Below are positions 1-64,000 of a stretch of DNA of 64,000 bases, piece by piece. Below the pieces are notes generated by a model. The model searched no databases, was not told where the DNA came from, and saw only the letters and a program-made list of their open reading frames with translations. The translations under genes and the position numbers were made by a program. Each line of letters starts with the position of its first letter. Positions within the stretch are counted from its first letter, which is position 1. The stretch covers positions 2,304,001 through 2,368,000 of the forward strand of contig OY761158.1 in NCBI GenBank assembly GCA_963664405.1. The letters run 5' to 3'. This DNA is from Thermoanaerobaculia bacterium (GTDB taxonomy: Bacteria > Acidobacteriota > Thermoanaerobaculia > Multivoradales > Multivoraceae).

Positions 1-1
1 G

Positions 2-2155
2 GCCCTGCGCGAGGCCGACGGCCTCGGATCGTTCCTCGGGGGACGCATCCGTCTCTTCCCCCACCAACTCTACGTTGCGGAGCGGGCCACCCGCAGCGAC
101 CCGGTCCGCTGGCTGCTGGCGGACGAGGTGGGGCTTGGCAAGACCGTGGAATCGTGCTTGATCCTCAACCATCTTCTCCACACTAGACGTGCCGATCGCA
201 TCCTGGTCGTAGCCCCGGAGACCCTGACCGTCCAATGGCTGGGAGAGCTGTGGCGCAAGTACCACCAGGTTTTTGTCCTGCTCGATACGAAGAGGCTCGA
301 GGATGTAGAGAAGGACTACGGAGAGGGATTCAACCCTTTCGATGCTTTCCGTCGCGTCATCGTCAGTCAGGAGCGGCTGGAGTCCACGCCACGGCTCAGT
401 GAAATGGCAGTGGAAGCGGCAGTCGACGTCATGGTCGTCGACGAGGCGCATCACTTGAGACGCCCCCCGGGGCACCCAGGCAATCCTTCTTACCGTGCCG
501 TAGCTCCGATCACGGCTGCCGCTCGGCACGTTCTCCTCCTGACCGCTGTGCCTCTGGAAGACGACGCTCACGGATTCTTCCGTCTCCTTCAGCTCCTTCG
601 CGGGCAGGAGCTAAGCTCCTCGGCAGACTTCGAGGAATACCTTGGCGAGGGTCGTGAGCTACCCCCGTGCACCAGCGCGACCCGCCGGAGAGACATAGGT
701 GGCCTACCCCCTCGTCGCGGCATCCCGGTCGACCTCGCCGACGACGATAGCTGGACCGCCCAGGAGGCCCCGGTCGAGTGGCTGTGCGGGCCCCAGGGGG
801 GAACCCTGAGTGACAGACAGCGGGCCTCCATGATCCTCCGTGCCTTGTCATGGCCGGCGGCATTGGCAAGTGGCGCGAGTCACTCGAGGGACCCCGAGCT
901 CTCCGAGTTGGCGGCCGCCGCAGGGGCATGCGACCCTCGAGTCGCGTGGCTGCGGGTCAGCGCGGCTGCCTGGGAGCGCGCCGATGAGCGGACCCTGGTC
1001 TTCGTTGCGGATCTCGAGACTCTGGAGGCGCTCCGAGAGGCTCTGCGCCAGCGCAGCGGGCTACGGGTTGGAACCTTCCACGAGCAGATGTCGGCCAAGC
1101 AGCGAGACATCGAAGTCGCGCAGTTCCGGCTCGCGGCAGGTCCGTCGATCCTGATCTCCACTGAGTGCGGCGGTGAGGGCAGAAACTTCGAGTTCTGCAC
1201 CCGCTTGGTCCTCTTCGACTTGCCCTGGAACCCGATCGTGGTCGAACAGCGCATCGGCCGTCTCGACCGGATCGGCCGCCGGCAGCCAGTCGAGATCGTC
1301 TACTTTCGCCCGCCCCGAGGTCTCGGCGCCACGGTCACCCGCTTCTACGAACGCCTCGGCCTATTCGAGCGACCCCTTGGCAGCCTCGAGCCCGAGCTGC
1401 GGGGAGTCGAGAAAGCGATCGAGAGTCTGGCGCTTTCGCCGGTGGCCCTTGGCGATCCACGAGAGGGTGACCTCGAGCGGTTACTCGAGGCGGCCCGCGC
1501 GGCTCTGGATCGCATCGAGGGAGCCGCCTACGCCGAGCTTCACCGCGCCCCCTACCGGCCGGAGATGGCAGAAAGCATCCTCGCCAGGGTGCCGGCCGAG
1601 CTCGAGGAGCTGACCCGCAAAGTGGTGTTGGCCGCCTGCCACGAGCTCGGTCTGCAAGTCGAAGAACACCGTGAAGGAGCGCGCCATTGGATAGAGCTCG
1701 ACGCTCGAGCTCGGGTCGAAAGCTTGCCGGGCCTGCCAGGAGAGCACAGCTTTCTCGGCACTTTCTACCGCGAGGAGGCGGTCGAGGATGAGACCATCGA
1801 CTACTTCGCTTCGGGACACCCGCTGGTAGAGGGAATCCTCGCTCACCTCGACGAATCGTCACTGGGGCGAGCAGCCCTGCTCGATGTCTTCGGCGAATCT
1901 GGGGGGAGACAGCTCGGCCTTCTCGCCATCTACAAGAATGGAGGCGGTTTCGAAGCGTTTGCCTTCGACGCCCAAGGTCGAGAGCACCCCGAGTGGAGGC
2001 AGCGTCTCACCGACCCAGAGCTCTCCGCCCCTCGCGTCCGTAGAGACGCCTGGGTAGCGCAGAGTGCCTGGCCGCAGCTGATCACGGCACTCGGCCGGGC
2101 TCTCGAGGGCCGCGGGCGCCCCGAGGCGGTAGCTGCCTTTCGAGCACCCGACTAG
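2..2155 (+). CDS. rapA: RapA/HepA-like SNF2 helicase (5'-truncated by window edge)
   Basis: The frame is open from base 2. Motifs: PHQ...LLADEVGLGKT (Walker A), VDEAHH (DEAH), GGEGRNFEF, LPWNP..EQRIGRLDRIG, and C-terminal HPLV. Confidence 0.85.
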   Translation, partial: ALREADGLGSFLGGRIRLFPHQLYVAERATRSDPVRWLLADEVGLGKTVESCLILNHLLHTRRADRILVVAPETLTVQWLGELWRKYHQVFVLLDTKRLEDVEKDYGEGFNPFDAFRRVIVSQERLESTPRLSEMAVEAAVDVMVVDEAHHLRRPPGHPGNPSYRAVAPITAAARHVLLLTAVPLEDDAHGFFRLLQLLRGQELSSSADFEEYLGEGRELPPCTSATRRRDIGGLPPRRGIPVDLADDDSWTAQEAPVEWLCGPQGGTLSDRQRASMILRALSWPAALASGASHSRDPELSELAAAAGACDPRVAWLRVSAAAWERADERTLVFVADLETLEALREALRQRSGLRVGTFHEQMSAKQRDIEVAQFRLAAGPSILISTECGGEGRNFEFCTRLVLFDLPWNPIVVEQRIGRLDRIGRRQPVEIVYFRPPRGLGATVTRFYERLGLFERPLGSLEPELRGVEKAIESLALSPVALGDPREGDLERLLEAARAALDRIEGAAYAELHRAPYRPEMAESILARVPAELEELTRKVVLAACHELGLQVEEHREGARHWIELDARARVESLPGLPGEHSFLGTFYREEAVEDETIDYFASGHPLVEGILAHLDESSLGRAALLDVFGESGGRQLGLLAIYKNGGGFEAFAFDAQGREHPEWRQRLTDPELSAPRVRRDAWVAQSAWPQLITALGRALEGRGRPEAVAAFRAPD

Positions 2156-2182
2156 CCAGGCGATCCCAATTACTTCCTGCGA

Positions 2183-3328
2183 CTACAATCCATCACTATC
2201 ACCGAGGGTGTAGTGAATGCTGGTGTTCTCGAGGCTGAGGAAGTCCAACGCCTCCGCAGGCAAGCCGTAGTTTCGGTAAACGTTGATGACATTTAGCGGC
2301 TTGGAAAGAAAGCCCTGCGCCCGCAGCACCGCGCTACTGGGGTGATGCATCGGCAGCAGACAGGTCACCGAAGTACACCCTGCGGCAGCCAGTCCTCGAA
2401 CGGCAGCCTCTACTAAGACGGCCGCCACATCTGATCTGCCCGGCAGAGTGAGCAGGTCCGCCAGATACCCCCGGTCCTGATCGACCTTCGTTACCACGTA
2501 GCCGAGAATGGATCCCGCCTCATCCTCGTGCGCCCATACACTGGAGGGCCCACCACGAGGATCGCGATAGCGCCAGTTCAGATGCTCACTGGTGCGGCAC
2601 TGGATCAGATCGAAAGGCTTCGCGGCTTCCTCGAAGAAAGAGTCGAATCGCCCATCGAAGCGCTGGATAGCCACGATCGCACCCGACGAAGGCCTATCTT
2701 TCCGGCCCCCAGCCAGACTTCGCCACCCTCGAAACGCCCGCAGCCCTAGGGCTACGACTAGCGAAGGAGGGTGAAAACGCTTCTTCGCGCTCCACTGCTC
2801 GGCGAATCGACGGAGGTGTATGGGAAGGATGAACCCTTGCTGTCGATTCCCCACAGCTCGGCCACCGGCGTTGTCACCCCATCGTAATACTGCAGCATGC
2901 GTCGAATCCGAGAAAGTCAGATCATAGGAGTCCTTCAGTGTGGCCGCGAAGTGCTTCAGGAAGGCAGTGGAAACGCCCAACCCCCGATAGTCCTCTCCGA
3001 CGGCGAGGTCGACATAGCGGAGCAGCAGCCCCTCCTGCCCTCGAATCAAGATCCGCTGGGTGAGAAATAAAGTGAACACCGCAATCTCTCCGTTGTGCTC
3101 ACCAACTGCCGCTGCAAGTGGGGTCGCCGGGCTCTCCATCTTCCACCGCAGGTGGTCGGCAAGCGGCACACCTGGGTCGTAGTGCGGCCAGCCGCCGAAG
3201 GCCTGGTGGAGAAACTCGAGAACTCGCGACACCTCCTGCTCGGAGATGTCGGCGCGGTCGAGAAGGCGGAAGCTGAGATCTACTTCGACCTTCTCTGGAG
3301 AGGCGCTCGGCTTGGCGGGGTTCCCCAT
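2183..3328 (-). CDS. GNAT-family N-acetyltransferase (tandem GNAT domains)
   Basis: DLAVGEDYRGLG acetyl-CoA motif; RTSEHLNWRY in the second domain; C-terminal TLGDSD. Confidence 0.7.
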   Translation of the reverse strand: MGNPAKPSASPEKVEVDLSFRLLDRADISEQEVSRVLEFLHQAFGGWPHYDPGVPLADHLRWKMESPATPLAAAVGEHNGEIAVFTLFLTQRILIRGQEGLLLRYVDLAVGEDYRGLGVSTAFLKHFAATLKDSYDLTFSDSTHAAVLRWGDNAGGRAVGNRQQGFILPIHLRRFAEQWSAKKRFHPPSLVVALGLRAFRGWRSLAGGRKDRPSSGAIVAIQRFDGRFDSFFEEAAKPFDLIQCRTSEHLNWRYRDPRGGPSSVWAHEDEAGSILGYVVTKVDQDRGYLADLLTLPGRSDVAAVLVEAAVRGLAAAGCTSVTCLLPMHHPSSAVLRAQGFLSKPLNVINVYRNYGLPAEALDFLSLENTSIHYTLGDSDGL

Positions 3329-3395
3329 CTCTCTTCAGGGGCAATGATAGGGCATCGCCGACGGAGAGCGGTAGCCGAGGCGGTGTCACGTCAGC

Positions 3396-4052
3396 TCAAG
3401 CCGTTACAGAAGCTCTATTCTCCCTGAGGGCAATCATCGGACACCAGGGGTCTTCTTCGATGTCGAAGCGAGCATCGCCGGCGAGGTATGTAGCGAGCTC
3501 CGGCACTTCAAAGAGCATCACTTCGCCGGCAAAGAGCTCGTCGCACATCTCTGCGCATTCCACAGCTCCGTTCTCGGACACCCACTGGTAGCAGCGGGTG
3601 CGAGTACGACCATCGAGCTTCGCTACCTTCGGCACCTTGGCCCAGGGATAAGCCCGGTAGTCGCGATTCTGGACGTCGAGGATCTTCACCATCAGCTCGG
3701 CGCTCTGCGTGTCGTCCGTTAGTGCCGCGTGCACTCTACCGGCGACTTCCACCGCCCGATCGAGCTCGCCGGTCTCGACCAGTGCGCCGGCGAGCAGGAG
3801 GTGGTAGCTGGTGTTGTCGGGAACACGCTCGAGGGCTCCTTGCCAAAGTTCTACAGCGGCCCAGGGCTCGAACGCCGGATCGAAGTCACGTTCGTCGAGG
3901 AAGTGTTCCCACGAGAACTCGTCGTGACTCTCGAGATGCTTGCGGACCTGGCGGCGGAGACGGCGGATGGCGGACCGGGGCGGCTTTGCCTCTGCGCAAC
4001 CGACCGTCAGCCCGTAACCCATCGAAAGAGAGATCGATGTCTTGGTTTTCAT
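3396..4052 (-). CDS. hypothetical protein with TPR-like helical segment
   Basis: WQGALERVPDNTSYHLLLAGALVETGELDRAVE resembles a TPR. The start is uncertain (4052 or 4070). Confidence 0.5.
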   Translation of the reverse strand: MKTKTSISLSMGYGLTVGCAEAKPPRSAIRRLRRQVRKHLESHDEFSWEHFLDERDFDPAFEPWAAVELWQGALERVPDNTSYHLLLAGALVETGELDRAVEVAGRVHAALTDDTQSAELMVKILDVQNRDYRAYPWAKVPKVAKLDGRTRTRCYQWVSENGAVECAEMCDELFAGEVMLFEVPELATYLAGDARFDIEEDPWCPMIALRENRASVTA

Positions 4053-4097
4053 ACTCAATGAAGACGACATCCGATCTCAGAACCTTGCAGGGGTAGC

Positions 4098-4440
4098 CTA
4101 CGGAAATGATGGCTATCATTTCCTCCGACTACATTACATGGCGCCGAGGACGGCGCATCCAGACTACGGAAATGATGGCTATCATCTCCTCCAACTACAT
4201 TACATGGCGCCGAGGACGGCGCATCCAGACTACGGAAATGATGGCTATCATCTCCTCCAACTACATTACATGGCGCCGAGGACGGCACATCTGGAGCCTA
4301 CGGAAGTGATTGCTATCACTTCCTCCGGCTCTGACTACATGGCGCCGAGGACGGCGCATCTGGAGCCTACGGAAGTGATTGCTATCACTTCCTCCGGCTC
4401 TGACTACATGGCGCCGAGGACGGCGCATTTGAAACTACGG
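4098..4440 (+). repeat. tandem array of five 66-69-bp two-hairpin REP-like units
   Basis: Units start with CTACGG at 4098, 4164, 4230, 4298 and 4367, with a stub at 4435. Each has GGAARTGAT-N4-ATCAYYTCC and ATGGCGCCGAGGACGGCRCAT. Confidence 0.95.
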
Positions 4441-4510
4441 ACGACGCGAAAGCGAGGAACGATCGCGGCTACCGCAGTTCTTATAACCTCAGGTCAGGGA
4501 GCTCGAACGG

Positions 4511-5347
4511 ATGATCGAACGAACCGACAGATTGGCACTGGTGGTCTTGGACGCCGTGGCAGCAATCGACAGCTACGAACAGATCTTCGACTGCCGGGTG
4601 GTAGACGATCGTCCTGACGACGACGCCGGCGCCCGGCGGGTGACCCTACAGTGGGGCCAGGACCAACTCGAGCTCTACCAGCCGACCGGCCCAGGACACG
4701 CGGCGAGCTTTCTCGAGCGCGGCGGCCGAGGCCTGTTCGCGGGAGGCTTTTCGCTGGCAGACCCCGGCGCGCTTGCCGGTCGCCTCGAGAGCGAAGGCCT
4801 GCGCGTTCACGACCAGGGTGAAGAGCGCTACGTCATCTACCCCGACGACCTGGACGGAACCGGAGTCATTCTGTCGAAGGGAGTCGAGCGAGACCGAGTC
4901 GGTCTGAGCGACAAGATCTGGCAGATCACCTATGCCGTGCCCAGCCTGGAGAAAGCAGTCCCTCGATACTCGCGCCTCTTTCGCGTCGAGGACGACTTCA
5001 CCAATATCTACCAGAGCGAAGAGTTCGGTTACGACGCAGCGATCACCTGGTTCGATGCTCGCGACGGCGGCCTGCTCGACAGCCTGGAGTACCTCGAGCC
5101 CACTCGCGAGGACGTTGCTGTGTCACGCTTTCTCCATCGCAACGGGCAGGGCATTTACATGGCCTCGATCGAGACCGACGACACCGCTGAGATTCGGCGA
5201 CGCATCACCTCTACCGGGCCAGGCTGGGACGACCGCCCCTTCGGCGGCTTCATCCATCCTCGCCGCCTGCACGGACTCCTCGTCGCCCTCGTCAGCTACG
5301 AAGAGTGGAACTCGAGAAGGCCGCTCCCTACGGAAGAGCCCGAATAG
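4511..5347 (+). CDS. VOC/glyoxalase-family protein (two VOC repeats)
   Basis: QLELYQPTG..GLF and SLEYLEPT..VSRFLHRNGQGIY..FIHPRRLHGLL, similar to methylmalonyl-CoA epimerase-type VOC proteins. Confidence 0.7.
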   Translation: MIERTDRLALVVLDAVAAIDSYEQIFDCRVVDDRPDDDAGARRVTLQWGQDQLELYQPTGPGHAASFLERGGRGLFAGGFSLADPGALAGRLESEGLRVHDQGEERYVIYPDDLDGTGVILSKGVERDRVGLSDKIWQITYAVPSLEKAVPRYSRLFRVEDDFTNIYQSEEFGYDAAITWFDARDGGLLDSLEYLEPTREDVAVSRFLHRNGQGIYMASIETDDTAEIRRRITSTGPGWDDRPFGGFIHPRRLHGLLVALVSYEEWNSRRPLPTEEPE

Positions 5348-5355
5348 CGGCACGT

Positions 5356-5473
5356 GTCGGCCGCCCAAGTCGGGCGGCCTCCCTACGGAAGTGCTGGGAT
5401 AGCACTTCCTACGGTCGCTTCTTGCTGGCGCCGAGGACGGCGCGCGTCGGCCGCCCAAAGTCGGGCGGCCTCC
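5356..5473 (+). repeat. dispersed composite copy of the two-hairpin repeat flanked by a third hairpin module
   Basis: CCTACGGAAGTGCT-GGGAT-AGCACTTCC ... TGGCGCCGAGGACGGCGC, flanked on both sides by GGCCGCCC-A(A)AGTC-GGGCGGCC. Lies between convergent genes. Confidence 0.85.
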
Positions 5474-5494
5474 AAGCTTCGATCGACCACGATC

Positions 5495-5941
5495 CTACGA
5501 GCAACAGCCGCTCGTCTCCTCCTTCGCCGAGATGGCGGGGCCCGACTCCTCTACCGCGGACTCCGCGAAGAAGGTCTCGGAATCTTCGAGAACCCGATAC
5601 CACTCCCACATCGCGCCGTCGGGGTCGTAGGCGATCACCTTGTTCTGGCGAGCGAAGCAGCAGGTGCCCTTCTGGGCCTCGTGGTCGATTCCTGTCTCCC
5701 GAAGTCTGTCTGTGGCCTCGTCGACCTTCGAGTCATCGAAGACCTCGACGCCGAGATGGTTGAGGCGTTCCGTACCCTCGGTGGCCTCGAACAAGACCAG
5801 CTTCAGAGGTGGCTCGTCGATAGCGAAGTTGGCGTAACCGGGCCTGCGCTTGTTTACTTCGGTACCGAATGCTTTGGTGTAGAAGTCGATCGCTTCGTCG
5901 AGATCACTGACGTTGAGTGCCAACTGTAAACGCATCTTCAT
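5495..5941 (-). CDS. arsI: ArsI/CadI-family VOC protein (C-As lyase-like)
   Basis: QLALNV, PGYANFAIDEPPLKLVL, LNHLGVEV, vicinal TCCFARQ, DPDGAMWEWY and C-terminal CC; next to arsR. Confidence 0.8.
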   Translation of the reverse strand: MKMRLQLALNVSDLDEAIDFYTKAFGTEVNKRRPGYANFAIDEPPLKLVLFEATEGTERLNHLGVEVFDDSKVDEATDRLRETGIDHEAQKGTCCFARQNKVIAYDPDGAMWEWYRVLEDSETFFAESAVEESGPAISAKEETSGCCS

Positions 5942-5961
5942 GTCCTCCGTTATTAATTTCT

Positions 5962-5984
5962 TATTTCTGGAACTATCGAAATAT
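5962..5984. promoter_or_regulatory. putative second ArsR operator upstream of arsI
   Basis: TATTTC-N10-GAAATA inverted repeat. It shares ATTTCT-N7-TCGAAWTAT with the site upstream of arsR. Confidence 0.5.
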
Positions 5985-6024
5985 AACTCGCGACTCTACT
6001 TCCTACCGAACTTCCATGGTTCTC

Positions 6025-6342
6025 CTAGGCTGTGCTCCCTAGACAGATGACCGAGTTGCGGGAGCAGCACTCGGCGTAGAGAAAGTCGAGGATCTCGCTG
6101 AGCGAGTCCGTGCCTGCGCGGTATCGCAGAAAGCGCCCTTCTCGCTCCTGCTCCACCAAGCCCTGATGACGTAGAGCATCGAGATGGTGAGACAGGGTCG
6201 AGGCGGGAATGCCGAGCTCGGCCTGAAGCTCCCCCACCACCAGGCCACCGGGGTGCGCCGCTAAAAGCAGGCGCAGAACACGCAGCCGTGCGCCGTGACC
6301 GAGGGCCGCGAAACGCTGGGCGAGAAGCTCGGGGTCGCTCAT
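6025..6342 (-). CDS. arsR: ArsR/SmtB-family metalloregulator
   Basis: FAALGHGARL...STLSHHL...GLVEQEREGR winged HTH; C-terminal ECCSRNSVIC cysteine cluster. Confidence 0.9.
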   Translation of the reverse strand: MSDPELLAQRFAALGHGARLRVLRLLLAAHPGGLVVGELQAELGIPASTLSHHLDALRHQGLVEQEREGRFLRYRAGTDSLSEILDFLYAECCSRNSVICLGSTA

Positions 6343-6343
6343 T

Positions 6344-6380
6344 ACATTTCTATTATTCTCGAATTATAGAAATGTGTCAA
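6344..6380 (-). promoter_or_regulatory. sigma70 promoter overlapped by palindromic ArsR operator
   Basis: Minus strand TTGACA (6380-6375), 17-nt spacer, AATAAT (6357-6352). Inverted repeat ACATTTCTAT-N12-ATAGAAATGT at 6344-6375. Confidence 0.7.
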
Positions 6381-6469
6381 GGGCAACGAGAACTGCTTTT
6401 CCACGCCCCTGAGAATATTCGGGTGGCACCTAATCGGAGCACCCGGAGCACCCGTGGCAGTTCGGCCTC

Positions 6470-6751
6470 TTAGCGCCCAACCCCTGGCGCACGGGAAGAG
6501 AACAGGGTCTCCTCGATCGGAACGTTCTTCTCGATCTTGTCGATCTCCACCACGGTCTCACCGCTCATCGGGTTGCGCACCATGGTACAGAAGGCGGTCC
6601 GGACGCCTTCGGCCTGGCGATAATCGTCGTAGCTCATGACGGTGGGCACCGCGAAGCCGGCGCTCGCCATGCGGGCGAGGGACCGACCCTTGCCGCCAAC
6701 CGTTTCCAGGGCGTCGTTCTCTGTATCGAGTGCAGTCGTATAGTCGGCCAC
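6470..6751 (-). pseudogene. chimeric remnant: PEP/pyruvate-binding (PPDK-type) N-terminus fused to an unrelated C-terminus
   Basis: VGGKGRSLARMASAGFAVP (PEP-synthase N-terminal motif) runs directly into TVMSYDDYRQAEGV...NVPIEETLF. Confidence 0.6.
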
Positions 6752-6832
6752 GAATCTGTCTCCAACATCGGATGGTGTGAGGGGACTTTGCGGTCGGGAA
6801 GCGAACGAAGAACCGCTACAATGGTCGGACAA

Positions 6833-6898
6833 CGGAACTAGACCAGCGTTTCCAAAGTAGCGCTACGGAACTAGACCAGCGTTTCCAAAGTAGCGCTA
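6833..6898 (+). repeat. 33-bp direct duplication of the MITE left end
   Basis: CGGAACTAGACCAGCGTTTCCAAAGTAGCGCTA at both 6833-6865 and 6866-6898. Confidence 0.95.
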
Positions 6899-7037
6899 CA
6901 TATCTCGGCCCGTTCTGCCCCGCTGGCGGCGTTGCGCCTCCTCGACATATTCCCCAATATGCCTACGTCGGCGCGCCTTGCCAGCGAACAGAATGATCGC
7001 GAGCTATTGTAGCGCGACTTTGGAAACGCTGGTCTAG
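6871..7037 (+). mobile_element. MITE-like palindromic element, copy 1 (167 bp, CTAG termini)
   Basis: Perfect 21-bp terminal inverted repeats CTAGACCAGCGTTTCCAAAGT / ACTTTGGAAACGCTGGTCTAG; homologous inverted copy at 32943-33107. Confidence 0.85.
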
Positions 7038-7060
7038 GACAAGTGGTGCTCGAGGCATAT

Positions 7061-10000
7061 GTGAAGCATTGGACCTCCATCGGCGGTGGCGAGTCCTTTG
7101 CGCGGGGGCTCCGCGTAGCGGGGCTCTTTGCGCTCGTCGGGCTCACTGCCAACGCCGGAGCCCAGCCCGGTTCGTCTTCTATCGATCCGGAAGGCCTCGA
7201 ATTCTTCGAGGCGAAGATCCGACCGGTTCTGGTCGAGAACTGCTACGGGTGCCACAACAGCGCCGACCGGCGGGAGAGCGGCCTTGCCCTCGACTCGAGA
7301 GAGGGCCTCCTTCGCGGGGGCATGAGCGGGCCAGCGATTCGCCCCGGGAACGTCCGCGCCAGCCGCCTGATCAGGGCCATCCGCTCGACCGACCCGGATC
7401 TCCGCATGCCCTTCAAGGAGCCGCGGCTCGAGAGCGAGGTCATCGCCGACATCGAGGCTTGGATCGAGATGGGGGCTCCCGACCCTCGCGATGAACCTCC
7501 CTCCGCCGAGGAGATCGCAGCCTCGACCTCCTGGGAGACCATCCGTGACCGACGCCTCGAGTGGTGGAGCTTCCAGCCGATCGCGAGCCCCGAACCGCCA
7601 CCCATCGAAGACTCGCAATGGTCTCGACACCCGGTGGACCGCTTCATCCGAGCCGACCTCGAAGCGGCCGGGCTCGAGCCGGCGGGCCTAGTCGACCCGG
7701 CGGCCTTCCTCCGACGTCTGAGCTTTCTGATCACAGGCCTGCCGCCGAGCCCGAGCGAGATCGATAATTTCGTGGCCGCCGCCGAGGAAGATCGCCAGGC
7801 CGCGGTCGAAGCGGCGACCGACCGCTATCTGGAGTCGCCAGAGTATGGAGAGCGGTGGGGGCGGCACTGGATGGACTGGATCCGCTATGCCGACTCTTAC
7901 GGTAGCGAGGGCGACCCGCGCATCCCCAACGCCTGGCGCTACCGCGACTATCTGATCCGAGCTCTCAACGCAGACGTTCCCTACGACCAACTGGTACGCG
8001 AGCACCTCGCCGGCGACCTCTTGCCGAAGCCGCGCATCGATGACGAGCTAGGCTTGAACGAGTCGACCCTGGGGGTAGCGCAGTACCGCTTCGTCATCCA
8101 CGGCTTCGGCCCCACCGACGCACTCGATGAGCTGGTGCGCTTCACCGAGAATCAGATCGACGTCGTATCCAAAGCCTTTCTGGGCTTGACCGTGGCCTGC
8201 GCGCGCTGCCACAACCACAAGTTCGACCCGATCAGCCAGAGCGACTTCTACGCCCTCTTCGGCGTCATGGCGAGCAGTCGCCCGGCGATGCTCTCGGTCG
8301 ACAGCGAAGAGCGACAGCAGGCGCACAAAGACGAGCTGCAAGCGCTGAAGCCGAGTATCCGCGCCGCCCTCGCCGAGCGTTGGCTGGCGGCGCTTCCAGA
8401 GCTGGCTCACTTCCTCCTGGACCCGTCGGAAGCCCTTCAGGAAGCCATCGACAACGCCACCAGCGACCACGATCCACTGCACCCCTGGCTACGCCTGCGC
8501 AACGTGCCGCCAGAGGACTTCGCCGCGACCTGGAGCGAGCTCAGGGGCTTCTGGAACGAGAGTCGTCGAGCGCTCGACGACAGAACCAGCGCCGACTATG
8601 AAAGGGACTGGGACCTAAGCGGACCGGACGCGAAGACCTGGTTCCGCCACGGCAACGGCTTGGCCTCGACGCCGAGCCCGCCGGGAGGGTTCCACATCCT
8701 CCCTGAAGGCGATCGGGCCGTCGACGACATCTATCCAGCCGGAATCTATAGCCACGGTCTGTCCTCGAAGCACGCCGCGATTCTCACCTCGCCGCGCTTC
8801 CGAGCGATTGCAGGGGATCTCTATCTGCGCATCGCCGGCGGCGGCCAGGCAGCCGCCCGCTACGTGGTGCAGAACTATCCGCAGCGCGGTGAAGTTTTCC
8901 CCATCGCCAACCTGGAGGACGATCCATCCGAGCGCTGGTACTCCTGGGACCTCTCCTACTGGGAAGGCGACCATCTCTACGTCGAGATGGCGACAGCCGC
9001 GGATCAACCCCTCCATGCCAAAACCGATGTCGAGCGCTCCTGGTTCGGCATCAGCCGAGCGATCGTCGCGGATGTGGGTCAGCCTCCCCCGCGGGACGAG
9101 ATGGCCGAGTTCTACGGAGATCTCTTTGTCGTCGACTCCACCCCCCAAGGTCCGGACGATCTGGCGGAACGCTATCGAGTCGCCCTGAGAACCGCCATCG
9201 AGGCCTGGCGCGACGGCGGCATGAGCGACTCTCAAGCGCGCTTTCTCGGTACCTTCGTGCACCACGATCTGCTACCGACAAGTCTCGCCGACGACACGCG
9301 CCTCGCCACGCTGGTCGCTCAGTATCGGGATATCGAGGCTTCAGTTCCCATACCGACTCGAGCTCCCGGCGTCCTCGAAGGGGACGCCTTCGATCAACCG
9401 CTTTTTCTACGCGGCAACCACAAACAGCCGGGTCCCCCGGTGCCTCGACGATTCCTCGAAGCGATCGACGACGCCCCCTATTCAGCGCCCGACTCGGGGC
9501 GCCTGGCCCTGGCCGAGAGCATCCTCCATCCGGACAATCCCCTGGCCGCGAGAGTGATCGTGAACAGGCTCTGGCACTACCTCTACGGGCACGGCCTGGT
9601 CACAACCACCGACAACTTCGGCAAGATGGGCGAGCAACCCTCGCATCCGGAGCTCCTCGACTATCTGGCGCGCCGCTTCGTCACCGAGGGGTGGTCGCTG
9701 AAAACGATGATCCGCTTTCTGGCGACGACGCGCACCCTGCAGCTGGAGAGCATCGCCGGCCCGCGGGCCGCGGATCGAGATCCAGCAAATCGACTGCTCT
9801 CGCACTCGAACCCCCGCCGACTGGAGGCAGAGGCCATTCGCGACAGCATGCTGAGCGTCGCCGGCCGCCTCGACGCCAGCCGCTTCGGTCCCTCAGTCAT
9901 GGGCAGCTCCAACCGTCGTAGCGTCTACGTCAGCGTCTATCGGAACTCGCTCGAGCCCTTCCTCGATACCTTCGACGCTCCCGACCCGGTATCGACCAAA

Positions 10001-10549
10001 GGGCGGCGCGACACGACTAACGTTCCCGCACACTCGCTGACCCTGATGAACGACCCGTTCGTCCTCGCGCTGGCTCGAGACTTCGCCGACCGTGTCACGG
10101 CCGAGACCGAGGTCGGTGCGGAACGGGTCGAGCGCATGTTCCGCTACGCCCTCGGCCGTCGGGCGAGCGCCGAAGAGACCCAGCTGGCCCTCGATTTCGT
10201 CGAGGCTGCCAAGACCCAGGAGCCCTCGCAGGATGAAGCCGACCACCCGCGACAGGCGGTCCTCGAGCGTGAAGAGCAGATCACCGAGAGAATCGCGATA
10301 CTGCGCAAGCGCCTCTCTGGGCTCTATGTGAGCAAGCCCGAACGGCGCCCCGCCTTTCTCGACGAGGGCTTCGAGCCCGAGGAGATCACAGAGGCTTGGA
10401 TCGAAGAGGCCCTTCCCTACGAGTGGTTGAGAGTCACCCAGCTCCGAGCCGAGCGAGATCAGTACCAGCTCCTGGCCGCGCCCGCCGACGGGTGGGACCA
10501 GCTGGCGCACGCCGTCTTCAACATGAAGGAGTTCATCTATGTCCGTTGA
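7061..10549 (+). CDS. PSD1 / planctomycete cytochrome c domain protein (DUF1549 + DUF1553)
   Basis: Signal peptide; [15 protein letters not shown]; WSFQP; [11 protein letters not shown]; [11 protein letters not shown]; [15 protein letters not shown]; KEFIYVR. Start taken as the GTG after GAGG (alternative 7043). Confidence 0.9.
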
Positions 10550-11945
10550 TCGGGCCGGCATGACACGCCGCCAGATGCTTGCCTGTTGCTCGACCGGTTT
10601 TGGAGCCGTCGCCCTGTCGGGACTGATGCGCCCGGCGATGGCCGCCACCCGCGCGCCCCACTTCCAGCCAAAGGCCAAACACGTCATCTTCTGCTTCATG
10701 TCGGGGGGCGTCTCCCAGGTCGACAGCTTCGACCCCAAACCGCGTCTCGAGCGCGACCACGGCAAGCCGATGCCGGTAAAAGTGGAGCGCACCCAGTTCA
10801 ATCAGAACGGCAATATCTTCGCCTCGCCTTTCGAGTTCAAACGGTACGGAGAGAGCGGCATCCCGGTATCGAGCCTCTTTCCCCACATCGGAACCTGCGC
10901 CGACGACCTCTGTGTCGTGCGCTCGATGACCACCACCGTGAACGAGCACGCGCAGGGCAACTACTTTTTTCACAGCGGCTTTCCCCTCGCCGGACACCCC
11001 AGCGCCGGCGCATGGATCAACTACGGCCTCGGCAGCGAGAGCGAGAACCTGCCAGGCTTCGTCGTATTGCAGAGCGGCGACGCGACCGTCCCTCTGGGCG
11101 GCGTCGCGATCTACGGCAGTGGCTACCTCCCAGCTCAGTTTCAGGGCTCGATCATGAAGGGAGACCAGGCCAGTGCGGTGCGCAACATCCAACGCCTCGA
11201 GTCGGAAGCGACGCAGCGCAATCGCCTCGACTTCGTGCGCGGCATCGACCAGGGCTTCCTCGCCAGGCTGGGTGGAAACGCCGACATCGAAGCCGCGGTC
11301 ACAAATTATGAAACCGCCTTTCGAATGCAGGCGGAGGTGCCGGAGCTCTGCGACATCAGCGACGAGACCGAGGCGACCCGCCGGCTCTACGCTCTCGACC
11401 ACGAGCATCGGGCCACTGCGGCTTACGGACGCCAGTGTCTGCTAGCGAGAAGACTGGTCGAGCGAGGTGTCCGTTTCGTCGAGCTGAGCTGCCTCTCGCA
11501 AGGGGGCGACGGCAAGGGCAACCCATGGGATCAGCACACCGATCTCGAAGGCGGCCATAGCAGCATGGCGCTCCAGGTGGACCAGCCCATCGCCGGCCTA
11601 CTCAAGGATCTCAAGGCAAGAGGCCTCCTCGACGAGACTCTGGTCATCTGGGGTGGTGAGTTCGGACGCACACCCTTCCATCAGGGAAGCGACGGTCGCG
11701 ATCACAATCCCTACGGATTCTCGATGTGGCTTGCCGGGGGCGGCTTCAAGGGCGGACACATCTACGGCGCCACCGACGATCTCGGCTACCACGTGGTCGA
11801 AAACGAAATGACCGTCTACGATCTCTGGGCCACCGTCCTGCGCCAGCTCGGCATCGACCACTACCAGCTCACCTACCGCCACGCCGGTCGTGACTTCCGC
11901 CTCACCGACGTACACGGCCGGGTCGTCGAAGATCTCATCGTTTAG
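10539..11945 (+). CDS. DUF1501 sulfatase-like Tat-exported protein
   Basis: TRRQML Tat motif; [13 protein letters not shown]; [14 protein letters not shown]; GEFGRTP; GRDHNP; RLTDVHG; standard partner of PSD1 proteins. Confidence 0.9.
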
Positions 11946-11950
11946 CGCAT

Positions 11951-12024
11951 CCTACGGAAATGATCGCTATCATTTCCTACGAATGCTGAACATGGCGCCG
12001 AGGACGGCGCATCCGGAACCTCCG
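11951..12024 (+). repeat. single dispersed copy of the two-hairpin repeat
   Basis: CCTACGGAAATGAT-CGCT-ATCATTTCCTAC ... ATGGCGCCGAGGACGGCGCAT-CCGGAACCTCCGG, between convergent genes. Confidence 0.9.
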
Positions 12025-12034
12025 GCGGGCAGCT

Positions 12035-13519
12035 TCAAGGATCGAGATAGCCGAGGCTGCGCAAGGCCTCGAGGTGATCCTCCCCCACCAGCTCCTCCTC
12101 CTCGCCCGGAGAGGGTTCGGGGGCCACGCCTCGACGGGTGATGTCGAGCACCTTCTGCCGTAGCTGTGCAGCGACCTCGGGGTGGCGGGCCGAGGTGTCT
12201 TCGAGCTCGCCGGGATCGGCTTGAAGATCGTAGAGGCGATCCGGCGCGTCGGTTCGCAACAGGTACTTCCAGCGATCGGTGACGAGGGCGAACACCGAAC
12301 CCGGCTCCCAACCGGATCGAACGCGGCTCGTGCGCTGCGCGAAAGCATACCCGCGAGGCTCTTCTCCCGAGAAGAGGTCCTCGCCCTCGGCCTGCGCAAG
12401 AAAGCGGGCCGAGCCCAGGTTGCCGAGGGGAGCGAGAAGCGTCGGCATGACATCGACCGTAGAAACTATGCGGGAGACTCGCCGCGGCTGTTCTCGGAGA
12501 CCCGGCGGGAAGCGCACAATCAAAGGAACATGGATGTTGTCGTTGGTAATCGTTCCGTGAGGCAGCCAGTCGTGCTGACCCAGCGACTGGCCGTGGTCCG
12601 CAGTCAGTACGACGATGGCGCGTTGCCAAAGACCCGCCCCGCGCAAGCCATCTAGGAGCTTTCCGACAGCGGCGTCGGTATAGGCGACGTCGCCGTCGTA
12701 GCGGTCGAGCATCCCCCGCGCCGAAGCACGTGTCAGCTCCGGCGCGGGATCTCCCCGCTCGCCCGTGCCGGGAGCCAGAAAACGTCGAAGCGCAGGAGGA
12801 GCGAAGCGCCGTGAAAGAGCATCGACGTCGATGTGCCGCTGGTCGATGATGCGATCGAGTAAAGCGTCATCACTGGGGGTTTTGGGCAATGACCGACGAC
12901 CGAGGTTGGGCTCGTGCGGGTCCCAAAGGTGGATCCAGACAAAAAACTGCTCCCCACGATGGACGTCGAGCCAGGCGAGAGCGCTGCTAACAGTCGCCGA
13001 GCCTCGCCGCGCGGTCCCCCTGGGCTCGTCGAAGTGATCGAAACCGGAATCGATGCCGGTAACGCCCTTCACCGGAGCTGCGCTGACGAAGGCGGCGGTC
13101 AGGTAACCGGATTGACGCAGCACTTCGGCGGCGCTCAACAGTCGACCGGAATCGGCAGAGAAGGCGCGCATCTGACGGGTGTTCCGCGTCACTCCGTGCT
13201 GATGCGGGTAGACACCACTGAACAGAGAGAGGTGGGAAGGCAGGGTGGTCGCCATCGTCGAGAAGGCGCGCTCGAAGAGCACGCCCTCGGCAGCCAGCTC
13301 GTCGATCCGTGGCGAGGTAGGCCGTGGGTAGCCGTAACTGCTCAGATGATCGGCGCGCAAGGTGTCGACCGTGATCACAACGATGACCGGCGGGGCCGAG
13401 TCCGGACCTGCCTCCCCGGGCGGAGCCGGTCGGCAAGAACAGACCGCGACCGCGCAGCCCGAGAGGAGGAGCGAGACCTTTCGAAGGCGGAAGGACAGGG
13501 ACATGGGAGGCGATGTCAC
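12035..13519 (-). CDS. sulfatase-like hydrolase/transferase (putative lipoprotein)
   Basis: VDTLRADH, TLPSH in place of CxPxR, WDPH, ADHG, LRSLGYL. Confidence 0.85.
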   Translation of the reverse strand: MTSPPMSLSFRLRKVSLLLSGCAVAVCSCRPAPPGEAGPDSAPPVIVVITVDTLRADHLSSYGYPRPTSPRIDELAAEGVLFERAFSTMATTLPSHLSLFSGVYPHQHGVTRNTRQMRAFSADSGRLLSAAEVLRQSGYLTAAFVSAAPVKGVTGIDSGFDHFDEPRGTARRGSATVSSALAWLDVHRGEQFFVWIHLWDPHEPNLGRRSLPKTPSDDALLDRIIDQRHIDVDALSRRFAPPALRRFLAPGTGERGDPAPELTRASARGMLDRYDGDVAYTDAAVGKLLDGLRGAGLWQRAIVVLTADHGQSLGQHDWLPHGTITNDNIHVPLIVRFPPGLREQPRRVSRIVSTVDVMPTLLAPLGNLGSARFLAQAEGEDLFSGEEPRGYAFAQRTSRVRSGWEPGSVFALVTDRWKYLLRTDAPDRLYDLQADPGELEDTSARHPEVAAQLRQKVLDITRRGVAPEPSPGEEEELVGEDHLEALRSLGYLDP

Positions 13520-13610
13520 TACTTACCGCTCTTCTGAAAGGCGCATAGGCGAGCCGGGTGCAGCGCGAAAGAATAGCACCGGCTACTCTCCCAATGGATT
13601 CGAGATCGCC

Positions 13611-14696
13611 TCAATTCGAGGAGAACGCGAAGACCGTCGTGCTCCGAAACGGCTTTTCTGGCCTCACGATCGCAGACGGAAACTCGGGCCTGTTTACCGA
13701 GTCCGGGTAGTGCTGCGTCTCCAGGCAGAACCCCACCGGATTCCCGGTATAGAGCTGAACCCCCGGCTGTGTGGTCCATACTTCCATGACTCTGCCGCTC
13801 GTCGGCTCGCGAACCCTCGCCGCCAGAACCAGCGAGTCGTCCGTGCGATTGATCACGTAGTTGTGATCGTAGAGCTTGATCTGCTCCGCCCGAGCCCCGA
13901 TCGCAATGCCCTGGGTAAAATCCAAAGGAGTCCCCTCGACCCTGGCAATCTCGCCGGTTGGAATCAACTCATCGTCCACGACGGTGTAGCGATCGGCGCC
14001 CAACCAGAGCTCGTGATCGTAAAAACTGCCCTCGCCGGCGAGATTGAAATACGCGTGGTTGGTCAGGTTCACCGCTGTCGCTTTGTCGGTACTGGCCGTG
14101 TACTCGATCCGTAGCTCATTCTCGTCATTCAGAACATAGGAAACAGAGACCACCAAAGTCCCCGGATAGCCCTCTTCGCCATCGGCGCTCGAGTAGCTGA
14201 GCTTCACCCCGGACTCGTCGTCTCCCGTCGGCAGTCGACGCGCGTCCCAAACCACTTCGTGAAATCCCTTCGCTCCACCATGGAGGTGATTCCTGCCCTC
14301 ATTGGCGGTGACCCGAAACTCCTCTCCATCAATGCTGAAACGCGCTCCGCCGATGCGATTCGCGAAGCGGCCGATGACCGCCGCGGCAGGGAATGTCCCT
14401 TCATAGGGCTCGATCGAGTCTGCGCCTGCGATTACGTTCGCCTCCCGGCCGGAAGCATCGGGAACTCGGACCTCGCTAAGAATTGCGCCATAGGTGATCA
14501 CCTTCACCTGCACACCGCCATTGTTTCTCAGTGTGAACTGCTCGACAGCTGTTCCGTCCGTCATGGTTCCGAACGGCGCCTGATCGAAGCGCTTCAACTC
14601 AGCATGCATGCAAGTAGACCCCCAAGTCGAAGCAACAACAAGGCAAGCACAAAGGGCTTGGGCATTCATCATCCTTGCAGGATTAGGAACGGGCAC
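13611..14696 (-). CDS. galM: aldose 1-epimerase (galactose mutarotase)
   Basis: GRFANRI, HLHGG, NLTNHAYFNL, YDHNY, CLETQHYPD. Confidence 0.92.
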   Translation of the reverse strand: MPVPNPARMMNAQALCACLVVASTWGSTCMHAELKRFDQAPFGTMTDGTAVEQFTLRNNGGVQVKVITYGAILSEVRVPDASGREANVIAGADSIEPYEGTFPAAAVIGRFANRIGGARFSIDGEEFRVTANEGRNHLHGGAKGFHEVVWDARRLPTGDDESGVKLSYSSADGEEGYPGTLVVSVSYVLNDENELRIEYTASTDKATAVNLTNHAYFNLAGEGSFYDHELWLGADRYTVVDDELIPTGEIARVEGTPLDFTQGIAIGARAEQIKLYDHNYVINRTDDSLVLAARVREPTSGRVMEVWTTQPGVQLYTGNPVGFCLETQHYPDSVNRPEFPSAIVRPEKPFRSTTVFAFSSN

Positions 14697-17415
14697 TTCC
14701 CTCCTTGCGTTCGAAGTCGGCCTCCAAGGCCTCTTCGATACGTGCCTTTATCTCCTCCAGATGGGCGCGGCTCACATAGTCGAGCCCCCTGCGTCCCCCG
14801 CGGCCCAGAACCGAGTCCATTCGCTCTTCCAGCTCCACGAGATCGGCGCGAGCCAAGGCCGTGGCGTCGCCCGGAATCCCCGACGCCGGCGTCAGCGTCA
14901 GATCGAGCAGATGGCGCAGATGCTCACGCTGCAGGTTACGACGGAAGCTCGAGATCGACGAGCCGGTGTCGAGCTCGGACCATAGTGTCCGCCGCACTCC
15001 GATAAAGAGGTCGGCCATTGTGAAGCGCTCTTCCCCAGGAGCGAAGAGCAGCTCGAGATCCTGCAACCGCGACAACTTGAGCGGGTGATAGAGGTCGCCC
15101 AGAATGTCTCCTTGCACGCCTAACACGGTCTCGTGCAAAGGGTAGTCCAGCCGAGGAGCTTTGGCGTTACGGCCCTCGAAGTCGACGAAACGCTCGAACT
15201 GGAGCTTGCTCAAGAGCTCCGCCGGCACACGAAAAACGTCTGCCGCCCAGATACTCCCGGCCAGAAAGGCCAAGGCCGCGCGCTGCTCCACTGCCGGAAT
15301 CGGTACAAAAGGGGGGGCTCCACCCAGGTCTCCGCTATGGGCTCTGCCGTGGTAGATGCCGCCGATGTACTTCATCGCCACGTGAGCGCCTATAAAGTGG
15401 CTGCGAAAGCTGGAGCCGAAAGCACGACGTAGCACCGCGTAGCTCTCTCCCGGTACCAGGAGCTTGGCCTCCATTTTGGTCCACAACTCCTGCACAAGCT
15501 CGATCTCGCGCTCGAACCACTCCAGTGGCTGAGCGCCGAAGTCGAAACGAGTCGTTCGCGGGTCCAAAGAGCGAGCGCTGAGACCTGCATCCTCGTCGGT
15601 CGCGTACGAAAGGAACGGTTCGCCAGCTCTCTCGGCGATGCGGCGCAGCTCCGGAAGCTCGTCCTCCGGCGATGCCGCTCCGTCAATAGGCCTGTAGGCA
15701 TATTCGATAGCCCAGCGATCGTAACTGCCGACCGAGGAGTTGAAGTACTCCCCCTGCTGTTCTCCCTCGCGGGCAACGACCGGCGGAGAATAGTCCATCA
15801 CCGACGACGAAAGCCCAACCTCCCGCGTAGCCTCCGGGTCGGCAAGCTGGTCCAGGCCGTGAGCGGTGCTGCCCCGAAAGTTGTGTCGAAGGCCCAAGGT
15901 GTGGCCCACCTCGTGTGCCACGACCTGAACGACGTACTGGCGCATGAACTCTCGCTCCTTCGCTTCACTCCAGTCGGGGCGCACTGCCATCACGTCGTGA
16001 GCGAAAGAAGCCTGCTCGACGAGGCCGGTGGCGTAGTCGCAGTAACCGGAGTAGGAGCCATCGGAACCGCCACCAAAGACGCCGGGGGACAGTCCGTTCG
16101 CCGATGCCTTGAGCGCTTCGAGAGCCTGCAGCGGATGCACGTGGAGCTCGTAGCGTTGGCGGGCGCCTACGCGAAAAATGCCCTCGCTCAGGCCGATGTC
16201 CGCGTCTATCTGCTGGCCGGTGTAGGGATTCCGGTGAGAGGGCCCCACCGCAAAGGAAGCGTCGTAGGCCACAAACCATCGCAGCGTGTTGTAGCGAATG
16301 TCCGCGGGGTCCCAATCGGCATTGTCGGGTTGCTGGAGCGCCACCAGAGCATTCTTGAACCCGATACGCTCGAAGGCCGGGTTCCACAACCGTACTCCCT
16401 CCATGATCCAGTCGCGGTACTCCAATGGGATGGTGTTCTCGAGCCAAAAGGTGATGGGCTCCTCCGGCTCGGATACGGCCGCACCGGGGTCTTTCTTTTC
16501 GAGCTTCCATCTAGCCACGTAACGGACATAGGGCAGATCCGAAGTGACTCCGCTGAAGTCCATATGCATCGATAGAAAGTGGCCCACCCGATCGTCGGCC
16601 AGCCGCGGTCGGTAGCCGTTCTCGCTGAGCTCGACCAGGCTGTAGCGAAAGCGCACGCTCAAGGAGCGTGAGTCGGGCACGGTGACGGAACCCTCTTTGA
16701 CCTCCTCGGCAGTGAAAGTGGTGGCCACTCCAACCTCTGAGTTCCTGGGAAACGACTTCACCAGAACAATCGCACTGTCTTCGGCGCTGAGCTTGTAAGC
16801 GGTGTCGTACACCCTCTTGAGGTGGTCGCTCAGACCGCCGAGATCACGGTCGACCAAGAGAGCTGAGAGGTCCACGAGCACGCTCTCGCGCTCTGGATGA
16901 GGCTTCGAGAGCCTCGCTGCGGAGGCCAACACCGAATCCGAGAACGAGCTGGCGACCGCGCGCTCGGCCGGCGAGCCCGGCTCGGCACGGAAGCGGGTGT
17001 TCTTCCTTACGAACTGGACTCGTTTGCCGAGCCGGTGCCACTGAAAAACAAAGTTATCCAACATGGCGGTGCCATAGAGGCCCCGCTCGCCGGTGGCCCT
17101 TTCGACCTTGGACGAGTAGAGATAGTCCCGATCAAATTGATCGGGAGCGAGCTCCAAGAGCACCTTGCTGTCGTCGGCGTCGAGGTAGAAGGTGAAGAGT
17201 CCCTCGATCTTCTCCAGCTCCCCGACCACCTCCTCGAAGGACTTCTCTTTGTCCTTCTGGGAAGCGGCGTCATCTCCCTCCGTACCGTCCTGCTCCTCCG
17301 CTGCGGTGGCCTCGGTGCCCGACTCGGCCAGCCGTTGGGCGGCCAAGTGGATTGGCAAAACCAGCAATAACAAAAGCACGCGAGCCACGGCAACGCCGCG
17401 GATGGGGCTCTTCAT
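14683..17415 (-). CDS. secreted zinc-dependent metalloprotease (Met-zincin, DUF5117/DUF4953-type)
   Basis: HEVGHTLGLRHNF, SSSVMDY Met-turn, RLADDRVG, WNPAFERIGF. The probable start is MKSPIRG at 17415, with RBS GAGGAG and a signal peptide. Confidence 0.9.
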   Translation of the reverse strand: MKSPIRGVAVARVLLLLLVLPIHLAAQRLAESGTEATAAEEQDGTEGDDAASQKDKEKSFEEVVGELEKIEGLFTFYLDADDSKVLLELAPDQFDRDYLYSSKVERATGERGLYGTAMLDNFVFQWHRLGKRVQFVRKNTRFRAEPGSPAERAVASSFSDSVLASAARLSKPHPERESVLVDLSALLVDRDLGGLSDHLKRVYDTAYKLSAEDSAIVLVKSFPRNSEVGVATTFTAEEVKEGSVTVPDSRSLSVRFRYSLVELSENGYRPRLADDRVGHFLSMHMDFSGVTSDLPYVRYVARWKLEKKDPGAAVSEPEEPITFWLENTIPLEYRDWIMEGVRLWNPAFERIGFKNALVALQQPDNADWDPADIRYNTLRWFVAYDASFAVGPSHRNPYTGQQIDADIGLSEGIFRVGARQRYELHVHPLQALEALKASANGLSPGVFGGGSDGSYSGYCDYATGLVEQASFAHDVMAVRPDWSEAKEREFMRQYVVQVVAHEVGHTLGLRHNFRGSTAHGLDQLADPEATREVGLSSSVMDYSPPVVAREGEQQGEYFNSSVGSYDRWAIEYAYRPIDGAASPEDELPELRRIAERAGEPFLSYATDEDAGLSARSLDPRTTRFDFGAQPLEWFEREIELVQELWTKMEAKLLVPGESYAVLRRAFGSSFRSHFIGAHVAMKYIGGIYHGRAHSGDLGGAPPFVPIPAVEQRAALAFLAGSIWAADVFRVPAELLSKLQFERFVDFEGRNAKAPRLDYPLHETVLGVQGDILGDLYHPLKLSRLQDLELLFAPGEERFTMADLFIGVRRTLWSELDTGSSISSFRRNLQREHLRHLLDLTLTPASGIPGDATALARADLVELEERMDSVLGRGGRRGLDYVSRAHLEEIKARIEEALEADFERKEGSARS

Positions 17416-17447
17416 AGTCTTCTCTCCTCGTTGCACAGCGGCGCTTA

Positions 17448-19844
17448 TCATAGTGCGAGATCGACTCGCTCCACTCGTGAGCTGCCCGCTTGCTTGCTCA
17501 CCTCGAATCGAACCGGGATCCTCTCCGCCAGGTCCCGCATGTGGGTAACGAGCCCAACCATGTGCCCGCGGGCTCCGAGCTCTTCGATCGCGGCAGCTAC
17601 GGTATCCAGGGTGTCCGCATCGAGCGTACCGAAGCCCTCGTCGAGAAAGATCGCATCGAGCCGCGCGGCACCTCTGGCGGCTAGCTGCGAGACATGCTCC
17701 GCCAGGGCGAGAGCCAGCGAGAGGGAAGCGAGAAAGGTCTCGCCCCCTGACAGTGTGCGCGCGAGACGAGTCTCGTCGGCGTTGGCATGGTCCACGACGA
17801 GGAACTGGCTCGACTTTTTGTCGAGCGCCAGCGAGTACTGACCCGAAGACAGTTCGAGAAGGAGCTGGGAGGCACCGCTGATCAGTCCCTGCATCGCGCG
17901 ACCCAGAATCCATCCTTCGAAGCGTCGAGCCCCCAGGTGTTTGGCGAGACTCTTCGCGACCTTCGACTCCACATCGTAGAGCTTGGTCTCCTCACCAAGG
18001 CGCTCGACTTCGTCGATCTCCTCTTCTAGTCGCTCCTTGACCTGCCGGGCGGCAGCCAGCGCAGCAGCGCAGGCCTCATGCGGAGACTCATCCCCTCGCT
18101 CCAGCCCCGCGGTCTCGCCGGCATCGACAATCTTTCGCTCCAAGGCACTCCGACTCTGCTCGAGCTCGCGCGCCCTTTCTCGATGCCTTTCGGCCTCGAG
18201 CCGATGGCGCGGGAGCTCGGCCGCGGCCCAGCTCATCAACGTGGTCCAAGCGCCGGCGAGATCGCTGCGGGGAACCTGCGGGGGCCCGAGCGGCGTGAGC
18301 GGATCGCGGGCATCCTGAAGCCTCCGCCACTCCTCTTCACGCTTCTCTTCCAACGCCGCGAGATGGTCTCCGGCGTCGGTGTAGGCGGCCACTGCATCGT
18401 GCTCGATCTTCTCGGCTCTGCTCTTGCCGGCATCGGCCTGCTCGATCTCGCGAAGCATGGAATCGAGCTCCGCAGCGGGCTCTGCCTTCGACAGCAGTTC
18501 ATCGCTCTCGAGCAGGCGGCGACCGCGATCTTCGACCAAGGCATCGATCGCCGCTGCGGCATCGCGCGCCTGACGCAGCCGCACTTCAGAAGCCTGGAGC
18601 TCACTCTTCACTCTTTCCGCCTCTGTTTGAGCTCGGTCGAGATCCACCGGCCCGACCCGATGAGGGAGGCTCTCGACCTCGGCCCCGCACACCGGACAGA
18701 CATCCCCCACCACGAGATCTCCCTGGACCGCCGCCGCGAGGTCCGCCTGCCCGATCTTGCGCACCTCCTCGCGGGCGTCTGCCAACGCGGCCCTCTTTTC
18801 CGCGACTTCCGCAGCCCTGTCCTTCTCCTCGTCGTTCGCCAAGACGAGATCCCGTTTCGACTTCTCGACCTCCTCAGACAAGCGGCCGCGAGCCTCGTAG
18901 AGGTCGAGGGCGGAACGGGTCGCAGCTATCTCGGGCAGGCGGCCACGCCTCGTCGTCGCCACCTCGACCGCCTTGCGAGCCTTCTCCAAGGCGGCGCGCG
19001 CACGCCCCTCCTCGACCCCACCTCTTTCGACCCTCGCTGCCAGCTCGAGCGCCTCGGCGGGCGCCTCCAACTCTTCCAGCAGTGCCGCCCGGGTGTGGGC
19101 GGCCTGAGCCTCTTCGGCTGCCAAGGAGCCTTGTCGCGCCAGCTTGTCCAGAAGTGGAGTCGCAGCTTCGATCTCGCTACGAAGTGCATCGAGCTCGGCG
19201 ATTCGGACCTTCGCGGCTCCGAGGGCGGCGGGAGTCGCCCCTGCCAATTCCTGCTCGAGACGCTGCCGCCGCCAGTCGGCTTGCGTCGCCGCCGACTTGG
19301 ACCGCGCATTCGCCGCCTGAGACATACGACGATAGAGGTCGAGGTCGAGAAGCTCCACCAGCAAGTCCTGCCTCGCCTTTGGCTTGTCCCGGAGAAAGCG
19401 CGCGAACTCACCCTGAGGTAAGACCACGCACTTGGTGAAGTGCTCAAAAGGAAGGCCAATCAGCTCTTCGACCCTTGCGCTGAGATCTTCCGCATTGGCC
19501 GCCAGGACCTCTTCACCACGCAACAGTCGGGCCTCGCGTGTGGTCGCACCCCCTGAAGCGGTTTTTCGCACCACTCGAACCGCGGTATAGAGCTCCTCCC
19601 CCAAGCTGAAGTCGAGTCTGACTCGCGCCTCCTGGCGCCCCTGGGATATCGCCGGGGCAACCAGTCGGCGGTCGTCGTAGCGCGGCACCGCCCCGTAGAG
19701 AGCAAAGGTGAGGGCGTCAATGAGACTCGACTTTCCGGCACCGGTGGGGCCGGTAAAGACGAACAGGTCGGCGCCCTCGAAGTCGACGACGGTCCTCTCG
19801 CGGAAGGAGGCGAAGCCCTCGAGCTCGAGGCGCCTAGGCCTCAT
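17448..19844 (-). CDS. sbcC: SbcC / Rad50-like SMC ATPase
   Basis: GPTGAGKSS Walker A, LPQGEF, CPVCG zinc hook, LSGGE, FLDEGFGTLD. Confidence 0.93.
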   Translation of the reverse strand: MRPRRLELEGFASFRERTVVDFEGADLFVFTGPTGAGKSSLIDALTFALYGAVPRYDDRRLVAPAISQGRQEARVRLDFSLGEELYTAVRVVRKTASGGATTREARLLRGEEVLAANAEDLSARVEELIGLPFEHFTKCVVLPQGEFARFLRDKPKARQDLLVELLDLDLYRRMSQAANARSKSAATQADWRRQRLEQELAGATPAALGAAKVRIAELDALRSEIEAATPLLDKLARQGSLAAEEAQAAHTRAALLEELEAPAEALELAARVERGGVEEGRARAALEKARKAVEVATTRRGRLPEIAATRSALDLYEARGRLSEEVEKSKRDLVLANDEEKDRAAEVAEKRAALADAREEVRKIGQADLAAAVQGDLVVGDVCPVCGAEVESLPHRVGPVDLDRAQTEAERVKSELQASEVRLRQARDAAAAIDALVEDRGRRLLESDELLSKAEPAAELDSMLREIEQADAGKSRAEKIEHDAVAAYTDAGDHLAALEEKREEEWRRLQDARDPLTPLGPPQVPRSDLAGAWTTLMSWAAAELPRHRLEAERHRERARELEQSRSALERKIVDAGETAGLERGDESPHEACAAALAAARQVKERLEEEIDEVERLGEETKLYDVESKVAKSLAKHLGARRFEGWILGRAMQGLISGASQLLLELSSGQYSLALDKKSSQFLVVDHANADETRLARTLSGGETFLASLSLALALAEHVSQLAARGAARLDAIFLDEGFGTLDADTLDTVAAAIEELGARGHMVGLVTHMRDLAERIPVRFEVSKQAGSSRVERVDLAL

Positions 19845-20991
19845 AAGATTCCTCCAAGAGCTCGCTAAAGAGAGCGACCAAGCTGTCGTCACCGACCCCG
19901 ACGTCCTTCAAGTACTCCTCGAAGATCTCGCGAGGCCTCAGCTCTAAACGTTCCAAGGTGTGGTCGGCGTCGACAAGGGGCTCTGTGGACTGCGCGACGC
20001 GAACATCGACCGCATTCGGGAAAAGCGCACGAACCTCTTCACCGAGGCCGGGATGCGGCGGCGCGTCGACGAAGATGCGCAAGTACTCCGCCCCCGACTG
20101 CGAGGTCTCCTCCTCGAGCCGGCCCAGATCTCCGCGCAATGTGCGTAGCCGCCGCCCTGAGCGCAGCGGAATCGGTCGTACTTTGGCGGGCACCCCAGTC
20201 TCCACTTCCACCAACAGGACTCCACACTCATACTCGCCCTCGCCGAAGTCGAGTTGGAGCGGAGAGCCGCAATACCAGGCCGATACCTGCGCTGACAGCG
20301 GCTGCATGCGATGAACGTGTCCGAGGGCCACGTAGTCCAGTGCCGGGTGAGTGAAGGCGACGGCCGGGACACAGTAATCGCCCGAGATATGAGCCTCTCT
20401 TTCGCCGCCTCCGGCAGCCGCCCCGCTAACCATCAGATGGGCGACCAGCAGATTCACCGCGCTGTCATCGAAGCCTTCACACAAATGAGCGACGAGCTCC
20501 GCCGAGCGATCCGCGTAGGCGAGGCCATGCTGGGCTCGGCTGTCTCTCATCAGCTCGTCAGCGCGAACGATCTTCTGCTGCGACAAGAAGGGAAAGAGAG
20601 CGACCCTCACTCGTTGGCCGCCCGCGGCCTCTAGAGTGACGACACCCCCATCTTCCGGGCCCTCGAGAAAAGCTCCGGTGTACACCCGACGAGTACGATC
20701 CAGCAGCGGCTTTACGGCTGCAAGTCGGCGCGGGTTGTCGTGGTTTCCTGCAATCAGAACGACGGGCGCACCGCTGTCGGCCAAATCGAGGAGGGCGCCG
20801 TAGACGATCTCTTCGGCTTCTGGCGAGGGAGCCGCGACATCAAAGAGATCGCCGGCGACAAGAATGAGGTCTACCTTCTCGCGGTTGGCGATGTCGACGA
20901 TCTCCCCCAACACCAGCCGATGCTCGTCGGCACGACTGCGTCCACGGATTGCCCGCCCAACATGCCAATCAGCTGTGTGGAGAATCTTCAT
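19834..20991 (-). CDS. sbcD: SbcD / Mre11-like nuclease
   Basis: HTADWH, AGDLFD, AGNHD, YVALGHVH, GSP; overlaps the sbcC start. Confidence 0.93.
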   Translation of the reverse strand: MKILHTADWHVGRAIRGRSRADEHRLVLGEIVDIANREKVDLILVAGDLFDVAAPSPEAEEIVYGALLDLADSGAPVVLIAGNHDNPRRLAAVKPLLDRTRRVYTGAFLEGPEDGGVVTLEAAGGQRVRVALFPFLSQQKIVRADELMRDSRAQHGLAYADRSAELVAHLCEGFDDSAVNLLVAHLMVSGAAAGGGEREAHISGDYCVPAVAFTHPALDYVALGHVHRMQPLSAQVSAWYCGSPLQLDFGEGEYECGVLLVEVETGVPAKVRPIPLRSGRRLRTLRGDLGRLEEETSQSGAEYLRIFVDAPPHPGLGEEVRALFPNAVDVRVAQSTEPLVDADHTLERLELRPREIFEEYLKDVGVGDDSLVALFSELLEESYEA

Positions 20992-21077
20992 CAGGACCCG
21001 ACCTGGATGCTACTACCACCCTTGCGCCGACGGAGTGCCGTAGAATCGGTGACCTTCCATAGAAAACGGACTTGCTG

Positions 21078-22679
21078 ATGATCACAGAAAGCTATGTGCC
21101 GGCCGACACCGACTCACCGGTGCTCGCAACGACGGTTGGATCCGTGCTTCGCCATTCGGCTTCCGACACACCGGACGGCCTGGCTCTCGTCGAAGGCGTC
21201 GCAGATCCTCAGGCCCGGCGACGCTGGACCTTCAGCGAGCTCCTCAGCGACTCGGAAGAGGTGGCTCGCGCCCTCGTGGGTCGCTTCGACAAAGGAGAGC
21301 GAGTAGCGGTGTGGGCCCCCAACCTCCCGGAGTGGGTGCTGCTGGAGTTCGGGGCCGGGCTCGCCGGTGTCGTTCTGGTGACGGTGAACCCGGCATACCA
21401 GCCCCAAGAGCTGGCCTACGTGCTGCGACAGTCCAAGGCCTCTGGCATCTTCTACCTGCCGAGCTCTCGCGGCAACCCGATGGAGGCCTCTCTTCGAGAA
21501 GTCGCCCCGGAGCTTCCGCATCTTCGTGAGTCGATCTCGTTCGACGAGTGGTCCGCGTTCCTCGACTCGGGTGACCCCAACGCTCAGCTGCCCGAAGTGT
21601 CCCCGGACGACCCGGTCCAGATCCAGTACACCTCCGGTACGACCGGGTTCCCGAAGGGGGCGCTTCTTCACCACCGCGGAATCACCAACAACGCACGCTT
21701 CACGGCCGAGCGCCTCCAACTCAAAAAAGGGGGCTGCTACGTCAACCCGATGCCGCTCTTCCACACCGGCGGATGCGTGCTCGGTGTTCTCGGCCCGGCG
21801 CAGCTGCAGGCCGCTCACATATGCCTACACCAGTTCGATCCGGGTCTGATGCTCGAGCTCTGCGAGGTCGAGAAGGCAACGCACATGCTCGGAGTCCCCA
21901 CCATGCTCATCGCCGTGATGGAGCATCCCGACTTCGGCACGCGCGATCTGCACCGGCTGACTACCGTCTCCTCCGGCGGGGCCACCGTGCCCGCCGAGCT
22001 GGTGAGACGCATCGAAGAAACGCTGCACGTTCAGTTCTCGATCGTCTACGGCCAGACCGAGGCATCGCCATGCATCACGGTGATGAAGCCGGACGACGAC
22101 CCTCACGACAAGGCGACGACTCTCGGCCCCGCGCTCCCCCAGACCGAGATCAAAGTTGTCGACCCCGAGACCGGCGCCACGGTGCCGATCGGCTCTTCCG
22201 GTGAGCTCTGCACTCGTGGGTATCTGGTCATGCTCGGATACTTCGAGATGCCGGAGAAGACGGAAGAGACCATCGACGAGGATGGATGGCTGCACACCGG
22301 GGATCTGGTCACCATGGACGAGCGCGGCTATACCACCATCACCGGTCGTCTCAAGGACATGATCATCCGTGGCGGAGAGAACATCTATCCACGTGAGATC
22401 GAAGAGGTGCTCTTCGAGCACCCCAAGGTGGCTGACGTCGCCATCGTCGGACTTCCCGACGAGAAGTGGGGTGAGATCGTCGGGGCATTTGTCCGAGATG
22501 CGAGCCCGGATGAGCCCGCCAGTGATCTAGAGCTGCATGACTATCTGCGCGAGCGCCTGGCGCCGCAAAAGACTCCCCGCGTTTGGTATCACCTCGACGA
22601 GTTTCCGCTGACCCCTTCGGGCAAGGTACAGAAGTTCGTTCTCCGAGAGAACTGGGAAAGCGGCGTCTACGAAGACTGA
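21078..22679 (+). CDS. AMP-binding acyl-CoA synthetase
   Basis: YTSGTTGFPKG, YGQTE, GWLHTGD, GRLKDMIIRGGENIYP, SGKVQK. Confidence 0.92.
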   Translation: MITESYVPADTDSPVLATTVGSVLRHSASDTPDGLALVEGVADPQARRRWTFSELLSDSEEVARALVGRFDKGERVAVWAPNLPEWVLLEFGAGLAGVVLVTVNPAYQPQELAYVLRQSKASGIFYLPSSRGNPMEASLREVAPELPHLRESISFDEWSAFLDSGDPNAQLPEVSPDDPVQIQYTSGTTGFPKGALLHHRGITNNARFTAERLQLKKGGCYVNPMPLFHTGGCVLGVLGPAQLQAAHICLHQFDPGLMLELCEVEKATHMLGVPTMLIAVMEHPDFGTRDLHRLTTVSSGGATVPAELVRRIEETLHVQFSIVYGQTEASPCITVMKPDDDPHDKATTLGPALPQTEIKVVDPETGATVPIGSSGELCTRGYLVMLGYFEMPEKTEETIDEDGWLHTGDLVTMDERGYTTITGRLKDMIIRGGENIYPREIEEVLFEHPKVADVAIVGLPDEKWGEIVGAFVRDASPDEPASDLELHDYLRERLAPQKTPRVWYHLDEFPLTPSGKVQKFVLRENWESGVYED

Positions 22680-22685
22680 GCCAGG

Positions 22686-24437
22686 ATGCAAAGGTCACGA
22701 GTGCACAAACTCCTCGACAGCGAGAAGAATCGATACACCCTCTACGGCGCTCTCTTTGGGCTCCTCTTTCCACTCGCGGCGACTTCGTTCGAGGCGGTGA
22801 GTAGCCTCGGCTCGTTCTCACTCGAGAACGCGATTGCGGTTCAATCTCAGAACGCCCTACTCTGGATCATCGACTCGGCCCCCATCTTCCTCGGTTTGTT
22901 TGCTCGTTGGATCGGTATCCGCCAGGACCGGTTGGCGCAGCAGGGAGAGATACTGAGAGGCCAGAACAAACTCTTGGTGCAGGCTGGGGAGCAGGCCACT
23001 TCTCAGCTCGGGCAACTCTGGGACAACTCGGAGGACGAGCTCTATCTCTTCCTCCCCGACACCCTGCAGATCGAACAGATAAACCAACGAGCCTTGCAAA
23101 ACCACGGGCACCCGCGAGAAGAGATGCTGCAGCGAACCCTCTTTGACCTGGCGACCGGAACCGAAAGAGAGACGCTGGAGAGCTGGCTCTCCCCCCTCCG
23201 CTACGGCGAGCAGAAACAGGTGACTTTCAAAGAGATCCATCGCCGCAAAGACGGGTCGGAATATCCGGTGGAGATGAGAGTGCAGCACTACTCAGCCGGA
23301 TCTCAACCGGTTCTGTTGGGTATGGCCCACGACATCGCCGACCGAGAACGCGAGCATCAGCGGCTCGTAGCGGAGCGACAAAAGTTGCTCGACATGTTGG
23401 AAAACCTGCCTCTTGCCTTCCACCTACAAGCGCCGGACTACAGTGTCCCCTACGCAAACAAGCTCTTTCGCGAACGCTTTCGCGCGCCAGAGAACATCCC
23501 CTGCTACTCCCTCATGCATCAGCGCGATGAGCCCTGCGAAGTCTGCTCCACCTTCCGAGTCTTCGATGGCGAGGAGAGAGTCACTTCCGAGTGGAACGCA
23601 CTGGACGGGCGGACCTACCTCACTGTGTGCACGCCCTACACCGAAATCGACGGCTCTCCATTGGTCATGGAGATGGCAATGGACATCACCGATCAGGAGA
23701 TCGCCAAGCAGCAAGCTCTGGTTGCGAGAGACCAGGCCGAAAAGGCGAACCGGGCCAAATCCGAGTTCTTGTCTCGAATGAGCCATGAACTGCGCACTCC
23801 TATGAACGCCATTCTGGGTTTCGGCCAGCTCTTGCAGATCGAAGGAGATCTCGACTCTTCTCAGAAGAAGAGGGTCGACTACATCATGACCGCCGGACAC
23901 CAGCTTCTAGAGCTCATCGACGAAGTGCTCGACCTGGCTCACGTCGATTCAGGGAAGTTGAAGCTCTCCTTGGAGGCGGTCGAGCTTGGTGGCCTGGTCG
24001 AGGAGCTGGTCTCGTTGATGCAGCCACTCGCCGACCAGAGAGAGCTCGAGCTCAGTCGCAGCGGGCCGTCGATACCGATGCACGCGTTGGTTGACCGCGG
24101 CCGGCTTCGACAAGTACTACTCAACCTCCTATCCAACGCGGTCAAATACAACAGGGAGGGAGGCAAGATCGACATTTCTTACGGGCGCAACGGAAGCAGG
24201 CGGCTCTGGGTCCAGGTAGAGGACTCGGGCATCGGCCTATCCGAGGAGCAGATGCTGGGGCTGTTCGAGCCATTCAGCCGGGTCGCAACCGATGCCGTGA
24301 AGGTGCAAGGAACCGGTATCGGGCTGTCGATCTCCAAGCAGCTCGTAGAGGAGATGGACGGGACCATTGCGGTAGACGGCACTCTCGGCTCCGGGTCTCG
24401 CTTCAGAGTCGAGCTTCCCGAAGCGCAGGCGCCTTGA
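22686..24437 (+). CDS. membrane PAS-domain sensor histidine kinase
   Basis: Two N-terminal TM segments, two PAS domains, SHELRTPMN, NLLSNAVKYN, DSGIG, GTGIGL. Confidence 0.92.
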   Translation: MQRSRVHKLLDSEKNRYTLYGALFGLLFPLAATSFEAVSSLGSFSLENAIAVQSQNALLWIIDSAPIFLGLFARWIGIRQDRLAQQGEILRGQNKLLVQAGEQATSQLGQLWDNSEDELYLFLPDTLQIEQINQRALQNHGHPREEMLQRTLFDLATGTERETLESWLSPLRYGEQKQVTFKEIHRRKDGSEYPVEMRVQHYSAGSQPVLLGMAHDIADREREHQRLVAERQKLLDMLENLPLAFHLQAPDYSVPYANKLFRERFRAPENIPCYSLMHQRDEPCEVCSTFRVFDGEERVTSEWNALDGRTYLTVCTPYTEIDGSPLVMEMAMDITDQEIAKQQALVARDQAEKANRAKSEFLSRMSHELRTPMNAILGFGQLLQIEGDLDSSQKKRVDYIMTAGHQLLELIDEVLDLAHVDSGKLKLSLEAVELGGLVEELVSLMQPLADQRELELSRSGPSIPMHALVDRGRLRQVLLNLLSNAVKYNREGGKIDISYGRNGSRRLWVQVEDSGIGLSEEQMLGLFEPFSRVATDAVKVQGTGIGLSISKQLVEEMDGTIAVDGTLGSGSRFRVELPEAQAP

Positions 24438-24438
24438 G

Positions 24439-25035
24439 ATGGCGCCTACCATTCGCCTTGCCGTCAGCGCGGATGCCGCCGCTCTCCTCGACATCTACGC
24501 CCCGGTTGTTCGATCGACTGCCATCTCATTCGAGGACGAGCCCCCGAGCTCCAAAGAGTTGGCGAAGCGAGTCGAGCGCACCCTCGAGAGCTTCCCCTGG
24601 CTCGTTTGCGAGAACGAATCCAAGATCCACGGCTACGCCTATGCCACCAAGCACCGGAGCCGAGCCGCCTACCGCTGGTGGGTAGAGACCTCCGTATATG
24701 TCGACCCCGAGGTGCGCCGTTCTGGAGTAGGCCAAGGCCTTTACCTCTCTCTCTTCGAAGTGCTCAAACTTCAGGGTTTCGTGGTCGCCCTGGCCGGGAT
24801 CACCTTGCCAAACCCGCCCAGCGTCCATCTGCACGAAGCCGTAGGCTTCGAGCCTCTGGCGGTCTACCACCAGGTCGGCTTCAAGCTCGGCGCCTGGCGT
24901 GACGTAGGCTGGTGGCAGCGCCCCCTGGCGCCGCCGCCGACCTCACCAAGCTCCCCCCTACCGCTGGCCTCCGCGGCCCAGAGCCCCGACTGGTCGAAGA
25001 GCCTCCAAACAGGCCTCGCATCGCTCCACATCTAG
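24439..25035 (+). CDS. phosphinothricin/arsinothricin-type N-acetyltransferase (GNAT; Pat/ArsN1-like)
   Basis: TAISFE, GYAYA, RAAYRW.VETSVYV, NPPSVHLHE, GFKLGAWRDVGWW. Confidence 0.85.
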   Translation: MAPTIRLAVSADAAALLDIYAPVVRSTAISFEDEPPSSKELAKRVERTLESFPWLVCENESKIHGYAYATKHRSRAAYRWWVETSVYVDPEVRRSGVGQGLYLSLFEVLKLQGFVVALAGITLPNPPSVHLHEAVGFEPLAVYHQVGFKLGAWRDVGWWQRPLAPPPTSPSSPLPLASAAQSPDWSKSLQTGLASLHI

Positions 25036-25057
25036 ACACTCGAGGGTTTTTCCTTTC

Positions 25058-25677
25058 GGCCGTCTGCGGCGCCAGGTCGTCGAAGGCTCGGGGTGGTATT
25101 CACCACTGACCCAACGCGCCGTCCGCGGCGCCATATCGACACAAGCCAGGGGCAGTGGTAGTCACAACTGCCCCAACGCGCCGTCCGCGGCGCCATGTCG
25201 ACATAAGCCAGGGGCGGTGGTATTCACCACTGCCCCAACGCGCCGTCCGCGGCGCCATGTCGACATAAGCCAGGGGCGGTGGTATTCACCACTGCCCCAA
25301 CGCGCCGTCCGCGGCGCCATGTCGACATAAGCCAGGGGCGGTGGTATTCACCACTGCCCCAATGCGCCGTCCGCGGCGCCATGTCGACATAAGCCAGGGG
25401 CGGTGGTATTCACCACTGCCCCAATGCGCCGTCCGCGGCGCCATGTCGACATAAGCCAGGGGCGGTGGTATTCACCACTGCCCCAATGCGCCGTCCGCGG
25501 CGCCATGTCGACATAAGCCAGGGGCGGTGGTATTCACCACTGCCCCAATGCGCCGTCCGCGGCGCCATGTCGACATAAGCCAGGGGCGGTGGTATTCACC
25601 ACTGCCCCAATGCGCCGTCCGCGGCGCCATGTCGACATAAGCCAGGGGCGGTGGTATTCACCACTGCCCCTGGCTTA
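25058..25677. repeat. tandem array of about 9.5 x 62-bp palindrome-rich units ending in a 40-nt hairpin
   Basis: Unit GGGGCGGTGGTATTCACCACTGCCCCAAYGCGCCGTCCGCGGCGCCATGTCGACATAAGCCA at 25087 (degenerate), 25149, 25211, 25273, 25335, 25397, 25459, 25521, 25583 and 25645 (partial). No unique spacers. Confidence 0.97.
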
Positions 25678-25766
25678 CATCTCTTACAAACTTCTTACCC
25701 TGAGATGTGGACCATGGCGGCACGACGGGTCAGAATCAATACGGGCTCAAACCAGAGGAGGGCGAG

Positions 25767-27167
25767 ATGAGATCAGGAACAAGATCCAGAGTGTCGGCAG
25801 CACGCACAGCGAGCGTCCTTGTGGGAGTCTTCCTCGCTTCGAGCGCCATCATGGGCCAACGGCCTGGAGGCGGTGGTCGCGGCGGAAGACCCGAACCGGG
25901 CCGCGCGGGCTTCGAGCGCACTGCGCCCGACATCGGTGAGTCTCTACCTGACCTCACCCTCTACCAGACCGACGGCAAAGAAGTCCGCCTGCACGAGGTG
26001 TTGAACGGGCGCTACACCGTTCTCATTCTCGGCTGTCTCACCTGACCTCCTTTTCTGAGCAAGGTCTCCCGGGTGGAGACCATCGAGCGCGACTACAGTC
26101 CCCTGGGCGTCCAGTTTCTCTACATCTACAAATCGCTCGCCCACCCCGAGCACAATGGTTATGTGACCCCCTTCAGTCTCGAAGAGCGTCTGATGCATGT
26201 GAAAGAAGCGCAGCGCACTCTGGGGTCCAGAATCCCCTGGCTGTGCGACGGCATGGAGAACGAGCTGATGAAGGCTCTCGGCGGAGTCCCGAATCCGGAG
26301 CTCGTTCTCGATCCCGAAGGCAAGGTCGTCGCCCGCCGTTCCTGGAGCGACCCCGACGCACTGCGTCGGGATCTCGAGAAATTCGTCGGCAAGGTGGAGA
26401 AGCAGACTCGAGTCGCAGATCTCGACATGAAGACCCAGCCCCCTCCGCCGACTGTAGCGAAGGGTGTGGTGCCGAGGGTCGAGCCCGGGCCGATGATTCC
26501 CGTCGTCATCACGCCCGACAGCTCAACCGAAGCACCGTTCTACGTCAAGCTGCGAGCCGAAGTCGATGCGGCTTACCTCCAGACCGGAAAGGGCAAGCTC
26601 TACCTCGGCTTCCATCTCGACCCCCTCTACCGCGTGCACTGGAACAACCAGGTGGCTCCGCTGCGTTTCGACCTCGACCTGCCGAAAGGTCTCACCGTGA
26701 CCCCGAGCTCCGCCAGCGGCCCGACCGTCGAGGCTGACGCGGATGCCGATCCGAGAGAGTTCCTGGTCGACATCGACGGCCGTCCGGGCAATGAGCCTCT
26801 CGGCCTCGACGTTTCCTACTTTGCCTGCGACGACGCTAATACCTTCTGCCTCCGCGTCGATCAGAGCTACTCGGTCGCACTCGTCCGCGACCGCACCGGC
26901 GGCAGTGCCCGCGGTCGCCGCTCGATGCCAGGAAGAGAAGGGCAAACCCGTGGCCGTGGCGGACGAGGGCAAGGCCGCGGCGGAATGACGGAACGCTTCG
27001 ACACCAACGGTGACGGGATGCTCGGATTGGATGAGATGCCCGGCCCGATGAAAGAGCGGGCGGCTCCCTTCGATCTGAACGGAGACGGCCTCCTCTCCGA
27101 GGATGAGCTCAGAAGCATGCGCCAATCGATGCCGGTCGGCGGCGGCCGCGGGCCCCGACGCGGCTGA
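25767..27167 (+). CDS. secreted deiodinase-like thioredoxin-fold selenoprotein with DsbD-N-like domain and EF-hands (UGA 26043-26045 read as Sec)
   Basis: ORFs 25707-26045 and 26073-27167 share a frame. Readthrough gives LGCLT-U-PPF followed by FLYIYKSLAHPE. GGAGG RBS before ATG 25767; hairpin after the UGA. Confidence 0.8.
26063..26081 (+). promoter_or_regulatory. putative bacterial SECIS element
   Basis: GGTCTCC-CGGGT-GGAGACC 7-bp stem starting 17 nt after the UGA, with a G-rich apical loop. Confidence 0.65.
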
Positions 27168-27299
27168 TCCGCCCTCGTCTCACACCCGCTGGGATCGAGT
27201 GGAGGGAATTCGCTTGCCTGTCGCTATCGCCCAGAAAGACGGAAGATACTGTTGCTTCGCCAAAACGGGCGATCGACTCGGCTTCTTTCCTACCTCCTC

Positions 27300-28925
27300 A
27301 TGCCCCCCGATCTCGCATCCAACTACGACTCCGTCATCGTCGGTGGCGGCCACAACGGCCTCGTAGCCGCGGCCTATCTGGCTCGCGCCGGGTTGACGAC
27401 CTGCGTCCTAGAGCGCCGGGATCGCATCGGCGGAGCCGCGGTGACCGAGGAGATCGTACCGGGGTATCGCTTCTCTCGGGCCTCCTACGTCAACAGCCTG
27501 CTACGCCCGGAGATCATCCAAGAGCTCGCACTCCGGCGACACGGGTTCGAGCTGCTGCCCCGAGATCCCTCCTCCTTCACCCCCACCCTCGATGGCCGTT
27601 CTCTCCTCCTCGGGACCGACTCGAAGAGCAACCACAAAGAAATCTCCAAATTCTCGACTCGGGATGCTGAGGCTTTCGCCGGCTACGAGGCCCTCCTCGA
27701 CCGCTGCGCCCGCTTCATCGAGCCGACCCTCGACCGGCCTCCTCCCGATCTCGAGTCCTCGAGCTGGATCGATCGATCCTCCTCCCTCATCGAGCTTTCG
27801 CGGCTGGGTCTCCGAGCCCTGAAACTCGGGCCCGATCTCCCTCGCTTCCTCGAGATTCTCACGGCGCCGGCCGCGAAGATCATCACGCGCTGGTTCGAGT
27901 CGGAACCCCTGCGCGGGACCCTCGCCACCGACGCCCTCATTGGGGCGATGGCCTCACCCTCGACCCCGGGGAGCGGCTATGTCCTCTTCCATCACATCAT
28001 GGGAGAGACCGACGGGGCCCGAGGTGTTTGGGCCTACGTGCGCGGAGGCATGGGCCAGCTCTCCGAGTCCATCGCGAGCGCCGCGAGAGCCGCGGGAGCC
28101 CAGATCATCACCGATGCCCCCGTTGCCTCGATCCGTAGCGAGGGCGGCCGGGCGCGCGGAGTCATCCTCGAGGATGGACGTGAGGTCTCTTCGCGATGCG
28201 TTCTCTCCGGTGCCGATCCGAATGTGACCTTTCGCCGACTGGTCGATCCCTCGGATCTTCCCTCCGAGTTCAACGCTCGCATGGACCAGCTCGACTACTC
28301 ATCCGCGGTCTTCAAGATCAACGTGGCAGTTGATCGGATCCCGAGCTTCTCGGTGTCACCGGGCGAAGAGCCGGGGCCCCACCACCGGGGCACGATTCAC
28401 CTCAACTCGACTCTCGAGGAGATGGAGGCAGCCTTCGCCGACGCCCAGAGGGGCGAGCCGTCGCGCGAGCCCGTAGTCGAGATGACCATCCCCTCGGTTC
28501 TCGACGACTCCCTGGCCCCCGAGGGGCACCACGTCATCTCGCTCTTCGTGCAATACGCCCCCTACCAGCTAGCAGCTGGAAGCTGGGATGATCCCGGGCG
28601 ACGGGAGGCGTTCGCCGATCGCGTATTCGCGGCCATCGAGCGACACGCTCCGGGTTTCACCGCCTCGATCGTCGGCCGCGACCTTCTCAGCCCGCTCGAC
28701 CTCGAGCGCGTCTTCGGCCTGACAGGCGGCAACATCTTTCACGGGGCAATGAGTCTCGACCAGCTCTTCTGGCTGCGCCCGGCCCGGGGCTGGGCGAGGT
28801 ACCGGACCCCGATCAGGGGCCTCTACCTCTGCGGCGCGGGCGCCCATCCCGGGGGAGGCATCATCGGAGCCCCCGGGCGCAACGCGGCCCGGCAGGTCAT
28901 CCGGGATCTACGCGGGCTGCTGTGA
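27300..28925 (+). CDS. phytoene desaturase-like FAD oxidoreductase (PYROXD2-type)
   Basis: VGGGHNGLVAAAYLA, IGGAAVTEE, GGNIFHGAM, LYLCGAGAHPGGG. Confidence 0.88.
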   Translation: MPPDLASNYDSVIVGGGHNGLVAAAYLARAGLTTCVLERRDRIGGAAVTEEIVPGYRFSRASYVNSLLRPEIIQELALRRHGFELLPRDPSSFTPTLDGRSLLLGTDSKSNHKEISKFSTRDAEAFAGYEALLDRCARFIEPTLDRPPPDLESSSWIDRSSSLIELSRLGLRALKLGPDLPRFLEILTAPAAKIITRWFESEPLRGTLATDALIGAMASPSTPGSGYVLFHHIMGETDGARGVWAYVRGGMGQLSESIASAARAAGAQIITDAPVASIRSEGGRARGVILEDGREVSSRCVLSGADPNVTFRRLVDPSDLPSEFNARMDQLDYSSAVFKINVAVDRIPSFSVSPGEEPGPHHRGTIHLNSTLEEMEAAFADAQRGEPSREPVVEMTIPSVLDDSLAPEGHHVISLFVQYAPYQLAAGSWDDPGRREAFADRVFAAIERHAPGFTASIVGRDLLSPLDLERVFGLTGGNIFHGAMSLDQLFWLRPARGWARYRTPIRGLYLCGAGAHPGGGIIGAPGRNAARQVIRDLRGLL

Positions 28926-28953
28926 GAGCACGGCGCTGAGCTAGAATCTCTAG

Positions 28954-29421
28954 ATGGCGATGAGGATCAAAGTCAACGGCCGGCGTCACCAGATCGACGC
29001 GCCGCCGAATACCCCCCTCCTCTACGTTCTCCGCAACGATCTCGAGCTCAGTGGCCCCAAGTTCGGCTGCGGCCTCGGACAATGCGGGACCTGCACAGTG
29101 CTGATCGACGGCAAGGCCGTACGCTCCTGTCAGCGACGGATCGCCGCGATACCGCCGAATGCCGAGATCGTGACCCTCGAGGGCCTCGGTACTCGCGAAA
29201 GCCCCCACCCTCTCCAGACCGCCTTCATCGAGGAGCAAGCGCTGCAATGCGGCTATTGCACCTCCGGCATGATCATGGCGGCAGCTTCTTTTCTCGCCGA
29301 CAACGACGATCCAACCGAGGCGCAGATCCGACAGGCATTGGCGGGCTACCTCTGCCGATGCGGCGCTCAAGGCCGCATCGTGCGCGCGATTCGGCGGGCC
29401 GCCGAGAAAGGGGCCGCGTGA
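28954..29421 (+). CDS. [2Fe-2S] subunit of a xanthine-oxidase-family oxidoreductase (IorA/NicA-like)
   Basis: KFGCGLGQCGTCTV, QCGYC, LCRC. Confidence 0.92.
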   Translation: MAMRIKVNGRRHQIDAPPNTPLLYVLRNDLELSGPKFGCGLGQCGTCTVLIDGKAVRSCQRRIAAIPPNAEIVTLEGLGTRESPHPLQTAFIEEQALQCGYCTSGMIMAAASFLADNDDPTEAQIRQALAGYLCRCGAQGRIVRAIRRAAEKGAA

Positions 29422-31625
29422 AAGCGACCCGCTCCACCCGTCGGGACTTTCTCGCATCTTCCGGAGCGCTGCTCCTCAGCTTCTCACTGGAACGCCCCCG
29501 AGATGCGCAAGCAGCACCCTTACCCGGCAGTCTTGCTCGTAGCCGTCGCCTAGATGCCTGGATCCGCGTCGGCGCCGACGGCTCGGTGACGGTTTTGAGC
29601 GGCAAATGCGAGATCGGCCAGGGGCTCGCGACCGCACTCGCGCAAATCGCCGCCGACGAGCTCGACGTCGACCTCGAGCGCATCGACATGGTGATGGCGG
29701 ACACCGGTCGCACACCGAATGAGGGCTACACCGCCGGAAGCCTGTCGATCCAACAGAGCGGGACCGCACTGCGCCAAGCCGCAGCCGAAGTGCGCCAGAT
29801 TCTGGTCGACCTCGCCGCCCAGCGGCTCGGCGCAGCCGCAGCCGATTTGAGCATCACCGACGGTCGCATATCGGCCACCACGGGACGCTCCACGACCTAC
29901 TGGGAGCTCATCGACGGCGTCGAAATCGAGCAGGAGGCCACCGGTCGAGCGACGCCGAAGCCGGCCGCCGAACGCCGCTATGTAGGGCAATCGGTACCGC
30001 GACTCGACCTGCCTGCCAAAGTGTTCGGCGAGGCAAGCTTCGTTCACGACCTGCGACTCGAAGGGATGCTCCACGCCAGAGTGGTGAGACCGCCGAGCTA
30101 TGGCGCTCGGCTGGCCTCTGTAGACGAAGCTCCGGCCCGCGCACTCGAGGGAGTCGTCGAGGTGGTGCGAAACGGCAGCTTCCTCGCCGCCATCGCCCGT
30201 CGCGAAGAGCAGGCCCTCGCTGCCGCGACCTCACTGCGCGACGCCGCGCGCTGGGAAGGCGAGACCGCCCTACCGCCGAATGCCGACCTTGCATCCTGGC
30301 TGCGCCGCCAGCCCGCGCAAGACGGCGTCGTCGATAGCGTGGGGCCGGACCCCGCCGAAGTGCCGGCGGCCAAGAGCCTCGAGGCGGAGTACTCCAAACC
30401 CTACCTGGCTCACGCCGCTCTAGCTCCCTCTTGCGCGGTTGCCCTGGAGCGAGACGGAGAGCTGGTGATTTGGACCCACAGCCAGGGCGTGTTTCCGCTA
30501 CGCAGCTCCGTGGCCCAAGTCGTCGGTCTCCCGGAAGAGCGCATCCGCGCCATACATATGGACGGGGCAGGTTGCTTCGGCCATAACGGTGCCGACGATG
30601 CCGCCTGCGATGCGGCCGTCCTCGCCCGCGCCTTACCGGGTCGACCTGTCCGCGTGCTCTGGTCGCGCGAGGACGAGCTGCGCTGGGCGCCCTTCGGTGC
30701 CGCTATGAGCCTGCGCCTACGCGCAGGCCTAGATGGAGAGGGGCGCATCGTGCACTGGCGTCACGAGCTGTGGTCGAACACCCACAGCACCCGACCGGGA
30801 CGCCGGCCAAGCTTCGTCGCGGGTTGGCATCTAGCCTCGCCGGTGCCGTCCCCGGACGCGGTCAACATCCCACAGCCTTTCGGTGGCGCCGATCGCAATG
30901 CGGTACCGCTCTATGACTTTCCCAGCCGGCGGGTGGTAGAGCACTTTCTCCCCGACATGCCGGTGCGAGTATCCGCCCTGCGCTCTCTTGGCGCCTTCGC
31001 CAATATCTTGGCCATCGAGTCGTTCATGGACGATCTCGCGGCCGCCGCCGGCATCGACCCCATCGCCTTCCGACTGAAGCATTTGAAGGACGAGCGAGGG
31101 CGTAGGGTCATCGAGTTGGCGGCGAAGGCCGCTGGATGGACCCCCGCGTCGGTTACACCAAGATCGGCCGAGTCTGGGAGTGCCAAGAAGGGGCGCGGTT
31201 TCGCATTCTCTCGCTACAAGAACCGCGGAACTTACTTGGCCCTCGTTATCGATGTCGAAGTCGACGCCAGCGGAGCCGTACGCGTCGAGAAGGCCGTCGC
31301 AGCTGTCGACGCAGGCGAAGTGATCAACCCCGACGGGCTGCGCAATCAGATCGAAGGCGGCATCGTTCAAGCCGCATCCTGGACCCTCTACGAGCAGGTG
31401 ACCTTTGATCGACAGAAAATCACTTCGACTGACTGGCGACGCTATCCGATCCTCGAGTTCCCTGAAGCTCCGGATGTAGAAGTGGTCCTCGTCGATCAGC
31501 CAGACAAGGATCCCCTGGGCGTGGGTGAAGCCGCCCAGGGACCTACCGCGGCAGCGATCAGCAACGCGGTCTTCGCTGCCACCGGCATCCGCCGCAGAGA
31601 CCTTCCCCTCAACGCCGGGGCTTAG
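29418..31625 (+). CDS. molybdopterin-binding subunit of a xanthine-oxidase-family oxidoreductase (IorB/NicB-like, Tat signal)
   Basis: GTG 29418 overlaps the upstream TGA; TRRDFL; EIGQG; AGSLS; NPDGLRNQIEGG; GVGE. Confidence 0.9.
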   Translation: MKATRSTRRDFLASSGALLLSFSLERPRDAQAAPLPGSLARSRRLDAWIRVGADGSVTVLSGKCEIGQGLATALAQIAADELDVDLERIDMVMADTGRTPNEGYTAGSLSIQQSGTALRQAAAEVRQILVDLAAQRLGAAAADLSITDGRISATTGRSTTYWELIDGVEIEQEATGRATPKPAAERRYVGQSVPRLDLPAKVFGEASFVHDLRLEGMLHARVVRPPSYGARLASVDEAPARALEGVVEVVRNGSFLAAIARREEQALAAATSLRDAARWEGETALPPNADLASWLRRQPAQDGVVDSVGPDPAEVPAAKSLEAEYSKPYLAHAALAPSCAVALERDGELVIWTHSQGVFPLRSSVAQVVGLPEERIRAIHMDGAGCFGHNGADDAACDAAVLARALPGRPVRVLWSREDELRWAPFGAAMSLRLRAGLDGEGRIVHWRHELWSNTHSTRPGRRPSFVAGWHLASPVPSPDAVNIPQPFGGADRNAVPLYDFPSRRVVEHFLPDMPVRVSALRSLGAFANILAIESFMDDLAAAAGIDPIAFRLKHLKDERGRRVIELAAKAAGWTPASVTPRSAESGSAKKGRGFAFSRYKNRGTYLALVIDVEVDASGAVRVEKAVAAVDAGEVINPDGLRNQIEGGIVQAASWTLYEQVTFDRQKITSTDWRRYPILEFPEAPDVEVVLVDQPDKDPLGVGEAAQGPTAAAISNAVFAATGIRRRDLPLNAGA

Positions 31626-31651
31626 CTCCCCGATCAACCTCGCGGCCTTCC

Positions 31652-32224
31652 ATGCGAATCGGTCTCATCTCCGACACTCACATCCCCGAAGCCCGGCAAG
31701 AGCTCTGGCCGCAAGTCTTCGAAGCGTTCAGGGATGTCGACCTGATTTTGCACGCCGGAGACATCCACGACCTGCCGGTTGTCGACGAGCTCAACCGAGT
31801 CGCACCGATCCACGTCGCCCGCGGCGACGGTGACGACGGAGGAGGCGGACGACGGGTGCAGCCCGAGGATCCGCGCCTGCAGCCGTCCTGGACCCTCGAG
31901 CTCGGAGGCGTTCGCGTAGGAGTGACCCACGCCCTGCCCATCCCCGAGATGCCGCCGAGTATCACCGTCGCAAGAGCTCTCGCTCGACACTTCCCAGAGG
32001 ACCGGCCCGATGTCGTGATCTACGGCGACAGTCACGTCGAAGCCATCGACACTTTCGAGGGAGTGCTGTGCGTGAATCCGGGCTCGCCGACCCTCCCGCA
32101 CAATCTGAATACCCAGCTCGGCACCCTTGGTTTCCTCGAGATCGATCGAGGGGAGCCGAAAGCGTCGATCTGGCGCCTCACCGAGACCTCGATCGAGCCT
32201 TTCGACTGGCGAACCTGGCGGTGA
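31652..32224 (+). CDS. YfcE/MJ0936-type metallophosphoesterase
   Basis: ISDTH, HAGD, NPGSPT. Atypical RGDGD and GDSH replace GNxD and GHxH. Confidence 0.8.
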   Translation: MRIGLISDTHIPEARQELWPQVFEAFRDVDLILHAGDIHDLPVVDELNRVAPIHVARGDGDDGGGGRRVQPEDPRLQPSWTLELGGVRVGVTHALPIPEMPPSITVARALARHFPEDRPDVVIYGDSHVEAIDTFEGVLCVNPGSPTLPHNLNTQLGTLGFLEIDRGEPKASIWRLTETSIEPFDWRTWR

Positions 32225-32946
32225 GACGCGCACTGAGAATCGTCCACACTTCGGACGTCCATCTGCAACCGAGGAGCGCCAGCGACAGCGACTCGTCGTC
32301 GATCGAGGAAACGGCCTTCATCCAGATCGTCGATCACGTCCTCGAAGAGAAGGCCGACGCCCTGCTCGTCGCCGGCGACCTCTTCGACTCCAATCGAGTC
32401 GGAGAAGACGAGTTCGGCTTCGTCGAGACCCAACTTCGGCGCCTGTCTTGCCCGGTCGCGCTGATACCCGGTAATCACGACTGCTTCGACGAGCAATCGA
32501 TCTATCGTCGTTTCGACTTCCGCACCGTGGGGCCCCACGTCCACCCTCTAACCGCCGAGGAAGGCGAAATCATCCGTCTCCCCGACCTCGAGCTGACTGT
32601 TTGGGGGAAGGGGCTTGTCGAGCACGAGCCGGCGAACAGACCGATGGCCGGCTTATCGGACCCTGACCCCGGGCACTGGTTCGTGGGGATGGCACACGGC
32701 TTCGTCGTGCCGGATCGCCGCGAGCTGCGGTCTTCGCTGATTACGCCGGACGAGATTGCCGACTCGGGGCTCGACTATCTCGCCCTCGGCCACATCCACG
32801 TCTTTCGAGATGTGTCCGAGGGACCAACGCGAGCCTGTTACCCAGGCGCTCCCAGAACCGCTCACGGCCCCCAGACCGTGAGACTCGCGATGGTGAGTCT
32901 CGACCCGTTCAGTGGTGTCGCGGTCGAAGAGCGAAATCTCGACTAG
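32221..32946 (+). CDS. Mre11/SbcD-like metallophosphoesterase (stand-alone)
   Basis: HTSDVH, AGDLFD, PGNHD, AHG, LALGHIH. The stop TAG is part of the MITE-terminal CTAG. Confidence 0.82.
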   Translation: MRRALRIVHTSDVHLQPRSASDSDSSSIEETAFIQIVDHVLEEKADALLVAGDLFDSNRVGEDEFGFVETQLRRLSCPVALIPGNHDCFDEQSIYRRFDFRTVGPHVHPLTAEEGEIIRLPDLELTVWGKGLVEHEPANRPMAGLSDPDPGHWFVGMAHGFVVPDRRELRSSLITPDEIADSGLDYLALGHIHVFRDVSEGPTRACYPGAPRTAHGPQTVRLAMVSLDPFSGVAVEERNLD

Positions 32947-33107
32947 ACCAGCGTTTCCAAAGTTCGTGCACATAGCTCGAGGTCATTCTGTTCGCTGGCT
33001 AGGCGCGCCGACGCAGGCATATTGGGCAATATGTCGAGGAGGCGAAACGCCGCCAGCGGGCAGAAGGGGCCGAGATATGTGCGGGAACTTTGGAAACGCT
33101 GGTCTAG
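32943..33107 (-). mobile_element. MITE-like palindromic element, copy 2 (165 bp, inverted relative to copy 1)
   Basis: Same 21-bp TIRs; the interior matches the reverse complement of 6899-7010 with scattered substitutions. Confidence 0.85.
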
Positions 33108-33145
33108 TACGCGCGGCCACCTAGGCAGTCACCTGTTTGCAGGGT

Positions 33146-33805
33146 CTAGTCGCGCCATCGCCATAGCCACTCCCAGAACCCCCAGGGGTAGCTCGACTCC
33201 CCCAGCACCTTGTGGTGGCGCACTACCGCGTCAGGGGTCACAACGAAGAAGACGAGCCAGCTGCCCTTGAGCAACTGAGCGATCCACGGTGGCGATTGTG
33301 CACCGACCATCCCGCCGGCCATTGTCGTGATCGAGACGAAAGCGATCGCAAGGATGATCACCGCATACTCGAGGAAGAGCGACTGCTGGGTCGTAACCTC
33401 TTCACTGACTCCATAGGAATCCGCCAGCCACCGTTTGATCCAGCCCGGAAGAAGGCCGATCACGGGATAGAAAAAGGGGAAGAAGACCGACAGGCGGCGG
33501 GCCGAGGCCTGGGCTCGAAGCACTTCGTCCCTGTCTTTGACGAAGGCCTCGTCATATTCGACGACGTGACCCGCGATGTCCTCGAAATCTTCGGTCCAGG
33601 GCACGAGCCGATAGCGGAACCTGCCCGCCGCTTTCTCTTTGTGAGTCAAGAAGTACTTCTGCCCTTGAAAGTGAATGGCGGTCCGGCGAAAGTCGCGCAC
33701 ATCCCAGTTCGGCATGTCGACAGTCGAAGAAACGACCAGGCCCTCGCCGGCCTCGATTACGCGGTCACTACCGAGGCGTTGCACCTTCTGACTCAAGGTC
33801 GACAT
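33146..33805 (-). CDS. hypothetical membrane protein
   Basis: RBS CAGGAG; soluble N-terminus and about 3 TM segments; Trp-rich C-terminus GFWEWLW. Confidence 0.7.
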   Translation of the reverse strand: MSTLSQKVQRLGSDRVIEAGEGLVVSSTVDMPNWDVRDFRRTAIHFQGQKYFLTHKEKAAGRFRYRLVPWTEDFEDIAGHVVEYDEAFVKDRDEVLRAQASARRLSVFFPFFYPVIGLLPGWIKRWLADSYGVSEEVTTQQSLFLEYAVIILAIAFVSITTMAGGMVGAQSPPWIAQLLKGSWLVFFVVTPDAVVRHHKVLGESSYPWGFWEWLWRWRD

Positions 33806-33861
33806 CTCCTGCTTCGCGATATCTTACGCGGCAGCGGCAAAAGAGCCGCGGAGGAGTAGCA

Positions 33862-34881
33862 GTGATTCCCAGGTCGACCCGGCAGAACGTCCCATGGATC
33901 CTCACGGTGGCCCTAGCCGTAGGAGGCTGCAGCGCGCCGGTTGCTGATGCACCGTCGCGCTCCGCGGCCGAAACGGCGCGTCTCCACTTCATCATTCCCG
34001 GCGCCCCTGGAGGGGGATGGGACGGAACCGCGCGCGGCGTTGGCGAGGCGTTGGCGAAGTCGCGACTGGTCTCTTCGGTCTCCTTCGAGAATCTCTCCGG
34101 AGGAGGAGGCGGCAGGGCCATGGCCCACCTCATCGCCACCGCACAACGCCAGCAGGGGACCCTGATGGTGTCGTCGACACCGATCGTTCTCAGCTCGCTG
34201 CGCGGTCGCATGGCCCAGTCGTGGCGCGACCTCACTCCGATCGCAGCAGTGATCGGCGACTACATAACCTTCGTCGTGCGGCGCGACTCGGAGTGGCGAT
34301 CCTGGGGCCAGGTGGTGACGGCCCTCAGCGAGGACCCACGCAGCCTGAAATTCGCCGGCGGCTCCGTTCTTGGCGGCACCGACCACCTGGTCACCGCCCT
34401 CGCTTGGCAGGCCTCGGGCCTCGACCCGAAAGGTCTCGCCTACGTCCCCTACGACGCCGGCGGCAAAGCGATGGCGGCGCTCCTTTCAGGTGAGACTCCC
34501 CTCCTCACCACCGGCCTCGGCGAAGCGATCGAAGCCTGGCGCGCCGGCCTCGTTCACATACTCGCCATCACCGCCGCAGAGCGGTCACCCGAAGCCCCCG
34601 AGGTTCCGACCCTTGGCGAGCTCGGAGCCGACCTCCAATTTGTCAACTGGCGGGGCTTCTTCGCCGCGCCGGGACTCGAAGCGCAACAGATCGCCGCACG
34701 AGTGGATCTCCTCGAGCGCATGCTGAGCACTCCCGAGTGGGAAGAGGTCCGCCGCCGCAACGGATGGGTCGAGATCTTCCGATCAGGGCACGAGTTCACC
34801 GCCTACCTCGAAGCGCAGGAGAAAGAGCTAGCCGACCTTCTCAACGCCCTCGAGCCGGTGCACGGGGACGGCATCTCGTAG
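33862..34881 (+). CDS. tctC: tripartite tricarboxylate transporter substrate-binding protein (Bug/TctC), lipoprotein
   Basis: Lipobox VGGC; PGAPGGGWDGTAR; ENLSGGGG; NWRG. Confidence 0.88.
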   Translation: MIPRSTRQNVPWILTVALAVGGCSAPVADAPSRSAAETARLHFIIPGAPGGGWDGTARGVGEALAKSRLVSSVSFENLSGGGGGRAMAHLIATAQRQQGTLMVSSTPIVLSSLRGRMAQSWRDLTPIAAVIGDYITFVVRRDSEWRSWGQVVTALSEDPRSLKFAGGSVLGGTDHLVTALAWQASGLDPKGLAYVPYDAGGKAMAALLSGETPLLTTGLGEAIEAWRAGLVHILAITAAERSPEAPEVPTLGELGADLQFVNWRGFFAAPGLEAQQIAARVDLLERMLSTPEWEEVRRRNGWVEIFRSGHEFTAYLEAQEKELADLLNALEPVHGDGIS

Positions 34882-35137
34882 TCTGCTCTGCGGCGGGGCG
34901 CCGGAACGCCAGCCTCCGCCTCCGCGGCGTAGTCTGATCGCATTCCCCTTCCGCAACGTAGAAAAGAGTGAGGTCCCACACATTCCGCGCGCTTTGACGG
35001 ACAGTATCGGTGGAGTCAGGGAGTTAAAGAATGCCTAAGAACCTGTTATCAATGTGCAGCTCATTCACCCGGCGCCGGAGCCCTTGGTAGCAGAGGTGCT
35101 CGCGAGAATCCTTCCTCTTCTTTCTCCAACCTAATCC

Positions 35138-35500
35138 ATGCCCATCTCGCTGAAACGAGCCTACGAAGCCCCTTCGCGATCCGATGGGTTCCGCATTCTC
35201 GTCGAGCGGCTGTGGCCCCGGGGGGTCAAGAAGCAGAACGCCAAGATCGACCTTTGGCTCAAGGAGGTTGCTCCCTCGACTGAGCTGCGGAAGTGGTTCA
35301 ACCACGAACCCGACAAGTGGGCGGAGTTCAAGCGCCGATACTTTGAAGAGCTACAGTCCCGGCCGGAGTCACTCCAGACTCTTCGCGAACAGGTTCGAGC
35401 GGGCGAAGTCACTTTCGTCTTCTCCTCGCGAGAGCTACGCTTCAATAATGCGGTCGCTCTCAAAGAATTTATGGAGAAGCATGGGCCGGAGGAGCTTTAG
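35138..35500 (+). CDS. DUF488 / YeaO-family protein
   Basis: KRAYE..DGFRILVERLWPRG, APSTELRKWF, NNAVAL. Confidence 0.9.
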   Translation: MPISLKRAYEAPSRSDGFRILVERLWPRGVKKQNAKIDLWLKEVAPSTELRKWFNHEPDKWAEFKRRYFEELQSRPESLQTLREQVRAGEVTFVFSSRELRFNNAVALKEFMEKHGPEEL

Positions 35501-35505
35501 GAAGA

Positions 35506-35976
35506 ATGACAACGGCTGACATCGAGATCCGCCGCGAAGAGCTCGCCTCACAGGTCGCGACGGACCTCATCTCCGCCCTCAACGAAGAGCTTTCGTCCCT
35601 TTACCCCGAAGCAGGAGCCAACCACTTTCGGCTGGACCATGAAGAGGTCACCGAAGGAAGGGGGGCCTTCCTGGTGGCCTACCATCTCGATGAGCCAGTC
35701 GGTTGTGGAGCCATACGTCGGCTCGGTGCGGACACGGCCGAGCTCAAACGCATGTTCGTCAAAACCACCGCTCGCGGGCTGGGCGTGGGTCGCGCGATGC
35801 TCGAGGCTCTGGAGAGAGAGGCACTTGGTCTCGGGGTCGAACGGATCGTTCTGGAGACCGGCCAGCGGCAGCTCGAAGCCATCAGCCTCTATGAGGGCTC
35901 GGGATTTCAGCCGATACCTCGCTTTGGCGAGTATCTCGCTTCACCGCTGAGCCTGTGTATGGAGAAGCGCCTCTGA
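35506..35976 (+). CDS. GNAT acetyltransferase
   Basis: VGCGA, AELKRMFV, ARGLGVG, LETG.RQ.EAI.LY. Confidence 0.88.
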   Translation: MTTADIEIRREELASQVATDLISALNEELSSLYPEAGANHFRLDHEEVTEGRGAFLVAYHLDEPVGCGAIRRLGADTAELKRMFVKTTARGLGVGRAMLEALEREALGLGVERIVLETGQRQLEAISLYEGSGFQPIPRFGEYLASPLSLCMEKRL

Positions 35977-36425
35977 GCTCGCAGCGAGGGGCAGCTCTCT
36001 TCTTTCTCGCTCTGTCGGTGGCGTATGGAGTCGTAGCGCTCGATATCGAGACCGGCATGGCGGGTGCGCAGGCAGCTTGGAGCGCTCGCACGGTTCCACT
36101 CATCCTTGCAAGTGCGGGGTGCCTTGTTTCATTGCTTCTTCTCTACTCAGGCAACGACGCCAAAACAGAATGGTCCGGGGATTGGTCACGAGCTCTCCGG
36201 CTCTGCGCGCTCACCGCACTCTATGCACTCCTTCTCCCCCGCATCGGCTTCTTCGCCGCCACCACGGCCTTTCTCGCAATCGGCTTCCGTACCCTCGGTG
36301 AGCGACGTCCGCGAGTCCTTCTCGCCGTGCCCGCGTCTGTCGCCCTCGTGCTCCTCGTATTACTCAGAGTCGCCCTCGGGGTCTACCTCCCCGAGCCGCT
36401 CCTCGAGATGCTCGCCCGGCGATGA
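35955..36425 (+). CDS. tctB: TctB membrane protein
   Basis: Four TM helices, ARTVP, GFFAAT, GERR, LGVYLP; precedes tctA. Start uncertain. Confidence 0.78.
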   Translation: MYGEAPLSSQRGAALFFLALSVAYGVVALDIETGMAGAQAAWSARTVPLILASAGCLVSLLLLYSGNDAKTEWSGDWSRALRLCALTALYALLLPRIGFFAATTAFLAIGFRTLGERRPRVLLAVPASVALVLLVLLRVALGVYLPEPLLEMLARR

Positions 36426-37903
36426 TCGAAGGCATTCTTCAGGGCCTCGCCACCGCTCTCCAGCCCCTAAACCTGGCGATGGTGGTCCTGGGCTGCGGCG
36501 CCGGCACCGTCATCGGCATGATCCCTGGGCTCGGACCCATCACCGCCATCGCCATCATGATCCCGATCACCTACGGCCTCGATCCGGCCACGGGACTCAT
36601 TCTCATGGCCGGGGTCTATTACGGCGCCATCTTCGGCGGCTCGACCTCATCGATCCTGCTCAACGCTCCAGGGGTCGCAGGCACTGTCGCCACGGCTTTC
36701 GACGGCCATCCTCTGGCGCTCAAAGGAGAGGCCGGAAAGGCCCTGGCAGTGGCCGCCTACGCCTCGTTCACAGGCGGCACACTTGCCGCAGTTTTTCTAC
36801 TCGTCGCCGCTCCTGCGCTCGCCGCGGTTGCCCTCGGCTTTCATTCTCCTGACTACTTCGCGCTCGCCGTCCTCGCTCTCGCCTCGGTGTCGGCATTCGC
36901 CGGCGGTGGCCAGCTACTCAAGGCGGCGATGATGGTCGTCGTCGGCCTGATGCTGGCAACCGTGGGGCAAGACACTTCCTCCGATGTCCCTCGCTTCACC
37001 TTTGGCAGCGTGGAGCTTCTCGACGGGCTCAGTTTTCTGCTTCTAGCCATGGCGACCTTCGCCCTTTCCGAAGCGCTTCTCGCCGTCCTCCGCCCCGAGC
37101 GCTGGGGAGCGGCAAGCAAGGCGCCATCCGGACTCGCGTCGCTCCGCTTGAGCCGAAGCGAGGTGCGCGAGGTGGCAGCTCCCATCGCACGCTCTTCGGT
37201 GCTCGGATTCCTGGTTGGGGTCCTGCCCGGCGCTGGTGCGACTCTGGCATCGTTCCTCGCCTACGCGATGGAGCGCAATCTGGCCCCCGAAAGTGAGCAG
37301 AAGAAGTTCGGCACCGGTTCGCTTCGCGGCCTCGCCGCACCCGAAGCCGCCAATAACGCCGCCTGCTCGGGCTCTTTCGTGCCGCTCCTCACCCTGGGCG
37401 TGCCGGGCTCGGCGACAACCGCGATCATGCTCGGCGCCCTGCTCTCACACGGCATCCAGCCGGGTCCGCGCCTCTTGGTCGATCGACCCGAGGTGTTCTG
37501 GTCGGTCATCGTTTCCATGTATCTGGGGAATGTGGTTTTACTGGTTCTCAACCTTCCTCTCATTCCCTGGCTCGCTCGGCTGCTTCAGGTGCCCCGCCCG
37601 ATCATGCTGCCGATGATCCTCTTCTTCTCGGTGATCGGCGTCTATCTCGTCTCCCTCAGCCCCTTCGACATTCTCCTCATGGTTGGTATCGGGCTCGCGG
37701 CTACTCTGCTGCGCCTGCTCGACTATCCTCTGCCACCACTTCTTCTCGCCTTCGTTCTCGGACCGATGCTGGAAGAGAACCTGCGCAGGTCGCTCATCCT
37801 CTACGACGGATCGTTCTCCTTCGTATGGCAGCGACCGACCACCCTGTCGATCCTGCTCCTCACCCTCGGCCTGTGCGCCTGGCGCCTCCGGCCTAGGTGT
37901 TGA
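36422..37903 (+). CDS. tctA: TctA permease (last codons supplied by the IS481 end)
   Basis: IGMIPGLG, YYGAIFGGS, APEAANNA, LTLGVPGS, PGP. Confidence 0.92.
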   Translation: MIEGILQGLATALQPLNLAMVVLGCGAGTVIGMIPGLGPITAIAIMIPITYGLDPATGLILMAGVYYGAIFGGSTSSILLNAPGVAGTVATAFDGHPLALKGEAGKALAVAAYASFTGGTLAAVFLLVAAPALAAVALGFHSPDYFALAVLALASVSAFAGGGQLLKAAMMVVVGLMLATVGQDTSSDVPRFTFGSVELLDGLSFLLLAMATFALSEALLAVLRPERWGAASKAPSGLASLRLSRSEVREVAAPIARSSVLGFLVGVLPGAGATLASFLAYAMERNLAPESEQKKFGTGSLRGLAAPEAANNAACSGSFVPLLTLGVPGSATTAIMLGALLSHGIQPGPRLLVDRPEVFWSVIVSMYLGNVVLLVLNLPLIPWLARLLQVPRPIMLPMILFFSVIGVYLVSLSPFDILLMVGIGLAATLLRLLDYPLPPLLLAFVLGPMLEENLRRSLILYDGSFSFVWQRPTTLSILLLTLGLCAWRLRPRC

Positions 37904-38095
37904 TTCCCACAGCGTTGTTCAGTTCGAGCCTGGCGTTAGGCGGTCGTCCGCCGAGGGCTGAGTGGGCTCGATGTTGGTTGTAGAAGTGGAGATATCTGGG
38001 TAAGAGATCGGAGCGCTCGCGCGAGGAGTGGAAGGTGAAGGCGTAGGCCCACTCTCGTTGGAGGGTTTGGATGAATCTCTCGGCTTTCCCGTTGG
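37898..38095 (-). mobile_element. IS481-family right-end remnant
   Basis: NGKAERFIQTLQREW...YN..RAHSALGG.PP...LNN C-terminus; terminal TGT at 37898 next to CCTAGG (NCTAGN-type target). Confidence 0.85.
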
Positions 38096-38386
38096 GCTCA
38101 ATGGTCGAATGCACCCGATACAGATTGTGAGCAACGACGTTTTCGGGTAACCCATCCGTTCCACCCGCTGTTGGGGCGTGAGTACGAGCTGGCTCACTAT
38201 CGCCAGTGCTGGGGCGAGGACCGGGTCTTCTACCTGGATGAATGCGAGGAGCTACGCTCCCTTCCAGCGCGTTGGACGAGTGCGGTGGCCGAGGACCCCG
38301 TGGTTGTCCTCTCCGCAGGCAGATCGATGTACCGCTTGGCCGACCTGCTCGAGCTCGCCAAGCTGACCCGGGAGAGCGAGCGATGA
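38096..38386 (+). CDS. DUF5372 (Y4bD/Y4pK-like) ORF lacking its own start codon
   Basis: The frame reads AQWSNAPDTDCEQRRFRVTHPFHPLLGREY...WGEDRV...LPARWT...LADLLEL. The first start-type codon (TTG 38171) lies after THPFHP. Confidence 0.7.
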   Translation, partial: AQWSNAPDTDCEQRRFRVTHPFHPLLGREYELAHYRQCWGEDRVFYLDECEELRSLPARWTSAVAEDPVVVLSAGRSMYRLADLLELAKLTRESER

Positions 38387-38420
38387 AGAGCTGCGCGAGG
38401 ACGGTTGAGGGGCACCGTGC

Positions 38421-38582
38421 GTAAAGGAGATTATGCCGTGAATGTAATCACAATTATGTCGGGAAGAGTGCCGGAGTGTGACCAGGAGTGTAGAGATAGG
38501 CCAATTTAATGCACGATCTATCGGTACTCTCTTGGTGGACACCCCTTGACAGAGGATCCATGAGAGGCATAATTAGAATTAC
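38421..38582. promoter_or_regulatory. element promoter with three GTAA-N5-ATTATGYC boxes
   Basis: Boxes at 38421-38437, 38444-38460 and inverted at 38566-38582. TTGACA 38546-38551, 16-nt spacer, CATAAT 38568-38573. Confidence 0.6.
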
Positions 38583-38601
38583 ATTCCATGAGGAGACGAT
38601 C

Positions 38602-39069
38602 ATGCCGCGACGCAGACCCGACCCGAAAGCCGAGGCCCTCCGTCAACGAGGGTGCCTTCATCCCCAGCCGGAGAAGGTCTCGGACGATTTGTTCACCTCG
38701 AGCGAGTTCTTCGACCCTCGAGACCTCGTGCAGGTCAAGTACGAGATGCTGCGCCGTGTCCGGGTGGACAGACACACGGTGAGCCGGAGCGCGGCAAGCT
38801 TCGGGTTGTCGCGCCCATCCTTCTACCACGCCCAGGTGGTTTACGAAGAAGGCGGCCTACCCGCGTTGCTGCCAAGAAAGCCGGGGCCGCGCCGCGCCCA
38901 CAAGCTATCCGAGGAGGTCGTCGAGGCCCTGCACGACAGGCTGGAGGGGGAGCCGGACGCAGATGCAACCGCCCTGGCCGAGTGGGTGCAGAAGCGCTTT
39001 GGCATCTCGATCCATCCGCGCAGCATTGAGCGAGCCCTGGCTCGCCAGGAAAAAAAACGCCGGCCATGA
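38602..39069 (+). CDS. helix-turn-helix protein of the recombinase element
   Basis: FFDPRDLVQVKYEMLR, FGLSRPSFY, GPRRAHKL, HPRSIERAL; RBS GAGGAG. Confidence 0.8.
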   Translation: MPRRRPDPKAEALRQRGCLHPQPEKVSDDLFTSSEFFDPRDLVQVKYEMLRRVRVDRHTVSRSAASFGLSRPSFYHAQVVYEEGGLPALLPRKPGPRRAHKLSEEVVEALHDRLEGEPDADATALAEWVQKRFGISIHPRSIERALARQEKKRRP

Positions 39070-39353
39070 GCGCGACACGCCAGCAGAACGCTCCGGCCCA
39101 TGTCGCTCGCTACGAGGAGCTCCGAGGACATGCGGCGAAGCGGCAGCTCCTATCGGTTCGGTTCGGCTTGGCCGTTCTCCTGCGACAAGGGCTGGCCGCT
39201 TGGGTTGAACAGGGGTCCAAGATGCCCGCGCCGACCCCGGCACCGTCCGCCGAGATAGCCAGGCCGTCCGCACTGCCTCACGATACGAGCGCGGATCTGA
39301 TCAACGTGCTGGCCGCCATGGCTCTCAGCCATCTACAGGAGAACCACGCATGA
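39066..39353 (+). CDS. small hypothetical protein of the recombinase element
   Basis: RYEELR..GLAVLLRQGLAAW; ATGA-coupled to both neighbours. Confidence 0.72.
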   Translation: MSATRQQNAPAHVARYEELRGHAAKRQLLSVRFGLAVLLRQGLAAWVEQGSKMPAPTPAPSAEIARPSALPHDTSADLINVLAAMALSHLQENHA

Positions 39354-41443
39354 GCGCAAGCGCCCACCAGAAAGTGACCCCAAGCCACCTGCGACGCGAT
39401 GCGTACCTGTATGTTCGCCAGTCGACCGTGCGCCAGGTGTTCGAGAATACGGAGAGCACGAGACGCCAGTACGCGTTGCGAGAGCGCGCGGTGGCGATGG
39501 GATGGCCCATCGAGCGAGTCATCGTGATCGACTCCGACCTGGGTAAGTCCGCAGCTTCCAGCGTCGACCGCGAGGGCTTTCAGAAGCTCGTCGGCGAGGT
39601 CGGTATGGGCCGAGCCGGGATCGTTCTCGGGCTGGAGGTTTCGCGCCTGGCACGCAATAGCACGGACTGGCATCGACTGCTGGAGATCTGCGCGCTGACC
39701 GACACGCTGATCCTTGACGAGGACGGGGTCTACAGCCCGAGTGATTTCAACGATCGCCTTCTGCTCGGGCTCAAGGGCACGATGAGCGAGGCGGAGCTTC
39801 ACGTGATGCGGGCTCGGCTGCGCGGAGGCATTCTGAATCAGGCGCGCCGAGGTGCGCTGCAAACCCCGTTACCCGTCGGCCTACTCTACGACCCGACCGG
39901 CAACGTGGTGTTAGATCCCGACGGCCAGGTCCAACGGAGCTTCGAGCACCTGTTCGAGACCTTCGAGCGTATGGGCTCGGCCTCGGCGACGGTCAAACAC
40001 TTCCGCGAGCAAGGCTTGCGGTTTCCGCGCCGGCCGCGCTTCGGCCCCCACAAGGGAGAGCTGTTGTGGGAGTCGTTGCGCCACTGGCGCGTCCTGAGGG
40101 TGCTGCACAATCCCCGCTACGCTGGCGCTTTCTGTTTCGGTCGCACTCACACGCAAAAGCGCGTCAACGGCACCATCGAGGTCAAGTCGCTTCCGCGTGA
40201 GGAGTGGACCGCGCTGTTGCTCGACGCGCACCCCGGTTACATTCCCTGGGAACAATTCGAAGAAAACCTGAGACGACTACGAGACAACGCCCAGGCCCAC
40301 GGCCGAGACCGGCGCAAGAGCCCACCGCGCGAGGGGCCAGCGCTGGTGCAGGGCTTGGTCCTCTGCGGCGTTTGTGGCCATCGGATGACGGTCCGCTATC
40401 ACACGCGCAGGGGCACTCAGTGGCCCGAGTACGTCTGCCAGCGCGAGGGCATCGACACCGCGACACCCAAGTGTCAGTCGATCCCGGGCAAGGGCATCGA
40501 TCGGGCCATCGGAGAGCTGCTTGTGGAGACGGTTACGCCTGTGACTCTGGAGGTTGCACTGAAAGTCCAGGTCGAGCTCGATGCACGGATCCACGAGGCC
40601 GATTCCCTGCGGCGCCAGCACGTACAGCGAGCTCGACAGGAGGCTGACTTGGCTCGGCGTCGCTTCATGGAGGTCGATCCGGGGAACCGCCTCGTGGTGG
40701 ATGTCCTCGAGGCCGAGTGGAACGAGAGGCTGCGCGGGCTGCACGACGCACAGGAGGAGCTCGAGCAGCGCCGCCAGCAAGATCACCAACAGCTCGGCGA
40801 CCAGCAACGAGAAGAGATCCTCGCCCTCGCCACCGACTTCCCGCGGTTGTGGAACGACCCGAAGACGCCTCAACGCGAGCGCAAGCGCATGGTGCGCTTG
40901 CTCATCGAGGACGTCACCTTGACGAAGGGCGACGAGATCGTTGTCGGTGTCCGCTTCCGAGGTGGCGCGACACGAAGTCTCAAACTGCCCATTCCGCCGA
41001 CAGCATGGGAGTTACGCCAAACCTCGAAACAGGTCGTTGCCGAGATTGATACCCTGCTTGATGACTACACCGAGGCCGAGATTGCGAGCATCCTCAACGA
41101 CAGAGGCCATCTCTCCGGAGAGGGCAAACGATTTCACGCCGGCATCGTCCGGCGACTGCGCCGTGACTACGACATCAAGAAGAGGTACGACCGACTGCGT
41201 GAGGGGGGAATGCTTACCCTCGAAGAGATGGCTGACCTACTGGGTGTCGCGACCCACACGGTGAAGACATGGCGCAACCACGGCCTGCTGCGTGCCCATG
41301 CCTACAACGACAAGAACGAGTGCCTCTACGAGCATCCCGGCGACGACCCGCCCGTCAAAATGCAGGGCCGAAAACTCTCGAAACGACGGCGCCGCCTCGA
41401 CGTCGAACCGAACCCTACGGAGGAGGTGCAGTGTGAAGCGTAG
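39350..41443 (+). CDS. large serine recombinase (resolvase + recombinase + Zn ribbon + C-terminal HTH)
   Basis: YVRQST catalytic Ser, DSDLGKS, EVSRLARN, LHNPRYAG, CGVCG..YVC..C; ends EEVQCEA. Confidence 0.93.
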   Translation: MSASAHQKVTPSHLRRDAYLYVRQSTVRQVFENTESTRRQYALRERAVAMGWPIERVIVIDSDLGKSAASSVDREGFQKLVGEVGMGRAGIVLGLEVSRLARNSTDWHRLLEICALTDTLILDEDGVYSPSDFNDRLLLGLKGTMSEAELHVMRARLRGGILNQARRGALQTPLPVGLLYDPTGNVVLDPDGQVQRSFEHLFETFERMGSASATVKHFREQGLRFPRRPRFGPHKGELLWESLRHWRVLRVLHNPRYAGAFCFGRTHTQKRVNGTIEVKSLPREEWTALLLDAHPGYIPWEQFEENLRRLRDNAQAHGRDRRKSPPREGPALVQGLVLCGVCGHRMTVRYHTRRGTQWPEYVCQREGIDTATPKCQSIPGKGIDRAIGELLVETVTPVTLEVALKVQVELDARIHEADSLRRQHVQRARQEADLARRRFMEVDPGNRLVVDVLEAEWNERLRGLHDAQEELEQRRQQDHQQLGDQQREEILALATDFPRLWNDPKTPQRERKRMVRLLIEDVTLTKGDEIVVGVRFRGGATRSLKLPIPPTAWELRQTSKQVVAEIDTLLDDYTEAEIASILNDRGHLSGEGKRFHAGIVRRLRRDYDIKKRYDRLREGGMLTLEEMADLLGVATHTVKTWRNHGLLRAHAYNDKNECLYEHPGDDPPVKMQGRKLSKRRRRLDVEPNPTEEVQCEA

Positions 41444-42213
41444 CCCTTGGTGCGAGGCCGGCCCCGGCGGGGCTCCTCAACATCCGGCGGCGGCGGATCC
41501 TGCTTCTTCGCCTCGGCCTCCAGCTCCGCCTTGGCCGCACGGATCTTCGCCAGACGCTGCTTCTTGTTCACCACCCAGTCCGGCAGCTCATCGTCGCGCT
41601 TGTCTTCGCCGAACTCCGAGTCCTCGGTTGTCGACGGCGTCGGCTCTCTCCAGCCACTCTGCGACTTGCGCCGCCAGCTCCGCCTCAGCCTTCTGCATCC
41701 GCGCGTAGCTCATCGCCTTGTGCTTCGAAGCGTTGGCGCGCACCTTCGTCCCGTCCAGAGCCACGTGACCCAAACGGACCAAACCCGCCCCTTGCGGCAC
41801 AGCTGCAGGACCTGCACGAACAGCTCCCCAAGCGCCTGCAAATGACGCTGACGGAACAAGTTGATCGTGCGAAAGTCCGGCTGCTGCAACGCCGTCACGG
41901 CCATGAAATCCACCCGCTGCTCGCAGGCCTGGGCCAGGCGACGAGACGAGTACACCCCTTGCGTGTAGCCGTACACCAGCAGCGCCGTCATCATCCTTGG
42001 GTCGTACGGAGGAAAACCACGCTCTTCCGTGTAGCTATCCAAAATACCCGACAGGTCCAGCGACTCACGCACCGTCTCCCGTACGAAATGCGCCACGTGG
42101 CCCGCAGACACCAGCTCCTGCACCGATGGCGGCAGCAACCAGATCTGATCCACATCCCACGATCGAAAGGTCTTAGCCATGCCCCAACCTAAACATACCC
42201 CTCGATGTCTTGG
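41444..42213 (-). pseudogene. IS1182-family transposase, frameshifted and 3'-truncated
   Basis: ATG 42180: LLPPS..PPYDPRMM..LLVYGY..SSRRL..PDFRTI; then LDGTKVRANASKHKAMSY and RLAKIRAAKAELE in other frames. Confidence 0.85.
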
Positions 42214-42353
42214 ACCTGCCCCTCTTCGCTCGCCAGACGAACTGCCTGCTTCTTGAACTCTCGATCGAATCGCCGTCGCTTCGAACTCATTCGAACACCT
42301 CCTCGGCCCATTCTCAGGCCAATCTCGGTGTCCACCAGACCCGCTACGGCTCA
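42214..42353 (-). mobile_element. IS3-family left-end fragment
   Basis: 5'-TGAGCCGTAGCGGG end and orfA start MSSKRRRFDREFK; 42217-42353 matches 47001-47137 at 134 of 137 nt. Confidence 0.85.
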
Positions 42354-42450
42354 AGGTGCCCTCCGCGAACTCACCCGTTTCTAGAAAGTGATCTCGCGCC
42401 TCGTTGATGGCGTAGGGATCGAGCTCGCCGTGCAGCTCATGGAACCGACG
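42354..42450 (-). repeat. diverged duplicate of 45723-45819 (unknown protein fragment)
   Basis: Both encode LHGELDP..INEARDHFLET.EFAEGT. Confidence 0.8.
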
Positions 42451-42672
42451 TACTGAAACTGCCAAAACGCCTCTTCGAAGCCAACTAAGCGCGGTTTCTC
42501 GTAACCGGTAACACGGGGCGACGGCTCGCAGCGATGCCGAGGTAGCGGAGTTGAAGCACCGCCGAGATCTGCTGGGCAGGTACTTCAGCGAGGAGAAGTA
42601 AAGAGCGGCGACATCCCTGGTGCCATTGTACGAAGAGCTCGTCGCAGAGCTGCGGCAAGCGCTCATCCCGTC

Positions 42673-44916
42673 TCACCACAACGAGAGGTCCGCTACGGCC
42701 TCCGGATTCAAGTAAGCCAGTACCCCGAGAACCACCACCAGCAGCACGGCGATCAGGGCAAGAATCCGCCCCCGCCTGGACCGTGCCACTTCGATTTCGG
42801 CGAGAAAACCGGCGATGAGATCGCGACGTCTCTTGACCGCGTCTTTGGGCAACTCCAGCCTGTGGGTGAAGAGTCGGCCCAAACGTCGCGTCAGCTTCAT
42901 GCGGAAGTTCACCGCCCAACCCGCCGCTTCCAGCAGGGCGCTCATGTCGCGCGATCGCAGTTTCAGGTAGCCCAGAAGTCCGCTCGAGAGCATGACGATG
43001 CTTACCAGGGCCAGAACCACCGCCCCCAGGTGCAAAGGATTCACTTCCGAGAGGGTCTTGACAATGAACGCCAACGAGGAGCCCACTGCGGCGAAAGCAA
43101 GGCCGCCACCGAGCAACAGGTCGCGAACCGAGGTTTTCTGAGCCGGGGCAGCGGCGGTGGAAGGCTCTTTTTTTCCTGCAGGTGTGGCGGCCATTTCCCC
43201 CAGGCCTGCTTCTGTGGCCTCTTCGATCGATTCAGTCTGTCTTGCGGCGATCTGCTCCACCATCTGCGCGGCCAGTCCTCCGATTCGCTGAAACGGTGCT
43301 TTCACCGCCTCCCACAGGCTGATGGGATTCTCCACGACTTCCACGACGAGCGCGTCCCATTCGCGCTCCTCGATGTCGAAGAAGACGCCTCGTTTACCGA
43401 CGGAAATACCGCCTCGCTCGCCCGCCGTTACCGCCACGACGAGCTCGAACTTCTCACGATGTGTGGAAGTTATTACCTTGGAGGTGATCTCGGCGTACAT
43501 GAGGAACATACGGCTCATCTCGGCGATCTTCCTATGCTCGGAGCGGTTCTTCACCTTCATGCTGAACGCTAGCTCGCGACCGTCGATGACCAACGTGCCT
43601 TCCTCGAAAAGGGAGCGCCGATTGGGGTCATACAGCCGGGAGAAGTTCACGAAGTTGTTCGCGAGCTCCAGGAGCCAGCGCTGCAGCAGGCAGAGCTTCT
43701 CCACCGTGGCGATTTGCTCGAGGTGATCTCTGACGGTCAGGTCACGCTCGATGAGCACCTCCGCTTCCTTCGGCAGCTCGCCTTCGAGGTAGGCGGTCAG
43801 TCTTTCTTCTCCGAGAGACTCGATCTCGTCTCTCGGCTTCGCCTCAATCCAGGCTTTGTGCGGCTCGAAAAGAGCCTTCACCATTTCCCAGTCTTTGCGG
43901 GTGAGCTTCTCCACATCCGTTCCCAGGGCTCGCTTCAGGACCTTGTCTCGGAGCTCCCAGACCCGTTCTTCATAACAAGGATTGAGGCCGCTATTCAGGT
44001 TCAATTCCCCGGCTGCGTTCGGACGACTGAGCGGAGCCGTGCTCAATCTCTTTTCGATGGCGAGGGCGTTCTCGAGGTCGAATTCCTCGAGCTCGACCAC
44101 GTTCAGCTCGAATCGGCCCGCCGCACGAGGCTCTACTCTCAACAAGTCGCATTGCCAAAAGAACTGCTCGAGCTTCGCTTCGAGAACGAAGACGATGGCG
44201 GTCGCTTCGGGAGTGACATCGCCCCACCTCGAGAGCTCCGAGCTGCGTTGCTCGCCTGCCGCCGTCTGCTTTCCCTCGACCATCCAATCCCGCATGGCTC
44301 GCGCGCGATCGAGAAAGCGCTGGAGCTGTTCCTTACCGTATCCGATCTTCCCGGAAGCGTCCTCGAGTTCCCCCGCGTATTTGACGACATCCGCGCAGAA
44401 TGCCCGGGTGCTTTCGGATTCGATATCAACCAGCGGCACGATGCCGTCTCCGTTCGGGAAGACGCGAGCGTTGCCGGCGCGAAAGGCGCGAATCTGCTCG
44501 AGGGAGATTTCCTTGCTCCCTGGCCTCTCGAGTTGTTCCAGAATCCATTTGCAAGCTTCTTGCAGCTCGCGGCCTTCCGAGTGGGTGGTGTCCAGGTCGT
44601 CGAGACGCAGAACGTCGCTCTGCTGGGTGGCACCCTCGCGGTTGCTGAAGAAGTGAAACAGGCACTGCTGCGCATCTTTCAGGTCTTGGGTGCGGATGCG
44701 TCCGGTCGCATCGGGGTCGAGACACTTCAGCACGGCGGGATCGCAGCGAAAACAGCCAACCGGCGCGCTCGTTGCCGCCCACCTCGACTCTCTCAGTTTC
44801 GCCAGAGCCGCGAGGTCCTCGGCCGTTTGCAGACGCAGCTGGAATATGCCGCCGTAGTTCTCAAATACCATAAAGTTCAAATCTGCACTTCCACAGCCTA
44901 CCTCAGCATCATCCAC
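42673..44916 (-). CDS. conserved hypothetical membrane-anchored protein with N-terminal EF-hand-like loop
   Basis: GGIFQLRL..W.ATSAP..LDPDATGRIR; NGDGIVP; NNFVNF; GKRGVF.D..WDA.VV.VVENPIS; LLEAAGWAVN; three C-terminal TM segments. Start uncertain. Confidence 0.8.
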   Translation of the reverse strand: MDDAEVGCGSADLNFMVFENYGGIFQLRLQTAEDLAALAKLRESRWAATSAPVGCFRCDPAVLKCLDPDATGRIRTQDLKDAQQCLFHFFSNREGATQQSDVLRLDDLDTTHSEGRELQEACKWILEQLERPGSKEISLEQIRAFRAGNARVFPNGDGIVPLVDIESESTRAFCADVVKYAGELEDASGKIGYGKEQLQRFLDRARAMRDWMVEGKQTAAGEQRSSELSRWGDVTPEATAIVFVLEAKLEQFFWQCDLLRVEPRAAGRFELNVVELEEFDLENALAIEKRLSTAPLSRPNAAGELNLNSGLNPCYEERVWELRDKVLKRALGTDVEKLTRKDWEMVKALFEPHKAWIEAKPRDEIESLGEERLTAYLEGELPKEAEVLIERDLTVRDHLEQIATVEKLCLLQRWLLELANNFVNFSRLYDPNRRSLFEEGTLVIDGRELAFSMKVKNRSEHRKIAEMSRMFLMYAEITSKVITSTHREKFELVVAVTAGERGGISVGKRGVFFDIEEREWDALVVEVVENPISLWEAVKAPFQRIGGLAAQMVEQIAARQTESIEEATEAGLGEMAATPAGKKEPSTAAAPAQKTSVRDLLLGGGLAFAAVGSSLAFIVKTLSEVNPLHLGAVVLALVSIVMLSSGLLGYLKLRSRDMSALLEAAGWAVNFRMKLTRRLGRLFTHRLELPKDAVKRRRDLIAGFLAEIEVARSRRGRILALIAVLLVVVLGVLAYLNPEAVADLSLW

Positions 44917-45102
44917 AGATATGCGTAGGTCAACGCGCCCGTGTAGGCACGCTGCTTGAGGTTGGCCCGCCCTCGGTGTTCTCGTAGTAGCAAACCGGCT
45001 TTCCCATGTCGGTCATCCTGGCCACCATCTTGCGCGCGTGGCCGGGGTGGACCCGGTCATCGCGTTTATTGGTCCAGAAGAAGACCCTGGGAGGCCCGCG
45101 CT

Positions 45103-45366
45103 CACGAGCCCCCTTCGGAGAACTTTGCGAGCACCTTGGCTCGCCAGTTCTGAACCAGGATCACTCGCTCCTCCTCGGCCTCTTCTGCCGCCTGGATCAT
45201 GAGGAAGCGACCGTCGGGGTGGACGGCGTAGTTCTGGAAGCGTCCGGGCAAGCGCAGGTAACACGAAGAGTGGCTCGGGACGCCGGGTGACGAGGCGCTC
45301 GCCGGAGATCTCGATCGGGAGCGTCATCATTGATCCGTCTTTCAAGTAGTAGATTGGCTCAGCCAT
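45103..45366 (-). pseudogene. C-terminal remnant of a Ser/Thr kinase-TolB-type propeller protein
   Basis: IYYL..MMTLPI..PEPLF, then after a frameshift YAVHPDGRFLMI..VILVQNW, a typical acidobacterial kinase tail. Confidence 0.55.
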
Positions 45367-45486
45367 TGCTGCTTGCTCCTGTCTGCGCGTGTCTCTTTTG
45401 CTCGCGCTTCTATTATCTCACGCCGATTACCGGTTCTTGGGGTGCCAGTTGGCTCCAGAAGCGGGCGGCTGACTCGCCGGGACGCC

Positions 45487-45885
45487 TTAGGTCCAGGCCG
45501 GCTTCGAAGGGCCAAGATGGATGCGTTGAACCAAGGCCTGGTAGCCGGGCGGGTCGTCTTTCGGTAGATCGGCGGTCAGCCGATAACGCATCGCATCTTC
45601 GAGCACACGGCGCGGATCGACTTCGCTGGAGATCTGGGCTCCCGATTCTGGGACCACCGTCACGAGGTCGGTGGCGATGAGAAAGAGCAGGACCTTGTAG
45701 ACGTACTCCGCGACCGCGGGAGAGGTGCCCTCCGCGAACTCAGCCGTTTCTAGAAAGTGATCTCGCGCCTCGTTGATTTCGTGCGGATCGAGCTCACCGT
45801 GCAGCGCACGGAAGCGTCGCTCTATGCTTCGAACCCGCAGCAAAGAGGCGGAGGAGAAGGTCCTACCCAGTAGCGCCTTGGCCAC
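45487..45885 (-). pseudogene. unknown protein fragment (longer paralog of 42354-42450)
   Basis: Protein-like composition and a duplicated segment; no recognisable start context. Confidence 0.4.
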
Positions 45886-45943
45886 CGCCCAGTTTGCGGA
45901 GAGGTTCTAGAATGGCCTCTCTGGCATTCGACACAGCAACACC

Positions 45944-46234
45944 ATGGTACGCCCCGGGCTCATCGATCGTAGAGGACTTCTTCATTGGGCCACGAGCATC
46001 AGCGCACGGGGTGAGTTCCCGAGGTTCGTGCGCAAGCTGATCCTCGAGACCGGACATGATGTGGTGCGGCTTGGCTTCCCCGCTGGGGAGGGCGTCTCAT
46101 CGGGGGGATGGGACGGTACTGTCGTGTCAGAGAGGGCAACGCCTTTCATTCCTCAGGGTATGTCGCTTTGGGAAGTCTCGGTGGACGAGCGCGTCGGATC
46201 CAAGGCAGATAGCGACTACGAGAAACGCAAGTCG
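45944..46234 (+). pseudogene. truncated N-terminal nuclease-like domain of a large putative defence NTPase
   Basis: W..SISAR.EFP..VRKLI..GFPAGE..GWDG..PFIP.G.S.WE....KA..DYEKR; cut by the IS3 remnant. Confidence 0.55.
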
Positions 46235-47137
46235 ACTCCCTCGATCCGAGTGATGCAGGAGACCTCGGCCGGGTCGACGCCGGCGAACAGCGTTCTCGAG
46301 TGCTTCAAGGGGGAGCGAACGATCCAAGCTCAATGACAGCGACCAACCCACCACGAAGCGCGAGTACAGATCCAGCAACACCGCCAGATAGAGCCATCCT
46401 TCGCGGGTTCGCAGATAGGTGATATCGCCCGCCCAAACGGTGTCGGGGGTCGCAACGAAGAAGTCTTGCGCCAACAGGTTCGGGGCAACCGGATCCGAAT
46501 GCTCCGAGTCCGTTGTCGTCTTGAACCGCCGGGCTTTCTTGCCGGCGAGCCCATCGTCGCGCATCAGCCGAGCTACACGGTGCCGACCGCAGCTCTCTCC
46601 ATCCTCGCGCAGATCGGCATGAATCCTCGACGAACCGTAGCTGCCACGGCTTCGATGGTGGAAAGCACGGATCTTGGCAAGCAGACGGCGATCCTCCCGG
46701 CTCCGGGTGCTCTCAGGGCGAGAACACCAGGCGTAGTAGCCGCTTCGCGACACGGCAAGGACCCGACACATCACGCGCACCGAGAACTCCTGGACGTGCT
46801 CATGAACGAACCGGAACTTCATCGCCGGCGCTCCGAGAAGATCGCCACCGCTTTTTTTAGAATGTCGCGCTCTTCTCTCACCCGACGAAGGTCTCGACGC
46901 AGGCGAGCCATGTCCTCGTCACGAGCGCGCCCCTCGCCCGGAAACGCACGCTCTCCTTCCTCGTCGAAGACCCTCTTCCAGCGACGAAGCAGCTCCGCTC
47001 TGCCCCTCTTCGCTCGCCAGACGAACTGCCTGAGTCTTGAACTCTCGATCGAATCGCCGTCGCTTCGAACTCATTCGAACACCTCCTCGGCCCATTCTCA
47101 GGCCAATCTCGGTGTCCACCAAACCCGCTACGGCTCA
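46235..47137 (-). mobile_element. IS3-family element, degraded (orfA internally deleted, orfB truncated after HHSDRGS)
   Basis: orfB: VSRSGYY, YGSSRI, W.GDITY, YLAVLLDLYSR, HHSDRGS. A7G -1 frameshift site at 46851-46858; TG terminus at 47137. Confidence 0.88.
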
Positions 47138-47423
47138 ACCCCGGCCAGTAACAAACGTGCGACACTTCGATAACGTCGATCTGTCATTTTCGGCTCCTCA
47201 TATTCCTTGAAAGTTTGGTGACGACGTCGAGCGCTCTCATTGGCAAGGGCGCTCCGACTCTCGATCCGTCTCTACCTTCTCCCTACGCAGAGGAGGCCGA
47301 TTCAGGATGAAGCGGGATGAAGAGACTGAGAGATCGCGATCGAGGGCGGCGGCATCAAGGCGGGAGTGGTAGCGTTGGCTGGCCCATTCAACACCGCCCG
47401 AGGGGCAGACCAGGAGCGCCCAA

Positions 47424-48701
47424 ATGAGCAGCCGCCTATCAGCCATCGTCCTTTCGCTCTCGGGCGCCCTTCTCGGAATCGGGCCGCTGGTCGCCCTGGC
47501 CGAGCTTCCCCCGTGCGACGCCGACAACGGCGGAATCCAACTGCCGGAAGGCTTCTGTGCCTTGGTGGTGGCGGACGATCTGGGTGCCGCTCGTCACCTG
47601 ATCGCAGCTCCCAACGGCGATCTCTTCGTCGCGATCAGGAACCAGCGCGAGCCGGGCGCGATTGTCGCACTGCGCGACACCGACGGGGACGGCAGAGCCG
47701 ATGTCCAAGAGCGCTTCGGCGACGACGGCGGCACCAGCATCCGGCTGCACAAGGGCTATCTCTATGTCGGTCGCACATCGGCCATCGTCAGATACCCGAT
47801 GACTCCGGGCAAGCTCGTTCCAGACGGGCCGGCAGAGGTCTTGGTAACTTTACCCGTCCAGAGGGCACACGCTGCCAAAGGGTTCGCCTTTGACGGAAAG
47901 GGCAGCATGTTCGTCAACGTCGGTGCGCCATCGAACGCCTGCCAGGACCCCGATCGCAAAGAGGGCGTGCCGGGGCAGGATCCATGCCCGCTGCTCGAGA
48001 AGCACGGCGGCATCTGGCGCTACGACGAGGCCAAGCCAGGGCAGGCCCATGATCCCGCCAAGCGATTCGCCACCGGCATGCGACAGAACTTCGCCATGGA
48101 CTGGCACCCGACGCGGGGCGGGCTCTATTTGGTGCAGCACGGGCGTGACCAGCTCAATACTCTGTGGCCCGACCTCTTCACGGCGGAGCAGAACGCGGAA
48201 CTTCCAGCCGAGGAGTTTCTTCGAGTCGAAGAAGGTTCGAACTTCGGCTGGCCCTACTGCTACTACGACTGGCAGCAGGGCAAACGGATGCTGCAACCGG
48301 AGTACGGAGGCGACGGCAAGACCGTAGGACGCTGCGATCAGTATCCGCTTCCGCTGATCGGCTTCCCAGGACACTGGGCGCCAAACGATCTGCGTTTCTA
48401 CAACGGCTCGCAATTCCCCGAGAAGTACCACGGCGGAGCCTTCATCGTCTTCCATGGATCATGGAACCGAGCTCCCCTACCGCAGGGAGGCTTCAACGTG
48501 GCCTTCGTCCCGTTCAAAGACGGCCGTCCTACCAACGGCGAGTACGAAATCTTCGCCGACGGCTTTGCCGGCGGAACGATCGTCGATCGTGACAGGGCCA
48601 CCTACAGGCCCTCGGGCATCGCAGTCGGACCGGACGGGAGCCTTTACATCGCCAACGACAAGACCGGCCGGATCTGGCGCGTCGTATACCGAGGACGGTA
48701 G
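47424..48701 (+). CDS. PQQ-dependent sugar/sorbosone dehydrogenase-family beta-propeller
   Basis: Signal peptide; LPEGF; DTDGDGRAD; GAPSN; GWPYCY; HWAP; FHGSWNR; RPSGIAVGPDGSLY. Confidence 0.88.
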   Translation: MSSRLSAIVLSLSGALLGIGPLVALAELPPCDADNGGIQLPEGFCALVVADDLGAARHLIAAPNGDLFVAIRNQREPGAIVALRDTDGDGRADVQERFGDDGGTSIRLHKGYLYVGRTSAIVRYPMTPGKLVPDGPAEVLVTLPVQRAHAAKGFAFDGKGSMFVNVGAPSNACQDPDRKEGVPGQDPCPLLEKHGGIWRYDEAKPGQAHDPAKRFATGMRQNFAMDWHPTRGGLYLVQHGRDQLNTLWPDLFTAEQNAELPAEEFLRVEEGSNFGWPYCYYDWQQGKRMLQPEYGGDGKTVGRCDQYPLPLIGFPGHWAPNDLRFYNGSQFPEKYHGGAFIVFHGSWNRAPLPQGGFNVAFVPFKDGRPTNGEYEIFADGFAGGTIVDRDRATYRPSGIAVGPDGSLYIANDKTGRIWRVVYRGR

Positions 48702-48742
48702 AGTCGCCGCCATCCGAAAACAAGAGAAGAGAGAGAGGCCCC

Positions 48743-49567
48743 ATGAAGCGAAGAACTCTACCCAGGGCACTGCTCACCACTGTCGCGATCGCCTTCGCGC
48801 TGACTCTCTGTATGAGAGGGCTCGAGGTCGGAGGAAGCGCCGAAGCAGCCACGATGAAACAAGAGCTCTACGAGCTCCGTGCCTACCGGGTCGCCGACGC
48901 CGGAAAGCAGGGAATCCTCCTTCGCTACCTCGAAAAGGGGCTCGTTCCGGCTCTCAACCGTGCCGGTATCGATCGCGTCGGAGTCTTCACCTCTGTCGAG
49001 GATCCCGAAGCGGATACCGAGGATCTCTCGGTCTACATGATCCTCCCTTTCGCGAGCGCTGACGCCTTCGTCGGGATACGCGGAAAGCTGGCGGCAGACA
49101 CCCAAAACACCGATGCGGCGGCCGAGTACTACGCCCAGCCCAAGGAGGCACCGATGTACACGCGGGTCGAGAACTGGCTGATGAAGGCTTTCGTCGGAAT
49201 GCCGGTTATGGAGCTGCCCAAGGAGGCGGCGGCCGGCGAGCCTCGCATCTATGAGGTCAGGATCTACGAGAGTTATAACAGCGAGATGGCGCGACTCAAG
49301 GTCGAGATGTTCAATAGCGGCGAGATCGAAGTCATGCGAGAGGTCGGACTGGCTCCGCTCCTCTATGGTGAGACTCTGACCGGGAACAATCTCCCCAATT
49401 TGATCTATATCCTCTCAGCGCCCGACATGAAATCGCACCAGGAGCATTGGAAGGCCTTCGGGCCTCACCCCGAATGGCAGCGCCTACGCGGAATGGAGAA
49501 ATACAAGGGGACAGTCTCGAAAATCGTCAACTTCTTCATCGAACCTACCGACTTCTCTCAGATCTGA
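48743..49567 (+). CDS. secreted NIPSNAP-family protein
   Basis: YELRAY; IYEVRIYES..KVEMFN.GE; PNLIY; W.AF..HPEW; FSQI. Confidence 0.85.
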   Translation: MKRRTLPRALLTTVAIAFALTLCMRGLEVGGSAEAATMKQELYELRAYRVADAGKQGILLRYLEKGLVPALNRAGIDRVGVFTSVEDPEADTEDLSVYMILPFASADAFVGIRGKLAADTQNTDAAAEYYAQPKEAPMYTRVENWLMKAFVGMPVMELPKEAAAGEPRIYEVRIYESYNSEMARLKVEMFNSGEIEVMREVGLAPLLYGETLTGNNLPNLIYILSAPDMKSHQEHWKAFGPHPEWQRLRGMEKYKGTVSKIVNFFIEPTDFSQI

Positions 49568-50406
49568 TGCCGCAGCTCGACGTTCTTCTCGACGGGCTCA
49601 CCTTTCCCGAGGGGCCGCGCTGGCACCAGAATCGCCTCTTCTTCTCCGACTTCTTCAGCCACCGAGTGGTGGCGGTAGACCAGTCGGGCGTGAGTGAGAC
49701 GATCTGCGAAGTTCCCAACCAGCCCTCGGGGCTGGGGTGGCTTCCCGACGGCAGGATGTTGGTGGTCTCGATGCTCGATCGGCGACTCATGCGCCTGGAC
49801 GGCGACGATCTCGTCGAGGCGGCGGACCTATCTGGGCTGGCGCCATTTACTTGCAACGACATGGTTGTCGACGCGGAAGGCCGGGCTTACGTCGGGAACT
49901 TCGGCTTCGATCTTTTTGCCGGGGAGGAGCCTTGCACCACCTGTCTCATCCGCGTTGATCCGGACGGGACGGCCAAGATCGTCGCTAACGATGTGTTCTT
50001 CCCGAACGGCTCGGTGATCACGCCCGACGGCACCACTCTGATCGTCGGCGAGAGTCGAGGGCAGCGTCTCAGCGCCTGGGAAGTGAGCGCGAACGGCGAT
50101 CTCGAAAAGCGAAGATTGTGGGCGGATCTGGGACAGAACATACCCGACGGCATATGTCTCGACGCCGAAGGGTGTGTATGGTCGGCGGACCCCCACCATA
50201 ACGAAGTGATCCGCGTCCGAGAAGGCGGAGAGGTCTTGCAGCGCGTCTCCACCGACCGAGGCGCCTACGCCTGCATGTTGGGGGGCGAGAATCGCAAGAC
50301 CCTCTTCGTGTGCACCAGCAAGCACTCCGGACCCGAAGCCGCCAAGCAGCTCAGTGGCCGCATCGAGTACTGCCGAGTCGAAGTGCCCGGCGCCGGCCTC
50401 CCCTGA
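49567..50406 (+). CDS. SMP-30/gluconolactonase/LRE-family protein
   Basis: FPEGPRW, PSGLGWLPDG, NDMVVD, FPNG, PDGICLDAEG. Confidence 0.9.
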   Translation: MPQLDVLLDGLTFPEGPRWHQNRLFFSDFFSHRVVAVDQSGVSETICEVPNQPSGLGWLPDGRMLVVSMLDRRLMRLDGDDLVEAADLSGLAPFTCNDMVVDAEGRAYVGNFGFDLFAGEEPCTTCLIRVDPDGTAKIVANDVFFPNGSVITPDGTTLIVGESRGQRLSAWEVSANGDLEKRRLWADLGQNIPDGICLDAEGCVWSADPHHNEVIRVREGGEVLQRVSTDRGAYACMLGGENRKTLFVCTSKHSGPEAAKQLSGRIEYCRVEVPGAGLP

Positions 50407-50455
50407 GGCGATCTGCTTCGACGGTCGGTGGCGCAAGGCCGGCCTCTTTCTGTGA

Positions 50456-51294
50456 CTAACCAAGGGCGTCTACTTGGTGTAAGTGGATGTCGGTTTGGGG
50501 GTAAGGAATCGAGCATCCGGCTGCCTCGAGGCCCTCTTTGACGCGGCGGTGGAGGTCGCAACGGAGTGACCAGTAGTCTTGCCTTCGGCACCAGGGGCGC
50601 GCCAAGAGATTCACCGAAGAATCGGCGAGCTCGCTGACCACCACGCTCGGAGCCGGCTCAGCCAATACCCGATCATCGTCTGCGAGGGTGCGCTCCAGGA
50701 AGCGAATCGCCTCACCGAAATCATCCGTATATGAGATGCCGACCGTGAGGTCGAGACGGCGGGTGGGGTTGATCGAGTAATTCTTCACCGTCTTCCCATA
50801 GATCAGCGAGTTGGGCGCCACAACTCGTATGTTGTCCGAGGTATTCAGCGACGACAAGAAGATCCCGACCTCTTCAACGGTGCCACTCACTCCGCCTGCT
50901 TCGATAAAGTCGCCTACTTTGAAGGGGCGAAAGACGAGGAGCATGATCCCTGAGGCGAAATTCGACAGCGTGCCCTGAAGCGCCAGGCCCACTGCGAAGC
51001 TCCCGGCTCCGAGGACAGCGACGATCGACGTCGTCTCGATACCGAAGACGCCAAGCACCGCAAGGACGACGAAGATCAACGTCGCCCAATAGACCAGGCT
51101 TGTAACAAAGATCTCGAGCGTCTGGTCGAGTCGGTTCGCTGGAACAGGCGGCGGAGGCTCCGCCGAACCGCGGCGGCGAATACCCAACCTCCCACCAATA
51201 GGGCCGCCGCGGCTGCCACGCGGAGGCCCCAGTAGGTGAGTAGCTCACGACTGTTGGTGAGTACCGAGGCAAGATCGAGCGTATTGCTTTCCAT
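50456..51294 (-). pseudogene. mscS: MscS small mechanosensitive channel with a 1-nt frameshift near 51132
   Basis: N-terminus MESNTLDL..RRLFQRT in one frame; LDQTLEIF..GLALQGTLSNFASG..RPFKVGD..IPYPQ in another. Confidence 0.8.
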
Positions 51295-51455
51295 TCTCTT
51301 CTCCTTGTTGACTGAGGACCCGCGCACCCAAACCTTGTCGACTAAGAAGGCGCTGGGGTCGTTTTTGGAAGACTCATGGGAATCTCGCCAGGTAACTTGC
51401 TCCCCGTTGGCAGGTGGGATAGAAAGCGAGAGCCCTAGATCGGGAAGACCCTCCC

Positions 51456-53558
51456 ATGACAGCAACGATCACCAAGCCCATCTTTAGCAGCCTTGCCGCT
51501 CTGGTAATGGCCTTGGCGATGAGCTCGCAGCTGCCGGCACAGTTTCCCGACCGACACGTCGACCTCGCCACGCTCTCGACTGACAGCGGTTCTCTTCTGC
51601 GAGCGCACGGATACACCTCGACAGGGGCGAGCGGCGTTCCGGTCGCGGGGGGTGTCGACCTCGACGGAGACGGTTTCCAAGACACGGCCTTCGCGGCGAT
51701 GCGTGCGTCTCCCTTCGGTCGTAACGAGGCGGGCGAGATCTATGCGGTCTTCGGCGACGGAACGCTCAGCGGCGCCCTCGACACCGCGGTGCCCCAGAAG
51801 CGGGTCCTGAGAATCGCCGGCAGCGCGAGTCACGAGAACGCCGGTAGCGAGTTATGGATGGAAGACGTCACCGGGGACGGGCTTGGCGACCTGCTGATCT
51901 GTCGTCAGAATCTCACCCCATCGGGGCGCACGGGCGCCGGCGGGTTGACCGTCCTGGTGGGAGGCTCCTGGATGCGCGAGCACGCGAACACACTCCAGCT
52001 TCTCGACCTCGACTCGCCTCCCGCCGCCGCGGTGATAACCACTGTGCTCGGCAGCGCCATACGCGAGCGCCTTGGAATCTGGGCTCGCACCGGAGATGTG
52101 ACCGGCGACGGCCTCGCCGACATCCTAGTCGGAGCCGATCAGTACGGGACCAGCCACAGTGGCGCCGCCTACCTGATTCGCGGCGGGCCACACCTGGCCG
52201 GTGGCGGCGTGTTGGACCTGGCCGATTTCGGTAATGGTGGACTGCCAGCCGCCTTCGCCGGTACCGTCGCTCGCATCCTCCCGCCGGCGGACTCGGATGA
52301 GTTTCACTTCGGAGCCACTGTGCAGATAGCGGACCTCGACGGCAACGGACGCGCCGAAGTTCTAGTTGCAGCGGCGTTGAACCGAGCAGGTGCCGCCTTA
52401 GCGCCACTCGGCGACACCTTCGCCCACGCCAGCGGCGGCTCGGCCAAAGGAACCCTCTATATCGGTTGGGATGAAGCTTTCGAGGGGAACTGGGAGGAAG
52501 GCTTCACCCGGACCATCAACGAGCCCCCAACGCTCGCTACCGTCATAGTCGGCGGAATCAGCAACAGGTCCTTCTCGGAAGAGATCCTCGGGGGACTCGA
52601 CTATGACTCGAACGGTACGGCGGATCTCTTTGTCGGAGACATCGTCGGCAACGGTCCCAACGGGCCCAATTCAGGCCTCGGATACGTCTTCTTCGACGCC
52701 GCAGATCTCCGTGGAAAGCTCTTCAGTGTCGACAACCCCCCAGAGGGGGTCGTCATGAGCACGATTTACGGACCAGGCGCAGGAACGATAAGCAGCGACA
52801 CCGCCGCCCACGGCGACTTCGACGGAGACGAGATCGCCGACCTGGCTATCGCCTCGCCTCACCACCATCCACTCGGACGCATCAGTGCCGGCACTGTTCA
52901 TATCCTCTCCGGCAAGGCCGGCGGCTGGCCCGCGATCATCGACCTGGCGGTCGGTGCCCTACCGCCTACGGCGCTGCTCAGCATCACCGAGATCGACGGT
53001 GCCAAGGGCACAAGCGGCAGTAGCCGCGGCGACACTCTGGCCTACTCGGCGGCCGCCGGCGACCTCGATGGCGACGGCTGCATGGACCTCATCATCAACG
53101 AGATGTTGGGGAATGGCGTTGCGCCCTCGGCGGTAGACGTCGGCAACCTGATCGTGGTCGGAGGAGAAGCTCTCGGCTGTATGCCGCCTCCCGGCGGCGG
53201 GGAGCCCTGTGTTGCCGGCGCGCACACCTTGTGTCTCAACGAAGACAGATTTCGAGTCGAGGTCGACTGGCGAGACTTCGCTCTGCGTGAGGGGCCGGGC
53301 AGAACCGTCCCCTTCGGATCCAACGACTCGGGCCTCTTCGAGTTCTTCCACGTAGGGAATTGGGAGATGCTCATCAAGGTCCTGGACGGCTGTACGATCA
53401 ACAATCACTTCTGGGTCTTCTTCGCTGCCGCCACCAACGTCGAGTTCACGGTGACGGTCACCGACACCGAGTCGGGCGACGTTCGGACCTACTTCAACCC
53501 GCTAGGCAGGGTTGCTGAAGCGGTTACCGAGACGGCGGCGTTTGCGACATGCCCTTGA
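51456..53558 (+). CDS. secreted FG-GAP (integrin-alpha-like) repeat protein with conserved C-terminal domain
   Basis: Multiple DxDGDG Ca-binding repeats; C-terminal LCL..RFRVEV.W..F.FF..NWEML.KVLDGC..N..FWVF..TNV.F..TVTDT..AF.TCP. Confidence 0.85.
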   Translation: MTATITKPIFSSLAALVMALAMSSQLPAQFPDRHVDLATLSTDSGSLLRAHGYTSTGASGVPVAGGVDLDGDGFQDTAFAAMRASPFGRNEAGEIYAVFGDGTLSGALDTAVPQKRVLRIAGSASHENAGSELWMEDVTGDGLGDLLICRQNLTPSGRTGAGGLTVLVGGSWMREHANTLQLLDLDSPPAAAVITTVLGSAIRERLGIWARTGDVTGDGLADILVGADQYGTSHSGAAYLIRGGPHLAGGGVLDLADFGNGGLPAAFAGTVARILPPADSDEFHFGATVQIADLDGNGRAEVLVAAALNRAGAALAPLGDTFAHASGGSAKGTLYIGWDEAFEGNWEEGFTRTINEPPTLATVIVGGISNRSFSEEILGGLDYDSNGTADLFVGDIVGNGPNGPNSGLGYVFFDAADLRGKLFSVDNPPEGVVMSTIYGPGAGTISSDTAAHGDFDGDEIADLAIASPHHHPLGRISAGTVHILSGKAGGWPAIIDLAVGALPPTALLSITEIDGAKGTSGSSRGDTLAYSAAAGDLDGDGCMDLIINEMLGNGVAPSAVDVGNLIVVGGEALGCMPPPGGGEPCVAGAHTLCLNEDRFRVEVDWRDFALREGPGRTVPFGSNDSGLFEFFHVGNWEMLIKVLDGCTINNHFWVFFAAATNVEFTVTVTDTESGDVRTYFNPLGRVAEAVTETAAFATCP

Positions 53559-55704
53559 GGTGGCCTTTGATCCCCAGCTCTAGTGCAACGTACCCCAAGC
53601 TCCTCAGCGCCTCCAGCTCCGGCCCGACTAGCTCGCTGGTCTCGTCGGTGAGCCCGAGTCGCTCTCTGATCTCGGCGTGGGCGATGCGCAGCTCTTCGAG
53701 ACGCGACTTCGCCATCGCGATCGACGCGTCGTCGACGGCGCGGGGCGCTCGCTCCAGCGGGTCCTCTTCGAGCGAGAAGAGCTCGCGCTCATCCGTCGTC
53801 AACGCTTCGATATATTTGAGGCCATCGACTACCACCGAGTGCCGCTCTCCGTAGTAGAGCACCCCTGAGCCGAGAATCGGAGCGGACGCCAGCTCTTCGG
53901 TGATCTCGCCGCGGAGGAACGGCACCAGACTCGGCGAAGTAAAAATCCTATCCTCGCCGGCGACTCCGGCCAGCTCGAGCAAAGTCGGAGTCAGGCTCTC
54001 TGTCGACACGTCGACATCGATCCGACGCCCAGGAGCCGAAACCTGTGCCCGACTCCCTCTCGGCAACTTGAAGATCAACGGTACCCGGACCAGCTCCTCG
54101 TAGAGAGTATGGCCATGTTCGACGCTGCCATGTTCCCAGAACTCCTCCCCGTGGTCGCTGGTCACGACGATCAGGCTATCGTCCCACAGACCCTGGTCAC
54201 GCACCGCGTCGAGCACCTCACCGAGGCTCGCATCTACGAACCGGGTCTCCGCCTCGTAGAGCCGCCGGACCCAGGCCTTCTCCTCTTCGTCGAGGCGCAA
54301 TTGGCCGGCGCGCACTTGACGCCAAGCGTCGAAGCGGGCCCCGACACCGGGATCGAGCTCTTGGGGCAGATACTCCGTTGGGGGCTCGTAGGGTTGATGG
54401 GGATCGAAGTAGTGGAGCCAGACCAGCAGTGACTCGTCGCCACGGCGTGTCTTGATCGCCTGGATCGCGAGCCTGGTGAGGTGGCGCGTCGAGCCGTCCC
54501 GCGGCACGCCGAGGACATGCAGCAGGAGCGATCCGAAGGAGAGCACCCGGAACTCGAAGAAGGGAAAGAAAAGATACTCGTCAAAGCCCTGCGCGATGTT
54601 CGAGCTGGGCATGAGGTGGGGATTGGTTCCCACTCCGACCGTACGATAGCCAGCCTCCTGTAGGGCCTCCGAGAAGGTGGTCACGCGATCAGGCAGGGTC
54701 GAGACCGGACGCACAACACCGTGGACAAGAGGAGAGAGCCCGGTGAAGAGCGACGACATCGAGGATCGGGTCCAAGGCCCCGGAGACCGCGCCCTTGAGA
54801 AAGCAATGCCCTCCTGCGACAGCCGGTCTAGGTTCGGAGTCAAGGCCATCCCGTCGCGCCGGGCGCCGACAACGTCGTGGCGGAGGGTGTCGATGGTGAT
54901 CAGAAGGATGAGGGCTGGCCGGTCCGTCGCCGGCGAGCCACGCCCTGCCAACGCCGCGCTTGCCAAGGGCTGCAGTAGCGGCGAGAGGAGGAGCACAATT
55001 GCGGCGCCGGCCGGAACGGCGATGGGAACTCTTTCCTTCCCGGAAACGGAGCGCCGCCTCGCCCAAGACCCGCCTGCTGCCAAGGACAGCAACCAGACCC
55101 CGACAAGGAACGAACCGACTAGCCACGATTCGTCCCAGCCGGGTCTGCTCCGCCACGCCGAAAGTAGGAGCACGGCCTCCGCGCTCAGCAGTGCCGCCAC
55201 CACTAACTTGGTGTCGTCGAGGAGCCACCGAGCCTGGGCACGATAGATCGACAGCGCACTCGCCCCACCGGCGAACAGCACCAACGCGACGAGAGCTGTG
55301 CTGAGCACCCAGAGCGACGTCGAGTCCCCGGACTCCACCAGCGACTCATGGGCCGCCCGTTCCTGAAGAGCCGTGGGAACTGCGATCGAGACGAGGACCG
55401 CCATTATTCCCAAGCCACCTCCTGCAGCGCGTCGCAGAGACTCGGATCGTCGACGCAGAGAGGCTTGGGTAGCGACAAAGAGACCACCGACGACGACCAG
55501 AGCCCCTGCAAGTCCCACTGCGAGCGACACCGAAGTGGCTTTCCCGCCCTGCAAGTCGCCAATCGTCAGAAAGAGACTCACTGCCACGTTGCAGCAGGCT
55601 GCCACCAGGCAATAGCAAAGAAGGGGCGAAAGCCTCATCCGCCGCCATCCTATCCGCCTCAGCCGCCACGCCCTCCAAACTGTTACCCACGTACTCGGCT
55701 CCAT
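53524..55704 (-). CDS. membrane-anchored sulfatase-like protein
   Basis: About 7 N-terminal TM segments; IDTLRHD, WTRSSM, FDPH, SDHGEEF, LRSLGYV. Confidence 0.82.
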   Translation of the reverse strand: MEPSTWVTVWRAWRLRRIGWRRMRLSPLLCYCLVAACCNVAVSLFLTIGDLQGGKATSVSLAVGLAGALVVVGGLFVATQASLRRRSESLRRAAGGGLGIMAVLVSIAVPTALQERAAHESLVESGDSTSLWVLSTALVALVLFAGGASALSIYRAQARWLLDDTKLVVAALLSAEAVLLLSAWRSRPGWDESWLVGSFLVGVWLLSLAAGGSWARRRSVSGKERVPIAVPAGAAIVLLLSPLLQPLASAALAGRGSPATDRPALILLITIDTLRHDVVGARRDGMALTPNLDRLSQEGIAFSRARSPGPWTRSSMSSLFTGLSPLVHGVVRPVSTLPDRVTTFSEALQEAGYRTVGVGTNPHLMPSSNIAQGFDEYLFFPFFEFRVLSFGSLLLHVLGVPRDGSTRHLTRLAIQAIKTRRGDESLLVWLHYFDPHQPYEPPTEYLPQELDPGVGARFDAWRQVRAGQLRLDEEEKAWVRRLYEAETRFVDASLGEVLDAVRDQGLWDDSLIVVTSDHGEEFWEHGSVEHGHTLYEELVRVPLIFKLPRGSRAQVSAPGRRIDVDVSTESLTPTLLELAGVAGEDRIFTSPSLVPFLRGEITEELASAPILGSGVLYYGERHSVVVDGLKYIEALTTDERELFSLEEDPLERAPRAVDDASIAMAKSRLEELRIAHAEIRERLGLTDETSELVGPELEALRSLGYVALELGIKGHLKGMSQTPPSR

Positions 55705-55776
55705 CTGAATCTGTACTTGTTTCGGCCTCGGTGCAAAGATTGACTTTGCAGCCAGACAGCCGAAAGGAAGGAAACG

Positions 55777-56184
55777 ATGAGAATCCCGTTATTTCAGGTC
55801 GATACCTTCAGCTCAAAGCCGTTCAGTGGCAACCCGGCGGCGGTCTGCCCTCTAACCGAGTGGTTGGCCGATGACCTCATGCAGTCGATCGCACTGGAGA
55901 ACAATCTCTCGGAGACCGCCTTCTTCATGCCGAAAGAAGACGGCTATCACCTGCGTTGGTTCACTCCCGTAACCGAAGTCGCCCTCTGCGGCCACGCTAC
56001 AGTGGCCGCCGCCCACTGCACCCTGGCTCCCTACTGGGTCGGCCAATTGGGACGCAACCTTCTACAGGCGCGCCAGATCTCGTCCCGCGGCGGGGACCTC
56101 CTCGTCGAATCGGCCGGCGACAGAGTCCGGATCACTGGAGCCTGTGTCGACTACCTCGAGGGCAGCCTGCACCTGCAAGGGTGA
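55777..56184 (+). pseudogene. PhzF-family epimerase with large in-frame internal deletion
   Basis: VDTF..GNPAAV..NLSETAF..LRWFTP..LCGHAT joined directly to AHCTLAPYW..SSRGG; 135 aa versus about twice that normally. Confidence 0.75.
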
Positions 56185-56194
56185 GCGCGACCGG

Positions 56195-56941
56195 CTAGCT
56201 CACGATCCTGCCGTCCGACAGCTGGACGACCTTCTTGGTGTGCTCTGCGATCTCGCTTTCGTGGGTTACGACGATCACGGTCGTGCCCGCCACCGACAGC
56301 TCATCGAAGAGCCGCATGATGTCCTCGGCGGTCTTCGAATCGAGATTGCCCGTCGGCTCGTCCGCCAGCAGGATCGAGGGAGCGTTGACGAGAGCTCTGG
56401 CGATCGCCACACGCTGGCGCTGCCCACCTGAGAGCTCATTCGGCCGGTGACCGACTCGATCCGCAAGGCCCACTCGCTCGAGCGCCTCGGTGGCGCGTCG
56501 ACGCCGCTCCTGCAACTTGAGGTCGCTGTATTCGAGTGGGACCTCGACATTACTCCGTGCATCAAGCCTCGGCAGAAGGTTGAAGCTCTGAAAAACGAAA
56601 CCGATCGCCTCGTTGCGCAAGGCGGAAAGAGTGTCATCTTCGAGGTCGTGAACCGGCAAACCGCCGAGTCTGTAGCTTCCCTCCGTCGGGGTATCGAGGC
56701 AGCCGATGATGTTCATCAGCGTCGATTTTCCGCTACCCGAGGTGCCGGAGATGGCTACGTAGTCACCCGACGCCAGCTCCAAGTCGATCCCATCGAGCGC
56801 GCGTATCTCGCTGCCACCGACTCGATAGACCTTATGGATATCCCGCAGCTCGATGAGCGTCTCGCTCACGCCTTCGGGAACGGCGAGACGATCCGGCAAG
56901 ATTGCCGATCCGGCGCTCGGTCTGCTCATTTCGCTACTCAT
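56195..56941 (-). CDS. LolD/MacB-type ABC transporter ATP-binding protein
   Basis: GTSGSGKST, FVFQSFNLL, LSGGQRQRVAIARAL, DEPTGNLD, VTHE. Confidence 0.92.
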   Translation of the reverse strand: MSSEMSRPSAGSAILPDRLAVPEGVSETLIELRDIHKVYRVGGSEIRALDGIDLELASGDYVAISGTSGSGKSTLMNIIGCLDTPTEGSYRLGGLPVHDLEDDTLSALRNEAIGFVFQSFNLLPRLDARSNVEVPLEYSDLKLQERRRRATEALERVGLADRVGHRPNELSGGQRQRVAIARALVNAPSILLADEPTGNLDSKTAEDIMRLFDELSVAGTTVIVVTHESEIAEHTKKVVQLSDGRIVS

Positions 56942-57104
56942 AACGGAGGGCATCGATCGGATCGACCCATCTCGATGAGTCCCGGGTCGATGTCCCGCCC
57001 GCGGCAAGAGGGCCATAATAGAGAGCTTGGCAAGTGCCGTACCATTCTCCTACCAAGCTACGGGCATACTGATATGACCGCCTAGAACCTCGTGGAGGAG
57101 ACGC

Positions 57105-57425
57105 ATGAAAGTAATCGCGGACATCTGTGTAGTTCCCATCGGTGTGGGAGTGTCGGTGTCGCGCTATATAGCGGTCTGCGAGACCGTACTGGAGGAAGCC
57201 GGTCTGAGGCCGCGACTCCACGCCTACGGCACCAATGTCGAAGGAGAGTGGGAAGAGGTGTTCGCGGCAATCAAGGCTTGTCACGAAAGGGTCCACGAGA
57301 TGGGGGCACCGCGGATCTCTTCGACTCTGCGCTTCGGCACCCGCATCGATCGTGACCAGACCCTGGAGGAGAAGGTTCGCAGCGTCGAGGAGAGGTTAGG
57401 GCAAGATTCACCTCGATTGCCGTGA
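57105..57425 (+). CDS. MTH1187/YkoF thiamine-binding-family protein
   Basis: VVPIG..SVSRYI..HAYGTNVEGEW..APRI..GTRIDR..EEKVRSV. Confidence 0.9.
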   Translation: MKVIADICVVPIGVGVSVSRYIAVCETVLEEAGLRPRLHAYGTNVEGEWEEVFAAIKACHERVHEMGAPRISSTLRFGTRIDRDQTLEEKVRSVEERLGQDSPRLP

Positions 57426-58908
57426 GCAGGGCACGCCGGTCAGCCGGTAAAGCAAGAAATCGTCGCCACTGACCAGCTCTTCGAACTGCGCGCCGAAGAC
57501 CGAGTCTGCCGGTCTCAGCTCGCGCGGCCTCGAGTGCCTAACGAGGAAGAAGCATGCCCCCCATTCTCGCAAGTGGCGGCCTAGAGCCTCGGAGTCCTCG
57601 AGTACGGCCAGGACCCGCGAGAAGCGATTCGGCCCCCGCCAATCGCCCAAAAACCGGCCGTCGGCGTAGTAGCGAAGGTTCTCTGCAAAGAGCCCGTAGA
57701 CGGTGTAGTCGCTGCCCTCGAGATCGTTCATTGCCGCGATTGCGGCGTAGCCGGGAAGCTGCCGCTCCAAGTAGTTGCTGCGCTGGGCACCGCTGACAGG
57801 TACTCCTCCCCGCTCAAAGATCTTGTAGCCGGCATAGAGAGGCCCGGGGGCCACGAGAAGCAGGGTCGAGAGCGGAAGGGCAAACTTCCGAAGCCAGCTC
57901 TTTCGAGCGAAGGGCGCTATGACCCCGACTTCCGGCAATTTGACCAGTGTCGCGGCAAGAACGACATTCAGAACCGGCAGCACGGTAACCAGATACCGTA
58001 TATCGCGGCCCACGGCAAGCCAGAAAAGGGCGTAGGCCGCCACCAGCACCACTAGGCCTCGTGTCCGCCGGTCGAGTAGGGCGAACGGGGCACAGAGAGG
58101 TATCAGGAACAGATAAGCCGGCGAGAGCGGCGCCGACCAGTTGTACTCACCGCGATCGAAGACCGCGGTAAATGGCACAAGAGCCAAGTGAGGAAGACCG
58201 CGGACGATCCTGGAGATGTGATTCTCCGCGACCTGACGCACAGCCTCGGAGCCGGAGCTGGTAGTGACCGCGGCCACAATCTGTTCGCCCTCTGTACTTC
58301 CCCATGCACTGGTTCCGAACAGGGGCGTGTAGAACGGGAATACCGGATTGCCGGTATGGTAGACGATCCACAGGTACCAAGGCGCCAGGCCGACGAGCGC
58401 AGTGATCGTGAAGTACCCGATCGGCTTCAGGTCGCGGGCCTTCGAGGCCCGAATCGCGATCATCAGCCAGAAGGCAGCGAGAAAGAACAGACCCAAGTAC
58501 TTGGCACCCGCGCCCAGACCGGCAAAGGCGCCGGCGAGACACAACCAACGTGGATCAGCCGTACGCGCCCAGCGCTCCCAAGCGTTCAGAGCGGCGGTCA
58601 CGAAGAGAGCGAGCGTGATGTCGATATACGCGCTGGTCCCGAGCGACACGACAAGCGGATTGCCCAGCCACAGCGCGGCGGCCAAAACCCCAGCCCCACG
58701 ACCGTAGAACCGGCCCCAGTCCAGCAGCAAGCCCGCGGTCAGAAGCATCGCGAGCCCGATAAGGCCCCATCCGAGCGTACCCGCTAGGGGCCCACCGGTA
58801 TCGGTCCCGATCGATCGACACGGACCGAAGAGCGGCTTCGCCAAAGATCCACGCGCTGGTCGCGATCGCTAGGGCGCTGGCGAAGTGGGATGCCAGAAAG
58901 AAGAGCAC
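57408..58908 (-). pseudogene. GT-C (ArnT/PMT-like) membrane glycosyltransferase, frameshifted near the N-terminus and probably internally deleted
   Basis: AYID, GAKY.G, PWYL...TGNPVFP, RYL. The hydrophobic N-terminus (GTG 58908) is in a different frame from the body. Confidence 0.6.
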
Positions 58909-58910
58909 TA

Positions 58911-60302
58911 TCAGTCAACGTACCCCATCGCCCGCAACGCATCCAGATTGTCGTCTGCTCCTCCGTCCGCGTCGACGGGGGGATTCGCGCGAGTCCATCC
59001 GCGCAGCTCGGCCCGCAACCGACGGAGCTCCTCCCTGCGCTCTTCAGCCAGGTTTCTCTCCTCCCCGGGATCCGCGACGAGATCGAAGAGTCGCAGACGC
59101 TCGGGATCCGCTGCCCCGTCACGGCTGGTGCGAGCGAGGAGCCGCCAGCGCCCATCCTGCACGCTGAGGTGACGCCGGGTCGGCGTACCCGCCTCGGAGA
59201 AGGCATATCGAAATGAACCGTTGTCGGCTTCCGGCTCTTGCCGCGAGGGCGCCAGGAGGGTGAGCAGGCTCCGGCCTTCCAGATCTCGAGGCGCGGATCC
59301 GGGCGCGGCAATCTCCGCCAAGGTCGGAAAGAGGTCAAGCAGCTCAACCGGGCTCGAGATGCGCTCGCCGGCGGCAAGAACACCTGGGAAGGACACGATC
59401 AGAGGGACATGAGCGCAGACGTTGTACGGAACGCCGCTATGTCGGAAGTAGGTCTCGTGCTCGCCGAGGGCCTCGCCGTGATCGGAGGTGAAGACCACGA
59501 GCGCTTCGTCGAGCAGGCCGAGGTCCCTGGCAAAGCTCAAGATCTCGCCGATGTGGCGATCCGCCACCTGGATATTGGCATCGTACTGTGCAACATAATG
59601 ACCCAGGCGGCGCTCGTCGCCGAGAGCTCTGGCGCGGCTGAGACGACCCTCGACTACCTCATCACCTTGATCGAGGGCGTCGCCGAGAAAGGGGTTCTCG
59701 ACCCCGTCCGGGAGGATGTAGGGAGTGTGAGGATCGGAGTAGTGGATCCAAACAAAGAGCTTGTCGGCGTCGACGTGGCGCTTGAGCTGGGAACGTGCCA
59801 AGGCGTTCACCAGGGGTGCCTGCACCCTCGGCCGGTTCGCGATCGGGTCGTCGGTCGACGGCTGAGAGCTCCAGGTTTCGAGGTATTCGTCAAAGCCTTG
59901 ATCCCAGCCTAGATCGCCCTCCAGAATCGGGTTCGAAACCGTTGCGAGGGTGGTGAAACCGGCCTCCTGAAGAGTCTCCGGGAGGGTCCTGAACGAGGCC
60001 TCCAAACGCGCCGCGGCTCGATGGGTCAGTCCAGAGGTGCGTGGGTAGAGACCCGTGAATATGGACGCGAACGACGGCGTAGTCTTGGGCCACTGGGCGA
60101 TCGCTCTCTCGAAGACCGTACCGCTTGCGGCAAGCTCATCGAGATTAGGCGAGGTAGCCCTGGGGTACCCGAAGTGGCCGAGATGATCGGCGCGGAGCGT
60201 ATCGACGGTGATGAAGAAAATCCGCCTGGGAACAGGCAGAGCTTCAGGCGGTCGAGCACACCCCAGGATGCCGAGAAGGAGAAGCGAGATCCAACGGAGC
60301 AA
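58911..60302 (-). CDS. sulfatase-like lipoprotein
   Basis: Lipobox ILGC; VDTLRADH; KTTPSF; SDPH; SDHGE; LRAMGYV. Confidence 0.85.
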   Translation of the reverse strand: MLRWISLLLLGILGCARPPEALPVPRRIFFITVDTLRADHLGHFGYPRATSPNLDELAASGTVFERAIAQWPKTTPSFASIFTGLYPRTSGLTHRAAARLEASFRTLPETLQEAGFTTLATVSNPILEGDLGWDQGFDEYLETWSSQPSTDDPIANRPRVQAPLVNALARSQLKRHVDADKLFVWIHYSDPHTPYILPDGVENPFLGDALDQGDEVVEGRLSRARALGDERRLGHYVAQYDANIQVADRHIGEILSFARDLGLLDEALVVFTSDHGEALGEHETYFRHSGVPYNVCAHVPLIVSFPGVLAAGERISSPVELLDLFPTLAEIAAPGSAPRDLEGRSLLTLLAPSRQEPEADNGSFRYAFSEAGTPTRRHLSVQDGRWRLLARTSRDGAADPERLRLFDLVADPGEERNLAEERREELRRLRAELRGWTRANPPVDADGGADDNLDALRAMGYVD

Positions 60303-60313
60303 GCCTCACCTGT

Positions 60314-61699
60314 TCACGGTCGGAGCTCGAACAACAGATCGCTGTACTCCCAGCCGAGGGACGGCACGTGGATTTCGAAGAGCGGGTCGGAGAACTTCAT
60401 CTCCCACTTCCCCTGCAGGGTGTCGATCGGTCCGGTGATCGCCTTCGATATATCGACCTTGATGCTGCCGCCGCCGCTGATAGTCAGGCGCCAGATGCCC
60501 GCCTTCGCATCGTAGCGGTACGTAACCCTGTAGGTAGCCCCCTTTGACAGCGAGGCCGAAGTCCCTTTCTTGGAGGTCACACCCTTGCTGAGATCAATGG
60601 TAATGGCGTTGGTGACGACGTTCTTACCCGGACCGCGGGCAGTGGTAAAGGCATAGGTGTCGCCGTTGAAGGAACCGTTCCTGGAGATCGAGAAAATTCG
60701 GTGAATTCCGTCGCGTTGCTTGCTGTACCAGCCTCCGTGCTTGACCTCGAAGCTGACAAAGATCTCTGAATAGCTCCGGTTCGCGGGCACACCGATATTC
60801 TGTGTCAGTAGTGGCCGACTCGCGCTGGGAGCGAAAAACTTGCCACCGCGGGTAAAGCGAAAGACCTTGGTCGCGGGTGTCGGGCCGCCGCCGGATGGCC
60901 CGTCCGGTTCCGGTTCCGGATCGGGGTCGGGACCCGGTGTCGTTCCCGGACTGCCCAGTACGAAGGCATCCTCGAGGCTCGATGAGGGGGTGTTGAAGCC
61001 CACGTAGCCAGGAGCGAGGCCTACCGTACGACCAAAGACGAAATAGTTCTGGTCACACGAAATCTCGATTCTCACGTCAGAGACCGGCGAGTTGCCCGCC
61101 AAACCCCCTGGGACATTGGGGAAAAAGTCGAAGGAGAGAGGCGAGACCAAGAGTCCAAATGTCGGGCCGAGCTGCGTTCCATCGGAGGCATAGCCGGCCG
61201 CGTTGCAAACAGTCTCCACTCCGCCAAGATTGATCAGCCCGAAATCGCCCAGGAAATCGGGGGAAGACATCAGCGATGCCACCTCGGTAGCTATGCCGCC
61301 GGGAATCAAGTTGGTAACGTCGATGACCGGCACTTGTGCGCCCCGAACCTGGGTCGATCCGTCGGCCGTTTTCAGCCGCGCCGAGACCCGCAACAGTGGA
61401 GAGCCCTGGAATTGAAGGAGCCCTACTCCCGGGGGTCCCATGACCACTCTCGTTTTCCCAGCACCGACAGCGATCGGACCGAAGGGCTCTCCCTCTTGTA
61501 GGGTCCCGTCGCTACCCTCCTCGAGAACGAGGCCGATGAAGACTCGGGTGACCTCGTCATGGTTGGCGATGCTCAATTGGAGCGAAGTTCCATCACCCGG
61601 CAAGGAGGTCATGGGGATGTAGACCACCTGGGCGACGCAGATAGAGGGCAGAACGATCGCGGCCAAGATCGCCACCAGCCAGGTTCGCTTTAAATGCAT
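60314..61699 (-). CDS. secreted two-domain hypothetical protein with Pro/Asp/Glu linker
   Basis: Signal peptide; beta-rich domains separated by PGPDPDPEPEPDGP. Confidence 0.75.
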   Translation of the reverse strand: MHLKRTWLVAILAAIVLPSICVAQVVYIPMTSLPGDGTSLQLSIANHDEVTRVFIGLVLEEGSDGTLQEGEPFGPIAVGAGKTRVVMGPPGVGLLQFQGSPLLRVSARLKTADGSTQVRGAQVPVIDVTNLIPGGIATEVASLMSSPDFLGDFGLINLGGVETVCNAAGYASDGTQLGPTFGLLVSPLSFDFFPNVPGGLAGNSPVSDVRIEISCDQNYFVFGRTVGLAPGYVGFNTPSSSLEDAFVLGSPGTTPGPDPDPEPEPDGPSGGGPTPATKVFRFTRGGKFFAPSASRPLLTQNIGVPANRSYSEIFVSFEVKHGGWYSKQRDGIHRIFSISRNGSFNGDTYAFTTARGPGKNVVTNAITIDLSKGVTSKKGTSASLSKGATYRVTYRYDAKAGIWRLTISGGGSIKVDISKAITGPIDTLQGKWEMKFSDPLFEIHVPSLGWEYSDLLFELRP

Positions 61700-61829
61700 T
61701 GGAGCCCTCGTCGGTTGGTCCCGAGACAGGGGAAGTTTACCTTAGTAGCAGGGAAGCACAAATACCCTTGATAAAAGACTTTTTCCAACATCGGGCAAAC
61801 AAGAACAACTTGATCGAGCCACTCTTGCA

Positions 61830-62270
61830 TCACCGAGCCAGCCTCGGAAACATCGCCGGTTGATGAAAGTCGGGACTCAGCCCCGGCAGTGGGTGAGCGG
61901 CCAGATATCGGCGCCGCTCGCCCTGGCCGTGGATCGCGAACGCGTTCGCCCGCCAGGGGCGTCCGGGTAGGTGGTCGGCATCGAGAGTCGCGTTTCCACT
62001 CCAGCGATTCTCTTTCTTTTCGGCAGAGAAGTCGAGGTAGCGCGTAGCATCGTCGTCCGCCGCCAGAAAGAGCTCCACGACCTCGAAGTTCCAAAGACCT
62101 TCGGTCGACTCCGGCGGCCCTGAGGGAGGCGGGTCGCTCCAAAAGGGGGCTTCTACTGCGAGTTGGAGACGACGATCATCCCAAGACAGGTCGATCGACG
62201 CCTGCAGGTCTGCGTCGACCGCAGCACCGCTCCAGGATTTTCCAATGAGTAGGCGGGCTTCGCTCATCAT
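61830..62270 (-). CDS. UPF0462/C4orf33-like protein, probably internally deleted
   Basis: APFWSDP..LWNFEVVE.F..YL, NAFAIHG..R.Y.A..P..PDFH. Confidence 0.6.
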   Translation of the reverse strand: MMSEARLLIGKSWSGAAVDADLQASIDLSWDDRRLQLAVEAPFWSDPPPSGPPESTEGLWNFEVVELFLAADDDATRYLDFSAEKKENRWSGNATLDADHLPGRPWRANAFAIHGQGERRRYLAAHPLPGLSPDFHQPAMFPRLAR

Positions 62271-62673
62271 CACTCGCGTCTTGTGGCCCACTCGGTGGAT
62301 GGACGCAGTCGGCTTCGACGCCAAAAGAAGCAATGCAGAAAACTGAATCGGGGCGACGGGTTCAGTTTATTGGACTACCGCTATCCAAGAAAGTGAACAA
62401 CTCACCTCTCTCCGCTATTCCAACTCTCTGAGGAAGGCGACAGGCCCTTTCAAATCAGCCCTTTGCGGATCTCGATCGTGGAGTTGCATGCTGGCACCAA
62501 ACCTGCTCTGTTAGTTCCTAACATATCCCGTTATCAGAGGTCGAGTAAAGAATGACGACCTCGTGGATGGCTGTCGGTGGGGCTCCATCGGAGCCGATAT
62601 TAATTTGACCTGGCACGTGTCCGGCTTCCGGAATGAGGTCGCAGAGCCAGGATCACTTACGAGAGGAGAAAGA

Positions 62674-64000
62674 ATGAAAGGTGCAGCAGTTGGAGCTCTG
62701 GCCTTCCTTTTAGTCACCCCGATAGCCGTCGCGGATACGCCCGTGACCGGCATTGTGGCCGGTAAGGTCACGGACGCGAGCGATACGACCCTTCCCGGCG
62801 TGACCGTGAGCATCGAGGGCGATCGCGGCAAGACAACGGTCTTCACCGAGGACGACGGCACCTTCCGCTTCGTCCTTCTGCCGCCCGGCTCGTATCTGGT
62901 ACGAGCGGAGCTGTCCGGCTTCGGCGCCAGCCAGGGAACGGCCCAGCTCTCAGCGGGAGGCAGGGTTCAGCTCGACCTCAAGCTGGCACTGGAGACCGCA
63001 GAGACCATCACCGTCACCTCGGAGGCCCCAGTCATCGACCGCTTTGAAGTGACCGCGGGCGGGACGGTGTCGCACGAGGTCTCCTAGATGGTGACCTCTT
63101 CCAACGCCACCTATTGGTCAGTTGTAGCGGTGATGCCGGGGGTTTCCCAGGACGGCGATCTCACTGACGACCAGGCCGTTGTCAATGGATCTCGCTTTAC
63201 CGAGAGCAGTGTCTTCATCGACGGTGTCGACACCACCTACGCGCGCCGCGGCGGCTCCCGCATGTGGCTTCCGGATGTGTCCACTACCGAGGTCAGCATG
63301 CAGTCGGCCGGCTCCAGCGCCGAGTTCGGCCGGGCCGTGGGCTCGACCACCAGCGTCATCACCAAGTCGGGCACCAATGTCTTCCACGGCGAGGCGAGCT
63401 TCTTGCACCAGGAAGGAAACTGGGTGTCGGAGTACAGCGAGCATCCGGAGCTCCTCGGTCGCGAGAGCTGCCTCGAAGCTTTCGCTCGCAACGACCCCGC
63501 GGACCTCGCCAACCGGCCCAACTGCACCGCGGACTTCTTCGTGCGCAGTCCCGAGGAAAAGGATCTTTCGACGGACACGGTCCAGAGTGCCTTGGGCGGC
63601 CCCATCGCGAAAGACAAGGCGTGGTTTTTTCTCTCCTTCGGCCAGATCGATAGTTTCACCGCCAGGAAAACCTTCGCCGGGGACCTCGTCCGGCTCAGTG
63701 CCGAGATCGATTCCAAGATGGTCAAGCTGAACTTCCAGCCCGCTCCTTCACACTCCCTCAACGCCTCCTACATCGGAACGCCGATGAGACTCCCGTTCCT
63801 TCTCGGCACCCTTCCTGCGGATAAGTACGGCGCGACCATCCACGATTTCGGCGGCGATCTGGTCAACCTCACCTGGAATTGGTCGCAATCGTCGAAGCTG
63901 TTTCTCGAGACCAAGATCGCAGCTCAAGCATCGGACGAGGACAAGTACCTCAACGCCGGCGATGGCCTCTCTCTCGATTCGGCAATCGCCGAAAAACAGC
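62674..64000 (+). CDS. Oar-like TonB-dependent receptor (carboxypeptidase-regulatory domain + plug) with in-frame TAG at 63085-63087; runs off the window
   Basis: RBS GAGGAG; GKVTD..LPGVTV..G.F.F..LPPG.Y; after the TAG the same frame gives MPGV..VNG..FIDGVDT..SAEFGRA.G....ITKSGTN.FHG. Confidence 0.8.

What the first reader, a model, noticed from the sequence alone, without database searches (positions are those of the whole stretch)
38096..41443. Serine-recombinase element whose excision would fuse the recombinase in frame to a start-less DUF5372 ORF
Seen in sequence: the first ORF of the element (…FRVTHPFHPL…WGEDRV…) has no ATG/GTG/TTG upstream of the THPFHP motif. Its frame is open to the left boundary (GCT CAA TGG TCG AAT GCA CCC from 38096, where IS481 homology stops), and a stop lies at 38072. 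The recombinase ends at the right boundary as GAG GTG CAG TGT GAA GCG TAG. Both ends carry GC at codon positions 1-2 (41438-41439 and 38096-38097). Joining them gives …EVQCEA-QWSNAPDTDCEQRRFRVTHPFHP…, one ORF of about 790 aa, with inverted GGTGCA/TGCACC motifs either side of the junction. Established: serine recombinases exchange strands at a 2-bp core and usually need a directionality factor. Inference: the integrated form makes the short recombinase and the circle makes a recombinase-DUF5372 fusion, which would be a DNA-state-dependent switch between excision and integration. Caveats: the inverted motifs are not symmetric about the GC (7 vs 12 nt), and a frame match alone has a 1-in-3 chance.
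Basis: partly seen in the sequence, partly recalled or inferred. Interest (0 to 1): 0.87.

Follow-up and report, generated by a model that had tools for sequence, protein, structure and literature searches.

The report
Transposase-hunting recombinase element with split gene
This is a small mobile element, moved by a serine recombinase, that inserts into the transposase genes of other jumping genes; its start-less first gene is probably completed only when the element loops out as a circle, but it is not fused to the recombinase.

Summary
The start-less DUF5372 ORF is real, but the proposed ends are not. Five near-identical copies in this genome place the ends at a TT core (38092-93 and 41447-48). 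The recombinase stop TAG (41441-43) therefore stays inside the element, and the DUF5372 frame is +1 relative to the recombinase. The in-frame fusion is refuted.

A different junction effect is supported by 80 related loci from many phyla.
- The DUF5372 frame has 0 stops between core and domain in 67 unique left ends (29 expected).
- 35 of 73 left ends have no start codon there.
- A conserved A/GTG, preceded by GAGG, lies 14 nt inside the right end and is in frame across the core (window GTG 41433). The gene would then be whole only in the excised circle.

A complex model places DUF5372 at the zinc-ribbon/coiled-coil junction of the recombinase, where directionality factors bind (score 0.67, best control 0.00).

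The family inserts into transposase genes. 46 of 59 flanks begin N/K-x-x-x-E of rve-type DDE enzymes; others are IS110, IS91 or HNH genes.

No circle junction was seen in contigs or metagenomes. No searched paper mentions DUF5372.

The parts
38092..38093 (+). left copy of the TT crossover core (attL centre)
   Evidence: Identity among the five genomic copies begins here. A contig branch point lies at 38092.
38094..38119 (+). left arm of the element's attachment site: GGGCTCAATGGTCGAA (16 nt), then TGCACC (38110-15), then CGAT
   Evidence: Conserved in 80 related loci. Consensus.
38093..38386 (+). DUF5372 ORF body: 97 codons read from the second T of the core, stop TGA 38384-86. There is no start codon. 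TGG at 38102-04 stands where homologues have ATG, TTG, CTG or other codons; GTA at 38147-49 stands where some have GTG.
   Evidence: Intact in all five copies.
38440..38586 (+). regulatory region: 19-nt inverted repeat (38440-58 and 38568-86) and promoter-like TTGACA-16-CATAAT (38546-73) in front of the HTH gene
   Evidence: consensus scans only.
38602..39069 (+). ORF2, a 155-aa helix-turn-helix protein (HTH_32/29/28). It resembles the N-terminal HTH of IS630/IS481/ISNCY transposases, below cut-off. Its stop overlaps the ORF3 start (ATGA).
39066..39353 (+). ORF3, 95 aa, no family. Its stop overlaps the recombinase start (ATGA).
   Evidence: The pNGR234a homologue is annotated 'transposase'.
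39350..41443 (+). large serine recombinase, 697 aa: catalytic domain, recombinase domain, zinc ribbon with coiled-coil hairpin (helices 383-441 and 447-478), and a C-terminal helical HTH-like domain
41419..41448 (+). right arm of the attachment site and the proposed 5' mini-exon of DUF5372: GGAGGAGG (41419-26), GGTGCA (41425-30), GTG start (41433-35), then AAG CGT AGC CCT T running into the TT core (41447-48). The recombinase TAG (41441-43) lies inside it in another frame.
37893..38093 (-). 3' part of the target IS481-type transposase gene (NGKAERFIQTLQREW...), cut at the AA of the Asn codon four codons before the catalytic-motif E
41449..41457 (-). the only remnant of the 5' side of the IS481 target (codons for P-R-T). 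Beyond it lies an IS1182-like transposase pseudogene joined at a short shared stretch.

Best explanation
Window 38092-41448 is one of five copies of a 3,355-bp transposable element. It is moved by a large serine recombinase that exchanges strands at a TT core.

The four genes are DUF5372, an HTH protein, ORF3 and the recombinase. The last three form a translationally coupled operon driven from a promoter at about 38546.

The element, like its relatives in many phyla, inserts into the transposase genes of other insertion sequences. Here the targets are rve-type DDE enzymes. The element lies antisense, at the AA of the N/K codon four codons before the catalytic-motif glutamate (N/K-x-x-x-E-R). 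Its attachment site is GGTGCA-16 nt-TT-16 nt-TGCACC.

The attachment site lies inside the DUF5372 gene. The ribosome-binding-like GAGG, the start codon (GTG 41433) and five codons are at the right end. The remaining 97 codons begin at the core at the left end.

Integrated copies therefore carry a start-less, promoter-less DUF5372 body. Only the excised circle, or a head-to-tail junction, has the whole 102-codon gene, placed as the last cistron behind the recombinase.

DUF5372 is a small beta-barrel with a C-terminal helix. It is predicted to bind the recombinase at the zinc-ribbon/coiled-coil junction, where recombination directionality factors act. It would thus reset the direction of the recombinase according to the DNA state.

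Shown: the ends, the core, the copies, the targets, an open frame up to the core, and the lack of a conserved internal start. Inferred: translation from the right-end start, binding, and above all which reaction DUF5372 favours. My guess is that it permits integration of the circle or counteracts an excision factor.
For: Ends and core. Five copies are 99-100% identical from TT|GGGCTC to GCCC|TT, with different flanks. Loose ends lie at 38092 and 41448/49. The core co-varies at both ends in relatives: AT/AT in L056, L058 and L061; CT/CT in L031; GA/GA in L081; AA/AA in L085.

No fusion. The TAG is internal and the frame offset is +1. In relatives the recombinase stop is a TAG/TAA before the core, a TGA overlapping the A/GTG, or a TGA upstream of GGTGCA.

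Split gene.
- In 67 unique left ends there are 0 stops in the DUF frame over the 20 codons between core and HPFHP. Column composition predicts 29.4 (Poisson 1.7e-13). The other frames have 58 and 76.
- 35 of 73 non-redundant left ends have no ATG/GTG/TTG there. Of these, reading into the flank meets a stop first in 21, a start first in 10, and the contig end in 4.
- The geometry A/GTG + 11 nt + core is fixed. The in-silico junction ORF is open through HPFHP in 41 of 44 loci with both ends as printed. L079 is also open once its core is set correctly.
- GAGG at -10 to -7 is near-invariant in 36 unique right ends, and the first start base is A in 18 and G in 18.
- An nhmmer search that did not require a start found 5 further right ends with ATG/GTG and 1 (L080) with CAG.
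- The distant pNGR234a copy has the same geometry, with the recombinase TGA overlapping GTGA.
- All five copies keep the ORF intact despite about 1% divergence and no start.

Binding. ipSAE was 0.67, 0.67 and 0.70, and the best of 3 controls was 0.00. That mark was reached by 58 of 80 solved complexes and 2 of 110 mismatched pairs. Runs agree in at least 69% of contacts, and partner pLDDT is at least 66. The interface covers recombinase residues 338-343, 394-414, 482-518 and 533-541, which are the zinc ribbon and the feet of the coiled coil in the model. Verified directionality factors are predicted to bind at that junction (passages of PMC12286644).

Targets. 46 of 59 antisense left-flank peptides begin [N/K]xxxE (43 distinct). 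Three are IS110-like and four HNH-like. Pfam hits on the left flanks: rve_3 19, Mu-transpos_C_2 13, rve_2 6, DEDD_Tnp_IS110 3, HNH 3. On the right flanks: rve 7. L089 sits in an IS91 gene (Y2_Tnp, Zn_Tnp_IS91).
Against: No circle or tandem junction was observed.
- No joint was found in Logan contigs of 4 runs. These cannot show rare forms, and no raw reads were available.
- A junction pattern gave 0 hits in metagenome contigs. That pattern would match only 14 of 38 in-silico junctions.
- There were 0 hits in the own genome, and the 4 hits in viral contigs were unrelated.
- None of about 55 inspected database homologues begins with the predicted junction N-terminus.

The frame relation, the A/GTG and the GAGG all lie inside the recombinase binding site. 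That site has fixed spacing and an RGGTGCA motif on both arms. Their conservation is therefore not independent evidence of translation.

Many homologues have ATG or TTG at the window's W codon, or GTG at the V of VTHPFHP, and are annotated from there.

Exceptions: L057 has a 1-nt shift, L073 has an odd right end with a stop, L083 and L092 have odd spacing, and L080 has no A/GTG.

A canonical directionality factor made only after excision would block integration, so the functional logic is not settled. The complex model is a prediction that used my own alignments.
Confidence: 0.6

Rival explanations
1. One reading: excision at a GC core joins the recombinase (minus its last residue and stop) in frame to DUF5372, giving a fusion protein of about 790 aa in the circle.
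For: The ORF is open to the boundary and has no start. With the assumed ends the frames would match.
Against: Five copies place the core at TT 38092-93 and 41447-48, so the TAG 41441-43 is retained. The true junction puts DUF5372 in the +1 frame relative to the recombinase. Relatives end the recombinase in other frames and positions.
Confidence: 0.02
2. DUF5372 is an ordinary gene with its own start inside the left end: ATG/TTG at the codon that is TGG 38102-04 here, or GTG at the V of VTHPFHP. The lineage in this genome lost that start by a point change and carries a silent or weakly expressed copy. The open junction frame is a by-product of attachment-site constraints.
For: Most of the best 120 database homologues are 94 aa and begin M-SNAPD or L-SNAPD. 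Others are 79 aa and begin V/M-THPFHP. TGG is one change from TTG. The conserved A/GTG and GAGG lie within the symmetric recombinase site.
Against: That codon is variable among 80 loci (ATG, TTG, CTG, TCG, CTT, CCG, TGG and others), and 35 of 73 left ends have no start at all. Stops are absent right up to the core, against 29.4 expected; a start 8 nt or 54 nt inside would not require this. A start 8 nt from the end leaves no room for a ribosome-binding site or promoter inside the element. Three sub-lineages in this genome, about 1% apart, all keep the start-less ORF intact.
Confidence: 0.2
3. DUF5372 is expressed in the integrated state by transcription and translation entering from the flank (the antisense strand of the target transposase gene). 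Its level would then depend on the insertion site.
For: Gene callers often extend homologues into the flank (M-D-W, M-R-W, M-H-W and longer). For some codon choices, N-A/P-Y targets give an in-frame ATG two codons before the core (my reading). Reading into the flank, a start precedes any stop in 18 of 73 left ends.
Against: A stop comes first in 45 of 73 left ends, including the window (TGA seven codons out). Flank starts lie at very different distances. Target families differ (rve, IS110, IS91, HNH) and, in L089, so does the orientation. Nothing upstream is therefore conserved.
Confidence: 0.08

Closest known systems
Large serine recombinase transposons (TnpX of Tn4451, TndX of Tn5397) and 'multi-targeting' LSRs
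   Same: A large serine recombinase moves a discrete element through a circle with a 2-bp core, and several copies or targets occur per genome. Durrant et al. describe multi-targeting LSRs with a TT core and the TndX-like clade (PMC10083194, passages). That the Tn4451 circle junction makes a promoter for tnpX is my recollection, not from a call.
   Different: This recombinase lacks DUF4368, which those passages associate with that clade. It has a C-terminal HTH-like domain. It travels with DUF5372, an HTH protein and ORF3. Its targets are conserved motifs of transposase genes, not short AT-rich sites. The junction would complete a coding sequence, not only a promoter.
Phage serine integrases with recombination directionality factors (phiC31 gp3, SPbeta SprB, Bxb1 gp47)
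   Same: The domain order is the same, including a zinc ribbon with an inserted coiled coil. A small unrelated protein is predicted to sit at the zinc-domain/coiled-coil junction, as reported for verified factors (PMC12286644 passages; PMC5814800 title and abstract start). Conserved attB bases lie nearer the core (-15 to -8) than the attP motif (17-22 nt).
   Different: The factor gene is cut by the attachment site, so it cannot be made from the integrated state, which is where a canonical factor is needed. Its direction of action is unknown. No activity has been tested.
SSV-type ('suicidal') tyrosine integrases of archaeal viruses and plasmids
   Same: The element's recombination site lies inside one of its own genes. 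Integration splits the gene, and only the circle has it whole (PMC7253208, abstract start in the listing).
   Different: There the split gene is the tyrosine integrase itself, in archaea. Here it is an accessory protein of a serine recombinase, in bacteria, and only five codons plus the translation signals are separated.
Circle-junction promoters of IS3, IS30 and IS110 family elements, and circularisation-dependent expression in Tn916
   Same: Expression of a transposition function depends on joining the two ends. This comparison is recalled, not from a call; the listing shows related IS110 papers.
   Different: Those junctions assemble a promoter or allow read-through transcription. Here the start codon and the body of an ORF would be joined.
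XisF (fdxN element excision recombinase)
   Same: It is the best NCBIfam match of the recombinase (E 2.2e-21, 76 bits). That XisF needs accessory proteins XisH and XisI is recalled.
   Different: The score is far below the 375-bit cut-off, so this is not an XisF equivalog. The partners and targets are different.

Membership tests
Large serine recombinase (serine integrase/transposase) | N-terminal resolvase-type catalytic domain with the serine nucleophile | tested here: met
   PF00239, residues 18-169, E 2.5e-17. The Y-x-R-Q-S-T block is invariant in 28 relatives, including S25. PDB resolvase-domain match 3guv, E 3.4e-7.
Large serine recombinase (serine integrase/transposase) | Recombinase domain followed by a zinc ribbon domain with an inserted coiled coil | tested here: met
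   PF07508 at 199-312 and PF13408 at 334-389. The model shows strands 337-379, helices 383-441 and 447-478, and strands 519-547.
Large serine recombinase (serine integrase/transposase) | Identical 2-bp crossover core at both element ends, with no target duplication beyond it | tested here: met
   TT at both ends of all five copies. Co-varying AT, CT, GA and AA cores occur in relatives.
Large serine recombinase (serine integrase/transposase) | Catalysis of attP x attB and attL x attR recombination | not testable with these tools
   Only indirect evidence: five copies at different sites.
Recombination directionality factor (functional class, no common fold) | Binds the cognate recombinase at the zinc-domain/coiled-coil junction | tested here: inconclusive
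   A prediction only. ipSAE 0.67, best control 0.00; the mark was reached by 58 of 80 solved complexes and 2 of 110 mismatched pairs; at least 69% contact agreement; partner pLDDT at least 66. The interface fits the criterion quoted from PMC12286644.
Recombination directionality factor (functional class, no common fold) | Switches the favoured reaction (stimulates attL x attR, inhibits attP x attB) | not testable with these tools
Circle-only expression argues against the canonical sign of the effect (inference).
DUF5372 (PF17342) | Match above the Pfam gathering score | tested here: met
   73.1 bits against a cut-off of 25. There are 5 hits in the own genome, all in the element copies.
Insertion sequence / transposon in the operational sense | Several near-identical copies with defined ends in unrelated flanks | tested here: met
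   Five copies of 3,352-3,355 bp with four different right flanks.
Gene split by its own attachment site (SSV-type logic) | Crossover point lies inside an ORF that is whole only in the circular form | tested here: inconclusive
   The ORF is open to the core in 73 of 73 left ends, and a conserved in-frame start lies at the right end. No junction molecule or protein was observed.

The most novel reading that the evidence does not exclude
DUF5372 elements would be a widespread, undescribed class of hyperparasitic mobile DNA: serine-recombinase transposons that home into the catalytic-motif codons of other elements' transposase genes (rve DDE, IS110, IS91, HNH). They would carry a self-resetting directionality switch. 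The gene for the recombinase-binding factor is cut by attP, so the factor exists only while the element is a free circle, and this tells the recombinase whether to integrate or excise.
Probability: 0.4. Interest if true: 0.88.

Novelty: new variant of a known kind. Interest (0 to 1): 0.8.

Why it matters
Three points make this worth a bench test.

1. It gives DUF5372 a first concrete, testable role. The family is found in many phyla (271 confirmed stretches in one scan of species genomes) and on rhizobial and Burkholderia plasmids, and no paper in the searched library mentions it. The proposed role is a partner of a large serine recombinase at the site that sets reaction direction.

2. If the gene is whole only in the circle, this would be a bacterial, serine-recombinase counterpart of the archaeal split-integrase principle. 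It would also be a simple way for DNA topology to control recombination direction, which is of interest for recombinase-based genome engineering.

3. Insertion at one homologous position in many unrelated transposase genes means a mobile element that disables other mobile elements and uses them as safe, multi-copy, horizontally travelling landing sites. That bears on IS dynamics and on how a recombinase reads a degenerate, protein-motif-shaped DNA target.

Tried and rejected
In-frame recombinase fusion: rejected on the copy alignment.

Direct search for a circle or tandem junction:
- Logan contigs of runs X1, X2, X3 and X6 showed no joint, only flank branch points. All 24 listed runs are kept as contigs, so rare circles cannot be seen.
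- A degenerate junction pattern gave 0 matches in the 92 loci then held and 0 in metagenome contigs. A script showed it would match only 14 of 38 in-silico junctions.
- A looser fixed-spacing pattern, which matches 26 of 38, gave 119 matches in metagenome contigs.
- A third pattern gave 4 unrelated AT-rich hits in viral contigs.
- The own genome gave 0.
None of this is evidence for or against circles.

Fold search of the DUF5372 model against the PDB: only weak SH3/KOW-like barrel hits, best E 7.7e-3 (ribosomal eS4, NdhS). No functional lead.

I first read the window copy as a hybrid of two insertion sites (IS481 left, IS1182 right). Rejected: 9 nt of IS481 remain right of the core, and the join to the IS1182-like gene lies at a short shared stretch.

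Literature:
- 'DUF5372' gave 0 papers.
- Searches on serine recombinases with transposase-gene targets or circular intermediates found nothing on this family.
- The y4b/y4p gene names of pNGR234a, which I recalled, gave only unrelated hits.
- The supplements of Durrant et al. (PMC10083194) and of PMC12286644 could list such recombinases or partners. Supplements are closed and I did not see them.

I could not test ORF2 or ORF3 as alternative partners of the recombinase, because only one complex job is allowed.

Full report
WHAT IS IN THE WINDOW. Between 38072 and 41443 there are four plus-strand ORFs.
- A DUF5372 ORF (Pfam E 1.9e-20). It is open from a TGA at 38072 and has no ATG, GTG or TTG before its conserved THPFHP motif.
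- A 155-aa helix-turn-helix protein (38602-39069).
- A 95-aa ORF without family (39066-39353).
- A 697-aa large serine recombinase (39350-41443) ending EVQCEA-TAG.
The stops of ORF2 and ORF3 overlap the next start as ATGA. A promoter-like TTGACA-16-CATAAT (38546-73) and a 19-nt inverted repeat lie in front of ORF2.

THE ENDS. The genome (one contig of 6.78 Mb) holds five copies, 99-100% identical. Aligned with their flanks, they are identical from TT|GGGCTCAATGG to GCGTAGCCC|TT and unrelated outside. In window coordinates the TT cores are 38092-93 and 41447-48, and the element is 3,355 bp with one core. Branch points of public contigs at 38092 and 41448/49 agree.

Three things follow.
- The recombinase TAG (41441-43) lies inside the element and stays in any circle.
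- The DUF5372 frame is +1 relative to the recombinase.
The in-frame fusion of about 790 aa is refuted.

RELATIVES. A search with the DUF5372 ORF gave 317 homologues. A scan of one genome per species gave 271 confirmed stretches, of which 80 loci from many phyla were kept. The same four-gene element sits on many rhizobial and Burkholderia plasmids: 530 plasmid records match the recombinase. One is pNGR234a, where it is annotated DUF5372 / HTH / 'transposase' / recombinase.

Across these loci the geometry is fixed. The right end reads GAGGTGCA-RT-[A/G]TG, then 11 nt, then the core. The left end reads core, 16 nt, TGCACC-like, with the H codon of HPFHP 59 nt after the core. The core is usually TT. 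Where it differs, it differs at both ends (AT, CT, GA, AA), as expected for a serine recombinase.

THE START PROBLEM.
- Database homologues are mostly annotated from an ATG or TTG at the codon that is TGG 38102-04 here, or from a GTG at the V of VTHPFHP.
- Neither codon is conserved. The first is ATG, TTG, CTG, TCG, CTT, CCG or TGG. The second is a Val/Ile codon that is GTG in some loci.
- Of 73 non-redundant left ends, 35 have no ATG/GTG/TTG between core and HPFHP. Of these, reading on into the flank meets a stop first in 21, a start first in 10, and the contig end in 4.
- Yet the frame is under selection right up to the core. In 67 unique left ends with standard geometry there are 0 in-frame stops over 20 codons, where column composition predicts 29.4 (Poisson 1.7e-13). 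The other two frames have 58 and 76. Indels between TGCACC and the domain are -3 or +9 nt.
Ribosomes must therefore enter from upstream of the core, and the integrated flank offers nothing conserved there.

THE RIGHT END SUPPLIES WHAT IS MISSING.
- Fourteen nt before the core there is an A/GTG in all 36 unique right ends found by motif (A in 18, G in 18). It is preceded at -10 to -7 by a near-invariant GAGG.
- A profile search that did not demand a start found five more right ends with ATG/GTG and one (L080) with CAG.
- From this start the frame runs M-K-R-S-P, crosses the core (T|GG = W) and continues into the DUF5372 body.
- The in-silico junction ORF is open through HPFHP in 41 of 44 loci with both ends as printed. 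L079 is also open once its core is set correctly. L057 has a 1-nt shift and L073 has an odd right end.
- In relatives the recombinase stop sits in three different places. It is TAG/TAA just before the core, TGA overlapping the start as ATGA/GTGA (also in pNGR234a), or TGA 8-9 nt upstream of the start. All three arrangements are typical of coupled cistrons.
- In the window the start is GTG 41433-35 behind GGAGG 41422-26. The predicted product has 102 residues.
- All five copies fall into three sub-lineages about 1% apart. All lack an internal start and keep the ORF intact.

CAVEATS ON THE SPLIT GENE.
- The start, the GAGG and the fixed frame all lie within the symmetric recombinase site, which has RGGTGCA on both arms. 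Their conservation alone does not prove translation.
- No junction molecule was seen.
- None of about 55 inspected database proteins starts with the junction N-terminus.
I put the split-gene reading at about 0.6.

WHAT DUF5372 MAY DO.
- The model (pLDDT 79.7) has a disordered N-terminus, a seven-strand barrel and a C-terminal helix. PDB fold matches are weak.
- A complex model with the recombinase scored ipSAE 0.67, 0.67 and 0.70, against 0.00 for the best of three controls. That mark was reached by 58 of 80 solved complexes and 2 of 110 mismatched pairs. Contact agreement was at least 69% and partner pLDDT at least 66.
- The HPFHP motif and the C-terminal helix touch recombinase residues 338-343, 394-414, 482-518 and 533-541. 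In the recombinase model these are the zinc ribbon and the two feet of the coiled-coil hairpin.
- Passages of PMC12286644 state that verified directionality factors, though unrelated in fold, are predicted to bind at this junction.
- DUF5372 is thus a candidate directionality factor. The sign of its effect is open. A canonical factor, needed for excision, would be useless if made only after excision.
- My preferred inference, held weakly, is that it makes the circle competent for integration or counteracts another excision factor such as ORF2 or ORF3. An alternative is a canonical factor acting in trans on other copies.

TARGETS.
- In this genome, L002 sits in an IS481-type gene (RPYRPRT|NGKAERF), L004 in an IS21-type gene (ARGNE|KGRVERAIRF) and L005 in another rve gene (SPWQ|NPYAERVIGS). 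All are antisense.
- The window copy has the IS481 left side. On the right only 9 nt of IS481 remain before an IS1182-like pseudogene.
- Among 59 related loci with enough left flank, 46 antisense peptides begin [N/K]xxxE (43 distinct), 3 begin like IS110 transposases and 4 like HNH nucleases.
- Pfam finds rve_3 (19), Mu-transpos_C_2 (13), rve_2 (6), DEDD_Tnp_IS110 (3) and HNH (3) on the left flanks, and rve (7) on the right flanks.
- L089 lies, in sense orientation, in an IS91 transposase gene.
- The attB consensus keeps the antisense V-E-R codons at -15 to -8.
The family thus homes into conserved motifs of other mobile elements' enzymes.

COMPARISON AND NOVELTY.
- The recombinase meets the sequence and core criteria of a large serine recombinase. 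It is not an XisF equivalog (76 bits against a 375-bit cut-off). It lacks DUF4368, which the passages of PMC10083194 associate with the multi-targeting clade.
- The split-gene logic resembles SSV-type integrases (PMC7253208, abstract start).
- Circle-dependent expression resembles IS junction promoters and Tn4451 or Tn916. That comparison is recalled, not from a call.
- No paper in the searched library names DUF5372. Searches for serine-recombinase elements that target transposase genes found none. Supplements were closed.
I rate it a new variant of a known kind with high interest.

Noticed in passing
L003 (G000:C1:3058113-3064473) against L004: L003 and L004 share the same IS21-type left flank (KGRVERAIRF). 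L003's right flank is an IS3-type gene (MSRKGDCWD|), so L003 is a true hybrid of two insertion sites. This suggests recombination between two element copies with loss of the reciprocal product.
   Followed up: partly
window 41449-42666 (minus strand): An IS1182-like transposase gene (DUF772) with frame breaks is joined to 9 nt of IS481 at a short shared stretch. The rest of the IS481 gene has been deleted. The IS481 relic exists only at the two places that carry the element, and these are 95% alike.
   Followed up: partly
window 38602-39066: The ORF2 HTH resembles the N-terminal DNA-binding part of IS630, IS481 and ISNCY transposases (NCBIfam, far below cut-off). IS481 and ISNCY are among the families the element inserts into. 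It could be a captured IS-end-binding domain or simply a repressor.
   Followed up: no
window 38453-38482 (minus strand) and 38440-38586: A weaker promoter-like site points leftwards, antisense to DUF5372, and overlaps one arm of the 19-nt inverted repeat. Copies L002 and L004 lack 3 nt (38598-600) just before the ORF2 start.
   Followed up: no
L056, L058, L061; L031-L035; L076, L089, L090, L078, L083: Subfamilies with other targets: IS110 transposase genes at M-E/Q-S/A-T-G-V-Y-W with an AT core, HNH nuclease genes in Spirochaetia, and IS91 genes (sense orientation in L089). Reading L078 and L083 as IS91 rests on recalled motifs; Pfam found nothing for them.
   Followed up: partly
L014, L022, L037, L039, L041, L054, L079 (contigs of 3.3-3.5 kb): Many metagenome-assembled contigs are almost exactly one element long and break at or within a few bases of the core, as expected for a multi-copy repeat. 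None closes into a circle.
   Followed up: partly
L093 (pNGR234a, NC_000914.2, 33.9-37.3 kb): A copy in this 1997-era reference plasmid is inserted in an ISNCY transposase gene at QA|KGRVER. ORF3 is annotated 'transposase' there, and DUF5372 is annotated from an internal GTG.
   Followed up: partly
alignment A5 (28 recombinases): Recombinase length is held at 685-700 aa in 34 of the 35 relatives measured (one, L091, is 674 aa) across phyla. The last 25 residues, which overlap the attachment site, are modelled as disordered.
   Followed up: no
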